IMG/VR virus record: IMGVR_UViG_2698536480_000007 | Reading direction: 5' to 3' (one strand) | Source of the DNA: a virus | Taxonomy: Duplodnaviria > Heunggongvirae > Uroviricota > Caudoviricetes | Length of the DNA stretch: 13,226 nucleotides | Shown here: one piece after another, positions 1 through 13,226 of the stretch | How the letters are laid out: every line of letters starts with the position of its first letter | How positions within the stretch are numbered: position 1 is the stretch's first letter | Translations under genes and position numbers: made by a program | Notes under the pieces: generated by a model | The model's input: the letters and a program-made list of their open reading frames with translations, nothing else | Told to the model about the DNA's origin: nothing | Database searches by the model: none

Positions 1-600
1 ATGGCGCATATACAACTGGTCAAACAAACCTCTTCCGGATTACTTCTCCCGGCGACGCCGGAGAGTTGTGATTTTCTGCATCAAATCAAAATAGGCGAGT
101 GGATACACGCAGACTTTAAGCGTGTGCGTAACTACGCATTCCACAAGCGTTTTTTCAAACTCCTGCAACTGGGATTCGATTACTGGACTCCGGTCGGTGG
201 GGCGATCACGCCTCGCGAACGAGAACTGCTGTCTGGTTTCGTTGATTACCTGTGCGAATCAGTTGGTCGGGAACACACGCCAGCCCTGAGTGATGCCGCA
301 GAGCAATATCTGAATACAGTTGCGACACGCAGAACCCGGGATACGGCATTGCTAAAGTCGTTTGAGGCTTTTCGCGAGTGGGTAACCATTCAGGCTGGAT
401 TTTACACCGAACATTTTTATCCGGACGGTAGCCGCGGGCGTCGGGCAAAATCTATCGCTTTTGCGAATATGGACGAAACCGAGTTTCAGCAGGTTTATAA
501 ATCTGTTCTGAATGTGCTGTGGAACTGGATTCTGTTCCGTAAATTTTCCTCTCCGGAACAAGTCGAAAATGTGGCCGCGCAGCTGCTGGAGTTTGCGTAA
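1..600 (+). CDS. lambdoid nin-region protein of unknown function (DUF1367-like, recalled from prophage homologues)
   Basis: 199-aa ORF starting at ATG at position 1 (window edge, so completeness of the 5' end is not certain). Stop TAA 598-600 shares its last A with the ATG of the next gene (TAATG coupling). Sits directly upstream of ybcO-like and Q-like genes as in nin regions. Confidence 0.45.
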   Translation: MAHIQLVKQTSSGLLLPATPESCDFLHQIKIGEWIHADFKRVRNYAFHKRFFKLLQLGFDYWTPVGGAITPRERELLSGFVDYLCESVGREHTPALSDAAEQYLNTVATRRTRDTALLKSFEAFREWVTIQAGFYTEHFYPDGSRGRRAKSIAFANMDETEFQQVYKSVLNVLWNWILFRKFSSPEQVENVAAQLLEFA

Positions 601-890
601 TGGTGGATTTACGTAAAGCGGCGCGGGGGCGGATGTGCACCGTCAGAATTCTTGGCTACTGCAATCACGATCCGGAAACGTCTGTGCTGGCGCATTACCG
701 ACTGGCGGGAACGTGCGGAACAGCGACAAAACCACACGATATGCAGGCGGCGATTGCCTGTAGCTCATGCCACGATTTAATCGACGGGCGGGTAAAAACA
801 AGCGATTACACCAAAGAAGATTTACGCCTGATGCATGCAGAAGGTGTTTTTCGCACGCAAGAAATCTGGAGAAAGGAAGGTTATTTATGA
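600..890 (+). CDS. YbcO-like small Cys-rich protein (DUF1364-type, putative Zn-binding nuclease)
   Basis: 96 aa with Cys pairs (CTVRILGYC ... IACSSCHDLID) consistent with a Zn site. Resembles DLP12 YbcO from memory. Start overlaps the upstream stop; its stop TGA 888-890 overlaps ATG 887 of the next gene. Confidence 0.55.
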   Translation: MVDLRKAARGRMCTVRILGYCNHDPETSVLAHYRLAGTCGTATKPHDMQAAIACSSCHDLIDGRVKTSDYTKEDLRLMHAEGVFRTQEIWRKEGYL

Positions 891-1429
891 TTTACCCAAC
901 AAATACAGGCAAAAGCGGGGAACACCTTCGTCTCACCACGCTGGAAAGTGTCTGGATTCAGGGAAAACTGCGCATGTGGGGGCGCTGGTCGTATATTGGC
1001 GGCGGTAAGACGGGGAATATGTTCAACCAGTTGTTGGCCTCTAAAAAGCTGACAAAAACGGCAATTAACGAGGCGCTCCGGAGGATGAAAAAAGCAGGTC
1101 TGAACAAGTCTGAACTTGAGGCTTTTTTGCGGGATATGATTAACGGTAAGCAAAAGAGCTGGCTGGCGCATTGTACTGATGCAGAGGCGTTATGTATTGA
1201 TCGGGTCATAAGTGAGGTGCTGGCAGAGCATCCAGGATTGATTAGCGTCCTTCGGCAACGGTATGAGGGGCGGGGGATGACCAAACGCAAAATGGCTGAA
1301 TTGCTAAATGATGCACACCCAGAGTGGTGTTTTAGCACATGCGAAAAGCGAATTGCTAATTGGTTGGCTGTTGCTGAGTATGCGCTATACATTCCCATGC
1401 GAGAATCATTCGCTCAAAAAACGGCTTGA
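887..1429 (+). CDS. late-gene antiterminator Q-like protein (not lambda-Q type; phage 82/21-like family by recollection)
   Basis: 180-aa ORF with GGAAGG Shine-Dalgarno 6 nt upstream and ATGA overlap with the preceding gene. Last gene of the nin-type operon immediately before tRNAs and the lysis cassette. Contains a CFSTCEKR Cys pair. The ORF-track start at 767 was rejected because it overlaps the upstream gene out of frame. Confidence 0.55.
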   Translation: MIYPTNTGKSGEHLRLTTLESVWIQGKLRMWGRWSYIGGGKTGNMFNQLLASKKLTKTAINEALRRMKKAGLNKSELEAFLRDMINGKQKSWLAHCTDAEALCIDRVISEVLAEHPGLISVLRQRYEGRGMTKRKMAELLNDAHPEWCFSTCEKRIANWLAVAEYALYIPMRESFAQKTA

Positions 1430-1515
1430 TTTTTTACGCGTAAACTGCTTCAATTTTGCTACGCTTCGCAAAGCTGTATCGCGAGGCGAATCAAGCGCAA
1501 TTAAACTTTAATAGA

Positions 1516-1541
1516 ACCCGCCATCAAGCGGGTTTTGTTGT
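1516..1541 (+). terminator. intrinsic terminator-like hairpin downstream of Q (candidate short-transcript terminator of a late promoter)
   Basis: Stem ACCCGC (1516-1521) / GCGGGT (1528-1533), 6-nt loop, followed by TTTGTTGTT. Confidence 0.45.
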
Positions 1542-1690
1542 TATTGTGGTGTGATATAAGAAACGACATTTAATATTGCCTTCAAAATAAATTTGTTTAT
1601 ATATTGTCGCGTATATTTTAAGTGAAGGTGAAATGTTCACATAAAATAAAAATACATAAATAAATTTACATAGCTTGACGCAAAGTGTTG

Positions 1691-1718
1691 TTGCGATTGG
1701 AATATTAAATCGTATCAT
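1691..1718 (+). promoter_or_regulatory. candidate sigma70-like promoter for the tRNA pair
   Basis: TTGCGA (1691-1696), 16-bp spacer, TATCAT (1713-1718), within a very AT-rich segment. A transcript starting near 1725 would begin at the leader hairpin. Hexamers only, weak. Confidence 0.2.
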
Positions 1719-1726
1719 CGAAAACG

Positions 1727-1790
1727 GTTCTGAGGGGGAACTCTTCTTTGCTCGGTGATATCGCTCGGTGATATCGCTCCCCTGAAGAAC
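1727..1790 (+). repeat. tRNA leader inverted repeat enclosing a 13-bp tandem duplication
   Basis: GTTCTGAGGGG (1727-1737) pairs with CCCCTGAAGAAC (1779-1790) around two tandem copies of GCTCGGTGATATC (1750-1762 and 1763-1775), each carrying a GATATC palindrome. Confidence 0.5.
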
Positions 1791-1794
1791 CAAT

Positions 1795-1870
<76 letters not shown>

Positions 1871-1873
1871 TAT

Positions 1874-1948
<75 letters not shown>

Positions 1949-2310
1949 GCATTTAAAACAAGCCTTATTGTATTACGGCACTGGCGTATTTTTTTATTAC
2001 GTGGGAGCAGGTTGTTTTGAAAAAGCATTCTGTTCTCTGGCTATGATTTGAGGCCGGGTGTAGCCTCAGTGCTAATTTTTTACGGCAGCAGAATGGTGCA
2101 TTATCGGTGGAGATTTTGTATTTCCTGGCAGGGTCGGTGATGCATCATTTTGGTGTTGTAAAAGCACCACAGAGGCGCTCCTCAGTGAGAGGGTGGTTTA
2201 AAGAGTCGGTTTAGCGGGAAACCACAGTATCCATGCAGCACGGAATACTTCGGGAGGCACCCGACGCCTCGGTTTAATAACAATTAAAAAATTCATCCCT
2301 TGCATTGACC

Positions 2311-2337
2311 AACCGCCATATCTGGCGGTTTTTTTTA
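2311..2337 (+). terminator. strong rho-independent terminator
   Basis: GC-rich stem AACCGCCA (2311-2318) / TGGCGGTT (2323-2330), loop TATC, followed by a run of T (2329-2336). Confidence 0.7.
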
Positions 2338-2724
2338 TTCCTTTCTCAGGACAAAAAAAGACACGAGCATACAGGAATACTCGTGGGACAACGTCCTTTA
2401 GATAGCAATTTGCGAGAGGGTGAAAAGTAGCGCGGTCGTCGGATTAAGACCGCGGGACAAAGTCCATGAAGAATAATAAGTATTGGCCCCTTCTGGGGAC
2501 ATGTTCATACTACTAAGCTTCAGAAGTGGTTTAAATCATCAAATTAACCTTAATTTTCGATAAGTCTTATTTCATTTCTTTGCGCCACACCTGGCGCGCA
2601 TCAAATAACGCCACGCAAAGGGCATCTGCGGATGCCGGTGCTTTTGACGGGGTGTTTTTTACGGGCCGCTGGTGGCCATTTTTTGTTTCCATTACACAGC
2701 GCCCGCATCTGCGAGGTGGGGGTT

Positions 2725-2940
2725 ATGAAATCCATGGATAAGTTAACAACAGGTGTCGCCTATGGCACCTCCGCAGGCAGTGCTGGCTACTGGTTTTTAC
2801 AGTTGCTCGATAGAGTCACGCCCTCACAGTGGGCAGCAATAGGTGTGCTGGGTAGTCTGGTGTTTGGCCTGTTGACGTATCTGACAAATCTTTATTTCAA
2901 GATTAAAGAAGATAAGCGTAAGGCTGCACGGGGAGAGTAA
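2725..2940 (+). CDS. class II holin, phage-21 S-type pinholin with dual-start motif
   Basis: 71 aa [26 protein letters not shown]...[11 protein letters not shown]: two TM segments, first one Gly/Ala-rich. N-terminal M-K-S-M gives the antiholin (Met1) and holin (Met4, ATG 2734) starts. SD GAGGTGGGGG upstream. The upstream part of the ORF-track ORF (from 2632) was rejected. Confidence 0.8.
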
Positions 2941-2944
2941 TTCA

Positions 2945-3289
2945 ATGACTCAAAACTATGAACTGATTGTGAAAGGGATCCGCAATTTTGAGAATAAAGT
3001 TACGGTAACTTTAGCGTTACGGGACAAAAAACGCTTTGACGGTGAAATTTTAGACCTGGACATCTCGCTGGACCGTGTTGAAGGTGCCGCGCTGGAGTTT
3101 TATGAGGCAGCAGCCAGAAGGAGCATCAGACAGGTCTTCCTGGATGTTGCTGCCGGGTTATGTGAAGGGGATGAGCAGTCACCGGAAAAGCGCCCCATAA
3201 TTTTAGAGGCGCAGGGTGTGTGGATAACCTACAAAGGAAAACTGCCGGGAAGAATTACTGGTTCACTGAAGACTCCGCCGAAATGGTAA
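2945..3289 (+). CDS. YdfR-like protein of unknown function (DUF1327-type, the kind found between holin and endolysin in Qin-type cassettes)
   Basis: 114 aa starting MTQNYELIVKGIRNFENKVTV...LEFYEAAARRS, recalled as YdfR-like. SD GGGGAGAG with ATG 5 nt after the holin stop (translational coupling). The C-terminal ~35 aa look atypical and overlap a convergent ORF. Confidence 0.55.
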   Translation: MTQNYELIVKGIRNFENKVTVTLALRDKKRFDGEILDLDISLDRVEGAALEFYEAAARRSIRQVFLDVAAGLCEGDEQSPEKRPIILEAQGVWITYKGKLPGRITGSLKTPPKW

Positions 3290-3527
3290 TTTCACCAGCA
3301 TATTTTTCTTCCAGTAATACCGCCAGCCACTTGAAAGAATTTTGTTGTTGCTGGGACCATTTGGGGTTGAGTGATTCAAGCTGGAGCGATGCCAGTGTTG
3401 GTTGCATTTGTTCCTTGGGAATTGAGAATGCCAGATATGAAAATGCGACAGTAAGGGCATTTACATCATCCCGAAGCTTGGAAATGCAGTCGAGCAACTC
3501 CTGTAGAGAAATGGTGCTATTGTCCAT
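3255..3527 (-). CDS. hypothetical small protein, convergent antisense gene in the holin-endolysin gap
   Basis: 90 aa from ATG (minus strand, + coords 3525-3527), preceded by AGAGAGGA with 6-7 nt spacer. Upstream on the minus strand are TTGAAT and TAAATA hexamers with 15-bp spacing. Fills a 343-bp gap that has no + strand gene. A chance ORF of this length is not excluded. Confidence 0.3.
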   Translation of the reverse strand: MDNSTISLQELLDCISKLRDDVNALTVAFSYLAFSIPKEQMQPTLASLQLESLNPKWSQQQQNSFKWLAVLLEEKYAGEITISAESSVNQ

Positions 3528-3632
3528 AAACAATCCTCTCTATTGTATTTAACTATTCCTTGCCTGATTCAACAGGCCGGGACAGATAAACATATCCAGG
3601 GTTCAGAAACCGATAAATCCTGATAAATATCC

Positions 3633-4166
3633 ATGAACGCAAAAATCAGATACGGCCTGTCGGCTGCCGTTCTGGCACTGATTGCCGTCGGTGCGCCTGC
3701 GCCTGATATTCTCGACCAGTTTCTGGATGAAAAAGAAGGTAACCACACAACGGCATACCGCGATGGTTCCGGCATCTGGACCATCTGTCGTGGTGCCACA
3801 ATGGTGGATGGTAAGCCCGTCATACCGGGAATGAGGCTGTCGAAGGAAAAATGCGACCAGGTTAACGCTATTGAACGTGATAAGGCGCTGGCATGGGTGG
3901 AGCGCAATATTAAAGTACCACTGACCGAACCACAGAAAGCGGGTATAGCGTCATTTTGTCCCTATAACATTGGCCCCGGTAAGTGTTTCCCGTCGACGTT
4001 TTATAAGCGGCTGAATGCCGGTGATCGTAAAGGTGCATGCGAGGCGATTCGCTGGTGGATAAAAGATGGTGGGCGCGATTGCCGCATACGTTCAAATAAC
4101 TGCTATGGACAGGTTATTCGTCGTGACCAGGAAAGCGCATTAGCCTGTTGGGGGATAGATCAGTGA
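3633..4166 (+). CDS. endolysin, GH24 T4-lysozyme-like with N-terminal SAR / signal-anchor-type segment
   Basis: 177 aa. Weakly hydrophobic Ala/Gly-rich N-terminus ([17 protein letters not shown]), then catalytic E-x8-D-x5-T triad ([16 protein letters not shown]). Partnered with a pinholin as in phage 21. Confidence 0.85.
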
Positions 4167-4627
4167 GCAGAGTCGCCGCGATTATTTATGCTCTGGTTAT
4201 CTGCATCATCGTCTGCCTGTCATGGGCTGTTAATCATTACCGTGATAACGCCACCGCCTACAAAGAGCAGCGCGACAAAAATGCCAGAGAACTGAAGCTG
4301 GCGAACGCGGCAATTACTGACATGCAGATGCGTCAGCGTGATGTTGCTGCGCTCGATGCAAAATACACGAAGGAGTTAGCTGATGCGAAAGCTGAAAATG
4401 ATGCTCTGCGTGATGATGTTGCCGCTGGTCGTCGTCGGTTGCACATCAAAGCAGTCTGTCAGTCAGTGCGTGAAGCCACCACCGCCTCCGGCGTGGATAA
4501 TGCAGCCTCCCCCCGACTGGCAGACACCGCTGAACGGGATTATTTCACCCTCCGGGAACGACTGGTAATGATGCAGGCCCAACTTGAAGGTGCTCAGCAA
4601 TACATAACCGAACAGTGTTTAAAGTAA
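4163..4627 (+). CDS. Rz: i-spanin Rz (lambda-type)
   Basis: [30 protein letters not shown]... matches lambda Rz closely through the central region from memory. GTG 4163 overlaps the endolysin stop TGA 4164-4166; the ORF-track start TTG 4148 is the alternative. N-terminal TM segment followed by a coiled-coil region. Confidence 0.85.
4383..4568 (+). CDS. Rz1: o-spanin Rz1 lipoprotein, embedded in Rz in the +1 frame
   Basis: 61 aa [24 protein letters not shown]...: lipobox LVVVGC, Pro-rich periplasmic part, near-identical to lambda Rz1 from memory. Confidence 0.8.
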
Positions 4628-4764
4628 AATCTTAACTACAATATGATTCATTTTGATGATTGTTTCATAAGGAACAGTGAAGTAAGATCTAAGAGGAGTT
4701 AAATTTTATACAGTATAATCATAATATTGCAGCAAGGTGGTTATAATTGAAAGAATATTTAGAT

Positions 4765-6222
4765 ATGAATACATCTCATGTAAGAGTTGTTACTCATATG
4801 TGTGGGTTCCTGGTTTGGCTCTATAGTCTTTCAATGTTGCCACCAATGGTTGTAGCATTGTTTTATAAAGAAAAAAGCCTGTTCGTTTTCTTTATAACTT
4901 TCGTTATATTTTTTTGTATTGGTGGCGGAGCGTGGTATACAACTAAGAAATCTGGCATTCAATTACGTACCCGTGATGGGTTTATTATAATTGTAATGTT
5001 TTGGATTTTGTTTTCTGTTATTAGTGCATTCCCTTTATGGATTGACTCAGAACTTAATTTAACGTTCATTGATGCTCTGTTTGAAGGGGTTTCTGGAATA
5101 ACAACAACAGGAGCAACTGTAATTGATGATGTTAGTTCATTACCTCGGGCATATTTGTACTATCGGTCACAGTTAAATTTTATAGGTGGTTTAGGAGTTA
5201 TTGTTCTGGCGGTTGCTGTATTGCCATTATTGGGTATTGGTGGTGCAAAGCTTTATCAGTCAGAAATGCCGGGGCCATTTAAGGATGACAAACTCACTCC
5301 CCGCCTGGCCGATACGTCACGGACACTGTGGATAACTTATTCTTTATTAGGTATTGCTTGTATTGTCTGTTATAGACTTGCAGGAATGCCTTTGTTTGAT
5401 GCTATTTGTCACGGGATTTCCACAGTTTCGCTTGGTGGTTTCTCAACTCATAGCGAGAGTATCGGATATTTTAATAACTATTTGGTTGAGCTGGTGGCTG
5501 GTTCTTTTTCCCTGCTATCGGCTTTCAACTTCACTCTTTGGTATATTGTTATTAGCAGGAAAACGATAAAACCTTTAATCAGAGATATTGAACTTCGTTT
5601 CTTTCTGTTAATAGCCTTAGGGGTGATCATTGTTACCTCTTTCCAGGTCTGGCATATAGGTATGTATGACTTGCATGGAAGTTTTATTCATTCGTTTTTT
5701 CTTGCCAGCTCCATGCTCACTGATAATGGTTTAGCTACGCAGGATTATGCAAGCTGGCCCACGCACACGATAGTGTTTTTGCTGTTGTCAAGTTTCTTTG
5801 GGGGATGTATAGGTTCAACTTGTGGTGGAATTAAGTCACTTCGATTTCTTATACTTTTCAAACAAAGCAAACACGAGATAAATCAGCTTTCTCATCCCAG
5901 AGCGTTGTTGAGTGTAAATGTAGGAGGGAAGATAGTTACAGATCGTGTAATGAGGTCTGTATGGAGTTTCTTTTTTCTTTATACTCTCTTCACGGTGTTT
6001 TTTATACTGGTGTTAAATGGTATGGGATATGATTTTCTTACATCATTTGCAACAGTGGCTGCATGTATTAATAATATGGGATTAGGTTTTGGGGCTACTG
6101 CATCGTCATTCGGAGTGCTTAATGACATTGCAAAATATTTAATGTGCATAGCTATGATTCTTGGTCGCCTTGAAATTTATCCTGTTATTATATTGTTTTC
6201 AGGTTTTTTTTGGCGCTCCTAA
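4765..6222 (+). CDS. trkG: TrkG/TrkH-family potassium uptake transporter
   Basis: 485 aa from ATG 4765 (MNTSHVRVVTHMCGF...), multi-pass membrane protein with repeated GxG selectivity-filter-like segments (GISGITTTGAT, GIGGAK, SLGGFST, GLGFGAT). Matches K-12 Rac TrkG as recalled. A TTG at 4747 with better SD spacing is an alternative start. The gene is visibly AT-rich relative to its flanks. Confidence 0.85.
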   Translation: MNTSHVRVVTHMCGFLVWLYSLSMLPPMVVALFYKEKSLFVFFITFVIFFCIGGGAWYTTKKSGIQLRTRDGFIIIVMFWILFSVISAFPLWIDSELNLTFIDALFEGVSGITTTGATVIDDVSSLPRAYLYYRSQLNFIGGLGVIVLAVAVLPLLGIGGAKLYQSEMPGPFKDDKLTPRLADTSRTLWITYSLLGIACIVCYRLAGMPLFDAICHGISTVSLGGFSTHSESIGYFNNYLVELVAGSFSLLSAFNFTLWYIVISRKTIKPLIRDIELRFFLLIALGVIIVTSFQVWHIGMYDLHGSFIHSFFLASSMLTDNGLATQDYASWPTHTIVFLLLSSFFGGCIGSTCGGIKSLRFLILFKQSKHEINQLSHPRALLSVNVGGKIVTDRVMRSVWSFFFLYTLFTVFFILVLNGMGYDFLTSFATVAACINNMGLGFGATASSFGVLNDIAKYLMCIAMILGRLEIYPVIILFSGFFWRS

Positions 6223-6308
6223 TATATGGCTGATTTATAATTGTGAGTTTAATATTATGTTGACTCACTCATTGATCCAATACCTAACTTTACCAGCAAC
6301 ACCTCCGC

Positions 6309-6340
6309 CCCCAGTAGCACTGGCTGCTGGGGTGCGTTTT
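6309..6340 (+). terminator. intrinsic terminator downstream of trkG
   Basis: 10-bp stem CCCCAGTAGC (6309-6318) / GCTGCTGGGG (6323-6332) with one G-U pair, loop ACTG, followed by TGCGTTTTATT. Confidence 0.5.
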
Positions 6341-6359
6341 ATTCATAAAGCAAGGATGT

Positions 6360-7151
6360 ATGAGCGAGAAATTAAAGATAGTCTATCGCCCATTACAAGA
6401 ATTGTCACCGTATGCGCACAACGCCAGGACGCACAGCCCTGAGCAGGTGGCACAACTGGTAGAAAGTATTAAGCAATTCGGCTGGACTAATCCGGTGCTG
6501 ATTGACGAAAAGGGCGAAATTATTGCGGGTCACGGTCGTGTTATGGCGGCTGAAATGCTCAAAATGGATTCTGTTCCGGTCATTGTTCTGTCTGGCCTGA
6601 CGGATGAGCAGAAAAAGGCGTACCGCCTGGCAGATAATCGCCTGCCGATGAATGCTGGCTGGGATGAAGATCTGTTGCGGATGGAGCTGTCGGACCTAAT
6701 CAATGCTGATTTTGATGTCTCCCTGACAGGCTTCATCCCGACAGAAATTGATGAACTGTTGACGGATGTTTTGCCCGGTACAGGAAATGAGGAGGAGCCG
6801 TATACGACGAAAATTGATACGCCTGTTTATGAGCCGTCGGGCGGTAAACCGGATATCAGTGAACTGTACGACGATACGAAAACGCAGGAGCTGATCAGCC
6901 GGATACGTTCGGCTTCCCTTGAGCCTGATATTGAGAAATTCCTCCTGTGTGCGGCAGAACGTCACACGGTGTTTAATTTCAGCAGAATTGCGGACTATTA
7001 CGCTCACGCCCCCGCTGAAATTCAGTGTTTTTTCGAGGAGTCGGCGCTGGTGATCATTGATTATCAGCAGGCTATTGAAAATGGATTTGTCCGGATGACG
7101 CAGCGCATGGTGGAGATCATGCATGGTGGTGAGGAGGAGGAATATGCGTGA
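6360..7151 (+). CDS. ParB-like nuclease-domain protein (ParB/Srx N-terminal-type domain plus unassigned acidic C-terminal region)
   Basis: 263 aa. N-terminal region ...LQELSPYAHNARTHSPEQVAQLVESIKQFGWTNPVLIDEKGEIIAGHGRVMAAE... carries the G-H-G-R type signature of ParB-like domains. K-12 Rac has a short ynaK fragment at this position (from memory). Ends in an EEEE tail whose codons form the SD for the next gene. Confidence 0.6.
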   Translation: MSEKLKIVYRPLQELSPYAHNARTHSPEQVAQLVESIKQFGWTNPVLIDEKGEIIAGHGRVMAAEMLKMDSVPVIVLSGLTDEQKKAYRLADNRLPMNAGWDEDLLRMELSDLINADFDVSLTGFIPTEIDELLTDVLPGTGNEEEPYTTKIDTPVYEPSGGKPDISELYDDTKTQELISRIRSASLEPDIEKFLLCAAERHTVFNFSRIADYYAHAPAEIQCFFEESALVIIDYQQAIENGFVRMTQRMVEIMHGGEEEEYA

Positions 7152-8076
7152 TGATTTTTGCGCCTTTATTCTGACTCACGGGCGACCGGACAAAGTTCTG
7201 ACTTACCGAACGTTGCGTCGTGCTGGCTATACCGGGAAAATTTTTATCGTTGTTGATGATGAAGATAAGACACGGCATCAGTACATGGCTGAATTTGGTG
7301 AACAGGTGCTGGTGTTTTCCAAAACCGATATCGCCAGTCGTTTTGACGAAGCCGATAATTTCTGTGACCGCCGCTCAATTTTTTACGCCCGTAATGCCTG
7401 TTTCGACCTGGCAAAACTGGTCGGGTGTAAATACTTCATTCAGCTCGATGATGATTATCACGAGTTCCAGTTTCGGGTGGATCGCAACTATGACCAGGCC
7501 TATTTTCCGATAAGGAAACTGGATGCGATCCTTTCTGAAATGCTGGCGTACTACGAATCAATACCTGCTCTTTCCATCGCTATGTCGCAGGGCGGGGATT
7601 TTCTTGGTGACAATGGCGGCCATGCTTCGTGGGTGAAACGCAAGGCAATGAACAGCTTTATCTGTTCGGTTGATCGACCGTTCTCATTCATGGGGCGCAT
7701 TAACGAGGATGTGAATACGTACACGAATCTCGGTCGCTGTGGTGAATTGTTTATGACGATCGGTGCTGTCCAGTTAGGGCAGAAACAGACGCAGAAAAAC
7801 AGCGGCGGAATGACCGAGCTGTATCTGGATTCCGGAACCTACGTTAAAAGTTTTTACTCCGTCATGTATGCGCCGTCGTGCGTAAAAATTTCACTGATGG
7901 GTGCCAGCCATAAACGCATTCACCATCAGGTCACCTGGAACAACGCTGCAGTAAAAATCCTTCACGAAAAATACAGGAAGAAGACACCCTGCATATCAAT
8001 GGGGGTGACAAATGATTCCGTATTCGAAAGTCGAGTCTCTGGCAGCGTGCCGGATGACTGCACAACAAATCGCTGA
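7144..8076 (+). CDS. hypothetical protein with GT-A-fold glycosyltransferase-like motif pattern (YdaY-position protein)
   Basis: 310 aa from ATG 7144, preceded by GAGGAGGAGG and overlapping the upstream ORF by 8 nt. Motifs AFILTHGRPD, IFIVVDDED, FIQLDDDY (DxD-like) and GRINEDVN fit the order seen in nucleotide-sugar transferases. No TM segments. Assignment from motif pattern only. The last ~25 aa look non-protein-like. Confidence 0.45.
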   Translation: MRDDFCAFILTHGRPDKVLTYRTLRRAGYTGKIFIVVDDEDKTRHQYMAEFGEQVLVFSKTDIASRFDEADNFCDRRSIFYARNACFDLAKLVGCKYFIQLDDDYHEFQFRVDRNYDQAYFPIRKLDAILSEMLAYYESIPALSIAMSQGGDFLGDNGGHASWVKRKAMNSFICSVDRPFSFMGRINEDVNTYTNLGRCGELFMTIGAVQLGQKQTQKNSGGMTELYLDSGTYVKSFYSVMYAPSCVKISLMGASHKRIHHQVTWNNAAVKILHEKYRKKTPCISMGVTNDSVFESRVSGSVPDDCTTNR

Positions 8077-8263
8077 CGTTCTGGATGTTGATCTGAACCG
8101 ACTGAAAGAAAATCGGGAAGCAATGACAGATTTTTATGCGGCCATCCGTAAGGGCAGAGCGAAAGGTGAAGCCGAGTTACGAGCGGCATTGTTTAAGCTT
8201 GCCAGAAAAGGGGATGCCTTTGCTCTGCGCGAACTACTCAGGGTGGATAAAAATCAGGACTAA
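8012..8263 (+). CDS. small helix-turn-helix-like protein, possibly terminase-small-subunit-related or regulatory
   Basis: 83 aa (69 aa if from ATG 8054): ...MTAQQIADVLDVDLNRLKENREAMTDFYAAIRKGRAKGEAELRAALFKLARKGDAFALRELL. Stop TAA 8261-8263 lies 3 nt before the next ATG. From 8012 it overlaps the upstream ORF by 65 nt, so the true start is uncertain. Confidence 0.35.
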   Translation: MIPYSKVESLAACRMTAQQIADVLDVDLNRLKENREAMTDFYAAIRKGRAKGEAELRAALFKLARKGDAFALRELLRVDKNQD

Positions 8264-8266
8264 CTG

Positions 8267-9031
8267 ATGAGCAGACCGGACTGGGGGGCGTTGCAGCAGG
8301 AGTATATTGCTGAATACACCCGCTCCGGTATATCTCCGGTGGCATGGTGTGAAGCAAGGGGACTGAATTACGCAACAGCCCGTCGTTACATCAAAAAAAC
8401 TCCGAAAAATGCGCAGACAGAAATGCGCAAAACTGCGCAAAAAAGTGCGCAGAAAAAATCTGCGCAGACTGCACAAAAGCGGAACGAAAAATCTCAGGAA
8501 AAAAAGCCAGTATTCGATGCGGGCCTGAATGAGGGCGACGCGGAGGAATTTTCGTTCTGTCCCGATGAATTCGGCATTTCTGACCAGCAGGCTAAGTTTG
8601 CGATGCTTGTTGCTCAGGGTAAAAAGCCGACAGAGGCGTACCGACTAATGGGGCTTCGTGAAGAGATTCAGTCAGAGGTTGCCGCTGCTTTTGATGAGGA
8701 TTTAGCGGACGCCGTGAGTGATTTTTCTGGTTCTTACGTTACGCACCGGCACTGGGATCCTGTGACGGAAACTGGCGGCGAATCCACCGCAATCTATACC
8801 GGGCGAGGCGTGTTGACACGTTATAAGCTGGGCAGAATTGATGGGATTAATATTTTGCATGGTGACCTTAAATTAACCGCTCTGGTATGCGAGGTTACGG
8901 ATAAACCAGCTGTCGACCATATTATTGAGATTTATGATCCTGTATCAAGGCAGTTACAACGATACGAGGTAATTACAGCAAGTGTAGATCCTTCCGCATC
9001 AGTTTACTCTATCCAGTTAAGGAGAGCGTAA
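8267..9031 (+). CDS. chimeric ORF: terminase-small-subunit-like N-terminal region fused to a head-tail joining (adaptor)-like C-terminal region
   Basis: 254 aa. N-terminal HTH-like segments (SGISPVAWCEARGLNYATARRYIKK and ISDQQAKFAMLVAQGKKPTEAYRLMG) separated by a K/Q/A-rich linker. C-terminal ~95 aa (…HIIEIYDPVSRQLQRYEVITASVDPSASVYSIQLRRA) resembles head-tail adaptor proteins by pattern. Followed directly by tail genes with no terminase large subunit, portal or capsid ORFs. Confidence 0.45.
   Translation: MSRPDWGALQQEYIAEYTRSGISPVAWCEARGLNYATARRYIKKTPKNAQTEMRKTAQKSAQKKSAQTAQKRNEKSQEKKPVFDAGLNEGDAEEFSFCPDEFGISDQQAKFAMLVAQGKKPTEAYRLMGLREEIQSEVAAAFDEDLADAVSDFSGSYVTHRHWDPVTETGGESTAIYTGRGVLTRYKLGRIDGINILHGDLKLTALVCEVTDKPAVDHIIEIYDPVSRQLQRYEVITASVDPSASVYSIQLRRA
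8410..8475 (+). repeat. cluster of palindromic TGCGCA hexamers phased with A-tracts
   Basis: TGCGCA at 8410, 8424, 8434, 8446 and 8461 plus variant TGCACA at 8470, each preceded by A-runs. Encodes the linker ...NAQTEMRKTAQKSAQKKSAQTAQK. Confidence 0.6.
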
Positions 9032-9412
9032 ATGGCAAAGGCATGGGATATAGAACCGTCAATATTTGCCGGGATGATTGAGGAAGATGTAGGGCTGAAG
9101 ATTCGCTACATCGCTATGCAGATTCTTACTGCTATTGATATTGCTGCTCCGGTTGATACCGGACGTTTCAGAAATAACAACCTGGTGTCGTTACAGCATC
9201 CCGATTTTGGTATATCTGATAACGTGGATCCGAACGGTACGATTGCTGTTCAGCGTGGGATCGGGGTTATTTCGAAAGCTGCAAATTACGGGGTTATTTA
9301 TATCCAGAATAACCTTCCTTATGCAGAGGCTCTTGAAAACGGTCATTCACAACAAGCGCCAACTGGCGTGTATGCCAACGCTTTTCATGGTGTTTTACAG
9401 GCTTACAAATGA
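9032..9412 (+). CDS. HK97 gp10-like tail-component (head-tail/neck) protein
   Basis: 126 aa with AAPVDTGRFRNN and NNLPYAEALENG motifs typical of the HK97 gp10 family as recalled. SD AAGGAG; ATG immediately follows the upstream stop. Confidence 0.55.
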   Translation: MAKAWDIEPSIFAGMIEEDVGLKIRYIAMQILTAIDIAAPVDTGRFRNNNLVSLQHPDFGISDNVDPNGTIAVQRGIGVISKAANYGVIYIQNNLPYAEALENGHSQQAPTGVYANAFHGVLQAYK

Positions 9413-9801
9413 AGTTTACTGAAATCAGAAATACGGTTATTTCCAGAATGACGGCACAGACGATTATTGATGGAAAAGACGTATTGTATCCGAACGGGCC
9501 AACGTTCGATCCTTCCGGTAAGTTAATCTGGGCGCGGTTAAGTAATATTCCCGGGCAGGCTGGAGTTAATGAAATTGGCGCGGGGCCGGTTGTTTATCGC
9601 ACGGGGATAATCATTATTCAGTTATTTGTCCCCGCAGGTTCTGGTTCAAAACTCATTACTGAGACAGCCGATAAATTGCGGGAACTGTTTGAGTTTCAGG
9701 ATGACGATCGTCTCAGTTACCAGGCTGTTTCCTCAATAGCCGTCGGCGAAAAGAATGGCTGGTTCCAGCTTAATCTTCAAATTCCATATCGCGCGCTCTA
9801 G
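9409..9801 (+). CDS. tail-terminator / tail-completion-like protein (DUF3168-type position)
   Basis: 130 aa. ATGA overlap with the upstream gene. Sits between the gp10-like gene and the major tail gene, the conserved siphovirus order. Assigned mainly by synteny. Confidence 0.45.
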   Translation: MKFTEIRNTVISRMTAQTIIDGKDVLYPNGPTFDPSGKLIWARLSNIPGQAGVNEIGAGPVVYRTGIIIIQLFVPAGSGSKLITETADKLRELFEFQDDDRLSYQAVSSIAVGEKNGWFQLNLQIPYRAL

Positions 9802-9827
9802 CGCAATTAATGACATAGGAGGCTCCT

Positions 9828-10757
9828 GTGAGTTCAGGTGCAAAGGTTATCTCGGCATTTATCCGGGAGACAGTTGCAGGCACTACGCCAGCAAGTGGTG
9901 ACTGGAGTTTATTAAAACGCACAAGCTGGGGAGTAAAACCCACCCAGAATAAAGGCGAAAATAATGAGATTGGTGGCTCCCGGATGGCTCAGGGGGCGAC
10001 GCCTGGCACTGTGGATGTCGGCGGTGATGTTGGTACCAAATTTCGCTGGGGTCAACATGATGATTTTCTTGCATCCTGTTTCGGCGCGGAATGGTCAGGC
10101 GATTCTCTGACAATGGGGAATGAGCGAATAACATTTTCTCTGGCGACCTATGCGTCCGATGTCGGAATTGCCTCTGTCGTCAGAGGAGCGCAGGTTGGCT
10201 CATGGAAAATGCAGATCCCTAACGACGGCGATATTACAGCGACCGTAACCTTTGCCGGGCTGGGCTGGGAATCAAAGGCCGATGATACGAATTTTATCAA
10301 AGGCGAACCTGTGGATAGTGCAGGAAAGTTACGCTATTCGTTTAAGGAGGTTTCAGCAGTAAGCCTGAATGGTGTTGCCGGAGGTAACGGTTTTTGTATC
10401 GACAGTTTTGATATTCAGTTCGATAACAAACTCCAGACACAGCGTTGTATCGGGACTGGCTCGCCTTATGCAGGAGCAAATATTCCGACTACTTTTACAC
10501 CGTCCGGTACGGTGACGCTTTCATGGTCTAAAGCCGCGTGGGAAATCTGGAGTAAAACACTGACTGGAGAAACAGTTCCGTTCAGCTTCACGCTTTCGAA
10601 TGGAGAGGGGGCATACACTTTCAGTTTCCCGAAGGTTCAGGTGTCAGGTGAATGGCCTGATGGGGGTAATAGCGACATTATCCAGGTTCAATTGAGCATT
10701 ACCGCAGCAGATGAAGCACCTACGATAACCAGAAAAAAAATTCCCCGGCTGCCGTGA
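9828..10757 (+). CDS. major tail (tail tube) protein
   Basis: 309 aa, GTG start 5 nt after AGGAGG. Beta-rich Gly/Thr/Ser-rich composition and position immediately upstream of the chaperone G/GT pair. Confidence 0.6.
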   Translation: MSSGAKVISAFIRETVAGTTPASGDWSLLKRTSWGVKPTQNKGENNEIGGSRMAQGATPGTVDVGGDVGTKFRWGQHDDFLASCFGAEWSGDSLTMGNERITFSLATYASDVGIASVVRGAQVGSWKMQIPNDGDITATVTFAGLGWESKADDTNFIKGEPVDSAGKLRYSFKEVSAVSLNGVAGGNGFCIDSFDIQFDNKLQTQRCIGTGSPYAGANIPTTFTPSGTVTLSWSKAAWEIWSKTLTGETVPFSFTLSNGEGAYTFSFPKVQVSGEWPDGGNSDIIQVQLSITAADEAPTITRKKIPRLP

Positions 10758-10837
10758 TCGCAAAAGCCAGTGCTGAGGCGATTAGTTGATTTTCCGTTAT
10801 TCCTCCTGTGGTACTGCCCTACAGGGGGACGCATTGA

Positions 10838-11299
10838 ATGAGGTTATGGATGTTTATTCTTAATCAGAAAATTATCATTGGTGGAGAACGCTGGTTTACG
10901 CCAATGAAGGACTTAAAACCTGTAGACGGGTTAAAACTGTTGGTGGCAAGCAGCGATAACGATCAGTATCGCTCCCGTAATGCATTAATCCGTCGCCACA
11001 TTGAGAAAATGGATGCCAGTTTGCACGTCGGAACGAAGGAGTTTGATATTTCAAAGGTTTCCGAGGTGGATTCTGTTGATGATTTACTCATTGATAATGC
11101 CGCTCGTTATCTGCTGAAAGACTGGAAAGGGGTTGGTGAACTGGTTAATGGTGTTGAGGTTGCACTGGAATATACGGCAGAACGAGGGATCGCGCTGCTT
11201 AAGCAGAATCCAGAGTTGTACTGGCAGATCCTTGCAGAAGCAGCCAGCATCGCCCAGGGTAAAGAGCAGCAGAAGCAGGATACGATAAAAAAGCCATAG
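10838..11299 (+). CDS. tail assembly chaperone (lambda gpG analogue)
   Basis: 153-aa acidic protein ending ...DTIKKP with the slippery heptamer A-AAA-AAG (11287-11293) two codons before its stop. Start could instead be an internal Met. Confidence 0.6.
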   Translation: MRLWMFILNQKIIIGGERWFTPMKDLKPVDGLKLLVASSDNDQYRSRNALIRRHIEKMDASLHVGTKEFDISKVSEVDSVDDLLIDNAARYLLKDWKGVGELVNGVEVALEYTAERGIALLKQNPELYWQILAEAASIAQGKEQQKQDTIKKP

Positions 11300-11607
11300 C
11301 TGCCCAGCGGTGGTTATCGGAGTTCGGGGGAGAAAGGGGGGAAAAGGCAAGATGGAAGCGAGAAAAACTCAGGTTGCCACCGATACCGGAACCAGAAATA
11401 GACCCGGTGCTTAAGGAGTTGTTGTACGCCTATTCGGTAATATCCCGTGCCCGACGTTATGCTGGAATGGCTGGGGTGCCTTTGCCTTTATCTCTGACAG
11501 AGATAAATGAATATTTAGCCACTCATCCGGTATTGATTGAGCGCGATGAATTTGAAGCAGTGATCTTTGCACTGGATGACCAGTATTTTCAGGAGCAGTG
11601 TGTGTAG
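10838..11607 (+). CDS. tail assembly chaperone GT-like fusion made by programmed -1 ribosomal frameshift
   Basis: The -1 frame is open from 11263 to the stop at 11605-11607. Slipping at A-AAA-AAG (11287-11293) continues ...KK-AIAAQRWLSEFGGERGEKARWKREKLRLPPIPEPE... to 11607. The ORF-track ORF 11374-11607 is the tail of this extension. Confidence 0.5.
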
Positions 11608-11727
11608 TTGTTAATTACGTACACTCTGTTACAGAGATGTGATGGTGTCTTTAATTAAATCGATGATGCTCCTGGAGAAAAGCATTGCGTGGCCTCGTAA
11701 TCGCTATATCTACTATTATGTCGCCTG

Positions 11728-11753
11728 AAACCCACTTCGCGGTGGGTTTTTTG
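11728..11753 (+). terminator. intrinsic terminator-like hairpin between chaperone genes and the next ORF
   Basis: Stem AAACCCAC (11728-11735) / GTGGGTTT (11742-11749), loop TTCGCG, then TTTTGTTG. Confidence 0.45.
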
Positions 11754-11772
11754 TTGTCAGGAGTTTTAATAA

Positions 11773-12642
11773 ATGGCAGAGCAAACCTCGCGTCTCGCAA
11801 TAATTATTGATAGCACTGGAGCGAAAAATAATGCTGACAATCTGACCTCCTCATTAGTCAAAATGACGCAGGCTGGGGAAACTGCTGCAAATAGCGCAGG
11901 GAAAGTGACTAAGGCAACAGAAGATGAGAAGAACGCGCTCGCAAAATTAAAAGCAGCTATTGATCCAGTTGGTGCCGCAATTGATACTGTCGGTCGACGC
12001 TATTCTGAATTAAAGAAATTTTTCGATAAAGGGCTTATTGATAAAGAAGAATATGAATTTCTTGTCCGTAAACTTAATGAAACCACAGAGGAATTGAGCG
12101 GGGTTGCGCAAGCGCAGAGAGAAGCCGAGAAGGCCGGAAAACTTGCTGCCGCCCAGCAGGAAGCGCAGGCTCAGGCCTTTCAAAGAATGCTGGACAAGAT
12201 CGACCCTCTGGCTGCGGCGCTAAGAAATCTTGAACAACAGCATGATGAACTTAATGCTGCGTTTGCATCCGGGAAAATAAATGGTTCTCAGTTTGAGAAT
12301 TATAGCCGAAAAATACAGGAAACACGGCGAGAGCTTACCGGAGAGGCTCAGGCAGAGCGAGAAGCAGCAAAAGCGCATGATGAACAGGTTGTTGCTTTGC
12401 AACGTCTGATTGGTCTGGGCATTGGCACGATGGCGAATACGAACTCTGCTGGCGCGCATACCCACTCACTGTCCGGCACTGCTGCAAGCGCAGGTGCACA
12501 CGCACATACTGTCGGTATTGGTGCTCATACGCACTCCGTTGCGATTGGTTCACATGGACACACCATCACCGTTAACGCTGCTGGTAACGCGGAAAACACC
12601 GTCAAAAACATCGCATTTAACTATATTGTGAGGCTTGCATAA
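11773..12642 (+). CDS. chimeric ORF: tape-measure-like N-terminal coiled-coil region fused in frame to the C-terminal receptor-binding tip of a lambda Stf-type side tail fibre
   Basis: 289 aa. N-terminus [20 protein letters not shown]... and helical Q/A/E-rich repeats fit a tape-measure N-terminus and position. The last ~65 aa ([66 protein letters not shown]) match the lambda Stf / T4 gp37-type HxH tip from memory. Stop TAA 12640-12642 overlaps the tfa ATG. Confidence 0.55.
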
Positions 12643-13226
12643 TGGCATTCAGAATGAGTGAACAACCACGGACCATAAAAATTTATAATCTGCTGGCCGG
12701 AACTAATGAATTTATTGGTGAAGGTGATGCATATATTCCGCCTCATACAGGTCTGCCAGCAAACAGTACCGATATTGCACCGCCAGATATTCCGGCAGGC
12801 TTCGTGGCTGTTTTCAACAGTGATGAGTCATCGTGGCATCTCGTTGAAGATCATCGGGGTAAAACGGTTTATGACGTGGCTTCCGGCGACGCGTTATTTA
12901 TTTCTGAACTCGGTCCGTTACCGGAAAATGTTACCTGGTTATCGCCGGAAGGGGAGTTTCAGAAGTGGAACGGCACAGCCTGGGTGAAGGATACGGAAGC
13001 AGAAAAACTGTTCCGGATCCGGGAGGCGGAAGAAACAAAAAACAACCTGATGCAGGTAGCCAGTGAGCATATTGCGCCGCTTCAGGATGCTGCAGATCTG
13101 GAAATTGCAACGGAGGAAGAAATCTCGTTGCTGGAAGCATGGAAAAAGTATCGGGTATTGCTGAACCGTGTTGATACGTCAACTGCACCTGATATTGAGT
13201 GGCCTACGAACCCTGTCAGGGAGTAA
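12642..13226 (+). CDS. tfa: tail fibre assembly protein Tfa (lambda-type)
   Basis: 194 aa [51 protein letters not shown]..., near-identical to lambda Tfa as recalled. Follows the Stf C-terminal tip. Confidence 0.85.

Follow-up and report, generated by a model that had tools for sequence, protein, structure and literature searches.

The window analysed here, a stretch of 13,226 nucleotides from a virus record of the Caudoviricetes (IMGVR_UViG_2698536480_000007), carries a pair of tRNA genes and an EssD-type holin gene, and the interval between them (1949–2724) is occupied by hairpin-rich features on both strands (table 1). A scan of the whole window with Rfam at the gathering score returned only the two tRNAs and IS009.

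Table 1. Features of the interval between the tRNA pair and the holin gene, with the tRNAs; minus-strand features run from the higher to the lower position
Feature	Position	Strand	Description
tRNA-Thr(UGU)	1795–1870	+	ARAGORN; Rfam tRNA (scores of the pair, 73.8 and 65.6 bits)
tRNA-Gly(UCC)	1874–1948	+	ARAGORN; Rfam tRNA
M1, tRNA 3′ trailer domain	1976–2074	+	Three hairpins; closing helix 1976–1983/2067–2074
M2, long imperfect hairpin	2079–2162	+	2079–2107/2134–2162, ~28–29 bp; apical stem 2109–2114/2120–2125
M3, predicted sRNA, divergent STnc100 family	2168–2340	+	Closing helix 2172–2177/2265–2270; four inner hairpins; A/U-rich linker; intrinsic terminator
Predicted intrinsic terminator of M3	2311–2337	+	Hairpin 2311–2330, then U8
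Promoter-like motif	2535–2507	-	TTTAAAC (2535–2529), 16 nt, TAGTAT (2512–2507)
Candidate sRNA, core	~2500–~2423	-	5′ stem-loop; single-stranded CCAAUACUUAUUAUUCUUCAU; GGACuuuGUCC; CGCGGUC...GACCGCG; U-run
Candidate sRNA, extension in this haplotype	to 2353	-	Second terminator, CACGAG...CUCGUG + U7 (2385–2353)
Hairpin GCGCCA-cacc-UGGCGC	2582–2597		Covarying; upstream of the minus-strand promoter motif
M6, holin-proximal tandem terminators (predicted)	2603–2684	+	Long hairpin + U6, then GGCC-gcuggu-GGCC + AU6
Holin-specific leader with SD (GAGGUGGGGG)	2692–2724	+	Before the EssD start at 2725

Most of the palindromes listed in an initial annotation of this DNA lie exactly where it placed them, namely GAGGCG/CGCCTC (2172–2177/2265–2270), the terminator at 2311–2337, CGCGGTC/GACCGCG (2431–2437/2448–2454), GCGCCA/TGGCGC (2582–2587/2592–2597) and GGCC/GGCC + T6 (2664–2667/2674–2677). 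The CACGAG/CTCGTG hairpin is present one base away from its assigned position, at 2362–2367/2380–2385. The GGCATC/GATGCC hairpin also exists (2621–2626/2631–2636), but the pairing conserved at that place is a different one, described below. The same annotation divided the interval into two elements, an sRNA and a leader, and comparison with relatives replaces this by a mosaic of independently exchanged modules.

The comparison set consisted of ~170 related prophage loci (172 in the count of sharing). The stretch from the tRNAs to ~2690 is common to ~130 of the 172, whereas the same Q gene or the same holin is found in only ~45. The tRNA pair constitutes the 5′ part of a module that travels together with the spacer. 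Sharp recombination junctions with recurring boundaries divide the interval; mosaics show them at 2067 and at 2162–2169, and others coincide with the ends of the putative minus-strand gene. Conservation falls at 2691, where holin-type-specific sequence begins. This distribution shows that the trailer, predicted sRNA and terminator modules are exchanged as cassettes without regard to the Q and holin genes. Genes found at this place in related prophages are TerB and DUF3927 and, in addition, two hypothetical proteins. The layout of the interval recurs in Rac/SerU-type prophages of E. coli from commensal, animal and laboratory sources, in ~7% of complete genomes; E. coli W, where it lies at ~1,518,300–1,519,120 of NC_017635, and ATCC 8739 are among them. 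A contig scan with the 16-mer CCGCGGGACAAAGTCC gave mostly chance matches in unrelated phyla, and the real ones were confined to E. coli and Shigella.

Modules of the plus strand

The consensus fold of M1 (33 variants) has 98.2% of its cells paired, compared with 38–53% in slid controls, that is, the same alignment with the pairing partners shifted. Many pairs of M1 are invariant G.U, which on the opposite strand would give A.C mismatches, and in M1 and M2 together 17 of the 73 pairs are G.U in their commonest state; these modules are therefore assigned to a plus-strand RNA. Within the spacer, M2 shows the strongest conservation; it is a candidate site of RNase III cleavage or other processing between the tRNAs and the sRNA. 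Co-transcription of the tRNAs with the STnc100-like RNA is plausible, since no terminator is located between them. Two other identities of M1, a put-like antiterminator RNA and a degenerate tRNA, were set aside, as Rfam and ARAGORN supported neither. The former is also disfavored because a constitutive transcript resistant to termination would run on into the holin.

In the case of M3, the STnc100 model (RF02076) aligns over its full length (model positions 1–206) with 2145–2340, at 22.1 bits. The curated gathering cut-off is 47 bits, so the window sequence misses it, and window-type relatives score 22–38 bits. In the reverse direction, a covariance model made from window-type M3 sequences only (R1) recovers at least 30 bona fide STnc100 copies, which Rfam places at the same coordinates with scores reaching its cut-off (R1 scores 22–48 bits, E 1e-5 to 4e-11). 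The long-range complement GAGGCG/CGCCTC, which had been pointed out from the single sequence, is the covarying closing helix of this RNA (CG in 29 and UA in 26 of 57 variants). Within it, an inner hairpin CGGG-AGGCA-CCCG is found at 2250–2264, and the whole module has nine compensatory pairs with 97.9% of cells paired. As a sequence family, 2168–2340 is thus best classified as a divergent member of STnc100, and the candidate sRNA that the initial annotation ended at 2337 is in this sense real. STnc100, known as EcOnc27 or sRNA103, is an Hfq-bound sRNA (PMC4104026, PMC12711010). Its canonical loci are found directly after tRNA clusters (tRNAs, ~80 nt, STnc100) or after stx2B, in agreement with its reported position in the lambdoid Q-to-lysis interval following tRNAs or toxin genes (PMC12370729, PMC12711010), and the analogy drawn at the outset with the toxin slot of Stx phages holds. 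A reading of the M2 sequence for a promoter specific to the STnc100-like RNA gave no convincing hexamers, and its 5′ end consequently rests on assumed processing.

The first hairpin of M6 is formed by 2610–2612/2651–2653 and 2618–2626/2637–2645 and is followed by U6 (2655–2660); the second (2664–2677) is followed by a T-run ending at 2684. The conserved pairing within 2618–2645 is AAGGGCAUC/GGUGCUUUU, and the GGCATC/GATGCC hairpin is restricted to variants with a 6-nt insert. Among 56 variants, 98.2% of cells are paired, with five compensatory pairs. The pair 2625/2638 is U.G in 51 of the 56, which fits only the plus strand, and M6 is therefore read as plus-strand RNA. Varied cargo precedes it, and three different types of holin directly follow it, EssD-type and "putative holin"-type among them. 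Both 2311–2337 and 2603–2684 are predicted to be intrinsic (Rho-independent) terminators, combining a G+C-rich hairpin, a U-run and conservation. The element next to the holin SD, formerly taken for a leader or attenuator, is accordingly a conserved pair of terminators by its sequence features. Upstream of M6, the hairpin at 2582–2597 retains its pairing in variants (GCGUCA/UGACGC, GCGCCG/CGGCGC); one lineage has a G.U on the plus strand, and a U-run follows on neither strand.

The minus-strand unit

The hairpins at 2362–2385 and 2431–2454, initially assigned to the plus-strand leader, belong instead to a separate unit that is best read on the minus strand, and a gene in this direction had not been foreseen. 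The unit comprises five covarying hairpins, with 98.9% of cells paired and six compensatory pairs, against at most two in the slid controls. Two of its pairs are U.G, on the minus strand only, and the strand call from wobbles rests on these two pairs. Read in the minus direction, the hairpins have U-runs behind them, and a terminator is kept in three unrelated 3′ continuations. The U-run that follows the CGCGGUC hairpin is weak in this haplotype (CUACUUUUC). At the other end, the promoter-like hexamers and their 16-nt spacing are kept in 47 of 47 distinct variants (TAGTAT in 24, TAATAT in 22 and TAGAAT in 1), even where the spacer sequence has diverged. The motif has 8 of 12 consensus matches and is not among the sites listed by the scan.

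Rfam gave no match to the unit on either strand. A paralogue with the same 3′ module and a different 5′ region is located between zinT and serU in E2348/69, in other E. coli and in Shigella, with 55.6 bits in E2348/69 and 53.9–54.0 bits in the other three loci (E ~3e-15 to 1e-14). In the RIL-seq supplements for EPEC, no entry for this paralogue is found among the matches listed. When both candidate RNAs were run against the translation-start regions of the window with RNAduplex, the holin ranked 4th of 41, with duplexes that were long and unrealistic. Taken together, the region from ~2500 to 2423 or 2353 is probably an unnamed sRNA gene of the minus strand.

The same hairpins could be read as plus-strand leader hairpins or as a bidirectional terminator, with no minus-strand gene and a "promoter" that is simply conserved sequence. 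This reading, which we consider rather unlikely, draws on the fact that all stems can form on either strand, leaving only the two wobble pairs to discriminate, and on the weakness of the promoter within a region that is well conserved as a whole. It does not account for U-runs that follow the hairpins solely on the minus strand in three different 3′ contexts, or for hexamers and exact spacing that outlast the divergence of the spacer. The paralogue, moreover, places the same 3′ module elsewhere in the chromosome, where there is no late leader, and convergent sRNAs at a position of this kind are documented (PMC4104026).

With somewhat less probability still, the entire interval may be only a cis-acting leader of the late operon, made of terminators, processing sites and stabilizing hairpins, and may encode no trans-acting sRNA. 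At least three plus-strand terminators do precede the holin, and most of the strong structure (M1, M2 and M6) is on the plus strand. Against this stand the homology of M3 to a documented Hfq-bound sRNA (PMC4104026, PMC12711010), the exchange of the modules as self-contained cassettes with their own terminators beside unrelated Q genes and holins, and the promoter-like and terminator signals of the middle unit on the opposite strand. A pair of sRNA genes remains the preferred reading of M3 and the minus-strand unit.

Folding and coding capacity of the interval

As a single sequence, the whole plus strand of the interval folds at −267.5 kcal/mol compared with −225.5 ± 8.0 in shuffled sequences (z = −5.3). 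By part, z is −7.3 for 1949–2165 and −3.4 for the minus strand of 2343–2506. The values for 2168–2340 (z = −1.7) and 2600–2692 (z = −1.2) are not unusual for single sequences; nonetheless, the helices of both are conserved and covarying among variants. Terminator-like sites number 6 in 1380–2800, against 2.0 ± 1.4 in shuffles. Over the four modules (M1/M2, M3, the minus-strand unit and M6), 97.9–98.9% of cells are paired, compared with 32–55% in the slid controls, and each module has 5–9 compensatory pairs, much of this covariation stemming from few recombining haplotypes with few independent events. This conservation of paired positions among related prophages agrees with the earlier suggestion that the interval holds structured RNA. 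Support for all the RNAs proposed is of one kind, namely comparative sequence evidence.

It is very improbable that the palindromes act as DNA, whether as hot spots of the recombination behind the mosaic or as dyads bound by proteins. The sharp, recurrent module boundaries and the hairpin at 2582–2597, which has terminator features on neither strand, would suit such a role. The pervasive G.U wobbles, in contrast, would be mismatches both in DNA and on the opposite strand, and the stems covary rather than stay conserved, unlike operator half-sites.

As initially noted, no ORF of at least 60 codons lies wholly within 1949–2724, and the sole long frame that touches it (2632–2940, 102 aa) is the holin ORF lengthened in frame at its upstream end. 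Among the relatives compared, substitutions in the interval are spread evenly over the codon positions (152/160/169, p = 0.64), and of 49 distinct indel events, 45 have lengths not divisible by three. The ORFs of the interval had no Pfam match above the cut-off (one below it scored 17.6 vs 27 bits) and no PHROG match. The "hypothetical proteins" of 97–133 aa that PGAP calls in some relatives differ between close relatives and run through the terminator hairpin. The check for a decayed protein gene thus revealed neither a conserved frame, nor a codon-position bias, nor a family match within 1949–2724. A decayed cargo gene (a former moron) can hardly be the explanation: although related prophages carry genes at this place and PGAP calls ORFs in some of them, the absence of codon periodicity, the dominance of frameshifting indels, the inconstant ORFs crossing a terminator and the maintenance of the sequence as base-paired helices all oppose it. 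On the comparison of relatives, the interval is best described as non-coding and composed of conserved RNA-structure modules rather than junk.

Relation to known prophage sRNAs and proposed working

Eight prophages of Sakai have been reported to carry convergent pairs of Hfq-bound sRNAs 3′ of pR′ (Tree et al. 2014, PMC4104026). The layout predicted here is the same: between pR′ and the lysis genes, a plus-strand STnc100-type sRNA and one on the opposite strand have terminators that face each other. At the level of sequence, the predicted plus-strand terminator (2311–2337) faces a minus-strand one (2385–2353). In its predicted organization, the interval is thus a version, lacking the toxin, of the convergent sRNA pair described for the moron site of EHEC prophages, an arrangement already known from Shiga-toxin phages.

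M3 shares with STnc100 (EcOnc27 in O157 Sakai, sRNA103 in EDL933) the closing helix, inner hairpins including CGGGAGGCACCCG, the A/U-rich linker, the terminator, and the location, with a phage tRNA cluster or toxin slot on the upstream side and the lysis genes downstream. Each of the two covariance models also finds members of the other's group. On the other hand, the window copy is too diverged for BLAST (22 bits vs 47 with the model), and canonical loci have no conserved 28-bp M2 hairpin, which here precedes M3. PasD1 and PasD2 of EPEC E2348/69 are sub-threshold relatives of STnc100 (37.7 and 41.4 bits) and are Hfq-dependent (Pearl Mizrahi 2021; Zhu, Shabalina and Storz 2026 preprint). They, too, occupy a Q-to-holin interval in which an sRNA-like element lies on the minus strand and the holin is preceded by a terminator, but their predicted seed regions are unlike M3, and R1 does not match them. 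A blastn search (word size 7) of the window against the four Pas loci of E2348/69 (L009–L012) found nothing in the spacer.

The minus-strand family resembles AsxR and AgvB (RF02703/RF02702, with a conserved 3′ region of ~42 nt) in joining a conserved 3′ module to a variable 5′ region, and in the locus L197 AsxR is located on the opposite strand right after STnc100. AsxR and AgvB measure 51–60 nt, whereas ~78–148 nt are predicted here; their models gave no match on either strand at E up to 10, and the model of the minus-strand family (R2) gave none to AsxR in L197. Similarly, EPEC has an Esr41-like match (RF02676) on the minus strand, with PasD1 on one side and the holin on the other. In Esr41 as in the unit described here, a 5′ stem-loop is followed by a U/C-rich single-stranded stretch with CAUGG at its end, then by a small hairpin and a terminator. 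Neither direction of search connected the two: RF02676 did not match in the window, nor R2 at the Esr41-like site of L010.

Stable small RNAs are cut from the trailers of polycistronic tRNA precursors in the case of 3′ETS-leuZ and the "species 1/2" RNAs of the T4 tRNA cluster; these have no sequence relation to the interval, in which such processing is only presumed. StxS and lambda 6S RNA are short pR′-tR′ transcripts, StxS becoming a trans-acting sRNA through RNase E processing, and the tRNAs of phage Sp5 are driven by a separate promoter (PMC7547250). The two RNAs resemble the plus-strand product proposed here as by-products of the late operon that end at a terminator which Q must override. 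They differ in starting at pR′ directly after Q, which corresponds to 1441–1545, outside the interval; the Q-like protein of the window is of the DUF1133 type, and its promoter region is placed at 1430–1560.

The explanation that we favor, and hold to be probable as a whole, is that the host element is a lambdoid E. coli prophage at the Rac/trkG site, that the interval is the "moron slot" of its late-operon leader, and that two convergent small-RNA genes lie in this slot, with processing and terminator modules on either side. A promoter at ~1675–1718, upstream of the tRNAs, would give a precursor of tRNA-Thr, tRNA-Gly, M1, M2 and the STnc100-family sRNA, stopping at the strong terminator 2311–2337. 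Cutting by RNase P, RNase E or RNase III, probably in the 28-bp duplex of M2, would release an sRNA of ~165–190 nt, whose A/U-rich single strand and poly-U-tailed terminator are the usual build of an Hfq-dependent regulator. In the opposite direction, the sigma-70-type promoter at 2535–2507 would produce an RNA of ~78 nt ending after the CGCGGUC hairpin, which in this haplotype may read on to ~148 nt and end at 2353. It would probably base-pair through the invariant single-stranded segment, and could also act in cis, being fully complementary to the late leader. The tandem terminators of M6 would insulate the holin from all upstream transcription in the lysogen, and during lytic growth the Q-modified RNA polymerase would read through every terminator of the interval.

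A more tentative possibility is that the minus-strand unit founds an undescribed family of prophage- and island-borne sRNAs, with a fixed 3′ module (GGACUUUGUCC and the CGCGGC...GCCGCG terminator), exchangeable 5′ seeds and paralogues in the Q-holin and zinT-serU positions. Like AsxR and AgvB, its members might act as sponges of core sRNAs; alternatively, they might serve as a cis-antisense safety catch by which read-through transcripts are destroyed short of the holin.

The understanding of late-gene control is unchanged by these results. Annotation by PGAP (via Rfam) overlooks both predicted RNAs and sometimes places spurious ORFs over them. The convergent sRNA pair of the moron site would now extend beyond Shiga-toxin and EPEC prophages to Rac/SerU-type prophages. 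If the minus-strand RNA is real, it represents an sRNA family that has no name yet and has a paralogue in the chromosome.

The tRNA-holin interval and its coding content

The window, part of a lambdoid prophage of Escherichia coli, is its late-control region. The spacer between the tRNA pair and the holin (1949-2724) matches several complete genomes at 99.9% identity and was found in 373 of 5,426 complete genomes, in every case on the chromosome. In E. coli strain 135, the spacer is preceded by hokD, DUF1367, DUF1364, DUF1133, tRNA-Thr and tRNA-Gly and followed by the genes of holin EssD, YdfR, lysozyme and Rz1 and by trkG, a marker of the Rac site, with which the annotated order ends. E. coli W and ATCC 8739 show the identical arrangement. 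The LT-IIb enterotoxin prophage (L002; KU052038, phage SerU-LTIIb) carries the module of tRNA, spacer and holin twice in tandem (1122-2456 and 3028-4127), and a truncated holin closes the first copy. In the window, a 92-aa ORF (3255-3533, minus strand), which several genomes list as hypothetical protein WP_000370546.1, runs antisense between ydfR and the gene for lysozyme; its transcript would head for the holin.

The initial annotation described this interval as rich in hairpins and free of ORFs of about 60 codons or more. No ORF of at least 60 codons lies inside it, the sole long frame touching it being the holin ORF extended upstream, in frame, to an ATG at 2632. All the listed hairpins were found, with exact coordinates except for one that is a single base off. 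A consensus scan of 1380-2800 showed six terminator-like sites against 2.0 ± 1.4 in shuffled sequences, and the fold energy of the whole interval, relative to shuffled sequence, gave z = -5.3 on the plus and z = -4.7 on the minus strand (z = -7.3 for 1949-2165 alone). The description is thus borne out beyond chance. Moreover, the paired positions are kept in homologous prophages (97.9-98.9% paired in all modules).

The possibility that the spacer is a gene, or the decayed protein gene that the initial annotation named as a contrary outcome, was rejected. Among 46 collinear variants (75-100% identical), substitutions are evenly spread over the codon positions (152/160/169, p = 0.64), and 45 of the 49 distinct indel events have a length not divisible by three. 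None of the ten spacer ORFs (30-53 codons) matches a PHROG, and they have a single Pfam match, below the cut-off. PGAP annotation of the spacer is uneven: parts of it are called as hypothetical proteins in some genomes, whereas other genomes have no such call, and two of these proteins run through the terminator hairpin. The RefSeq calls are mutually inconsistent and are probably annotation artefacts, since they overlap terminators and indel-variable tracts.

Features of the interval and of related loci (positions in the window unless a locus is named)
Feature	Position	Strand	Details
DUF1133, Q-like antiterminator	887-1429		
Trailer domain	closing helix 1976-1983/2067-2074	+	three hairpins; consensus of 33 variants
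Trailer long hairpin	2079-2107/2134-2162	+	~28 pairs; consensus of 33 variants
STnc100-like RNA	2168-2340	+	
Candidate minus-strand sRNA module	2353-2535	-	
Its promoter-like motif		-	TTTAAAC, 16 nt, TA(G/A)TAT; 47/47 distinct variants
Its 5' stem-loop	~7 nt past TA(G/A)TAT	-	GUCCCC/GGGG alternating with GUCUCC/GGAGAC
Its remainder, after the 5' stem-loop		-	invariant single-stranded CCAAUACUUAUUAUUCUUCAU, GGACuuuGUCC, CGCGGUC...GACCGCG
Tandem terminator module	2603-2684	+	long hairpin then U6; GGCC-gcuggu-GGCC then AU6
RefSeq hypothetical protein	2567-2692	-	
Equivalents of RefSeq calls	L006 1618-2016; L008 1619-1909		
Holin EssD	2725-2940		
Paralogue of minus-strand sRNA	L425 1425-1558		zinT-serU intergenic; E2348/69, two other E. 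coli, Shigella flexneri; loci L425, L317, L367, L371; 53.9-55.6 bits
Weak tmRNA-model match	L021 1479-1574	-	
Weak tmRNA-model match	L060 771-866	+	

The tRNA trailer and the STnc100-like RNA

Across unrelated loci, 20 canonical STnc100 loci included, conservation within 1380-1800 is highest in the 50 nt just past the Q-like gene (1441-1490), which are followed by a terminator at 1509-1545. Rfam gave only weak matches here (STnc370, 30 bits; IsrK, 14 bits). The region 1441-1545 looks like a unit of pR', a short RNA and tR'. Promoter-like hexamers occur at 1675-1718; in phage Sp5, the phage tRNAs have a promoter of their own, located between tR' and stx2 (PMC7547250). Immediately 5' of tRNA-Thr there is a long hairpin (1726-1791), whose loop carries a 13-nt tandem direct repeat (GCTCGGTGATATC twice, 1750-1775). 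The tRNA pair itself (1795-1956) shows ~84% identity to part of a T4-like phage tRNA cluster.

Downstream of the tRNAs a structured trailer (1976-2162) was found, in which 98.2% of cells are paired across 33 variants, against 38-53% in slid controls with shifted partner positions, with seven compensatory pairs. The commonest state of 17 of the 73 pairs is G.U, so that these can form in plus-strand RNA only. Neither Rfam nor ARAGORN recognised the domain. The evidence throughout is comparative; the distribution is established for Escherichia and Shigella, and a limited set of recombining haplotypes supplies the covariation.

The segment 2168-2340 aligned over its full length to Rfam STnc100, though at 22.1 bits, below the 47-bit cut-off; at the equivalent position, window-type relatives reach 22-38 bits. 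In this alignment, CGGGAGGCACCCG is the last inner hairpin, and the long-range complement GAGGCG/CGCCTC reported earlier is the closing helix. Across 57 distinct variants, pairing in the consensus structure amounts to 97.9% (slid controls 47-54%), with nine compensatory pairs; for instance, one closing-helix position is CG in 29 variants and UA in 26. A covariance model trained solely on these window-type sequences matched more than 30 STnc100 copies that exceed the Rfam cut-off, at identical coordinates (E 1e-5 to 4e-11); PasD was not recovered by it. The EPEC sRNAs PasD2 and PasD1, tied to STnc100 by structure (preprint, doi 10.64898/2026.05.13.724894), score 41.4 and 37.7 bits against the STnc100 model. 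As to position, STnc100 lies ~80 nt downstream of a three-tRNA cluster at canonical loci, and 75 nt past stx2B in Stx2 phages, where it corresponds to the Hfq-bound sRNA EcOnc27/sRNA103 (PMC12370729, PMC12711010). On alignment, covariation, model matches and position, 2168-2340 is filed as a divergent STnc100 relative, short of the curated score.

Because tRNA-Gly and 2311 are not separated by any terminator, a single precursor probably bears the tRNA pair together with the trailer and the STnc100-like RNA. RNase III could plausibly cut the long trailer duplex (~28 pairs), which would make the 5' end of the STnc100-like sRNA.

The window also holds a full-length IS009 match (12985-13183, plus strand; Rfam RF02111, 220.9 bits). 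IS009 is a frequent neighbour of PasB according to the 2026 Pas preprint (doi 10.64898/2026.05.13.724894), but BLAST with the PasB locus of EPEC gave no match anywhere in the window.

The candidate minus-strand sRNA and the holin-proximal terminators

Two of the hairpins first described (2362-2385 and 2431-2454) are best read on the minus strand. The promoter-like motif is kept even where the sequence between the hexamers has diverged. The CGCGGUC hairpin is followed by 6-9 U in 27 of 39 variants, a canonical terminator, and each of three unrelated 3' continuations retains a minus-strand terminator; the end of the candidate core RNA falls at the recombination junction 2423-2431. The window haplotype has a weaker U-run here and a second terminator, CACGAG...CUCGUG with U7, ending at 2353. 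Pairing in the five helices reaches 98.9%, with six compensatory pairs where slid controls have at most two, and at two pairs the minus strand has U.G where the plus strand would read A.C. The fold gave z = -3.4. No Rfam family matched on either strand. Since the promoter matches only 8 of 12 consensus positions and the evidence is comparative, a minus-strand sRNA gene is considered no more than probable.

A covariance model of the core found a paralogue with the same 3' module (GGACUUUGUCC, CGCGGC...GCCGCG and U6) and a different 5' region (E ~3e-15 to 1e-14); Esr41-like and AsxR sites were not found by it. The paralogue's upstream motifs resemble TTTAAAC/TAGTAT, but at a shorter spacing (13 nt). 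It has no Rfam match, and the phage attachment site serU (tRNA-Ser) is ~290 nt away.

The terminator module 2603-2684 is 98.2% paired with five compensatory pairs in 56 variants, and one U.G pair, seen in 51 of them, is compatible with the plus strand only. The GGCATC/GATGCC hairpin noted earlier is present in the window but restricted to variants that have gained a 6-nt insert; inside the long hairpin, it is AAGGGCAUC/GGUGCUUUU whose pairing is conserved. The module is located directly 5' of any holin type present and directly 3' of any cargo. The simplest reading of this arrangement is a pair of insulating terminators, which only Q-modified polymerase would pass.

Exchanged modules and known convergent sRNA pairs

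Approximately 170 related loci were collected from two IMG/VR pattern scans and E. coli records. The stretch from the tRNAs to ~2690 is common to 115-140 of them, and the Q gene or the holin of the window to only ~45. Pairwise block maps showed recurrent sharp junctions at 2067, 2162-2172, 2340, 2423-2431, 2604/2605 and 2691. Some relatives lack 2341-2600, have 2166-2420 swapped for another cassette, or carry inserts of 430-1,300 bp (e.g., a second copy of 2067-2340, or TerB with DUF3927), and three different types of holin follow the same spacer. In L021, L060 and the L181/L110 variants, the 430-nt insert between the two sRNA modules matches the tmRNA model weakly (16-19 bits) and also holds an opposite-strand tRNA-like 3' end, GGGGACTCGAACCCCGC. 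An unrelated ~170-nt segment replaces the STnc100-like cassette in L008 (1720-1890), L184 (ATCC 8739) and L136/L173/L174 and closes with a similar terminator, so the sRNA slot may hold alternative cassettes.

In eight Sakai prophages, Tree et al. (2014) described convergent Hfq-bound sRNA genes at the moron site, which lies downstream of pR', for example EcOnc27 (STnc100) and AsxR, 3' of stx2B (PMC4104026). The same geometry is found at locus L197, where AsxR directly follows STnc100 on the opposite strand, in EPEC PP4 (PasD1, a minus-strand Esr41-like match, terminator, holin) and in the window, which represents a toxin-less version in a Rac/SerU-type prophage. Its plus-strand partner is a diverged STnc100; the probable minus-strand partner has no demonstrable relation to AsxR, AgvB or Esr41. 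By this shared layout the finding belongs to an already known kind, and a described counterpart is lacking only for the minus-strand RNA and for the structured trailer of the tRNAs.

Follow-up and report, generated by a model that had tools for sequence, protein, structure and literature searches.

The gap of about 690 bp between the genes for the pinholin and the SAR endolysin in the phage DNA that we have studied holds a real gene in reverse orientation, which is present in about one fifth of E. coli genomes. The DNA is a stretch of 13,226 nucleotides, which we will call the window. We will call the gene X: we are confident that it is an accessory gene that codes for a protein, and it is already catalogued in databases as a hypothetical protein. 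It is probably a passenger gene (a moron) of a Rac/Qin-type late region, with its own transcription mainly in the lysogen, and it would act on the host and not in lysis. The value of X is that of a defined candidate for cargo expressed in the lysogen, not of a new mechanism. The new elements presented here are the demonstration of its coding frame, the homologs found between dinI and bssS in Serratia, the boundaries of the mosaic segment which carries the gene and the reuse of the same junction by unrelated antisense genes.

An earlier note on this DNA had proposed that a gene transcribed against the late operon would be expressed in the lysogen and opposed by late transcription, as a factor of lysogenic conversion, exclusion or lysis timing. 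As a whole this interpretation is partly supported.

Organization of the lysis region

The window corresponds to the late region of a lambdoid prophage of the Rac/Qin type. Upstream of the lysis cassette there are two tRNA genes, tRNA-Thr(UGU) and tRNA-Gly(UCC), in positions 1795–1948, and two terminator-like hairpins (2621–2677) are found immediately ahead of the holin; this arrangement is consistent with a late leader of the pR'/tR' type. The holin is of the S21 type, a class II holin or pinholin with 71 aa (2725–2940, plus strand; PF04971, E=5e-35). It is followed by a YdfR-like late gene of 114 aa (2945–3289, plus strand), which belongs to DUF1327 of Pfam (E=8e-42) and to phrog_406. The endolysin is a phage lysozyme of the SAR type with 177 aa (3633–4166, plus strand; PF00959). 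Rz/Rz1 start at 4148, and trkG (4747–6222) comes directly after them, as it does in Rac. The 5' end of trkG has a low GC content, 0.27–0.36.

From the end of the holin at 2940 to the ATG of the endolysin at 3633 there is a gap of 692 bp. The earlier note had described this interval with correct coordinates and anatomy. Gene X has 90 codons and lies on the minus strand in 3255–3527, with its ATG in 3527–3525. It has a Shine-Dalgarno sequence, AGAGAGGA (3541–3534, minus strand), placed six bases ahead of the ATG, and it overlaps the YdfR-like gene tail-to-tail by 35 nt (3255–3289), all of it as the note had claimed. The orientation of X, antiparallel to the late operon and convergent with the YdfR-like gene, also agrees with the layout of the window. 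No plus-strand gene is found in 3290–3632: the sole long frame in this strand (3220–3552), with 110 aa and a GTG start, is a shadow of X and not a gene. Upstream of X there is a spacer of 105 nt (3528–3632, minus strand), divergent from the start of the endolysin, which is the presumed promoter region.

The ATG of the endolysin (3633) has no recognisable Shine-Dalgarno sequence in the region 3600–3635. In the Qin prophage of K-12 the start of the endolysin overlaps the stop of ydfR (ATGA), which suggests translational coupling. Such coupling is lost in the window, because ydfR ends 343 nt upstream of the endolysin; phages with the uncoupled layout are nonetheless viable.

Coding frame and expression of gene X

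The annotation program PGAP calls X as a coding sequence in every genome that we inspected, under the name WP_000370546.1, hypothetical protein. The identical protein is annotated in this same position in ATCC 8739, in strain 135 and in the BL21-like strain DL21. X also matches the PHROG profile phrog_2411 with E=4.3e-59, over positions 1–90 of 90; phrog_2411 and WP_000370546.1 are the same protein as X, with no difference. Among 5.8 billion proteins searched we have found 63 relatives with 67–99% identity, and those which are named come nearly all from Escherichia and Shigella. When all the loci that we fetched are considered, the frame of 90 codons is intact in 238 out of 243. The start codon is conserved together with the Shine-Dalgarno sequence, whose core GAGGA/AGGA is retained in divergent variants of E. 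coli, in Citrobacter and in Serratia.

An alignment was prepared with 71 unique cassettes, from holin to endolysin, taken from IMG/VR and from genomes. In the frame of X the variable sites are distributed as 17, 14 and 35 over the three codon positions. Within E. coli only two of the six frames have a dN/dS value below 1: X (0.33) and the plus-strand frame 3220–3552 (0.25), which shares its third codon positions with X. The values for X within E. coli, 0.33–0.41, correspond to moderate selection. Distant homologs were brought in because dN/dS within E. coli cannot separate X from its shadow. The most useful one is found in Citrobacter meridianamericanus, with 83 aa and 63% protein identity; it also matches phrog_2411 (E=1.5e-33), and the nucleotide similarity of its locus with the window is too low for blastn. 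In this comparison X has a dN/dS of 0.15 and codon-position differences of 22, 21 and 47, whereas the shadow frame has 0.30 and an internal stop. The excess in third positions is restricted to one pair of frames, of which the minus frame alone stays open. The value of 0.25 found for the shadow within E. coli is misleadingly low and calls for caution when frames are called from close relatives only.

It is hardly credible that the true gene is the plus-strand frame of 110 aa, perhaps expressed through a -1 frameshift from ydfR, and that X is its shadow. The frame is open in the window, its third codon positions are those of X and its dN/dS within E. coli is equally low; besides, longer proteins of the YdfR family do occur, with 183 aa in phrog_2091 and 296 aa in phrog_1085. 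Against it, internal stops are present in 14 of the 35 unique E. coli sequences and the frame is also interrupted in the homologs from Citrobacter, vB_EcoS-783R2 and phiSTEC1575-Stx2k. The shadow frame has no match in the PHROG and Pfam families, its dN/dS against Citrobacter is twice that of the minus frame, and the 183-aa YdfR extends in the frame of ydfR itself into unrelated sequence, not into the shadow. We have rejected both a plus-strand gene and a frameshift extension of ydfR, since homologs carry stops and there is no family match. X is the coding frame, because its reading frame is kept in nearly all the loci and the shadow is stopped in homologs.

The earlier note had considered that homologous cassettes might be conserved at the nucleotide level only, with stops or frameshifts that disrupt the minus-strand frame. 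In the homologous cassettes that we have compared this is not the case. The PHROG match, the intact frames and the distant homologs indicate that X is a true gene which can be translated, and not a chance frame. Frameshifted variants of X with 94 aa and a few nonsense alleles are found among its database relatives. The 94-aa variants (clusters P0045, P0049, P0051 and P0058) part from X after a QQQQ run, encoded by CAA/CAG in about 3340–3352 of the minus strand of the window, and their alternative frame remains open up to a stop inside ydfR. Broken alleles are what one expects of cargo in decaying prophages, and they would equally fit a gene whose value is marginal.

The same data bear on the alternative that the interval is a non-coding cis-antisense RNA, which the earlier note had also put forward, or a regulatory spacer, so that the frame of X would be incidental. 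Within E. coli the spacer is as conserved as the frame (mean pi 0.043 and 0.040 respectively), no indels are found across 2729–3690 in the 71 unique cassettes, and the dN/dS of X in this species is just moderately below 1, all of which would fit a non-coding element. It is nevertheless very unlikely. The protein is conserved in Citrobacter and, at 28–40% identity, in Serratia and other genera, beyond the range in which blastn can align the DNA. The conservation of start codon and Shine-Dalgarno sequence runs counter to a non-coding RNA, and so does the third-position excess in a single pair of frames with the minus frame alone open. A search of Rfam over positions 2400–4300 of the window gave no match at E<=1. 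The chromosomal homologs of X have nothing opposite to them which could be regulated. An antisense RNA is disfavoured because of this lack of a target, together with a conservation at the protein level which reaches below 35% identity.

The promoter of X is less clearly defined. The two hexamers upstream of X that the earlier note had considered promoter-like, TTGAAT (3572–3567) and TAAATA (3551–3546), are 15 nt apart, agree with the consensus in 7 of 12 positions and fail a consensus scan. They are replaced by TTGCCT and TCAATA in divergent related cassettes: they are weak and not conserved. Our consensus scan of the minus strand at X gave no sigma-70 promoter and no terminator. The best candidate which is fully conserved is formed by TTATCG (3616–3611) and TATGTT (3594–3589), separated by 16 nt, with 8 of 12 positions. 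The distal part of the 105-nt spacer is invariant, and the whole spacer moves with X into the different lysis cassette of phiSTEC1575-Stx2k. The Citrobacter homolog is preceded by a site with 9 of 12 positions; scans for promoters and terminators in three homolog loci found little. Since no promoter or terminator passes the scan, we infer an independent transcription of X from its orientation and from its homologs.

The protein family and its chromosomal members

The AlphaFold2 model of X is a three-helix bundle with a pLDDT of 81. The helices would span residues 8–33, 38–52 and 59–77, and residues 80–90 are predicted to be a disordered tail. The protein has no signal peptide and no lipobox, and the prediction is that of a soluble bundle of helices. 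A profile was searched against 1.84 billion representative proteins and a second, word-indexed search was then carried out. The distant homologs found have 28–40% identity and about 81–106 aa; they belong to Serratia, Chania, Gibbsiella, Chimaeribacter, Sodalis and Acerihabitans. The family can be aligned without gaps across the three helices, even where identity falls to 28%, and has the motif ELL..I..L+..vN.L.vAFSYLAF....lI.sL+lEsqN....Q..F..LA. X belongs to an Enterobacterales family of proteins of about 90 aa, which would be cytoplasmic three-helix bundles.

The homologs of Serratia and Chimaeribacter are found in a fixed chromosomal locus, pyrC-dinI-X-bssS-solA (L168, positions 4001–4282; L170–L172; L179–L180). 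The Serratia gene has an AGGAG site of its own, and between dinI and this gene there is an intrinsic terminator. In Sodalis and in a metagenomic lineage the homolog is a stand-alone chromosomal gene. The dinI-bssS homologs (P0084, P0089 and P0106; Serratia, Chania, Gibbsiella and Chimaeribacter) belong to the same family as X, with 28–38% identity. Their setting is different: they are stand-alone genes of the core chromosome, outside any prophage, co-oriented with their neighbours and with no convergent partner. Thanks to this chromosomal gene the family can be studied outside phages. The stand-alone homologs of Serratia mildly argue, by their genomic position, against a role of X specific to lysis. 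Another member of the family, P0067, with 39% identity, adjoins phage terminase genes. Scans of IMG/VR with distant members of the family gave the E. coli group only.

The earlier note had suggested a homology and structure search of the 90-aa protein. It was successful as regards phrog_2411 and the distant homologs described above. In other collections nothing was found: X has no significant match in Pfam or NCBIfam, a sequence profile search of the PDB gave no match, and a search of the PADLOC defence models at E<=1 gave no family, whether the query was X, its Serratia homolog or YdfR. A LexA box was not found by eye upstream of X or of the Serratia homolog. We found no account of X in the literature; the one useful paper was an RNase E study of YdfR (PMC13232886).

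The mosaic segment, its neighbours and the possible role of X

The Qin prophage of K-12 has the organization essQ-ydfR-rrrQ with no antisense gene, and the stop of ydfR overlaps the start of rrrQ. X is an accessory gene, as it is apparent from this comparison: Qin lacks it and its ydfR abuts the endolysin. The alignment of the window with Qin is lost at about 3151 and is recovered at 3623, 9–10 nt ahead of the endolysin ATG. The mosaic segment thus delimited (3152–3622, about 470 bp) is absent or different in Qin; it contains a variant C-terminus of YdfR, X and the 105-nt spacer upstream of X. Its GC content differs modestly from that of its surroundings, 0.42–0.455 over 3200–3699 versus 0.50–0.525 on either side.

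We have found the segment in 1120 out of 5426 complete E. coli genomes (about 21%), when at least 80% of positions 3160–3625, nearly the whole segment, had to be matched. Carriers of X include BL21-like strains, ATCC 8739 and UTI89. A contig of Escherichia ruysiae has an identical X. Coverage of the 13-kb window does not exceed 75% in any complete E. coli genome of the collection. X is also present in isolated, active phages: Chlobot, vB_EcoS-783R2 and phiSTEC1575-Stx2k. In the last one the same segment adjoins another holin and an endolysin of the M15 type, with its boundary at the former ATG of the endolysin. The Citrobacter homolog lies beside an unrelated set of holin, endolysin and Rz. 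These occurrences indicate that the segment travels as one block. X is oriented against the late genes in each of the three diverged phage contexts.

The YdfR-like neighbour is 80% identical to YdfR of K-12 in residues 1–74, and from about residue 70–75 to its end at 114 it has an alternative C-terminus. YdfR of Qin is a DUF1327 protein, like the neighbour of X, and X itself is unrelated to it; the two YdfR proteins differ in their 40 C-terminal residues, and K-12 has no antisense gene. The earlier note had considered the C-terminus in the window atypical. It is one among several common variants: the protein matches phrog_406 along its full length (114 of 114 positions), and its match to the Pfam profile reaches position 92 of 93. 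When the interval is compared across related cassettes, as the note had proposed, the frame of X is kept and evolves at the protein level; neither the hexamers nor the oddity of the YdfR tail is upheld.

A different gene is found in the same slot in E. coli THO-008. It is an antisense gene of 86 aa (L258, positions 1785–2045; phrog_2572, WP_001557934.1), flanked by a YdfR-like gene and the endolysin, and it overlaps the 3' end of ydfR by 53 nt. Its segment, again with at least 80% matched, is found in 294 of the 5426 E. coli genomes, and the gene is also carried by phages PhiR63_1, 2H10, PhiR5_1 and the PhiR12 series. This gene resembles X in position, orientation, convergence and overlap with ydfR and size, and its product is also predicted to be helical. 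It differs in being paired with a YdfR of 183 aa and in its lack of detectable homology with X; a common origin of the two genes was rejected, with a probability of 0.3% in hhalign. The tail of YdfR in the window continues into the 183-aa YdfR where the phrog_2572 gene is present. The YdfR-like gene of THO-008 (L258, positions 1286–1837) is an intact frame of 183 aa which matches phrog_2091 over 183 of 183 positions. The label that PGAP gives it, a pseudogene with a 'missing C-terminus', is probably mistaken. The junction between ydfR and the endolysin appears to be a hot spot for small genes in reverse orientation, with at least two unrelated occupants.

The convergence of X with its neighbour is recurrent. 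The 3' overlap measures 35 nt in E. coli, 14 nt in Citrobacter and 20 nt in L173, the terminase-proximal locus of the family member with 39% identity. The partners end in RITGSLKTPPKW in E. coli, KITGSLRVPMKL in Citrobacter and RLTGDILIPLES in L173, so that a C-terminal motif [KR][IL]TG[SD][LI] is found in the three diverged phage contexts. The Citrobacter partner has 238 aa and does not belong to DUF1327, and that of L173 is a frame of 62 aa. Their similarity is limited to about 17 residues, with pairwise E values of 0.002 and 0.025 and one pair unaligned; we have rejected both of them as YdfR homologs, since they are alike in this tail alone.

These features could mean that X and the YdfR-like protein are functional partners, X being either an antagonist of the latter or an immunity factor for it. 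They could also mean that the overlap works as a switch; transcription through the common 3' ends, or antisense pairing between them, would then set the timing of lysis or keep a leaky late expression harmless in the lysogen. The recurrent overlap and the similar end motif favour such a reading, and a plain moron would leave a possible functional pairing out of account. Furthermore no terminator is predicted for X; transcription from it would thus proceed, in antisense, into both ydfR and the holin gene. YdfR of K-12 binds RNase E's N-terminal, catalytic domain and co-purifies with RNA (PMC13232886), which makes a link at the RNA level conceivable. We nevertheless consider a functional partnership or switch unlikely. 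The homologs of X in Serratia, Chimaeribacter and Sodalis have no such partner. The phage partners share only their short tail, the Citrobacter one being outside DUF1327, and the same YdfR tail accompanies an unrelated antisense gene in THO-008. The overlap covers the last 11 residues of X, which are disordered in the prediction and not conserved, and the YdfR tail ITGSLKTPPKW.

The similarity of the partners may also have a simpler source. In Citrobacter (L007, positions 3250–3273) the frame of the X homolog is cut short by a TAG, and seven codons further on there is a remnant, N-Q-stop, which matches the C-terminus of E. coli X; it follows that the tail of X is dispensable. The motif of the Citrobacter partner overlies this DNA, which is homologous to the 3' end of the ancestral X. 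The presence of N-Q-stop under the motif points to one ancestral DNA segment, and the likeness of the motifs may be due to common descent alone. The pairing of X with its partners is most likely an inherited architecture, because the partners are otherwise unrelated, the Citrobacter remnant points to one ancestral segment, and the tail in THO-008 goes with another gene. A bolder version would make X and the YdfR tail an anciently linked pair in E. coli, Citrobacter and the terminase locus, in which X, made in the lysogen, neutralises or tunes the YdfR-like protein by contact or antisense pairing. We give it little credence, slightly less than to the partnership or switch in general. If true, X and YdfR would be a new small switch which links lysogeny to the control of late genes and lysis.

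The passenger gene remains our preferred explanation. X would have an independent transcription starting in the 105-nt spacer, mainly in the lysogen, and in lytic growth it would be silenced by the head-on late transcription antiterminated by Q. The protein would bind a cellular partner and act on host physiology in the manner of small connector or regulator proteins, and not in lysis. The overlap of 35 nt with ydfR is most simply a by-product of the join between the segment and the late gene. Taken jointly, an own promoter, expression in the lysogen and an action on the host have in our opinion about an even chance of being correct.

The morons of lambdoid late regions, such as bor (and lom) of lambda, are the closest analogues of X by their layout. 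The bor gene is found just after Rz on the opposite strand; it has its own promoter and is expressed in lysogens, two features which we only infer for X. Both X and bor are small accessory genes placed by the lysis genes and antiparallel to late transcription, both are absent from close relatives and both have a GC content below that of their flanks. They have no relation in sequence or fold, Bor being an outer-membrane lipoprotein. Unlike bor, X is internal to the cassette, with the holin/ydfR genes on one side and the endolysin on the other, and it overlaps a late gene.

Follow-up and report, generated by a model that had tools for sequence, protein, structure and literature searches.

The window analyzed here, a stretch of 13,226 nucleotides, is a Rac-type lambdoid prophage whose gene order starts with DUF1367, DUF1364, a DUF1133/Q-like gene and two tRNAs. 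A P21-type holin gene, a YdfR-family gene, a SAR-type lysozyme gene, the Rz/Rz1 pair and trkG come next. Downstream of trkG lie a gene of the ynaK type for a ParB_N protein, one for a TAGT-like glycosyltransferase, what is left of the small terminase subunit gene, tail genes and ydaY. In related genomes the prophage is placed between recET/racR and pinR/ompN. With respect to the fuller Rac prophage of strain F5505-C1, a 7.2-kb deletion at 8646/8647 has taken away the genes for terminase, portal and capsid, and the tape-measure gene ends prematurely at position 12412. The prophage of the window is defective.

The features in and around the trkG region are listed in Table 1. An earlier interpretation made from the letters alone (hereafter the sequence-only reading) had placed trkG directly after an intact Rz/Rz1 pair, and this arrangement was confirmed. 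Rz is full length, matches Pfam PF03245 (8.5e-53) over profile positions 1–125 of 126 and is annotated as "lysis protein" at matching coordinates in the related loci L001 (strain F5505-C1) and L012, and the Rz1 frame is intact. On the other side of trkG, the ynaK-type protein matches Pfam ParB_N (1.2e-06) and corresponds to an annotated 792-nt coding sequence in loci L012 and L013. In phage lambda, bor occupies the position immediately 3' of Rz/Rz1, and the proposal that trkG sits in the matching slot is borne out by its position.

Table 1. Coordinates of the features at the trkG slot (window numbering).
Feature	Position	Strand	Remarks
Rz (i-spanin)	4163–4627	+	154 aa; GTG start overlaps the lysozyme stop; left border of the slot
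Rz1 (o-spanin lipoprotein)	4383–4568	+	61 aa; inside Rz in another frame; lipobox VVGC, proline-rich stretch
AT-rich leader	4628–4746	+	presumed sigma-70 promoter of trkG, from composition and K-12 reporter data
TATAAT (exact)	4714–4719	+	best −10 candidate; no good −35
Shine-Dalgarno AAGGTGG	4734–4740	+	6 nt before TTG 4747, 24 nt before ATG 4765
trkG ORF	4747–6222 from TTG	+	491 aa (485 aa from the annotated ATG 4765); Trk-system membrane subunit that translocates K+
3' trailer of the cargo	6223–6305	+	AT-rich; small hairpin 6243–6268 without T-run
Terminator-like hairpin	6306–6343	+	hairpin 6306–6336, then TTTTATT; phage backbone, right border of the slot
ynaK-type ParB_N protein	6360–7151	+	263 aa, full length; first backbone gene past the slot

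The trkG product and its K-12 counterpart

The trkG frame is open, full length and free of disabling mutations. Its product matches the Pfam family TrkH (PF02386) with an E-value of 3.7e-144 and 481 bits (cut-off 27) over residues 40–483, scores 414 bits against TIGR00933 (cut-off 331), which places it within that family, and aligns from end to end with the solved TrkH structures 3PJZ and 4J9U (4e-121). An alignment of 12 homologues, including the trkG product, showed the motifs TTTG(A), SLGGFS(T), TDNG(L), NNMGLG/NNMGxG and GGCxGSTCGGIK to be invariant, and the four pore-loop repeats with their filter glycines and the intramembrane gating loop are all present. An assignment as TrkH orthologue was rejected, as the score against the equivalog NF008020 is 451.6 bits and its cut-off 866; the protein is the TrkG paralogue. 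With TrkH, a core gene product known structurally from Vibrio parahaemolyticus (3PJZ/4J9U), it has family and fold class in common, and the filter and gating-loop motifs are conserved, whereas the trkG product belongs to a separate TrkG-type clade spread across Enterobacterales. A functional difference is also on record: the TrkG of K-12 takes up K+ by means of the host proteins TrkA and SapD in a Na+-dependent manner, with some uptake of Na+ as well, and contributes to the K+ supply of that strain, where TrkH is the major Trk transporter (PMC9898762).

Comparison with the K-12-type locus over window positions 4190–6613 revealed 99.4% identity (15 differences in 2424 nt), with the gene order rzpR-rzoR-trkG-ynaK, so that the region is recognizable as the Rac trkG locus. 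The cargo is intact in both, with the same junctions. The two trkG genes differ by three synonymous substitutions and by one codon of altered meaning, and this last one, at residue 458, gives Tyr here, which is the family consensus, and Cys in K-12 TrkG. The tail-gene segment 10948–12412 is 99.9% identical to K-12. These two segments, 4190–6613 and 10948–12412, are all that K-12 retains of the window, so its trkG lies between two deletions. At the left junction (window 4190) Rz of K-12 has lost its first 9–14 codons, depending on the start codon chosen, and its ynaK survives no further than window 6613. The statement that both spanin genes are degraded in K-12 thus applies to the truncated Rz only; rzoR, the Rz1 gene, is intact there and identical to that of the window. 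Both loci have in common the gene, its junctions, Rz1 and the region from the Shine-Dalgarno sequence through TTG to ATG, whereas the window possesses a full-length Rz, the full 263-aa ynaK product and the holin and lysozyme genes, together with separate deletions of its own, which affect head and tape-measure genes. The "less decayed context" formerly ascribed to this copy is therefore correct for the lysis side, where more has been kept than in K-12, but not for the structural genes, with the head genes lost and the tape-measure gene truncated.

Start codon and leader of trkG

A strong Shine-Dalgarno sequence had been assigned to trkG by the sequence-only reading. The AAGGTGG motif is present, once in the window against 1.4 occurrences expected by chance, and its spacing fits the TTG codon at 4747 and not the annotated ATG at 4765. 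A similar arrangement was seen outside E. coli: the homologue of E. fergusonii displays GGAGG-N5-TTG in the same register, with nucleotide homology to the window beginning at 4742, and that of Citrobacter GGGGTG-N4-TTG, with a CTG in place of the E. coli ATG. Many TrkG homologues are 491 residues long and carry a residue other than Met opposite Met1 of the E. coli protein. From the Shine-Dalgarno sequence through the ATG, the nine E. coli-type copies examined do not differ from one another. These comparisons suggest that TTG 4747 is probably the main start, yielding a protein of 491 aa, and that the reference start codon of trkG is probably placed 18 nt too far downstream.

The leader is A/T-rich, as had been claimed, with a GC content of 0.255 over 4628–4764. 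Two exact TATAAT hexamers were found in it, the one listed in Table 1 and another at 4742–4747, and a promoter-like TTTAAA-18-TATGAT arrangement lies at 4618–4647; a AGTATAAT box is similarly placed upstream of the E. fergusonii homologue. The hexamers reported for the leader are thus real, but their frequency is no higher than chance: TATAAT occurs nine times in the window against 7.5 expected, six of the nine within the AT-rich block. A consensus promoter scan gave six sites, with 7.0 ± 2.3 in shuffled sequences, hence no enrichment, and it missed both TATAAT boxes for want of a good −35 element. The predicted folding of the leader RNA is on a par with that of shuffled sequence (z 0.0), and the block has no match in Rfam at gathering thresholds. 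A regulatory RNA was rejected as a candidate, the sole match at relaxed thresholds being a chance hit to an archaeal snoRNA (E 0.86).

The sequence thus supplies candidate −10 boxes, and promoter activity is known from lux reporter, Genomic SELEX and qRT-PCR data on K-12. A 508-bp fragment of K-12 equivalent to window positions ~4257–4764 drives a lux reporter (PMC9898762 supplement), and Genomic SELEX located a constitutive RpoD promoter at trkG, the gene being judged "inserted together with its promoter" (PMC5811629). Transcription of K-12 trkG is reduced by H-NS and StpA without full silencing (PMC9898762). The AT-richness is observed in the window; by analogy with K-12, the block would also be a target of H-NS binding and repression.

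Borders and base composition of the cargo block

The left border of the cargo is sharp: similarity to Rz of phages that lack trkG is lost directly after the TAA stop codon at 4625–4627. On the right, the trkG-less prophages of strains 0-4 and QML220601 are homologous to the window from 6292–6306 on, immediately 5' of the hairpin, at ~92% identity, and the stretch common to them and the window comprises the hairpin, the T-run, the ynaK ribosome binding site and the downstream genes. On these alignments the cargo extends from 4628 to about 6305.

The hairpin that closes the slot on the right has a stem of 10–13 bp and a predicted free energy of −25.2 kcal/mol (z −4.1), and a terminator scan agrees with it. 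The GC-rich stem followed by the U-run UUUUAUU has the makeup of a Rho-independent terminator. The sequence-only reading had described it as trkG's own, and this attribution did not hold, since the trkG-less prophages of strains 0-4 and QML220601 also possess it; it belongs to the phage backbone. The homologous hairpin upstream of ynaK is weaker in these two strains and its T-run is longer. The only terminator-like site downstream of trkG is therefore shared with phages that lack the gene and did not arrive with the cargo, which in this respect falls short of the strict definition of a moron.

The place occupied here by trkG holds other genes elsewhere. The trkG-less prophages of strains 0-4 and QML220601 carry enterotoxin A/B genes in the same slot, and other lambdoid prophages carry DUF1398 and YlcI genes, or YfbU and HNH endonuclease genes; the GC content of these alternative cargoes is 0.39–0.45. 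No relative with the same Rz allele directly abutting the hairpin, i.e. no empty slot, appeared among the matches examined. A search around the cargo for repeats, direct or inverted, that would betray transposition or site-specific insertion gave only short matches, such as occur by chance in AT-rich sequence, and these were dismissed as marks of insertion. It is tentatively proposed, with somewhat less than even confidence in the two parts holding together, that translation starts at TTG 4747 (491 aa, instead of the 485 aa annotated in K-12) and that the stretch from the Rz stop codon to the hairpin is a cargo-exchange site, in which mutually unrelated AT-rich genes with effects on the host alternate in front of a shared terminator hairpin. 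Examples of this alternation would be trkG in the window and, in strains 0-4 and QML220601, genes for AB-type enterotoxin.

The sequence-only reading had judged by eye that trkG is more AT-rich than the flanking phage genes, and calculation of sliding-window GC and of GC at third codon positions (GC3) upheld this judgement. The block 4628–6308 has a GC content of 0.368, against 0.479 elsewhere in the window, so an equal composition of gene and flanks does not apply; for 1681-bp windows beyond the block the values lie between 0.440 and 0.496 (mean 0.473, sd 0.012), which places the block ~8.6 sd lower. Along the sequence, GC goes from 0.50–0.53 over lysozyme and Rz to 0.32–0.42 between ~4500 and 6300, and returns to ~0.50. 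For trkG itself (4765–6222) GC is 0.380 and GC3 0.323, the latter against 0.46–0.55 in the flanking genes, and both the leader 4628–4764 (see above) and the trailer 6223–6308 (0.349) lie below the gene. Thus, the composition expected of a moron, distinct from that of its phage neighbours, is found here. AT-richness equal to that of the block occurs in one non-genic stretch of the window, 1351–1800.

A membrane protein rich in Phe, Ile and Leu codons could depress GC as a mere by-product of hydrophobicity, with no foreign origin of the gene involved. The coding strand of trkG is indeed strongly T-rich (AT skew −0.2 to −0.3), and the first two codon positions are low in GC as well (0.408 versus 0.45–0.53). 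The fall in GC3 and the even greater AT-richness of the non-coding flanks already refute this explanation, as neither is an effect of the amino acids encoded. The composition, moreover, changes sharply at the mosaic junctions, and the core paralogue trkH of E. coli has 53% GC, a figure that, set against 38% for trkG and together with the location of trkG in rac, makes up the classical argument for horizontal origin (PMC9898762). The probability left to hydrophobicity as the cause is negligible.

Probable capture, retention and role of the cargo

TrkG-type proteins form a clade widespread in Enterobacterales. The nearest relatives outside the E. coli cluster are found in E. albertii (88% aa identity for a partial sequence covering 74% of the query, 80% at the nucleotide level, dS 1.1), in another lambdoid prophage with NleF; in E. 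fergusonii (79% aa; GC 0.424), on a chromosomal island flanked by the yedR and hchA regions; and in Citrobacter (77% aa; GC 0.464). The GC content of the three genes ranges from 0.40 to 0.46. The full-length genes of E. fergusonii and Citrobacter share with the window the start architecture described above, whereas the genomic contexts and flanks of all three differ from it, and nucleotide homology ends at the borders of the ORF (window 4742/4766 to 6215/6226). As dS is saturated for E. fergusonii and Citrobacter and 1.1 for E. albertii, these genes are too distant to be the donor; among these nearest relatives, all in unrelated contexts and without flanking homology, none is close enough to point to a donor lineage.

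Within E. coli, 1473 of 5426 complete genomes (~27%) hold at least 80% of window positions 4100–6900, and the majority of these carriers have the full Rz-trkG-ynaK form, without the K-12 deletions. The left junction is identical in 9/9 E. coli-type copies examined, and the cassette is 99–100% identical across matches. The shared junctions and this identity indicate, at the level of sequence comparison, a single ancestral capture of trkG in E. coli followed by spread, contrary to the independent acquisition that the sequence-only reading had drawn from the intact lysis context.

At least five different patterns of prophage decay leave trkG intact. Deletions on the right-hand side end at window position 6613 in K-12, at 6590 in strain B, at 6537 in strain STS63-2-E, where the locus lies beside T6SS genes near cusS, and at 6394 in strain F11, where the locus is fused to the tail tube gene and the prophage has a bet/gam arm resembling that of lambda; IS26-flanked remnants make up a further pattern on conjugative plasmids of Klebsiella, Citrobacter and Enterobacter. 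There are thus at least four right-hand end points, all of which stop short of trkG. The nine copies examined, taken from the decayed prophages of K-12, B, F11 and STS63-2-E, an IS26-flanked plasmid remnant and more complete prophages, all contain trkG as an open 485-aa frame with 0–3 substitutions, and comparison with the E. albertii variant gave a dN/dS of 0.045, indicative of purifying selection. The lysis genes are likewise kept in most decayed versions, and hitch-hiking or a low deletion rate may account for part of the retention of trkG. A survey of 154 genomes named trkG and recE as those rac genes that are conserved, and retention of trkG for host benefit is stated there as well (PMC5700373). 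The proposal that trkG is maintained for the benefit of the host fits its intactness through several independent deletions of the prophage.

The region from 4628 to about 6305 is very probably a prophage cargo gene, or moron: a foreign AT-rich trkG captured by a Rac-type ancestor and kept for host benefit. With the lambdoid morons found after Rz, lambda bor among them, it shares its place 3' of Rz/Rz1, a deviant AT-richness, a role in host physiology and, going by the K-12 data, presumably transcription in the repressed prophage. Lambda bor, however, is read from the other strand and codes for a small lipoprotein, whereas trkG runs in the direction of the late operon, measures 1.5 kb and encodes a polytopic transporter, and it makes use of the backbone hairpin instead of a terminator of its own.

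Two other explanations of its persistence deserve attention. The orientation of trkG, the same as that of the Q-dependent late genes, and its position between Rz and the packaging genes mean that the late transcript must cross it, so the gene could mainly serve the phage itself and not the host: co-transcribed with the lysis and head genes in the late operon, it would sustain K+, translation and turgor in the infected cell. It is hard to reconcile such a function with the presence of an intact trkG in prophages incapable of forming particles (those of K-12, B, F11 and STS63-2-E, the remnants on plasmids, and the one studied here), or with the constitutive promoter and the contribution to K+ supply known for trkG of uninduced K-12 (PMC9898762, PMC5811629), and a role chiefly for the phage is regarded as unlikely. 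Less probable still, and only by a very small chance correct, is that trkG is a neutral passenger which deletions happened to miss or which hitch-hikes with selected neighbours. In its favour, the adjoining lysis genes do survive with it in most decayed versions, and TrkH is the major Trk transporter of K-12 (PMC9898762). A neutral gene does not, however, readily account for an ORF intact in 9/9 architectures with 0–3 amino acid changes, for the low dN/dS against the E. albertii allele and the ratio of three synonymous to one changed codon against K-12, for the four or more distinct deletion end points that spare trkG, or for a measurable contribution to K+ uptake (PMC9898762).

Under the preferred reading, a cargo gene kept for the host, an ancestor of the Rac-type lambdoid phages would have taken in a foreign, AT-rich gene for a TrkG-type K+ transporter at a variable slot flanked on one side by the lysis cassette (holin, SAR lysozyme and Rz/Rz1) and on the other by the module for packaging and structure, whose first elements are the hairpin and the ynaK-type ParB gene. 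In the lysogen, as in K-12, a constitutive sigma-70 promoter within the AT-rich leader would drive trkG, under partial repression by H-NS, and translation would most probably begin at TTG 4747 behind the Shine-Dalgarno sequence; the transcripts would probably stop at the backbone hairpin (6306–6343), so that the late structural genes stay silent. The protein is expected to behave as its K-12 counterpart, one residue apart, which in the inner membrane forms with host TrkA and SapD a second, Na+-dependent Trk system for K+ uptake. During lytic growth, the Q-antiterminated late transcript would cross both trkG and the hairpin. The benefit to the host would then keep trkG intact while its phage neighbours are deleted.

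The description of trkG as a Rac cargo of low GC content, modulated by H-NS, equipped with a promoter and conserved throughout E. coli is already in the literature. The present analysis adds the exact borders of the cargo, the assignment of the terminator to the phage backbone, a probable shift of the start codon by 18 nt and a catalogue of independent decay patterns that spare trkG. Little of this reaches beyond annotation; its use lies in the annotation of Rac-type prophages and in offering trkG as an example of prophage domestication.

Head-gene deletion and neighbouring genes

Set against the more complete Rac prophage in strain F5505-C1, the window has lost 7.2 kb, a deletion that takes out most of the small terminase gene together with the genes for large terminase, portal, minor head and capsid proteins. 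The prophage in the window is unable to package DNA. The deletion left a chimeric ORF spanning the junction (see table), for which no Pfam match was found.

Upstream of this ORF lies a ynaK-type gene that is full-length in the window, whereas K-12 ynaK comprises only the first 87 codons. The overlapping gene encodes a protein, annotated as 'GREB1-related', with a match to PF20691 (TET-associated glycosyltransferase family, 3.3e-35). Terminase genes are placed directly 3' of this pair, which could represent a DNA-modification or packaging-associated module. At the 3' end of the window (11773-13226), likeness to the Rac tape-measure genes (K-12 ynaA and its counterpart in F5505-C1) ends at a junction at 12412, past which the window resembles the arrangement of strain Tig228, with a hypothetical protein gene and tfaR. 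An Rfam match to IS009 (221 bits, 12985-13183) falls within the tfaR-like ORF.

Coordinates of features in the window and in two prophage loci lacking trkG
Feature	Locus	Coordinates	Strand	Remarks
tRNA-Thr(TGT) and tRNA-Gly(TCC)	window	1795-1948		
ORF, 90-92 aa	window	3255-3533	minus	in lysis cassette, between YdfR-family and lysozyme genes
ynaK-type ParB_N protein, 263 aa, and overlapping 317-aa protein	window	6360-8076		ynaK-type protein full-length
Chimeric ORF, 254 aa	window	8267-9031		junction 8646/8647
Enterotoxin A-family and enterotoxin B-like genes	L003 (strain 0-4)	2460-3597		post-lysis slot
Enterotoxin A-family and enterotoxin B-like genes	L014 (strain QML220601)	2588-3722		post-lysis slot

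Probable late region and post-lysis slot

A stretch of around 1.3 kb on the 3' side of the Q-like DUF1133 gene (1351-2600) is devoid of annotated protein genes, and its beginning (1351-1800) shows a GC content of 0.35-0.36, an AT-richness equal to that of trkG. This is probably a late-promoter and tRNA region, as is typical for lambdoid phages. The minus-strand ORF of the lysis cassette, annotated as 'hypothetical protein' in related genomes, has its own ribosome-binding site and may be a further small cargo gene.

The two trkG-less loci, which carry enterotoxin genes in the slot, have the same ynaK and structural module as the window. In strain 0-4 the subtilase-family AB5 toxin gene eplA is found further upstream.

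TrkG and its plasmid-borne cassette

Residue 458 of TrkG (window 6136-6138) is Cys in K-12-type strains, where two neighbouring bases of the codon differ (TAT to TGC), and Tyr or Trp in the window, in strain B and in all the distant homologues, a distribution suggesting that reference K-12 TrkG may carry a derived substitution in its last transmembrane region.

The Rz-trkG cassette is 99.7% identical in the Klebsiella quasipneumoniae IncA plasmid NZ_CP055012.1 (6536-8595) and in 14 other plasmids, several of them conjugative, where it belongs to a lambdoid prophage remnant near IS26. The plasmids are those of Klebsiella, Citrobacter, Enterobacter and E. coli, so trkG is no longer confined to the chromosomes of E. 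coli.

Follow-up and report, generated by a model that had tools for sequence, protein, structure and literature searches.

A conserved ParB-like/TAGT glycosyltransferase gene pair of tailed viruses as a candidate DNA-tethered glycosylation module

The TAGT (TET-associated glycosyltransferase) family was reportedly defined by Iyer et al. in 2013, in work that is also said to have first tied ParB to such systems. Where PMC8256090 and PMC13229309 refer to that study, they credit it with noting ParB-like proteins in DNA hypermodification clusters. A ParB-like protein has been found to activate phage thymine dioxygenases (the 5mYOX176/ParB176 system; O'Toole et al., PNAS 2026, PMC13229309). ParB176 is required for the action of the dioxygenase on dsDNA; no stable complex between ParB and enzyme was trapped in this system, and mutations in the NTP-binding residues had little effect (PMC13229309). 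The TAGT family includes the second glucosyltransferase of T2/T6, and its members so far characterised act on DNA (PMC13216743), while GREB1, a protein with a TAGT-type domain, has a protein target since it O-GlcNAcylates ER-alpha (PMC7968844). "Solitary TAGTs" occur in 288 of 753 phage genomes, with a function called yet to be defined (PMC13216743), and an NEB survey reported thousands of glycosyltransferase contigs without a base-priming enzyme, those lacking 5mYOX or ThyS being considered less obviously DNA-modifying (bioRxiv 10.1101/2023.12.21.572611). Moreover, phage fusions of a ParB N-terminal domain (ParB-N) to DNA methyltransferases have been noted (Kaljevic et al. 2025, PMC12704722), and the T4 alpha-glucosyltransferase binds the gp45 sliding clamp (Sommer 2004; confirmed in PMC13216743). 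Here, we analyze a pair of genes that combines several of these elements, carried by a 13,226-nucleotide stretch of tailed-virus DNA (IMG/VR record IMGVR_UViG_2698536480_000007, hereafter the window) that belongs to a Rac prophage.

The gene pair and its locus

Both genes are on the + strand. ORF A (6360-7151, with ATG at 6360 and TGA at 7149-7151) encodes a partner or adaptor protein of 263 aa and is the full-length form of K-12 ynaK, while ORF B (7144-8076) encodes a 310-aa glycosyltransferase of GT-A fold from the TAGT family. An earlier note, made from the DNA letters without database searches, had described the two genes as translationally coupled, and the sequence bears this out. The last 8 nt of ORF A, ATGCGTGA, are also the first of ORF B, whose ATG at 7144 is preceded at a distance of 3 nt by GAGGAGGAGG (7131-7140), part of the Shine-Dalgarno-like GAGGAGGAGGAA (7131-7142, + strand) that lies within the 3' end of ORF A and is predicted to serve ORF B. 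There is an alternative in-frame ATG for ORF B at 7123, but the start at 7144 is favored because all homologues begin with M-R-D-D-F. The gene ends overlap or abut likewise in phages c5, phi jlb1, HHTV-2, and NTR1. Both genes are genuine, and their dN/dS values of 0.06-0.16 (0.09-0.16 for ORF A alone) show purifying selection. Among 5426 complete E. coli genomes, 889 contain at least 80% of the pair.

Upstream, between a low-GC trkG insert and ORF A, a consensus scan predicts a GC-rich, terminator-like hairpin with a T-rich tail behind it at 6309-6332 (+ strand). We rejected the idea that the pair is a recent moron like trkG, since its GC content (48-51% vs 33-41% across trkG) matches the phage backbone, which that of trkG does not. 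Downstream, the packaging context (8054-8648), which gives matches to the terminase small subunit families phrog_309 and phrog_51, contains on the + strand a small ORF (8054-8263, with an open frame that starts as far upstream as the ATG at 8012) and, from 8267, the 5' part of a truncated terS. As seen in a junction alignment, a deletion fuses terS to a head-closure gene at about 8648, through which terL, portal, and capsid genes have been lost from this prophage; the intact gene order is found in vB_EcoS-683R6 and strain 14EC029. The pair, which the earlier note suggested may be the intact ancestral module, is intact here, whereas the prophage itself is not. Of the two short fragments that the note assigned to this place in K-12 Rac, ynaK indeed corresponds to the initial 254 nt of ORF A. 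By contrast, ydaY is a gene of the tail region that matches window positions 10838-11299 with 100% identity across 116 aligned residues; we discarded it as a possible remnant of the glycosyltransferase gene, which is wholly deleted in K-12. Literature searches on ynaK/ydaY, on HHTV-2, and on "glucosyl-HMC" together with ParB returned nothing relevant.

Architecture of the two proteins

The first 136 residues of ORF A (6360-6767, + strand) correspond to a ParB/Srx-type NTP-binding fold with a short helical extension, confirming the N-terminal domain type proposed previously. Pfam ParB_N (PF02195) matches residues 23-90 with 28.9 bits (cut-off 26.3), phrog_620 matches the protein at 1e-90, and Foldseek aligns the AF2 model of this domain with Noc, ParB/ParB-CDP, KorB, PadC, and sulfiredoxin (E of 7e-7 to 1e-2, and about 1e-6 for Noc, ParB, KorB, and PadC). 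In HMM alignments, G57-H-G-R60 corresponds to the GERR of Noc/ParB, in which one Arg is replaced here by Gly, and D92-N93 to their E-N helix motif; both are invariant among 45 homologues. As modeled, the N-module has the fold of the ParB CTPases, with the GxxR motif retained. It also resembles the N terminus of a different type of protein, since phrog_498 ("DNA methyltransferase") matches residues 3-141 at 1e-50 and the PADLOC MTase_II model matches residues 10-144 at 2.5e-38 through its ParB-like N terminus only. Judging by sequence similarity, this is the same module as the N terminus of phage ParB-DNA-methyltransferase fusions. The database label of ORF A is "ParB-like partition nuclease," but the hallmarks of a canonical ParB of chromosome or plasmid partition are missing: Pfam finds neither an HTH nor a ParB C-terminal dimerisation domain in the protein, there is no parA in 41.7 kb of the Rac prophage, and the parS-like repeats sought near the pair gave short matches at chance level only. 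TIGR00180 scores 38.4 bits on ORF A, below its cut-off of 58.45.

The N-module is followed by a variable, acidic linker predicted to be disordered (residues 137-166), within which is a conserved linear motif, Y148-T-T-K-I-D-T-P-V-Y-E-P-S160 (6801-6839, + strand). From E. coli through Lactobacillus phages to a haloarchaeal virus, Y148, P155, Y157, and E158 do not vary, and the motif, modeled with a pLDDT of about 31, may be a docking peptide or an acceptor. Next comes a helical C-terminal domain (residues ~166-255; 6855-7124, + strand), modeled at low confidence (pLDDT 40-79) and without a Pfam family. The motif and this domain together form a unit that we call ACterm. In PHROG it matches nothing but the C-terminal end of phrog_620, and it has more than 7000 stand-alone relatives, which have neither a Pfam domain nor a name.

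As for ORF B, its catalytic core (residues 8-222; 7165-7809, + strand) matches Pfam PF20691, the TAGT family, with 122.5 bits (cut-off 27.5; 3e-35), and the same domain is carried by 120 of 120 homologues among the matches listed. The protein contains a DxD-type GT-A active-site motif, D102-D103-D104-Y105 (7447-7458, + strand). R14, D102-D104, and D189 are invariant among homologues and E188 is nearly so; ORF B thus displays the R...DDD...ED active-site pattern of phage DNA GT-A enzymes and JGT (bioRxiv 10.1101/2023.12.21.572611). The final ~25 residues, whose coding sequence runs into the next ORF, form a low-confidence tail specific to E. coli. The fold and family of both proteins, and the intactness of the catalytic motifs, are therefore clear. 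This agrees with the earlier note, which had recognized in ORF B a soluble nucleotide-sugar transferase of GT-A fold from motifs that all prove to be conserved among homologues, while its statement that no function had been assigned to such a pair was too strong, considering the PF20691 match and the existing ties of ParB-like proteins to DNA hypermodification. ORF B is also contained in phrog_842 ("beta-glucosyl-HMC-alpha-glucosyltransferase"). When ORF B was compared by tblastn with 50,697 phage records at an E of 1e-5, 36 records matched, including 0 from T-even phages, so ORF B is no close orthologue of the T2/T6 enzyme and the phrog_842 label is an over-transfer. ORF B instead corresponds to the "solitary TAGTs" (PMC13216743).

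The ACterm-TAGT linkage is strict, reciprocal, and cognate

ORF A is found directly upstream of a TAGT gene in 80/80 IMG/VR loci. Of 80 species-level loci, each from a different species, 78 were testable, and in all of these ACterm is immediately 5' of TAGT; they cover Proteobacteria, Bacteroidota, Firmicutes, Acidobacteriota, Kiritimatiellae, CPR, and one archaeon. Starting the search from ACterm gives the reverse picture, with TAGT as the next gene in 70/78 loci and at most three genes away in the other 8. We also find the two genes together in Lactobacillus phages c5 and phi jlb1, Nocardia phage NTR1, haloarchaeal virus HHTV-2, and Vibrio phage pv27. Where the genes are duplicated in tandem, each ACterm subtype precedes its own TAGT subtype, even when the pairs themselves have changed places. 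A survey of 142 representative TAGT proteins turned up no natural fusion to ACterm, and the N-terminal extensions of TAGT relatives are P-loop kinases, a methyltransferase, or a second glycosyltransferase, not ParB. The linkage between partner domain and TAGT is hence strict, reciprocal, and cognate across bacterial and archaeal viruses, and the synteny expected in related prophages is seen at every related locus examined. What had been regarded as merely an unassigned acidic half of ORF A is its most informative part because, as far as sequence comparison can tell, ACterm is a specific, constant, and cognate partner of this TAGT clade. This constant partnership appears not to have been described before.

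ACterm exists in two forms. In the first, as in the window, it is fused to ParB-N and encoded just 5' of the terminase genes. In the second, it is a stand-alone protein of ~130 aa without ParB-N, encoded within replication modules beside DnaN-like clamps, in the order DnaB, primase, PolA, DnaN-like clamp, ACterm, and TAGT, with RecA and a clamp loader further on. A DnaN-like clamp is present in the flanks of 25/75 stand-alone ACterm loci vs 0/70 ParB-fused ones, and PolA in 29/75 vs 0/70. The short N-terminal leader of 115 of 120 stand-alone proteins has a conserved [LIMV]F. A beta-clamp-binding motif has the form QL[SD]LF, and the leader motif resembles such clamp-binding peptides, a resemblance that we limit to [LIMV]F because the full Q-x-x-[LM]-F is found in only part of the stand-alone family (11/120 in this sample, 30/50 in another, and a large share of the IMG/VR set). 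On the packaging side, TerL is encoded by the second or third gene after TAGT in at least 38 of 59 loci, and since these TerL belong to at least four different families, the pair is tied to the start of the packaging block and not to one type of terminase. DNA-packaging and DNA-replication neighborhoods are the only ones in which the pair is placed.

Candidate functions and comparison with known systems

We propose, with a probability of about 0.5, that the pair specifies a DNA glycosyltransferase module that is tethered to DNA and acts late, and in which ORF A probably holds ORF B on DNA. The two genes would encode a self-contained, two-protein glycosylation module of tailed viruses. ORF B would be its catalytic subunit, a metal- and nucleotide-sugar-dependent GT-A transferase of the TAGT family. 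We infer that ORF A contacts ORF B physically, its ACterm unit binding or activating its own TAGT, and that it loads on DNA, with the ParB/Srx NTP-binding module positioning the complex on double-stranded DNA. Such an arrangement would parallel the ParB-like proteins that let a subclass of thymine dioxygenases work on dsDNA, and the occurrence of the same N-module in fusions with phage DNA methyltransferases. For lambdoid phages such as Rac, we would expect expression of the pair in the late transcript just ahead of terS and terL, and because it would be read at this point, the phage genome, as the putative substrate of ORF B, would be glycosylated after replication, just before or during packaging. 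The pay-off would most plausibly be to blunt host restriction or other DNA-targeting defenses at the next infection. Among the roles considered in the earlier note, DNA- or packaging-associated modification is the best supported, while a defense cassette gains no support from PADLOC, and we rejected a defense system because ORF B has no PADLOC match and ORF A matches only the N terminus of a methyltransferase model.

Several observations weigh against this proposal. ORF A has no recognizable DNA-binding domain, and in the dioxygenase system ParB and enzyme were not trapped as a stable complex and changes to NTP-binding residues mattered little. To our knowledge, every characterised DNA glycosyltransferase of this type requires a hydroxymethyl-type base, or a sugar already on the base. 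Neither a TET/JBP dioxygenase nor a thymidylate-synthase-like hydroxymethylase is encoded by the complete c5 and phi jlb1 genomes or by 41.7 kb of the Rac prophage, and no recurrent TET_JBP or hydroxymethylase is seen in the flanks of about 160 loci. The association with TET/JBP from which the TAGT family takes its name thus does not hold for this pair, and the literature searched contains no report of a modified base in Rac-like, c5-like, or HHTV-2 DNA. This leads to a tentative and rather unlikely possibility, that a clamp-tethered GT-A enzyme sugars ordinary DNA directly, without prior hydroxymethylation. The sugar would go onto a canonical base or else onto the DNA backbone or ends, and a modular adaptor would deliver the enzyme through either a ParB-type NTP switch, coupled to packaging, or the beta-clamp of the replisome, coupled to replication. 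The opposite assumption, that ORF B simply performs the second step of the classical hydroxymethyl-pyrimidine pathway or is a decaying remnant of such a pathway, is improbable. It is in keeping with the presence of ORF B in PF20691 and phrog_842, with the fusion of relatives to P-loop kinases, a feature of thymidine hypermodification pathways, and with the frequent co-occurrence of ParB, glycosyltransferase, and terminase genes with 5mYOX in metaviromes, but it needs a hydroxymethylase or dioxygenase and a first glycosyltransferase encoded elsewhere, whereas no such enzyme is found in the complete pair-carrying genomes or in the Rac stretch and no T-even phage is among the tblastn matches. Decay is unlikely because purifying selection is strong and the two genes are kept together across domains of life.

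The same lack of a hydroxymethyl-base pathway in the Rac stretch, c5, and phi jlb1 would suit an enzyme that glycosylates protein instead of DNA, be it a protein of the virion or of packaging, one of the host, or ORF A itself. In the latter case, ORF A would be a substrate or scaffold and not a tether, modified on the invariant Tyr, or on a Thr or Ser, of its Y-T-x-K-I-x-x-P-x-Y-E-P-S motif. The precedent of GREB1, the disordered motif with its invariant Tyr, and the proximity to structural genes in prophages all speak for a protein target, but many viruses place the pair in a replisome module distant from structural genes, the N-module fused to ACterm is one used by DNA methyltransferases, and the linkage to packaging genes is independent of the terminase family. 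We consider a protein target unlikely. It is less probable still that the pair serves packaging or partition, with ORF A as a ParB-like nuclease or a pac-site organizer for terminase and ORF B in a structural or regulatory role, or acting on a small molecule, for example a defense signal derived from a nucleotide. The conserved position directly 5' of terS and terL and the partition-nuclease label would fit, as would a ParB-packaging link proposed by Aravind and co-workers, as cited in a passage of PMC8256090. However, the constant element is the ACterm-TAGT couple and not ParB-N, which can be missing, with the pair away from terminase; the catalytic glycosyltransferase motifs are invariant; no parA, HTH domain, or parS-like repeat is found near the pair; and PADLOC gives no match for ORF B.

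Whichever the target, knowing it would correct the misleading labels "partition protein" and "beta-glucosyl-HMC-alpha-glucosyltransferase." The solitary TAGT group gains a signature, namely an obligate cognate partner domain with interchangeable candidate DNA-tethering heads. It also gains an experimental handle, since the pair is present in E. coli Rac-type prophages while K-12 is naturally devoid of the enzyme and has just 254 nt of the partner gene left. Should the target be DNA, the licensing of DNA-modifying enzymes by ParB reported in 2026 would extend from dioxygenases to glycosyltransferases, and the pair would point to DNA glycosylation without hydroxymethyl-pyrimidines. If ordinary DNA were indeed sugared directly, about one-sixth of complete E. 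coli genomes would hold a prophage making an undescribed DNA modification. If protein is the target, the pair would represent a widespread phage protein-glycosylation system.

The closest described layout is that of 5mYOX176/ParB176, in which a ParB-like gene also adjoins the gene of a post-replicative DNA-modifying enzyme in a cognate-specific manner, with terminase and glycosyltransferase genes as common neighbors. ParB176 and ORF A both consist of an NBD, short helices, a disordered linker (~30 aa in ORF A), and a C-domain, without a DNA-binding domain, and ORF A, like ParB176, is next to a cognate enzyme for which DNA is the candidate substrate. In contrast, the enzyme of ORF A is a glycosyltransferase, no dioxygenase is present, and the C-domain of ORF A is also found on its own; it is by layout that we liken the two systems. 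With the other TAGT proteins (the T2/T6 enzyme, phage 5hmC GT-A enzymes, trypanosome JGT, and GREB1), ORF B shares PF20691, the GT-A fold, the R...DDD...ED pattern, and a viral origin. Unlike the T2/T6 enzyme, it belongs to a separate clade with no tie to T-even phages by tblastn, and is accompanied not by an alpha- or beta-glucosyltransferase, a dCMP hydroxymethylase, or TET/JBP but always by ACterm. ParB-N/methyltransferase fusions (phrog_498, PADLOC MTase_II) have a homologous N-terminal region of ~140 residues and a prophage location in common with ORF A, in which, however, the linker and ACterm replace the methyltransferase domain, the enzyme being a separate, translationally coupled polypeptide. 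Finally, the coupling of T4 alpha-glucosyltransferase to gp45, a link between a DNA glycosyltransferase and a clamp, offers a working analogy for the stand-alone ACterm encoded beside DnaN-like clamps, even though the T4 enzyme has a GT-B fold, binds the clamp directly without an adaptor, and acts on 5hmC.

A coupled gene pair in a defective Rac-type prophage

The window corresponds to the late part of an E. coli lambdoid prophage of the Rac type, in which a ninB-like gene, DUF1364, a Q-like gene, two tRNAs, a lysis cassette, trkG, ORF A, ORF B, terS and tail genes follow one another. ORF A (+ strand, 6360-7151, 263 aa) ends with a TGA at 7149-7151 and ORF B (+ strand, 7144-8076, 310 aa) starts with the ATG at 7144, and the two ORFs therefore have ATGCGTGA in common. 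As read from the sequence, GAGGAGGAGG is found at 7131-7140, 5' of the ORF B start. There is an in-frame ATG further upstream (7123), but it was rejected as the start codon, M-R-D-D-F opening every homologue. Both genes are under purifying selection (dN/dS of 0.06-0.16 against prophage variants), and of 5426 complete E. coli genomes, 889 carry at least 80% of the pair. Together with the overlap, this confirms the coupled ParB-like and glycosyltransferase genes that an earlier note had proposed.

Several features of the surroundings were recorded. The Q-like gene is separated from the lysis cassette by the genes for tRNA-Thr(tgt) (1795-1870) and tRNA-Gly(tcc) (1874-1948), and trkG (4747-6222) is a low-GC insert (33-41%) flanked by the Rz gene and ORF A. 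A GC-rich terminator-like hairpin (6309-6332) is found at the end of this insert, 28 nt 5' of the ORF A start. Unlike the insert, the pair has a backbone-like GC content (48-51%).

The prophage itself is defective, with the 5' portion of terS joined at ~8648 to a head-closure gene in a chimeric 254-aa ORF (8267-9031, junction at ~8648-8650), and terL, portal and capsid genes lost. In the comparison strain 14EC029, the deleted segment is ~8.6 kb long, including an IS4 insertion, and carries the terL, portal, minor head, scaffold and capsid genes. The prophage is therefore unable to package DNA, with its ParB-TAGT pair (TAGT, TET-associated glycosyltransferase) still intact. Within the terS coding region, TGCGCAGA-type direct repeats clustered at 8405-8469 encode a repetitive K/A/Q peptide and may represent a pac or TerS recognition site. 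Judging from translation alone, a 289-aa ORF (11773-12642) resembles a tape-measure N terminus followed by a tail-fibre C terminus with GAHTHS-type repeats, which may reflect a second large deletion; a tail-fibre-assembly-like ORF follows at 12642-13226.

The earlier note took ynaK and ydaY of K-12 for short fragments of the pair. This holds for ynaK, which corresponds to nt 1-254 of ORF A, and not for ydaY, a tail-region gene that matches (100% identity over 116 aligned residues) the C-terminal 116 residues of the 153-aa ORF at 10838-11299 in the window. The K-12 deletion fuses nt 254 of ynaK directly to ydaY (L250, 2745-3104), and the glycosyltransferase gene is deleted entirely. Since the enzyme is missing from K-12 and present in many natural isolates, the pair is a convenient experimental system.

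A TAGT glycosyltransferase and a ParB-headed partner

ORF B matches the Pfam TAGT family PF20691 (3e-35, 122.5 bits, cut-off 27.5) and phrog_842 (7e-104), and its best matches among viral structural models are phage TAGT proteins (TM 0.75-0.82). Residues R14, D38/D41, D102-D103-D104-Y105 and N187/D189/V190 are invariant across 47 aligned homologues, E188 being nearly so, and the four GT-A motifs originally noticed are thus kept. These motifs fit the R...DDD...ED pattern of phage DNA GT-A enzymes and of the base-J glucosyltransferase (bioRxiv 10.1101/2023.12.21.572611). The TAGT family takes in the T2/T6 enzyme that adds a second glucose to glucosyl-5hmC, which has been modelled as a GT-A protein, sister to GT2 (PMC13216743). 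However, ORF B is not an orthologue of that enzyme, a name transferred in PHROGs, since no T-even phage is found among its tblastn matches and the T2/T6 pathway genes are missing too. The E. coli protein has a C-terminal tail of ~22-25 aa (residues ~285-310, 7996-8076) that is missing in most homologues, is modelled with low confidence and runs into the small ORF that follows (8012/8054-8263). In some relatives ORF B is fused to another domain: one like a P-loop kinase at the N terminus, a class-I SAM methyltransferase, a sulfotransferase or a further TAGT; fusion-bearing relatives and partners include P0270, P0306, P0319, P0248, P0250, P0284, P0268, L147 (3581-5275) and L116 (189-1739), one partner having an MTase-ParBN-ACterm architecture.

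As for ORF A, the predicted ParB/Srx N-terminal domain is borne out by Pfam (ParB_N) and by Foldseek matches to Noc, ParB-CDP, KorB and PadC, with GHGR aligning to GERR and D92-N93 to the ParB E-N. The first ~140 residues correspond to the N-terminal module of phage ParB-DNA-methyltransferase fusions (phrog_498, 1e-50; PADLOC MTase_II, 2.5e-38). A canonical partition ParB was ruled out because ORF A contains neither an HTH nor a ParB dimerisation domain, and neither a parA gene nor parS-like repeats were found in its context. It is the C-terminal half that is the informative part of the protein. An acidic disordered linker (residues 137-166) leads to a helical C-domain, for which the model has low confidence. 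Both an otherwise unexpected linear motif of the linker, Y-[ST]-x-K-[IV]-x-x-P-x-Y-E-P (148-159), and residues of the C-domain are kept in the distant cultured viruses named below, in which full-length ORF A homologues are 39-42% identical. No Pfam family was found for this C-terminal unit, hereafter ACterm, which in PHROGs matches only the C-terminal end of phrog_620, and in the protein collection >7000 stand-alone relatives carry neither name nor domain annotation.

Linkage of ACterm to TAGT and its two architectures

Synteny of the two genes, another expectation of the earlier note, proved general. Both halves of ORF A are encoded directly upstream of ORF B in 80/80 IMG/VR loci (73-100% ORF B identity). 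When one genome per species was scanned, yielding 80 loci, ACterm (ORF A residues ~145-255) was directly upstream of TAGT, mostly overlapping it, in all 78 with upstream sequence. The 80 loci come from Proteobacteria, Bacteroidota, Firmicutes, Veillonella, Acidobacteriota, Kiritimatiellae, CPR bacteria and one archaeon. In the reciprocal search, TAGT is the gene that follows ACterm in 70 of 78 informative viral loci and at most three genes away in the other eight. Moreover, in loci with two pairs, every ACterm subtype sits 5' of its own TAGT subtype, even with the pair order inverted; TAGT identity is 59-67% within the subtype linked to the short ACterm, 55-75% within the other and 23-28% between them. 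The ACterm-TAGT link is reciprocal and cognate. Tandem duplicates occur in L152 (6460-8906), L186 (4807-7207) and L197 (5932-8416), where the second ACterm subtype is shorter and has no more of the linear motif than its YYEP/YYTP core.

The ParB head is mostly fused to ACterm, yet it is dispensable, a stand-alone ACterm of ~130 aa being present in many viruses. The ParB-fused form sits where the packaging block begins, with TerL coming second or third after TAGT in at least 38 of 59 loci and portals following. The pair is directly 5' of terminase genes in Lactobacillus phages phi jlb1 and c5 (as ORF1 and ORF2 directly after cos in the latter), Nocardia phage NTR1 and haloarchaeal virus HHTV-2. 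The stand-alone form, in contrast, sits within replication modules. On one contig of 145 kb, independent gene calling gives the order DnaB, primase, PolA, DnaN-like clamp, small ORF, ACterm, TAGT, TAGT, with RecA and clamp-loader further on. A DnaN-like clamp and PolA flank 25 and 29 of 75 stand-alone loci, respectively, and neither is found in the flanks of 70 ParB-fused loci. Preceding the Y...P.Y motif, stand-alone ACterm proteins have a short leader with a conserved [LIMV]F (115/120), extended to a full Q-x-x-[LM]-F in 11 of these 120 proteins and, among 50 unique IMG/VR sequences, in 30. This leader resembles the bacterial beta-clamp-binding motif, QL[SD]LF, making the stand-alone form a candidate clamp binder.

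Occasional additions to the cassette (genes for class-I SAM methyltransferases, a sulfotransferase, P-loop kinase, radical SAM, CofD-like, cytidylyltransferase and epimerase proteins) suggest that accessory enzymes tailor the sugar. Some viral contigs encode, between ACterm and TAGT, a radical SAM enzyme, a CofD-like transferase or a protein with histidine-phosphatase and cytidylyltransferase parts (L174, 5712-6692; L184, 6353-7342; L190, 2845-4563; L193, 3107-4780; L236, 2034-3029), which hints at more elaborate, possibly phospho-linked, modifications.

Proposed DNA-tethered glycosylation and related systems

We give about even odds (0.5) to the pair carrying out DNA-tethered DNA glycosylation. 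ORF A would be an adaptor, whose ACterm unit would engage its own TAGT and whose head would set the complex on DNA through the ParB-type NTP-binding module; stand-alone forms would do so through the replisome clamp instead. This reading of ORF A draws on precedents. A subclass of thymine dioxygenases depends, in a cognate-specific manner, on a phage ParB-like protein for action on dsDNA, and this protein shares the layout of ORF A: an NBD, short helices, a long disordered linker and a C-domain, without a DNA-binding domain (PMC13229309). T4 alpha-glucosyltransferase, for its part, binds the gp45 clamp (PMC13216743). In Rac-type phages, the pair lies 3' of the lysis genes and of the trkG insert with its terminator-like hairpin, directly 5' of terS, a position from which we infer late expression under Q antitermination. 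Such timing would suit the marking of DNA just ahead of packaging.

To our knowledge, all characterised DNA glycosyltransferases of this kind require 5hmC/5hmU or a sugar already on them. Neither a TET/JBP dioxygenase nor a thymidylate-synthase-like hydroxymethylase was found in the complete genomes of c5 (31.8 kb, including 10 of the 11 unannotated ORFs >100 aa) and phi jlb1 (38.3 kb) or in 41.7 kb of intact Rac prophage, and none recurs among the 25 commonest families in the flanks of ~160 loci. Dependence of the pair on a classical pathway that escaped our view thus appears improbable. The main rival is that a protein is glycosylated rather than DNA, as GREB1, a TAGT-type protein, O-GlcNAcylates ER-alpha (PMC7968844), and ORF A does offer an invariant Tyr/Thr motif. 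Against this rival stand the replisome setting and a ParB head of the methyltransferase type, and we regard it as unlikely, if less so than the other alternatives. The TerL proteins next to ParB-fused loci belong to at least four families (Terminase_6N, Terminase_3, GpA and TerL_ATPase), and the linkage is therefore one of position and timing, not with one packaging machine. A role in packaging or partition, or on a small molecule, is given little weight. A similarly small share of probability lies outside these four readings.

Since both proteins belong to known superfamilies, the pair is not categorically new. Its proposed working mode is like that of the pairs formed by ParB and 5mYOX (thymine dioxygenase), with a different enzyme and no dioxygenase. 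ORF B corresponds to the "solitary TAGTs" reported in 288 of 753 phage genomes, with a function "yet to be defined" (PMC13216743), and the pair to the majority of GT contigs that an NEB survey set aside for want of a 5mYOX or ThyS neighbour (bioRxiv 10.1101/2023.12.21.572611). A broad 2025 survey of ParB-fold proteins makes no mention of glycosyltransferases. Within the accessible literature, what seems to be new is the obligate and cognate partnership of ACterm with this TAGT clade, the interchangeable tethering heads of ACterm and the independence of the pair from hydroxymethyl-pyrimidine synthesis.

Follow-up and report, generated by a model that had tools for sequence, protein, structure and literature searches.

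How did a 254-codon open reading frame (ORF) at positions 8267–9031 come to occupy the place where intact relatives carry their packaging and head genes, and what does it encode? We addressed this question in a stretch of phage DNA of 13,226 nt (hereafter, the window), which ORF, Pfam and PHROG assignments identified as the late region of a Rac-type (trkG-carrying) lambdoid E. coli prophage. The 5' part of the window contains, in order, nin-region genes, a Q-like gene, a holin, a DUF1327 gene, a lysozyme, Rz/Rz1 and trkG; Q, the lysis cassette and trkG, which an initial annotation had described as kept, are thus all present. After trkG come a ParB-like gene, a TET-associated-type glycosyltransferase (TAGT) gene, a small conserved ORF and ORF 8267–9031, followed by Neck1, tail terminator and tail tube genes and two tail-chaperone ORFs, and the 3' part of the window ends with a 289-aa tape-measure/tail-fibre chimera and a tail-fibre assembly gene. 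The ORF list confirmed that the only ORFs between the ParB/glycosyltransferase pair and the tail genes are one of 83 aa and the one of 254 aa. Neither the ORF list nor profile searches revealed a terL, portal, scaffold or capsid gene in the window, in agreement with the initial annotation, which had noted their absence before the gene at 9032. The features of this central part are:

6360–7151: ParB-like gene
7123/7144–8076: TAGT glycosyltransferase gene
8054–8263, plus strand: conserved 69-aa ORF 5' of terS (83 aa with a start at 8012), with a weak TerS-like match to PHROG 309
8267–9031, plus strand: chimeric ORF of 254 codons, consisting of terS codons 1–127 and then Hc1 codons 1–127, as defined by the profile split and by identity to the parents
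8267–8647, plus strand: terS 5' remnant, encoding an N-terminal extension (HTH and K/A/Q-rich repeat) and six residues of the PF03592 core
8648–9031, plus strand: complete Hc1 head-closure gene (PHROG 161), with its own ATG kept
9032–9412, plus strand: Neck1/tail completion gene (gp10-like), retained (Pfam/PHROG)
9409–9801, plus strand: tail terminator gene, retained (Pfam/PHROG)
9828–10757, plus strand: tail tube gene, retained (Pfam/PHROG)

The 69-aa ORF is found in intact relatives too, and is fused to TerS in P0048 and P0049.

The two halves of the 254-aa protein, analyzed separately by PHROG profiles and by identity to parental proteins, proved to be TerS and Hc1. Residues 1–131 match PHROG 51 (terminase small subunit) over profile positions 1–116 of 261 (E = 1.9e-39), whereas intact TerS covers positions 1–261, and the N-terminal part agrees with the TerS protein of E. 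coli strain 190 at 125 of 127 residues. Residues 128–254 match PHROG 161 (head closure Hc1) over its full length (positions 1–120 of 120, E = 6.5e-28) and are identical, at 127/127 residues, to the separate 127-aa Hc1 of the same strain. The suggestion of a TerS-like N-terminus was therefore correct. The C-terminal half, described initially as resembling a head-tail adaptor, is the whole of Hc1 (head closure/stopper) and not Ad1 (PHROG 493), which in intact relatives is a 131-aa gene upstream of Hc1 and has been deleted here. Relatives of Hc1 are often mislabelled 'glutamate 5-kinase' in public records.

TerS codon 127 (CTA) directly abuts the Hc1 ATG, so that 127 + 127 codons account for all 254. 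The chimera has no Pfam match at E<=0.1. In the full-length 364-aa TerS, Pfam PF03592 (Terminase_2), a core that comprises an HTH DNA-binding domain and an oligomerisation domain, spans residues 122–321; since this core starts at residue 122 and the TerS part of the chimera stops at residue 127, the chimera retains just the TerS N-terminal extension. It is thus a TerS N-terminal extension without its Terminase_2 core, joined to a head-closure protein without a head. The frame itself is a truncated terS that reads through into the intact Hc1 gene downstream, and because the terS frame enters the Hc1 frame by chance, gene callers report one 254-aa protein. The native Hc1 Shine-Dalgarno sequence (GAGGGGGGG) was removed by the deletion, which brought an AGAGG to a position 10 nt before the ATG; from these motifs it is conceivable that Hc1 is translated independently from AGAGG and its own ATG. 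We suggest that the ORF be annotated as a chimeric pseudogene (terS'::Hc1) and not as a protein of unknown function.

We mapped the deletion by comparison with two intact references, E. coli strain 190 (NZ_CP020520.1, hereafter L001) and vB_EcoS-666R9 (L002); the vB_EcoS 'phages' are prophages predicted in genomes (bioRxiv 10.1101/2022.06.29.498070). Window positions 4161–8647 correspond to L001 2291–6777 (99.4% identity) and positions 8646–12412 to L001 14001–17766 (99.0%), and the 7,225 bp between these two colinear blocks are missing from the window. In both references the glycosyltransferase gene is followed by the 69-aa ORF, terS (364 aa), terL (Terminase_6), portal (DUF4055), a Mu-F-like head morphogenesis protein, scaffold (DUF6651), a P22-type major capsid gene, a 58-aa ORF, Ad1 (131 aa), Hc1 (127 aa), Neck1 and the tail terminator. 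The window has therefore lost terS codons 128–364, terL, portal, the Mu-F-like head protein, scaffold, the P22-type major capsid gene, the 58-aa gene and Ad1. The junction is this feature:

8646–8647: deletion junction, the dinucleotide TA common to both parents, and the recurrent left breakpoint described below

At the junction the parental sequences are GCGTACCGAC-TA|GCCGGTTATG on the left and GAGGGGGGGA-TA|ATGGGGCTT on the right (in close-up, CGAC-TA|GCCGG and GGGA-TA|ATGGGG), with TA as their sole overlap. Colinearity with intact relatives thus bears out the idea that a deletion had removed the head module, while placing its junction at 8646–8648, about 50–110 nt to the left of the predicted interval (nt 8700–8760). 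The head module is gone and the chimera is open, as that idea held, but the deletion is not in frame in the strict sense, since 7,225 bp is not a multiple of three; the chimera stays open because terS and Hc1 lie in different frames that coincide across the deletion.

The tail module was broken as well, by a second deletion:

11773–12642, plus strand: second chimeric ORF, in which about 213 codons of the tape-measure N-terminus continue in frame into a tail-fibre C-terminus (TMP::Stf)

With this deletion, whose junction at 12410–12412 has the microhomology TTG, the tail-tip genes, lom, most of stf and the remainder of the tape measure were lost. The element thus lacks terL, portal, scaffold, major capsid, a full tape measure and tail-tip genes, all of which are present in L001 and L002. 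With head genes and tail tip lost, it is unable to assemble heads or tails or to package DNA; the last had been claimed from the start and follows from the absence of terL, portal, scaffold, capsid and the TerS core. It is a cryptic remnant, an ordinary decaying prophage in which Q, lysis genes and trkG are still present.

The K-12 Rac prophage (trkG-ynaK-ydaY-ynaA(tmp)-lomR-stfR-tfaR-pinR) belongs to the same prophage family and has the same gene order, and like the window it has lost head and packaging genes by internal deletion while keeping trkG and tail-fibre genes. It differs in having lost a larger block, with an ynaK-to-ydaY junction at AA and a tape-measure junction to lomR at CA. Unlike K-12 Rac, the window has intact ParB-like, glycosyltransferase, Hc1, Neck1, terminator and tube genes, as well as the terS 5' end and the full lysis cassette. 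A chimeric terS also occurs in Rac-SA53 (KU052037.1), where the depositor annotated 'gpOterS; fusion of two genes by deletion'. There, the sequence between the terS repeat region and a point to its left in replication gene O is missing, and the terS 3' part and terL are still in place, whereas the deletion in the window runs rightward from codon 127 and removes both.

We searched for the scar with a 1.6-kb query spanning the ORF in 5,426 complete E. coli genomes. Although 930 genomes matched, none of the 5,426 contained a junction-spanning locus: no single place covered 80% of the query, all matches stopped at query position 747–749, and in most genomes both halves were found at separate places. 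The 12 phage records that matched showed the same break, and none of them spanned the junction. Among 5.8 billion protein clusters, no homologue covered more than 62% of the 254-aa protein. The alternative that the initial annotation had named, a single gene present at full length in intact phages, thus found no counterpart among these proteins, genomes and phages. A database entry, CDP75867.1 (E. coli D6-117.29), has exactly the 254-aa sequence, and in NCBI drafts and SRA-derived assemblies the identical scar was found on a total of about 24 contigs, one carrier being GCA_045754835.1. The exact junction was absent from one-genome-per-species contigs and from viral contigs; three exact-junction matches in JGI metagenomes were rejected as chance matches within unrelated sequence. 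The scar loci match the window at 99.96–100%, except for one at 99.76% (L003), which differs from the window by 4 SNPs in 12.7 kb and by a recombined or divergent tail-fibre-assembly (tfa) allele, and has a different right flank. Another (L004) additionally lacks the nin region, Q, holin and lysozyme. The near-identity of the carriers points to a single deletion event that was inherited clonally; the scar-bearing element is one clonal lineage in which decay is ongoing.

This distribution bears on two explanations that would make the ORF something other than a scar. An assembly artefact or a laboratory-engineered deletion might be suspected from a right end that falls exactly at a start codon and from a junction that occurs in no complete genome. 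We give this almost no credence: the same junction is found in independent NCBI assemblies and in SRA-derived contigs of up to 118 kb from different projects, the 2-bp overlap is too short for assemblers to join, and sister events (see below) lie on contigs of 0.67 Mb and 4.56 Mb. It is also highly improbable that selection maintains the 254-aa ORF as a real fusion gene, for example in a satellite-like element with a DNA-binding domain derived from TerS. In favour of this reading are the open frame, the persistence of the scar in about 24 contigs, one of which has decayed further, and a junction that recreates a site (CGAC-TA-ATGG) fitting the flank preference described below. Persistence among near-identical carriers, however, is clonal descent, most sister deletions that begin at this TA are out of frame, no diverged full-length homologue was found, and the TerS core and all partner proteins are absent.

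The left end of the deletion is shared with many other elements. Many matches to the N-terminal half were truncated or fused TerS proteins that diverge after ...KPTEAYRL| and continue with differing tails. Mapping these tails, including those of protein-cluster members, onto the intact references yielded at least 18 independent events with distinct right ends. One right end lies 556 bp away in the 3' end of terS, and others are in terL, the Mu-F-like gene (two events), the scaffold region and the capsid gene, with the remainder at the Hc1 start (the window) and in ydaY, J (two), lom, stf (four), sitB (two) and sitA. DNA junctions were read directly at eight loci, and all carry GGCGTACCGACTA up to the breakpoint. 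In the intact right partner, TA precedes the retained sequence in all 18 events; TA occurs at 4.8% of positions, so the chance of finding it at every right partner is ~0.048^18. Microhomology longer than TA, as read from the listed junctions, was no commoner than chance, which favours an obligatory 2-nt overlap over joining driven by annealing. Taking these observations together with the parental comparison, we put at roughly 0.9 the probability that ORF 8267–9031 is the scar of a 7,225-bp deletion that joined terS codon 127 to the Hc1 start across TA, at a left breakpoint that is recurrent and not random. No breakpoint hotspot of this kind was found described in the literature that could be searched.

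The events also have a direction and a boundary. All 18 are deletions between sites in the same orientation, with no inversions although TA is palindromic, and no leftward deletion anchored at codon 128 occurred among the best 120 matches to TerS residues 128–364. Every right end lies inside the prophage (18/18); the farthest is at 27,091 bp, 323 bp before the start, at 27,414 bp, of the host flank that different prophage versions have in common, and the host genes beyond it (uspF, ompN and pfo) are dispensable. Right sites have flank preferences as well: relative to 982 background TA sites, position -3 is G or C in 17 of 18 (p = 2.5e-4) and position +4 is a purine in 18 of 18 (p = 8e-6), both values being uncorrected for about 150 implicit tests. 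The preference is weak and roughly dyad-symmetric, and the left site, CGAC-TA-GCCG, conforms to it.

These patterns make it quite unlikely that the window records a one-off illegitimate recombination, in which short microhomologies were joined in the lysogen chromosome at a site that is not special. In favour of such joining, other deletions in the family have arbitrary microhomologies of 2–3 nt (AA in ynaK::ydaY, CA in tmp::lomR and TTG in TMP::Stf) and other terS fusions have 0–9 nt of arbitrary sequence; neither the TMP::Stf junction of the window nor those of K-12 Rac follow the TA rule. Against it stand the 18 independent events at one left nucleotide among about 1,095 terS positions, the restriction of microhomology to TA without more long matches than chance gives, the flank preference at the right site, and the lack of inversions, of leftward events and of any deletion crossing into non-essential host genes.

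The left site, CTAG, brings to mind a TA-specific transposase of the IS630/Tc1-mariner type, or another IS, that makes adjacent deletions from an element or a cryptic end in terS. Members of this family insert almost exclusively at TA (PMC2170065), and the titles of two reports (Tenzen et al. 1990, 1991, cited in PMC2170065) state that IS630 prefers TA in CTAG; the main hotspot resembles these systems in that TA is obligatory at both partners and the left site is CTAG. The resemblance ends there, as no element is present, the flanks are G+C-rich, the other CTAG is cold, only deletions occur and an AA region lies nearby. No IS was left at any of the eight junctions read, and the terminal inverted repeats flanked by TA that mark rearrangements by this family were not found; the idea of a transposon end concealed at the junction was given up, as no inverted-repeat partner for the left flank was detected within 9.1 kb. 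The second CTAG in terS (L001 6910) is the cold one, and CTAG occurs at none of the 18 right partners. The flanks of Tc1-type targets are A+T-rich, in contrast to the right sites here. Intramolecular transposition should also yield inversions as often as deletions, and the upstream region described below uses AA. A transposase is accordingly a very unlikely source of these deletions.

A 2-bp crossover with obligatory central identity, weakly dyad flanks (Y-S-G-N-NN-N-C-S-R) and reuse of right sites is what would be expected of a small serine recombinase, either a Pin-type invertase or a resolvase, acting on pseudo-sites with a common central dinucleotide. Serine recombinases do act in this way at quasi-sites, as Cin and Gin do, and some versions of Rac carry pinR. 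Sites of the Din family have the core AAACC-NN-GGTTT, with two 12-bp half-sites around a 2-bp crossover. The sites here are unlike this core: the sequence on the left is GTACCGAC-TA-GCCGGTTA, and all that the right sites share is S at -3 and R at +4. Furthermore, invertases favour inversion, yet none of the 18 TA events is inverted, and the region read of the sit-carrying version, in which several of the events took place, contains no pin gene. We therefore regard a serine recombinase as unlikely.

Examination of other left ends, sampled in two genes close to the presumed pac, terS and the glycosyltransferase gene, limits how narrowly the hotspot can be defined. Further TA-to-TA crossovers in terS were found at codon 205 (three events), codon 240 (one) and codon 130 (three), and the remaining terS fusions are those with arbitrary microhomology. 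A second hot region lies 0.8 kb upstream at glycosyltransferase residues 230–235 (GATTCCGGAACCTACGTTAAAAG, window about 7831–7853) and accounts for 15 of 23 fusion events there; its crossovers are mostly at AA, with others at AACC, at a single base and, in three or four cases, at the TA of GT-TA-AA. Left ends thus cluster at two spots within about 1.2 kb around the terS 5' end. Right sites are reused by different left sites, at L001 10381–82, at GTCGG-TA-TTGG in stf and at a K-12 stfR site. The CTA at codon 127 is limited to the commonest terS allele, other alleles having CTG or GAC; conservation of CTAG across alleles was accordingly rejected, as it is allele-specific and falls where the gene varies most. 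Our first model, a single precise pac nucleotide cut by a TA-specific enzyme, was weakened by the AA region in the glycosyltransferase gene and by the TA crossovers at codons 130, 205 and 240. Taken together, the data describe joining between preferred sites that must share a central dinucleotide, rather than the action of a TA-specific enzyme on one nucleotide.

A dinucleotide that depends on the site (TA or AA) is also predicted by replication template switching, in which synthesis halts at a short palindrome and the nascent 3' end then primes again farther downstream, where 2 nt match. This explanation likewise predicts a fixed left end, variable right ends, a single direction and deletions only, and both hot regions contain palindromes centred on CCGG (ACCGAC-TA-GCCGGT in terS and TTCCGGAA in the glycosyltransferase gene). 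The palindromes are just 8–14 bp long, however, and deletions of up to 27 kb far exceed the single-stranded template available at a fork; the flank preferences of the right sites have no relation to a primer terminus, and the confinement to the prophage is left unexplained. We consider template switching rather unlikely.

Fixed left ends, an identical 2-nt core, a flank preference, rightward-only deletions and confinement to the prophage all suggest a site-preferring enzyme that makes a 2-nt stagger, acting on the extrachromosomal phage genome. Such an enzyme, rather than generic microhomology joining, is probably responsible for the deletions. Its identity is a more tentative matter, and we weakly favour the phage's own terminase, TerL positioned by TerS, without considering this the likelier outcome. 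The reasons are that the hot spots lie where headful phages initiate packaging, that TerS is of the SPP1 type, and that packaging as a rule runs from terS towards terL. In this proposal, two-nucleotide staggered cuts would be rejoined between preferred sites on extrachromosomal phage DNA. One cut would be made by TerL, positioned by TerS, in a packaging-initiation zone around the terS 5' end, and a second, downstream cut would also be made by TerL, so that rejoining deletes the head and packaging genes. Products without attP and int would be lost, which would leave only deletions confined to the phage genome.

A candidate recognition element for TerS lies in the retained part of the gene:

8410–8466, plus strand: candidate array of five TGCGCA motifs, 10–15 nt apart and interleaved with A-runs, in the terS remnant

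Five of the eight TGCGCA copies in the window fall within these 57 bp. The phased array is situated 180–240 bp upstream of the hotspot and is kept in all aligned terS alleles, including that of Rac-SA53. Judging by its sequence and position, it may be a TerS-binding (pac recognition) array. In headful packaging of the SPP1 type (pacL-pacC-pacR), the large terminase makes its first cut at a specific site adjoining repeat boxes (PMC4737164), and the Rac-type phages resemble SPP1 in that intact TerS has PF03592 and that terS contains or adjoins both a repeat array and a preferred break site. They differ in that the break sites here are read from deletion scars and extend over about 1.2 kb, and in that the 2-nt cohesive cut is a proposed one. 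In the E. coli LF82 prophage Gally, the pac site was mapped in terS with rightward packaging (PMC9928086); Gally was set aside as a direct model, being a P22-like podovirus with an unrelated TerS, and serves as an analogy only. No phage record starts or ends at the hotspot, which would have been a proxy for a pac terminus, and the closest 'phages' are predicted prophages.

Three observations count against the terminase. Given the AA region and the TA crossovers at codons 130, 205 and 240, initiation would have to be spread over a zone of about 1.2 kb. The CTA codon is found in a single terS allele. When a deletion begins in the glycosyltransferase gene, the whole terS 5' region is lost along with the candidate array, so such events cannot have relied on later packaging from the array.

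Taken alone, the scar is ordinary: it is a chimeric pseudogene left by a deletion that grounded a Rac-type prophage. A one-directional breakpoint that is precise to the nucleotide, has a 2-nt overlap and has been reused at least 18 times is contrary to what random decay would lead one to expect, and implies that a specific enzymatic step lies behind head-gene loss in Rac-type prophages. Phages of this type occur in about 16% of complete E. coli genomes, roughly one in six. Headful nucleases are generally regarded as sequence-independent. We offer, as a possibility about which we remain doubtful, that prophage decay is self-inflicted: the Rac-type terminase would cut with a 2-nt stagger at sites approximating Y-S-G-N-NN-N-C-S-R, dominantly at terS codon 127, and leave 'grounded' prophages behind. 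If so, these prophages would lose their head and packaging genes in one step while keeping cargo such as trkG and sit, and their natural scars would show, to the nucleotide, where packaging is initiated and which sequences a headful nuclease prefers.

A second deletion hot region lies in the glycosyltransferase gene, in addition to the main hotspot at the TA of terS codon 127 (window 8646–8647), and further breakpoints fall within terS itself.

Features of the terS region and its upstream genes
Window 6360–8076: ParB-like gene and TET-associated-type glycosyltransferase gene (glycosyltransferase matching PF20691, E 3e-35)
Window ~7831–7853 (~5961–5983 in L001, the intact relative from E. coli strain 190): second deletion hot region, GATTCCGGAACCTACGTTAAAAG, encoding glycosyltransferase residues 230–235
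Window 8054–8263: conserved 69-aa ORF upstream of terS, weakly matching PHROG 309 (small terminase)
Window 8410–8466: five TGCGCA motifs spaced 10–15 nt apart, alternating with A-runs
L028 (Escherichia phage Rac-SA53) 512–1540: annotated by the depositor as 'gpOterS; fusion of two genes by deletion'

The glycosyltransferase hot region contains the break in 15 of 23 glycosyltransferase fusion proteins, whose right partners are many and different. Crossovers there occurred at AA, at AACC, at the TA of GT-TA-AA or at a single base, and the region and the terS hotspot have right-hand sites in common. The ParB-like and glycosyltransferase genes, which immediately precede terS in every relative, possibly form a DNA-modification module; the window shows no TET/JBP dioxygenase or methyltransferase.

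Two different fusions, P0058 (to terL) and P0226 (whose partner is unmapped), have their break after residue 122 of TerS (L001 ~6762). A direct repeat, CCGAC, has its first copy at this point, 13 nt ahead of the main hotspot, and the P0058 junction has a single nucleotide in common between its parents. The chimeric terS of Rac-SA53 is an independent event, a leftward deletion with its end in the TGCGCA repeat region. In some genomes the 69-aa ORF is joined in frame to TerS, giving 435-aa proteins (P0048 and P0049). Homologues of the partner gene in the terS'::Hc1 scar, the 127-aa head closure proteins of the query protein's cluster (P0003–P0015), are widely recorded in NCBI and UniRef as 'glutamate 5-kinase', almost certainly a propagated misannotation.

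The window holds a second in-frame chimera (11773–12642), in which ~213 N-terminal codons of the tape-measure gene are joined to a tail-fibre C-terminus by a deletion that took out what remained of the tape measure together with the tail-tip genes, lom and most of stf. Because the microhomology at its junction (12410–12412) is TTG, this event falls outside the TA pattern. Decay also continued after the head deletion, since a contig carrying the terS'::Hc1 scar (L004) has an extra deletion (4714–5998) that links Rz to the region of the DUF1376 replication gene and leaves the contig without the nin region, Q, holin and lysozyme.

In another version of the prophage, the position of pinR-ynaE in K-12 Rac is instead taken by the iron/manganese transporter operon sitABCD (L013 12652–16101; L005 5585–9034), which lies left of the conserved host flank and is apparently carried as prophage cargo. 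Just 3' of trkG (window 6309–6332) there is a terminator-like hairpin with a T-run after it, which fits the view of trkG as a moron that is expressed autonomously.

The TGCGCA array, which encodes the K-x-A-Q peptide repeats of TerS, is kept across terS alleles, with small indels and frameshifts varying it in database proteins, and is a candidate terminase recognition array. In an alignment of terS alleles, by far the most divergent part surrounds the hotspot (L001 6750–6850, codons ~120–150), where the Terminase_2 HTH begins, and the alleles are nearly identical on both flanks. This pattern of sequence divergence suggests that packaging specificity is diversifying.

Follow-up and report, generated by a model that had tools for sequence, protein, structure and literature searches.

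A candidate P1-type pac site inside the truncated small-terminase gene of a Rac-like prophage

A small-terminase remnant and its hexamer array

The window, as we call the whole 13,226-bp stretch of DNA analysed here, carries an open reading frame (ORF) of 254 amino acids that begins with the N-terminal part of a small terminase (TerS). The main features of this gene are as follows:

8267–9031, + strand: 254-aa fusion ORF, TerS codons 1–127 joined in frame to a complete 127-aa gene (alignment to ON032529)
8267–8392, + strand: PacA-like N-terminal helix-turn-helix (HTH) of TerS, codons 1–42 (AF2, phrog_1711, hhalign)
8393–8557, + strand: disordered Lys/Gln/Ala-rich TerS linker, approximately codons 43–97, which hosts the array (pLDDT, indel variants)
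8410–8415, no strand: hexamer 1, TGCGCA, read aaT GCG CAg (N-A-Q)
8424–8429, no strand: hexamer 2, TGCGCA, read in another frame, aTG CGC Aaa (M-R-K)
8434–8439, no strand: hexamer 3, TGCGCA (T-A-Q)
8446–8451, no strand: hexamer 4, TGCGCA (S-A-Q)
8461–8466, no strand: hexamer 5, TGCGCA (S-A-Q)
8470–8475, no strand: TGCACA, a one-transition variant of the hexamer, with TGCGCA at the same place in many close relatives

The fusion partner is a gene located 7.2 kb downstream in intact relatives, and over 20 publicly available E. coli contigs encode exactly this 254-aa protein (for example, CDP75867.1). The fusion ORF matches no Pfam family, Terminase_2 (PF03592) included, because the TerS core has been deleted. 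With the Terminase_2 model, the intact 364-aa relative reaches 35.1 bits, above the gathering cut-off of 26.1. The window gene is a truncated remnant of a Terminase_2 small terminase, and the partner large terminase (TerL) of this phage type is Terminase_6N/6C.

In the AF2 model, the TerS N-terminus forms helices at residues 6–20, 24–31 and 35–38+ (pLDDT 78–89), and the recognition helix, ...NYATARRYI, contains Arg39. The linker is modelled with a pLDDT of only 40–47 (residues 52–91), and natural A-run indel variants read a stretch of it in other frames with TerS still intact. Residues 6–79 of the 127 N-terminal amino acids match phrog_1711, the P1 PacA family (E = 3.8 × 10−6; P1 PacA itself, 4.2 × 10−202), and hhalign aligned the domain to residues 3–40 of P1 PacA over 38 columns (probability 84.7%, E = 6.7 × 10−6). 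Other searches were less informative. A Foldseek comparison of the AF2 model with the PDB gave nothing significant (best E = 1.9, the weak matches being mostly HTH domains), a PDB sequence search linked the Terminase_2 HTH, marginally, to the small terminase of Pam5 (E = 0.24) and to nothing else, and no Pfam family covers the 45-aa domain, relatives giving just faint matches to HTH_23, HTH_29 and HTH_Tnp_1. With moderate confidence, the profile matches indicate homology of the TerS and PacA N-termini, limited to this short domain.

The cluster of five TGCGCA and one TGCACA that the first-pass annotation had described was confirmed at positions 8410–8475, with spacings of 14, 10, 12, 15 and 9 bp. 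It occupies nt 144–209 of TerS, immediately 3′ of the HTH codons. Four of the TGCGCA copies and the TGCACA are read as xxT-GCG/GCA-CAr (x-Ala-Gln), the copy at 8424 alone encoding Met-Arg-Lys, and imperfect tandem units were detected in the array by TRF. Outside the array only three TGCGCA occur in the window (969, 6413 and 12105). A total of eight, where 5.1 would be expected, is nothing unusual, in contrast to the clustering: when eight sites were placed at random, none of 20,000 trials put five of them inside 100 bp. As a further control, the peptide of codons 44–75 was kept fixed and synonymous codons were redrawn from the window's own codon usage, which gave a mean of 0.62 hexamers and a probability of 4.5 × 10−5 for five or more. 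The low-complexity peptide is therefore no explanation for the hexamers.

A role as a restriction or methylation target (TGCGCA is the FspI site and contains GCGC) was rejected, since the sister class of hexamer, TGCGAA, is non-palindromic and the rest of the window shows no avoidance of TGCGCA.

It had also been proposed that each hexamer follows an A-run, and that the A-tracts are phased near the helical repeat and bend the DNA. Runs of 3–7 A are indeed present between the hexamers, and hexamer-flanking positions are A-rich across the arrays of the Arg39 type described below, as would be expected if phased A-tract curvature were the functional feature and the hexamers incidental. However, the runs do not always directly adjoin the hexamers (AAAAC-T, AAAAAAG-T, AAAAAATC-T and GAC-T precede them), and the phasing was not borne out, as the AA-dinucleotide resultant peaks at 11.5–12 bp (0.55; period ~11.7 bp) and is 0.10 at 10.5 bp. 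Nor is the predicted bend unusual for the window: the wedge-model tangent bend of 8391–8510 is 7.9 degrees, ranking 1,258 of 1,311 windows, with approximate wedge parameters and hence approximate values. Moreover, in Aeromonas (for example, phiARM81mr) and Pasteurella relatives the hexamers are retained while A-tracts are few, elsewhere or absent. We consider curvature a very improbable explanation of the array.

Conservation of the hexamers and their covariation with residue 39

The same layout, an HTH followed by an array in the linker-coding DNA, is shared by 201 distinct relatives, the most divergent of them at ~36% protein identity. The linker-coding DNA of these relatives holds 4–9 hexamer copies at irregular spacings of 7–16 bp. 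The comparison of DNA with protein conservation, which had been suggested as a check, showed that hexamers persist while the spacers between them diverge, in relatives at 36–50% protein identity. The 780 TGCGCA of 141 distinct arrays are distributed over the three reading frames as 601, 131 and 48, at least two frames being used by 133 arrays and all three by 31. The Klebsiella phage ST974-OXA48phi18.2 (39.5% protein identity), for instance, has six TGCGCA read as TAQ, TAQ, PAQ, LRT, TAQ and KCAE. Linker Ala-Gln dipeptides in relatives are encoded as T-GCG-CA in 94% of cases, while elsewhere in the gene GCG accounts for ~23% of Ala codons. The density of the cognate hexamer reaches 3.2 per 50 bp right after the HTH, compared with 0.00–0.05 in most flanking bins, and in whole phage genomes the array is the densest hexamer cluster.

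The HTH module is found on different TerS cores, namely phrog_51 (Terminase_2), phrog_370 and phrog_1711. It is present in 930 of 5,426 complete E. coli genomes, in 254 phage records, Shiga-toxin phages among them, and in more than 590 IMG/VR contigs. The neighbouring 83-aa protein, named by the first-pass annotation as a possible binder, is not conserved beside the array in other lineages, whereas the TerS N-terminal domain is. In a single anecdotal case (Rac-SA53, n = 1), the HTH has been lost and two of five hexamers are intact.

The type of hexamer varies with one residue of the recognition helix. Arg39 (His in one case) accompanies TGCGCA in 141 of 141 sequences, and Lys39 accompanies TGCGAA/TTCGCA in all 60 others. 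Type information amounts to 0.859 bits, all of it captured by column 39 and 0.459 by the runner-up column, and ~10 switches of hexamer type are required on an NJ tree. Domains that are almost identical, with residue 39 and one further position as the only differences, are followed by opposite arrays. Part of this association could reflect linkage instead of selection, since residue 39 and the array are ~20–90 bp apart. P1 PacA has an Arg at the equivalent position (...TARRY...) and yet its hexamer is TGATCA, so residue 39 cannot be the whole code.

These data bear on the other reading that had been offered for the cluster, namely that it just reflects the low-complexity Lys/Gln/Ala peptide. 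On this view the linker would have expanded by replication slippage, and the hexamers would have no function at the DNA level. Close relatives do differ by unit-sized indels (4–7 copies; L066–L068), in keeping with the tandem units found by TRF, and the linker is disordered and tolerates other reading frames. Against this stand the synonymous resampling, the use of all three frames, the T-GCG-CA bias in relatives, the persistence of hexamers beyond the divergence of their spacers and the switching of their type with residue 39 of the adjacent HTH. We have rejected this explanation, to which we assign hardly any likelihood.

A role in the mRNA, with neighbouring UGCGCA units forming hairpins that tune TerS translation, seems just as improbable. 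The RNA of 8395–8490 does fold at −31.7 kcal/mol (z = −5.7 versus shuffles), and an Aeromonas and a Klebsiella array gave z values of −3.9 and −3.1, but repeated palindromes gain stability automatically. The Yersinia array reached only z = −1.6, and that of Pasteurella Pmp11, in which eight TGCGAA all run in the same direction and none is inverted, is no more stable than its shuffles (z = +1.5). This failure of Pmp11-type arrays to fold led us to drop the RNA-structure reading; pairing also leaves the covariation with a protein residue unexplained.

Deletion endpoints downstream of the array and a proposed mechanism

A further feature lies 3′ of the array:

8639–8653, no strand: hot spot of independent deletion endpoints (seven deletions), candidate pac cleavage region

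In the window itself the deletion junction falls at 8647/8648, positions 4426–8647 corresponding to 1–4222 of ON032529 and 8646–12412 to 11446–15213. The endpoint after ...CCGACTA is common to five deletions with different far ends (the window, L420, L421, L422 and L426). Another deletion (L423/L424) ends 6 nt beyond it, and the L427 deletion, arriving from the left, stops 5–8 nt before it. In total, seven independent endpoints fall within 15 bp, at TerS nt ~373–387, as read from draft or metagenome-derived junctions. This clustering suggests a site-specific break, and judging from the sequences compared, 8639–8653 may mark the pac cut. Of 889 complete E. coli genomes with the region, 873 are uninterrupted at the proposed cut, and the window's own junction occurs in no complete E. 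coli genome; exact-pattern scans for deletion junctions (GCCGACAGAGGCGTACCGACTAH) in viral and genome contig collections found nothing. Contig and record ends were also considered as packaging ends and discarded, being equally explained by assembly or prophage-prediction boundaries.

Starting exactly at the presumed cut, the 7.2-kb deletion removed the TerS core, TerL, the portal and head genes. The array thus sits in a deleted, dead Rac-like prophage and is a relic, since the TerS C-terminus, TerL and the head genes are gone. Such an array would be active only if a related phage supplied a terminase of the same specificity.

Taken together, the comparison with relatives, the use of three frames, the covariation at residue 39 and the homology to PacA strongly support the earlier suggestion of a pac or terminase-binding array within the TerS gene. 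We think it probable that, within a P1-type pac site, the TGCGCA cluster serves as the recognition element for the TerS N-terminal domain. The TerS of this Rac-like phage consists of three parts: an additional N-terminal three-helix DNA-binding domain, a flexible linker of ~50 residues and an ordinary Terminase_2 core. We infer that the N-terminal domain would read hexamers in the DNA that encodes its own linker, Arg39 pairing with TGCGCA and Lys39 with TGCGAA. Joint binding of the array by the numerous tethered HTH domains of a single TerS oligomer would tolerate the irregular 7–16 bp spacing and would mark the DNA for the large terminase. The cut would probably fall ~165–180 bp downstream of the array, at 8639–8653.

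The hexamers might instead be operators, bound by the TerS HTH or another regulator to control transcription or translation of the terminase operon, without marking DNA for packaging. The DNA-level evidence shows only that a protein with this HTH reads the array, and nothing of the consequence of that reading; moreover, the array is part of the transcribed coding sequence of the gene, and a protein bound there could block RNA polymerase. However, small terminases are the only setting in which the domain occurs, three different TerS cores being involved, its P1 homologue adjoins hexamers that are experimentally part of pac, and a hot spot of breaks lies just 3′ of the array. Operators are accordingly an unlikely account, if the least unlikely of the alternatives considered here.

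Going beyond the P1-type pac reading of this one array, it is conceivable, if rather doubtful, that the module is a portable specificity cassette, in which a PacA-like domain travels on unrelated cores with its own sites in the tether-coding DNA. Such a cassette would be common to P1, Stx phages (933W), Rac-like prophages and many Klebsiella, Yersinia, Pasteurella and Aeromonas phages, with at least four site classes (TGATCR, TGCGCA, TGCGAA and GTGGAAAC). Replacing Arg39 by Lys would be enough to shift it from TGCGCA to TGCGAA, and a fixed terminase cut ~170 bp downstream would leave recurrent deletion scars in prophages. If this is true, relic arrays, the present one included, could still be used as chromosomal pac sites by related superinfecting phages, with directional transduction of neighbouring host DNA.

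How the small terminases of headful (pac) phages recognise their own DNA is still unsettled; according to a 2022 review, specific TerS–pac binding is weak or undetectable in vitro for P22, Sf6, SPP1 and SF6. The present family would offer a clean handle, combining a short, repeated, mutable site with a separable domain of 45 residues, and its natural one-residue specificity switch (Arg39/TGCGCA, Lys39/TGCGAA) predicts the outcome of a swap. Knowledge of the pac site would make it easier to predict which parts of the chromosome are mobilised by such prophages, to design or block phagemid packaging, as already practised with P1, and to interpret the recurrent deletions that inactivate Rac-like prophages.

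Comparison with known packaging systems

The first-pass annotation had cited P22-like and SPP1-like phages as precedents for a pac site inside the small-terminase gene. The closest system is P1, rather than P22 or SPP1. The P1 pacA gene contains experimentally defined pac hexamers, TGATCA/G, at nt 194–233 and 324–380, around annotated cleavage sites; synonymous recoding of these hexamers has been carried out in P1. As in the window, these hexanucleotide repeats lie within the small-terminase gene, right 3′ of an N-terminal HTH, and the two HTH domains share the motif ...LN.xTARRY[IL].... Both arrays have at least 3–4 copies of one hexamer at irregular spacing (7–15 bp in P1), both hexamers follow the pattern TG..CA (TGATCA and TGCGCA), and both repeats encode a low-complexity peptide ('DH' in P1, 'AQ' in the window). 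The window array would thus be related to the classic P1 pac, with a different hexamer.

There are also clear differences. Unlike TGATCA/G, the window array is devoid of GATC, so that control by Dam methylation as in P1 cannot apply. In P1, HEX4 and HEX3 flank the cut, whereas the E. coli type has a single cluster: no second one was found in the intact gene, where the only other exact TGCGCA lies ~780 bp further on and copies with one mismatch occur as isolated sites. In Klebsiella-type relatives, by contrast, there is a second hexamer cluster (~nt 359–400). P1 has an IHF site by the cut, while a consensus scan of 7441–10052 (WATCAANNNNTTR, at most one mismatch) found none. The presumed cut is ~170 bp from the array in the window type versus ~45 bp in P1, and Terminase_2 with Terminase_6N/6C takes the place of the PacA core and PacB.

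Similar arrangements occur in other small terminases. That of 933W shares the HTH domain and has (C/T)GATCA four times in the corresponding position, where a TerS gene with yet another N-terminal HTH has GTGGAAA(C)/GTTTCCAC repeats. Literature searches, including full-text searches for TGCGCA together with terminase, returned no description of the present array or of the 933W pac site.

The Bacillus phage SPP1/SF6 system (pacL–pacC–pacR, with G1P) belongs to the same core family as the intact relatives, PF03592. Short repeated boxes are bound there by an HTH ring, and the site partly overlaps the TerS gene. Unlike the proteins described here, however, the SPP1 protein has no extra PacA-like N-terminal domain, and its boxes are different and lie on both sides of the cut; according to a review, specific binding has proved difficult to show. 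The pac site of Salmonella phage P22, like the window array, lies inside the small-terminase gene (gene 3) of a headful packager, but it is a single asymmetric 22-bp element instead of a hexamer array, and the TerS fold and family are unrelated.

Phage lambda differs from the window in being a cos system, with cohesive ends, sites upstream of the gene and IHF-assisted bending. Nevertheless, the R-sites of its cosB are several repeats of one short element read by the N-terminal winged HTH of gpNu1, as proposed here for TerS, and among lambda-related phages specificity differences map to the gpNu1 recognition helix.

Hexamer cluster in the small terminase gene

The TGCGCA cluster reported by the first-pass annotation was located inside the small terminase (TerS) gene, with five exact copies and one TGCACA variant.

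Hexamers of the array by pattern count in the window (start position, sequence)
8410, TGCGCA
8424, TGCGCA
8434, TGCGCA
8446, TGCGCA
8461, TGCGCA
8470, TGCACA

Three further TGCGCA lie elsewhere in the 13,226-bp window. Enrichment held only locally: the window total was unenriched (8 versus 5.1 expected), but the copies are clustered, as none of 20,000 random placements brought five sites within 100 bp. When the encoded peptide (KTPKNAQTEMRKTAQKSAQKKSAQTAQKRNEK) was held fixed and synonymous codons were redrawn from the window's own usage, the mean was 0.62 hexamers and the probability of five or more was 4.5 × 10−5. Moreover, the hexamer at 8424 is read in another frame, as Met-Arg-Lys, the others reading x-Ala-Gln. 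The repetition thus resides in the DNA itself and is not a by-product of the Lys/Gln/Ala-rich peptide, the alternative that had been raised at first.

The suggestion of phased A-tracts and intrinsically bent DNA was not supported. AA dinucleotides in 8391–8510 had a period of 11.5–12 bp (resultant 0.55) and not of 10.5 bp (0.10), relatives retain the hexamers without the A-tracts, and the tangent angle of an approximate wedge model was an unexceptional 7.9 degrees (rank 1258 of 1311 windows). RNA structure was likewise set aside as the feature. The array segment folds strongly as RNA (z = −5.7), as any run of palindromes must, and the direct TGCGAA array of Pasteurella phage Pmp11 fails to fold (z = +1.5). 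A consensus scan revealed no IHF site near the array.

Prophage remnant and TerS architecture

The window corresponds to the late region of a lambdoid prophage of the Rac type, with genes in the following order.

Gene order in the window
DUF1367
YbcO
Q-like antiterminator
Holin
Lysozyme
Rz
TrkG
6360–7151, ParB_N protein
7123–8076, TET-associated glycosyltransferase (TAGT)
8012–8263, 83-aa ORF
8267–9031, array-holding ORF (254 aa)
Tail terminator
Tail tube
YdaY
Tail-fibre fragments

Alignment with the intact relative ON032529 (window 4426–8647 to 1–4222, and 8646–12412 to 11446–15213) revealed that the 254-aa ORF is a fusion and no intact gene. Through a 7,223-bp deletion, TerS codon 127 now runs in frame into the start codon of a gene for 127 aa, with loss of the TerS core, the large subunit TerL (Terminase_6N/6C), the portal (DUF4055), a Mu-F-like protein and the coat genes. 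A second deletion at window 12412/12435 (ON032529 15214–27138) took out the genes for the tape measure and tail tip together with most of those for tail fibres. The window is thus a prophage remnant with two deletions, and its packaging system is unable to work alone. The fusion is real, since over 20 E. coli contigs in public databases encode the exact protein; the fusion junction is absent from all complete E. coli genomes in the collection.

Intact TerS has 364 aa, matches Pfam Terminase_2 (35.1 bits, residues 122–321) and belongs to phrog_51. An AF2 model of its first 127 residues contains a confidently predicted three-helix unit (helices 6–20, 24–31 and 35–38+; pLDDT 78–89), followed by a disordered stretch at residues 52–91 (pLDDT 40–47) that leads into the first part of the Terminase_2 HTH. 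The hexamer positions coincide exactly with the DNA coding for this disordered tether. Two relatives of window 8390–8510 (L083, 2236–2612, and L084; protein P0037) carry one additional A in each of three A-runs (A7–A8), so that the tether is read in shifted frames (KCAERNAQNCAKKCAKKK...) and the frame is regained before the core, giving a full-length TerS with a wholly different linker peptide and unaltered hexamers. Single-A insertion in A7–A8 runs also shifts the linker frame of a third locus, L121. These variants reflect either real frame tolerance or homopolymer sequencing error.

Several neighbouring features were recorded. The ParB_N-domain protein (phrog_620) and the TET-associated glycosyltransferase (PF20691, E = 3.3 × 10−35; phrog_842, 'beta-glucosyl-HMC-alpha-glucosyltransferase') overlap directly upstream of the terminase genes, are kept in intact relatives and form a candidate DNA-modification pair; no TET/JBP or methyltransferase was seen in the window. 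The 83-aa ORF (69 aa in public annotations), immediately preceding TerS, aligns with the central part of phrog_309 'terminase small subunit' (E = 8.3 × 10−23); the Klebsiella, Yersinia, Pasteurella and Aeromonas relatives have no such ORF before the array. Two short tandem repeats, at window 1639–1672 (period 14) and 1750–1779 (period 13, a perfect 2.3 copies of GCTCGGTGATATC), fall in the interval from the Q-like gene to the holin, the usual place of late promoters and terminators in lambdoid phages. The record ON032529.1 ('Salmonella phage SPF_0923, complete genome') has its first bases near Rz/TrkG of a Rac-like prophage, and at 28143–35262 its tail genes run into chromosomal sitABCD, uspF, ompN and pyruvate-flavodoxin oxidoreductase. 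Either the prophage boundaries were set wrongly, or the record represents DNA that was packaged in situ, rightwards from the prophage.

Array conservation and covariation with residue 39

In 82 close relatives from IMG/VR, copy number ranges from 4 to 7, and the arrays differ by unit-sized indels and by changes of single bases. In L085, the E. coli-type gene that has diverged most, all six hexamers persist at spacings of 14, 10, 12, 15 and 9, with spacers and flanking codons altered, and the array is still in place at 36–41% protein identity. Klebsiella phage ST974-OXA48phi18.2 has six TGCGCA (reading TAQ, TAQ, PAQ, LRT, TAQ and KCAE), E. coli phage PHB10 three plus AGCGCA, and Aeromonas phiARM81mr seven, in a gene whose TerS core has no Pfam match. 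The 780 hexamers of 141 distinct TGCGCA arrays occupy the three frames 601/131/48 times, with at least two frames used in 133 arrays. Tether Ala-Gln dipeptides are encoded as T-GCG-CA in 94% of cases, GCG making up ∼23% of Ala codons in the remainder of the gene. Cognate hexamer density is 3.2 per 50 bp directly 3′ of the HTH versus 0.00–0.05 in most flanking bins, and scans of whole phage genomes showed no other dense cluster. E. coli-type genes contain no second cluster; Klebsiella-type genes have one at nt ∼359–400.

In the gpO-TerS fusion of Rac-SA53 (KU052037; L090 1450–2478), a deletion with its right end within the array removed the HTH. Two of the five remaining hexamers are intact, the variants being TTCGCA, TGCGCT and TGCCCA, and this single case may represent decay after loss of the reader domain.

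TGCGAA takes the equivalent place in Yersinia vB_YenM, Providencia PSTCR3, Klebsiella RothC and Pasteurella Pmp11, frequently as pairs forming the palindrome TGCGAATTCGCA; the recognition helix of these phages is ...TAKRYIK, and that of TGCGCA carriers ...TARRYIK. The comparison drew on GenBank phages and four IMG/VR scans, which yielded 201 distinct sequences with 85 distinct 42-aa domains. Without exception, TGCGCA (3–9 copies) accompanied Arg39 (140 sequences) or, once, His, and TGCGAA/TTCGCA (4–9 copies) accompanied Lys39 (60 sequences). Column 39 holds the full type information (0.859 bits; runner-up column, 0.459). A neighbour-joining tree, weak for a 42-residue domain, calls for some ten changes of state, and several domain pairs differing only at residue 39 and one other position have opposite arrays. 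Other helix positions vary freely within each class, and Arg/Lys is a common exchange. The complete lack of mismatches between residue 39 and hexamer type argues for functional coupling, with the caveat that just tens of bp separate codon 39 from the array, so that recombination would rarely uncouple them.

In Lys39 genes (for example, L087 1610–1626 and L092 565–580), the Thr-Ala-Lys39 codons ACT GCG AAR are themselves a cognate TGCGAA; such genes average 0.68 cognate hexamers per locus in the 50 bp before the end of the HTH coding sequence.

Deletion hot spot, proposed mechanism and known systems

Five deletions (in the window, in locus L421 on a 4.56-Mb contig and in loci L420, L422 and L426) share a left end directly after ...CCGACTA (ON032529 4222; window junction 8647/8648). 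Four have right ends at ∼11.4, 22.5, 26.4 and 27.2 kb on the ON032529 scale, and the fifth ends in another tail-fibre gene, in an LT-II prophage. The L423/L424 deletion ends 6 nt further on, via a 12-nt microhomology, and a deletion entering from the left in L427 (ParB to TerS) stops 5–8 nt before the shared site. In total, seven independent prophage deletions have an end within 15 bp inside TerS (window 8639–8653). Other TerS fusions have scattered ends (codons 78, 97, 208, 226 and 244). The partner sides have no common motif, two junctions showing a 2-bp TA microhomology. This one-sided precision looks like the outcome of a site-specific double-strand break followed by end joining, with a terminase (pac) cut 165–180 bp 3′ of the array as the candidate break. 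Of 889 complete genomes, 873 are intact across the proposed break point.

The most likely mechanism is that TerS oligomers would bind the array multivalently through several PacA-like HTH domains, each on a flexible tether of ∼50 residues, which would explain why irregular spacing and varying copy number are tolerated. The TerS core would then recruit TerL, which would cut nearby and start headful packaging, in the direction of transcription if P1 is a guide. The relic might be used in trans. The sequence features, with their conservation, the covariation, the PacA homology and the deletion hot spot, are observed directly, and binding, cutting, packaging direction and use in trans are inferred.

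The P1-type element has been known since the 1980s. In the searchable literature, most subscription journals being beyond reach, we found no earlier account of the TGCGCA and TGCGAA classes, of the rule for residue 39, of the module's occurrence across Stx and many other temperate phages, or of the deletion hot spot.

The N-terminal 127 residues of the window TerS match phrog_1711, the P1 PacA family (E = 3.8 × 10−6), and the domain profile aligns to PacA residues 3–40 (...FNLNPNTARRYLR; probability 84.7%, E = 6.7 × 10−6). As in P1, a PacA-like domain heads TerS and the hexamers lie within the small-terminase gene. The P1 record has four TGATCA in pacA at nt 194–233 and TGATCA/G at 324–380, with an annotated IHF site and the primary pac cleavages between these groups (nt ∼276–285). 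Published work describes these seven hexamers as pacase recognition elements, and their synonymous recoding lowered the P1 titre about nine-fold. The E. coli-type array is a single cluster, whereas P1 has hexamer groups on both sides of the cleavage; in Klebsiella-type genes the homologous candidate cut codons (AIR|AGY, nt ∼297) lie between two clusters, like the P1 cut.

A PacA-like domain also heads the TerS of 933W and ∼200 Stx-phage records (helix ...NTARTRIK). Right after it, at the start of the 933W tether, come four (C/T)GATCA units with a T behind each, at an exact 12-bp spacing and encoding IDHEIDHKTDHEIDH (L412 1501–1700; NC_000924 28775–28975). These units are pac hexamers of the P1 type that contain Dam sites; the searchable literature yielded no account of a pac site in 933W. 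Copies of TGTGCA/TGCGCA occur ∼60–85 nt beyond them. The protein P0143 (L425 185–515; GCA_047587765.1 contig) joins the same Terminase_2 core to a different N-terminal HTH (VSHTTINNRARKEGW), with about seven GTGGAAA(C)/GTTTCCAC repeats in its linker DNA, and represents a further HTH-plus-array class. With P1 and 933W included, the arrangement thus recurs in four or more site classes and on three families of TerS core (phrog_51, phrog_370 and phrog_1711).

Follow-up and report, generated by a model that had tools for sequence, protein, structure and literature searches.

A probable programmed -1 ribosomal frameshift in a lambda-type G/GT tail assembly chaperone pair of a Rac-like Escherichia coli prophage

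The tail genes of a deleted Rac-like prophage

We analysed a stretch of 13,226 nt, hereafter the window, with a prophage region that matches Salmonella phage SPF_0923 and a prophage of 1075 among 5426 complete Escherichia coli genomes at 97.9-100% identity. The gene order was a terminator-like protein, the tail tube, the G/T pair and the tape measure, and the neighbours of the pair carry the RefSeq names 'phage tail tube protein' and 'phage tail tape measure protein'. The coordinates of the features are collected in Table 1. Just upstream of the structural genes, at 4190-6613, the prophage carries trkG, a host-like potassium transporter gene, together with the ParB-like ynaK, which is the known Rac arrangement. 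The same trkG is annotated inside the 'phage' record of SPF_0923.

Table 1. Features of the window that bear on the G/T junction
Feature	Position	Strand	Basis and remarks
Junction of the ~7.2-kb deletion	8646..8647	.	Alignment to locus L002 and its annotation
Tail tube gene	9828..10757	+	Phage_tube_2 Pfam match, E 3.9e-32
G-like tail assembly chaperone ORF, YdaY family, 149 aa	10850..11299	+	phrog_313 match, RefSeq name ydaY, gene position
-1 frame ORF (T part)	11263..11607	+	Translation; phrog_1189; Phage_TAC_18 below cut-off
Slippery heptamer A-AAA-AAG, CC directly 3'	11287-11293	+	X-XXY-YYZ register; direct reading
Truncated tape-measure ORF	11773..12642	+	~213 N-terminal codons joined at ~12412 to the tail-fibre 3' end

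The G-like ORF has the RefSeq name ydaY, which is a Rac-prophage gene of E. coli K-12. The ATG at 10850, preceded by GAGG at a distance of 6 nt, is a more likely start than the first ATG (10838), and the annotation of SPF_0923 likewise starts G at the ATG matching 10850. The product of 10850-11296 matched phrog_313 'Tail assembly chaperone' with an E-value of 4.9e-46 and 158 bits over profile positions 15-149 of 258. The local Pfam library gave no match for G, the homologues of G carry the precomputed assignment PF27119 Phage_YdaY, and a search of NCBIfam returned no matches for either G or T. An AlphaFold (AF2) model of G reached a pLDDT of 77 and a pTM of 0.75. A profile search of PDB sequences found no relatives of G with a solved structure, and a Foldseek search of the model against the PDB gave nothing below E = 1, solved chaperones included. 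Against BFVD, the model matched the predicted tail assembly or tape-measure chaperones of phages 9NA, CcrColossus, Loki, Sansa, Seurat and K1H with TM scores of ~0.45-0.54, and phage Loki has been proposed to shift on AAAAAAC (PMC5313236). The G protein of the window was 100% identical to that of many relatives.

The tube gene carries a homopolymer at 10733-10740 that is present as an A8 allele in the window. Among the loci, A9 was found in 33 and A8 in 6, namely the window, L002 and four others, and PGAP flags the identical tube CDS of L002 as 'frameshifted'. The A9 protein is 320 aa long and ends in TRKKNSPAAVIAKASAEAIS, versus 309 aa and TRKKIPRLP for the A8 protein. The A8 run also forms an in-register A-AAA-AAA heptamer, and a -1 slip there would restore exactly the A9 C-terminus. 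A leaky frameshift mutation, a hotspot and a sequencing artefact are all conceivable explanations of the A8 allele.

The prophage is defective, with at least two deletions. Window positions 5925-8646 correspond to positions 1-2722 of the intact relative L002, and positions 8646-12412 to 9947-13713 of L002 at 99.7% identity. Between these blocks ~7.2 kb are deleted: the terminase small-subunit gene is lost for the most part, and the genes for the terminase large subunit, portal, minor head and capsid are lost entirely. The second junction lies in the tape-measure gene, which is 3234 nt long when intact. Here the matches to intact relatives and to K-12 all stop at 12412, and 12410-13226 match, at 100% identity, tfaR and the 3' end of stfR in strain NCTC10444. 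The truncated tape-measure ORF carries a Phage_fiber repeat at aa 224-237, the next ORF is a Caudo_TAP protein, and tfa follows from 12642. Lost at the 12412 junction are lom, the greater part of stf and the tail-tip genes, from the minor tail proteins to J; among the complete E. coli genomes of the collection, none had this second junction in a single contiguous match. The stop of T and the start of the tape measure are 165 nt apart, and in this gap, inside what is expected to be a single late operon, lies an intrinsic-terminator-like hairpin at 11727-11756 (GAAACCCAC-TTCG-GTGGGTTT, followed by a T-run).

The slip site and the overlapping -1 frame

A preliminary description, made from the window alone, had placed A-AAA-AAG near the stop of the G-like ORF and had the -1 frame open as far as the end of T, and both points were confirmed by direct reading and translation. 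In the zero frame the codons are ATA (11285-87), AAA (11288-90), AAG (11291-93), CCA (11294-96) and TAG (11297-99). The G-like ORF ends in GAT ACG ATA AAA AAG CCA TAG, with the AAG of the heptamer as its second-last sense codon. A TAA at 11260-62 closes the -1 frame, which from there runs without a stop as far as a TAG at 11605-07, an ORF of 114 codons in total and 106 from the slip site. After slippage the stretch 11293-11604 would be translated as T, adding 104 residues (AIAAQRWLSEF...QEQCV) to G in a predicted GT fusion of 252 aa. The T ORF of the window is identical in DNA sequence to that of locus L016.

The position of the heptamer was compared with what could be expected by chance. The + strand of the 13.2-kb window has only 6 copies of AAAAAAG, and the overlap between the zero frame and the -1 frame offers only ~12 in-frame positions, so that the rough chance of such a heptamer falling in the overlap is 12 x 6/13226, or ~0.005. 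Within the long ORFs of the window there are 11 X-XXY-YYZ heptamers in register, and the one at 11287-11293 is alone in opening a long -1 ORF (106 codons); the other in-register heptamers open at most 35. The rarity of AAAAAAG, the sole long -1 ORF among 11 heptamers and the conservation of the site in diverged homologues, described below, together make it unlikely that the slip site is there by chance.

On its own, T matched phrog_1189, a family of unknown function, with an E-value of 1.8e-36, and it matched the Pfam family Phage_TAC_18 with an E-value of 6e-4 at 20.3 bits, under the curated cut-off of 27. A simulated G-T fusion covered profile positions 20-246 of the 258 in phrog_313 and scored 174 bits versus 158 for G alone. 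Against phrog_8233 'tail assembly chaperone', the fusion scored 34.1 bits and G alone 16.8. These matches indicate that phrog_313 and phrog_8233 include fused GT proteins whose second half is homologous to the -1 ORF. At moderate divergence, the T frame showed a dN/dS of 0.11-0.16, and compared with distant relatives it showed a pN of 0.25-0.40 and a pS of 0.8-0.9, the latter being saturated. From these substitution patterns, the -1 ORF is judged to be under purifying selection.

A TTG at 11374 initiates a 77-aa ORF (11374-11607), part of T has been annotated as a free-standing 'hypothetical protein' by several annotators, and T has a PHROG family of its own in phrog_1189. All three would suit a T that is a separate small gene, with its own start such as this TTG or reached by reinitiation past the stop of G, next to a heptamer that merely codes for two conserved lysines. 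However, the 27 T codons between the heptamer and the TTG, which is the first possible start, were constrained like the rest of T (mean pN 0.16, pS 0.72). The TTG itself was present in only 24 of 81 alleles, and no ATG, GTG or TTG in the T frame was conserved across the 81. Since the codons before the TTG are constrained and there is no conserved start, translation must enter T from G. The continuous alignment of the fusion to chaperone profiles that hold fused members also speaks against a separate T. An ATG at 11352 was considered as a start as well, with an SD-like purine-rich tract upstream, and was rejected: it opens only a 20-codon ORF in the +1 frame, and the tract is accounted for by the conserved T motif GE.GEK.

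The window has 10-bp direct repeats, GCAGAAGCAG, at 11234-11243 and 11269-11278. Deletion of the 35 nt between them gives exactly the 240-aa E. coli protein P0001, 'NB16F79_39920'. P0001 is a natural in-frame G-T fusion allele, which would yield GT alone and no G.

Conservation of the junction among relatives

The comparison with related G/T junctions that had been suggested as a check was carried out on 177 loci, taken from genomes, from viral contigs and from a single metagenome contig; these reduced to 117 unique G..T DNAs. In 109 of the 117, G carries an X-XXY-YYZ heptamer in register close to its end, and the -1 ORF that follows is 90 aa or longer. Of the eight exceptions, three run into contig ends but retain the heptamer, another three belong to close E. 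coli relatives and have a damaged T ORF, and the last two have non-canonical sites (L176, GCA-AAG-TAA; L096, G-GGG-AAG). The close relatives L035, L037 and L052 have T ORFs shortened to 41-63 codons past the heptamer, and L052 has single-base differences in G- and A-homopolymers in its context. Prophage decay or homopolymer sequencing errors could explain the short T ORFs of all three. Homologues of T extend to Pseudomonas and Acinetobacter phages, and the tube-G/T-tape-measure order is common to L176, TRS1, Aurca01 and Gungnir39.

The codons at the site were counted in 80 aligned distinct T-frame alleles, which reach down to ~55% identity and come from Escherichia, Citrobacter, Klebsiella, Raoultella, Pantoea and other genera. 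GTA-AAA-AAG was found in 55 of the 80 and ATA-AAA-AAG in 19, while GTG-GGA-AAG, which contains the lambda heptamer G-GGA-AAG, was found in four, and GTC-GCA-AAG (followed by TAA) and GTG-GGG-AAG in one each. The final AAG was invariant (80/80). Val/Ile-Lys-Lys was never spelled with synonymous non-slippery codons in these alleles, and the swap of Lys to Gly in the G-GGA-AAG alleles came with a change of the third base of the preceding codon, GTA to GTG. The absence of a non-slippery synonym, the invariant AAG and the paired GTG-GGA swap argue for selection on the nucleotides and not on the amino acids. A heptamer that only encodes lysines would not fit a swap that alters the amino acid and keeps the slipperiness, and with the constraint upstream of the TTG we consider a separately started T very unlikely. 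The zero-frame stop was not conserved and lay 3, 9, 27 or 37 codons past the site, while a -1 ORF of 106-126 codons stayed open throughout the aligned alleles.

The split of G and T could instead reflect the decay of a single ancestral gene by a frameshift mutation in a dying prophage, with the A-run as the mutational hotspot. The prophage in the window is heavily deleted, its tube gene does carry a homopolymer indel (A8 versus A9), truncated T ORFs occur in L035, L037 and L052, and a natural in-frame fusion exists in P0001. Yet the two-frame arrangement in 109 of the 117 unique sequences includes apparently intact phages and prophages of many genera. The zero-frame stop always comes after the site, and a contiguous single-frame version was found only in P0001, which arose via the 35-nt deletion between direct repeats and not via a change in the A-run. 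We therefore regard decay as extremely unlikely.

The heptamer rule is not absolute, as seen from the non-canonical sites in several members. L176 (2300-2340) and L179, Erwinia phage Gungnir39 (~1480-1501), have GCA-AAG-TAA, which is an A-AAG tetramer directly before the stop, while L177, Pseudomonas phage Aurca01 (~1495), has G-GAA-AAG and L096 (~2920) has G-GGG-AAG. A conserved -1 T ORF of ~110 aa still follows each of these four sites. As a very long shot, the GCA-AAG-TAA members might use a stop-adjacent single-tRNA slip on A-AAG, a distinct kind of chaperone shift site.

The same family bears on the possibility that the fusion is made by transcriptional slippage, in which RNA polymerase drops or adds an A in the A-run and the ribosome does not shift at all. 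A-runs are known realignment sites (PMC5009743, PMC3711429), and the protein product would be indistinguishable from the ribosomal one. Against this, the run in the window has only six A's, where ~eight or more are cited for productive slippage (PMC3711429), and the homologues with G-GGA-AAG, GCA-AAG and G-GAA-AAG have shorter runs and the same -1 ORF. An origin of the fusion at the RNA polymerase is thus highly improbable, and ribosomal slippage is the reading that we follow.

Among the closest known systems is the ydaY / ynaA (tmpR) remnant in the Rac prophage of E. coli K-12. Window positions 10948-12412 are 99.93% identical to it, and this stretch includes the heptamer and the whole T ORF. 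In contrast to the window, which retains the complete G and the tail genes upstream of it, K-12 has a G without its initial 32-33 codons, adjoining ynaK, and a tape measure that is cut elsewhere; neither the window nor K-12 carries a frameshift annotation in RefSeq. The preliminary description was correct in calling the tape measure truncated, with ~213 N-terminal codons now fused to the 3' end of a tail-fibre gene. Its further suggestion, that retention of the slip site points to a recent deletion, did not hold: the Rac prophage of K-12, with independent deletions, keeps the heptamer and the T ORF too, so retention does not date the deletion. The 99.7% identity of the surviving tail block to the intact prophage is compatible with a recent deletion and does not prove one. 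In the window the G/GT cassette is a relic, with no intact partner, and the slip is functionally moot. That the cassette has been selectively kept in cryptic Rac-type prophages, in the window and in K-12, for a role unrelated to their own tails is a very long shot. If true, selection would explain why the cassette is intact despite the lost tape measure, and the kept cassette could, for instance, help or disturb the tails of phages that are co-resident or superinfecting.

Proposed frameshift and comparison with known systems

Taken together, the site is very probably that of a programmed -1 ribosomal frameshift by which a Rac-like siphovirus prophage of E. coli would make a lambda-type G/GT pair of tail assembly chaperones, as far as can be judged from sequence comparisons. 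Most ribosomes on G would terminate at the TAG at 11297, and a minority would slip back by one base on A-AAA-AAG, where the tRNA-Lys on AAA and AAG would re-pair to AAA-AAA. The slipped ribosomes would read GCC at 11293 onward and stop at 11605-07 to give the 252-aa GT. If the analogy with lambda holds, the tape measure would be coated by G and by the G portion of GT, and the T part of GT would recruit the tube protein. The analysis shows the anatomy and homology of the junction, the conserved slip site, the selection on the -1 ORF and the lack of a conserved start in T; from these we infer the actual occurrence of slippage, its efficiency and the binding partners of G and GT.

The signal appears to consist of the heptamer alone, with the 3' CC possibly helping. 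Folds of 11287-11370 and 11294-11330 gave no evidence of a downstream RNA stimulator, being no better than shuffled sequences (z +1.1 and -0.4), and an alignment fold of 14 diverse junctions gave a consensus of -1.56 kcal/mol without compensatory pairs. Upstream, the only Shine-Dalgarno-like element was an AGGA ending 6 nt before the heptamer, and this was missing in several homologues, L101 and L109 among them. Since neither the single-sequence nor the alignment folds revealed a stimulatory element, the efficiency may be low. A-AAA-AAG belongs to the heptamers most prone to shifting in E. coli, and CC favoured shifting more than any other dinucleotide to follow in a systematic study (both PMC5009743). 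The G/GT shift is conserved widely, and lambda makes G and GT at ~30:1 (PMC5009743), and the chaperone sites of related HK97-like prophages gave 6-7% in reporters (PMC3711429).

In lambda, the -1 frameshift takes place at G-GGA-AAG (Levin et al. 1993; Xu et al. 2004, 2013, 2014, as these are summarised in PMC5009743). The junction in the window shares with lambda G/GT its position between the major tail or tube gene and the tape-measure gene, a G ORF of ~150 aa that ends just past an X-XXY-YYZ heptamer, and a -1 ORF of ~105 aa without its own start and with no RNA stimulator evident. The exact lambda heptamer also occurs in some YdaY-family members. In contrast, the heptamer in the window is A-AAA-AAG, and the tube protein is of the Phage_tube_2 type and not lambda gpV. 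No similarity to lambda G or T was found in the Pfam, PHROG or PDB searches, through whose libraries the comparison was made indirectly. A second point of comparison was Acinetobacter phage vB_AbaS_TRS1 (NC_031098), where TRS1_18/TRS1_19 include a true T homologue (36.5% identity, 82% of T covered). Its genes follow the same order, a G-GGA-AAG heptamer opens a 112-aa -1 ORF, and RefSeq annotates a joined (j2) chaperone CDS. TRS1 differs in being distant and of a different host genus, with its G stop 28 codons past the site.

For its shift, dnaX of E. coli relies on a Shine-Dalgarno-like element ~10 nt upstream of the heptamer and on a hairpin ~5-9 nt downstream of it, and with ~50% efficiency it makes the short product. 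The window has no conserved stimulator, and a shift there would make the long product. What the two have in common is the heptamer A-AAA-AAG with its slipping tRNA-Lys pair, as described for dnaX tau/gamma (PMC5009743). The likeness to dnaX proposed in the preliminary description was thus upheld for the identity of the heptamer and not for the stimulators, given the folds and the unconserved AGGA. A dnaX-like stimulated cassette was accordingly rejected, with both the downstream stem-loop and the upstream SD-like element wanting. The cassette resembles, in its predicted organisation, the lambda G/GT type with a low-level shift on the heptamer alone and not dnaX. The other earlier proposal, that the slip gives a GT-like fusion by the conserved chaperone frameshift of long-tailed phages, was supported by synteny, profile matches, conservation of the heptamer and selection, which make such a fusion the predicted product.

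The element is of a known kind, and both the mechanism and the wider family are already recognised. This is ordinary biology and leaves the understanding of frameshifting and of tail assembly as it was. The new point is only that RefSeq leaves the frameshift of YdaY unannotated. In RefSeq, ydaY is present in about a thousand complete E. coli genomes without a frameshift partner, and T is absent or a 'hypothetical protein'. YdaY was not recorded as the G half of a G/GT pair in RefSeq or in the searched papers, K-12 included; the literature on ydaY with frameshift, Rac or tail gave incidental mentions only, in a search that covered work other than Xu et al. 2004. The family also offers a clean comparative example of slip-site turnover, with A-AAA-AAG, G-GGA-AAG and A-AAG beside the stop all represented. 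The main value lies in annotation, where YdaY is a named and functionally blank gene of E. coli K-12, and reading YdaY and the -1 ORF as a G/GT pair would give a function to both.

Follow-up and report, generated by a model that had tools for sequence, protein, structure and literature searches.

The window, which is the whole stretch of DNA analysed here (13,226 nucleotides), is assigned as a decayed Rac-type lambdoid prophage of E. coli from its gene content and order. The genes appear in the order DUF1367/DUF1364/DUF1133, two tRNA genes, a lysis cassette, trkG, ParB/ynaK, and a GREB1-like gene, followed by head-tail genes, the tail terminator, the tail tube, ydaY, the T frame, a fusion ORF, and tfaR. 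Collinearity extends to the Rac prophage of K-12 and to Rac variants from many complete genomes, and the comparison with K-12 that a first-pass annotation of the same DNA had suggested leads to the same locus (trkG ... ydaY ... tfaR). In carriers of the fusion allele, the chromosome past tfa continues with sitABCD, uspF, ompN, and nifJ. The synteny, together with two clean breakpoints relative to loci L003, L005, and L008, identifies the window as a deletion derivative of Rac. The features used below are as follows.

1795-1870 and 1874-1948, + strand: adjacent, prophage-borne genes for tRNA-Thr(TGT) and tRNA-Gly(TCC), between the DUF1133 gene and the lysis cassette.
4747-6222, + strand: trkG, a host-type potassium transporter gene located, as in the Rac prophage of K-12, after the lysis genes and before the ParB-like gene.
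8267-9031, + strand: second in-frame deletion fusion, with its junction at 8646.
10838-11299, + strand: ydaY, a G-like tail assembly chaperone gene, annotated ydaY / Phage_YdaY (PF27119) in collinear loci; the coordinates are those of the longest ORF, and the start is annotated in relatives near 10940.
11287-11293, + strand: slippery heptamer A_AAA_AAG in the X_XXY_YYZ register of the ydaY frame, putative site of a -1 frameshift from G to GT.
11727-11750, + strand: intrinsic-terminator-like hairpin with a 10-pair stem and a T run, from a pattern scan.
11759-11763, + strand: Shine-Dalgarno sequence AGGAG of the fusion ORF.
11773-12642, + strand: fusion ORF with an ATG start, 289 codons, and a TAA stop.
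11773-12411, + strand: tape-measure-derived part of the fusion ORF (codons 1-213), by near-identity to tape measure genes.
12410-12412, + strand: deletion junction with the 3-nt microhomology TTG, by base-level comparison with both parental sequences.
12412-12642, + strand: Stf-derived part of the fusion ORF (codons 214-289 plus stop), by identity to Stf.
12454-12468, 12496-12510, 12523-12537, and 12550-12564, + strand: the HxH motifs AHTHS, AHAHT, AHTHS, and SHGHT of the Stf part.
12642-13226, + strand: tfa, an intact tail fibre assembly chaperone gene of the tfaR type (194 aa; Pfam Caudo_TAP, E=3.8e-44).

In a BLASTP comparison with the tape measure protein of E. coli NCTC9082 (1077 aa), residues 1-213 of the fusion ORF are identical to the N-terminus at 212 of 213 positions. 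Residues 214-289 are identical at all 76 positions to residues 948-1023 of the 1023-aa Stf from the NCTC9082 prophage. At the DNA level, the tape measure genes of many E. coli strains match the tape measure part with 99.9% identity until nucleotides 12412-12415. The first-pass annotation had proposed a helical, tape-measure-like segment of ~220 aa joined to ~65 aa of the Stf tip and had advised that the two segments be aligned separately. The two-part layout and all four of the HxH motifs that it had named are present, and the segment lengths are revised to 213 and 76 residues. When the fusion ORF is searched alone against Pfam, only marginal matches are obtained: Phage_fiber at 20.7 bits, and TMP_3 (17 bits versus a cut-off of 41), SHOCT, and MLKL_N under their cut-offs. 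The assignment rests instead on the near-identity to intact, annotated genes and is independent of chance resemblance.

Pfam domains of the intact tape measure protein are found at residues 267-471 (TMP_2), 671-748 (TMP_4), and 858-932 (Tape_meas_lam_C). The tape measure part of the fusion, which ends at residue 213, lies wholly upstream of these positions and is without all three family domains. The fusion falls well short of the ~1000 aa of a tape measure protein matched to the tail; it shares the N-terminal identity and the position downstream of G/GT. Tandem repeats of ~80 aa are present in the tape measure N-terminus (window 11959-12411; L005 3397-4180). Residues 63-188 align to residues 143-261 with 37% identity (E=6e-20), and the deletion breakpoint is near a repeat boundary.

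A nearly intact Rac-type relative of the window prophage is found in NCTC9082 (locus L005), where the gene order is the tape measure gene (1077 codons), M, L, K, I, J, lom, stf (1023 codons), tfaR (194 codons), and sitDCBA. Window positions 8646-12415 correspond to L005 269-4039 with 99.76% identity, and positions 12410-13226 correspond to L005 16001-16817 with 99.88% identity. Exactly 11,967 bp are missing from the window relative to NCTC9082. The missing segment begins within the tape measure gene, of which the 3' 80% is lost, takes in M, L, K, I, J, and lom, and ends in stf, where the 5' 93% is lost and 231 nt remain. The absence of these genes, which had been deduced in the first-pass annotation from the window by itself, is confirmed by this comparison with an intact relative.

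The tape measure side of the junction reads ...CGTCTGATTG/CTCAAC in L005, and the stf side reads ...GGGGCGGTTG/GTCTGGGC, where the slash marks the breakpoint. The window is identical to the tape measure gene through 12412 and to stf from 12410. The junction is thus located at 12410-12412, at the lower edge of the predicted interval (12410-12440), and the microhomology that was to be looked for there is TTG. The parental TTG sequences are found at codon 213/214 of the tape measure gene and at codon 947/948 of stf, and the deletion spans tape measure nucleotide 640 to stf nucleotide 2842. Both parental breakpoints are in codon phase 0, and the tape measure gene and stf are in one frame in the parent. 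The common frame of the two genes and the equal codon phase result in an open ORF of 289 codons, for which the chance expectation of an in-frame state is 1-in-3. The in-frame fusion of a tape measure gene to stf by deletion is therefore borne out base by base against NCTC9082. No longer homology was found at the breakpoints, where only TTG is common and 6 of 8 bases match around the junction. The 3-nt microhomology points to illegitimate recombination as the probable origin of the deletion.

The second deletion fusion (8267-9031) consists of the N-terminus of a small terminase (126 aa) joined to a complete head-tail gene of 127 aa, which comes after the head genes. The window matches the small terminase gene of VTB97022v until 8646 and L003 from position 13273 onward after that point. 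The junction at 8646 precedes the ATG of the head-tail gene by 2 nt, and the reading frame continues through the former TAA of the preceding gene. The genes for the large terminase, the portal, the minor head protein, a scaffold-like protein, and the coat were removed by this deletion. As a consequence of both deletions together, the element can build neither heads nor tails.

The G/GT arrangement reported in the first-pass annotation upstream of the fusion ORF is recovered as ydaY and the heptamer A_AAA_AAG. The -1 frame past the heptamer is open until 11607, and the -1-frame ORF at 11374-11607 provides a weak match to Phage_TAC_18 (E=3.2e-4) that is below the curated cut-off. A -1 frameshift is predicted to take place at 11287-11293. 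The strong terminator-like hairpin lies inside the tail operon, after the T frame and 22 nt ahead of the start of the fusion ORF, which is that of the tape measure gene. The flank that contains it is 99.9% identical to intact relatives; the hairpin is therefore normal for this phage type and no product of the deletion. No sigma-70-like promoter was found on the + strand between 10700 and 13226. Expression of the fusion ORF would depend on antiterminated late transcription, which is part of the general biology of lambdoid phages. A translated product is possible, given the intact ORF and its good Shine-Dalgarno sequence.

The tfa gene follows the fusion ORF directly, and the TAA stop codon of the fusion overlaps the ATG of tfa (TAATG). 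Tfa has its own GAGG sequence 8 nt upstream of the ATG. Across its full length the encoded protein shares 96-98% identity with the Tfa proteins in lambdoid phage records, and it is as long as tfaR of NCTC9082. A full-length Caudo_TAP protein encoded directly after a fibre-derived ORF is what characterizes Tfa, and the gene is intact and of the lambda type as had been described. A match to Rfam IS009 (RF02111) is detected at window 12985-13183 on the + strand with 220.9 bits (gathering score 117). This match is wholly inside the tfa coding sequence and may simply mirror the conservation of that sequence.

The exact 289-aa protein is present on at least 16 public E. coli contigs, one of which is 4.8 Mb in length. 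Over 9-11 kb, the identity of the six fetched loci to the window is 99.7-99.99%, and both deletions are present in all six. This distribution indicates what is probably one ancestral event in a single, real lineage. The carriers are almost clonal, and the conservation of the sequence among the 16 contigs therefore carries little weight. None of the 5,426 complete E. coli genomes from RefSeq that were compared contains the exact junction. The protein is labelled by NCBI as a "hypothetical protein" (EFO3880105.1 and identical entries), and nothing specific was found in the literature on this fusion or on tape measure::Stf remnants in Rac. In L009 and L014, which carry the same fusion allele, a further upstream deletion (1237-2855) has placed the Cro/DUF1376 replication region directly next to the Rz lysis gene. 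The additional deletion shows that stepwise decay has continued within the lineage.

Homologues of the full architecture in phages, which the first-pass annotation had named as evidence against a deletion fusion, were sought in 50,697 phage records, and none has one place that covers at least 80% of the fusion ORF. The matches in phage records cover either residues 1-213 (tape measure genes) or residues ~204/222-289 (side tail fibre or gp37-type genes). In a search of 5.8 billion proteins, none among the matches listed covers more than 74% of the fusion. The full-length architecture is thus found in no phage record or other listed protein and is therefore not that of a native phage gene.

The C-terminus of intact Stf matches the structure of the T4 gp37 tip (2XGF) with E=1.8e-86, and the 76 aa retained in the fusion align to about residues 952-1026 of gp37. 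The alignment to 2XGF was calibrated with residue numbers from PMC6957217, and roles in the head domain were taken from PMC5221442 and PMC6957217. In gp37, H929 and H931 form the last ascending iron site and residues 933-958 line the tip (PMC6957217), and residues T939, V941, G943, Y949, Y953, and A955 are located on the head domain (PMC5221442). What the Stf part of the fusion retains is the end of the head domain (its last few residues), the descending needle strand, where the four HxH motifs lie, and the 25 residues at the C-terminus. Four of the seven HxH motifs of Stf are kept, and the three ascending ones (SHTHS, AHTHS, and AHSHV in Stf) are upstream of the breakpoint and were deleted. 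The collar (Pfam Collar, Stf 798-845) was deleted, and so were the stretch aligned to gp37 ~932-951 and nearly all of the receptor-binding head. The homology to the HxH repeats is thus present, whereas the complete tip, with collar, both needle strands, seven HxH motifs, and head domain, is not.

The structure predicted with AlphaFold2 from a single sequence and a single chain contains helices over residues 3-229, with pLDDT values of 57-89 for residues 40-210, in agreement with the helical N-terminus that had been proposed. The pLDDT values are <50 for residues 216-289 (the Stf part) in this single-chain model, which is no test of trimer formation. A functional fibre tip is unlikely to be made from the fusion product, since the receptor-binding head is missing and the iron-binding HxH needle is reduced to its descending half. 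According to the first-pass annotation, production of a chimeric protein with a displayed fibre tip was still conceivable. The ORF could in principle be translated, but the display of a tip does not survive the comparison with gp37.

Independent deletions from the tape measure gene or a head gene into stf are found at the same locus in other strains, with differing breakpoints and microhomologies of 0-5 nt. These are listed below.

Tig228: tape measure::Stf, 229 aa; in frame; microhomology TA.
CP61_Sichuan: tape measure::Stf, 332 aa; in frame; microhomology TATTG.
PRO_A-1462 type: tape measure::Stf, 716 aa; in frame; microhomology ATTG.
AH62: tape measure to stf; out of frame; 5-nt overlap of two BLAST matches.
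2018-05-5CC: tape measure to stf; out of frame; no microhomology.
VTB97022v: minor head protein::Stf; in frame; 2-nt overlap (TA).

In the Rac prophage of K-12, two further deletions are found, tape measure-to-lom (ynaA) and ynaK-to-ydaY, both of which are out of frame. The N-termini that are fused in frame to the Stf C-terminus in the databases include the small and large terminase, capsid E, lysozyme, Z, portal, ClpP, ParB, DUF1441, and others, and similar fusions in E. coli end directly in Tfa. Fusions of a phage N-terminus to Stf or Tfa are expected as by-products of deletional decay, given the number of E. coli genomes sequenced. Five of seven independent deletions that end in stf are in frame (binomial p ~0.045 versus 1/3), as are six of the 11 gene-to-gene junctions seen at the locus (p ~0.12); these counts come from too small a sample that was found in part by a search constraining the positions of the breakpoints. 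The excess of in-frame junctions is at most a hint of selection. Unbiased junctions were looked up by Tfa identity, and the Tfa of the window provided 4 useful decayed contexts. The Tfa variants P0171 and P0229 are located in intact P2-like prophages and added no junctions.

The right-hand deletion ends of L001, L002, L008, L017, and L019 are within ~20 bp of GGTATTGGTGCTCATACGCAC, which encodes G-I-G-A-H-T-H. This sequence is found at L003 29360-29385, in the 3' end of stf and ~125 nt before its stop codon, and the five deletions are independent, with different left partners. The cluster comprises Tig228, CP61, and VTB97022v, together with L017 and L019, the last two of which were sampled by Tfa identity only. 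A smaller cluster of right ends is located at the second AHTHS motif (L006, L020, P0054, and P0090), and a further cluster is located at the PDMRGW codons with six different N-terminal partners. The junction in the window is outside all three clusters. The wider question touched by these observations is whether deletion ends in stf are non-random. It is improbable that the ends at GGTATTGGTGCTCATACGCAC, the second AHTHS motif, and PDMRGW, within DNA coding for HxH motifs and the collar, are non-random and also in frame above chance. If they were, either a mechanistic hot spot or selection for a translated Stf C-terminal stub before tfa would be implied, and the fusion in the window would be a member of a recurrent, non-neutral class of the type "X::Stf-stub plus Tfa".

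The fusion ORF is very probably a scar of prophage decay left by one illegitimate recombination of 11,967 bp. The parent would have been a Rac-type lambdoid prophage of the NCTC9082 kind, in which a single recombination between two TTG sequences joined the tape measure gene to stf. Events of this kind, for which long homology is not needed, would typically arise by replication slippage or by microhomology-mediated joining. The fused ORF has kept the ribosome-binding site and start of the tape measure gene, the stop codon of stf, and the overlap with the start of tfa, and the second deletion has taken the terminase, portal, and capsid genes. If late transcription ever reaches the ORF, a long helical segment with a 76-residue tail could be translated. 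The most probable status of this product is that of a neutral, recently formed, pseudogene-like fusion, presumably without function, that is inherited in one E. coli lineage.

It is quite unlikely that the fusion was instead domesticated as a functional chimera, for example as a Tfa-aided trimer with an iron-binding or envelope-associated role in the host, or that its frame is kept for translational coupling into tfa. The open ORF with its ribosome-binding site, the stop codon overlapping the start of tfa, the integrity of tfa, and the five of seven stf-ending deletions that are in frame would be compatible with such a role. One HxH motif in each of three chains could supply six histidines per iron, as deduced from the description of 2XGF (PMC6957217). 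However, the fusion lacks the collar, the three ascending strands of the needle, and almost the whole head, and what remains of Stf is modelled as disordered. The identity among near-clonal carriers is uninformative, and the in-frame excess is non-significant over all junctions at the locus. The terminator-like hairpin just upstream and the lack of a sigma-70-like + strand promoter within 10700-13226 also argue against a functional chimera, and coupling into tfa is unneeded with GAGG at 8 nt before its own ATG.

A dedicated recombination system is a still less probable cause of the deletion, either as a Pin-type DNA invertase acting on a crossover site and a quasi-site or as RecET/Red homologous recombination between repeats. 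The pinR gene adjoins tfaR in many Rac variants, and the right-hand deletion ends are clustered in the HxH-coding part of stf. Invertases are proposed as drivers of tail-fibre gene exchange in a passage of PMC3945230 that cites Sandmeier 1994. The carriers of the allele, in contrast, contain sitABCD downstream of tfa instead of pinR, and the clustered ends in other strains span ~20 bp with no fixed dinucleotide. A degenerate Gin/Hin/Pin-type crossover consensus provided no match with ≤3 mismatches in stf, tfa, or the junction region (L003 and the window), with counts at the level of chance, and a Pin/Gin/Hin crossover was rejected as the cause on this basis. The three identical bases that the parental sequences share at the junction are far under the need of RecET/Red. 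Nothing other than the odd architecture favours an artefact of assembly, such as a chimeric contig, or a native modular gene of a functional phage, and both are given next to no probability. An artefact is excluded by the same junction in at least 16 contigs from independent assemblies, including the one of 4.8 Mb, and a native gene is refuted by the search of the phage records and the other listed proteins.

As a scar of prophage decay, the fusion is a new allele of a well-known object, the deletion scar of a cryptic prophage, and the process is ordinary prophage decay. It adds one more route by which the Rac prophage is eroded in E. coli and provides a base-exact example of a 12-kb deletion that appears to be microhomology-mediated. 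The annotation of EFO3880105.1 and identical entries would be better given as a tape measure/side tail fibre fusion remnant. The stf-tfa remnants of Rac are documented in K-12 as a recombination substrate for infecting lambda (PMC3945230). By analogy, the 3' end of stf and the tfa gene retained here may serve as a recombination substrate for infecting lambdoid phages, with only 231 nt of stf.

One of the closest known systems is YnaA (tmpR) of the K-12 Rac prophage, which is found at the same chromosomal locus and is derived from the same tape measure gene as the fusion. The K-12 sequence is 99.9% identical to window 10948-12412. YnaA is likewise an N-terminal tape measure remnant of an internal prophage deletion, with tfaR kept downstream. 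In K-12 the deletion extends from tape measure nucleotide ~935 into lom, is out of frame, and leaves stfR at full length, whereas the deletion in the window is in frame and lom and 93% of stf are lost as well. Another is the T4 gp37 tip (2XGF) and the C-terminus of lambdoid Stf, where the last 76 residues of the fusion are homologous to the descending needle strand with its HxH iron-binding motifs. The gp37 tip and intact Stf contain seven HxH motifs, a collar, and a head domain, whereas the fusion contains four HxH motifs, has no collar, and is nearly headless. The third comparison is with other in-frame ORFs of defective E. coli prophages that join an N-terminus to Stf or Tfa. Their layout is alike, with the right end in stf or tfa and with the 3' end of stf and tfa kept. 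The breakpoints of the other Stf fusions are different, and the junction of tape measure codon 213 to Stf codon 948 is unique to one lineage. The Stf part of the fusion in the window is the shortest among the Stf-fusion proteins listed from the protein database; at the Rac locus, that of the 229-aa Tig228 fusion is still shorter.
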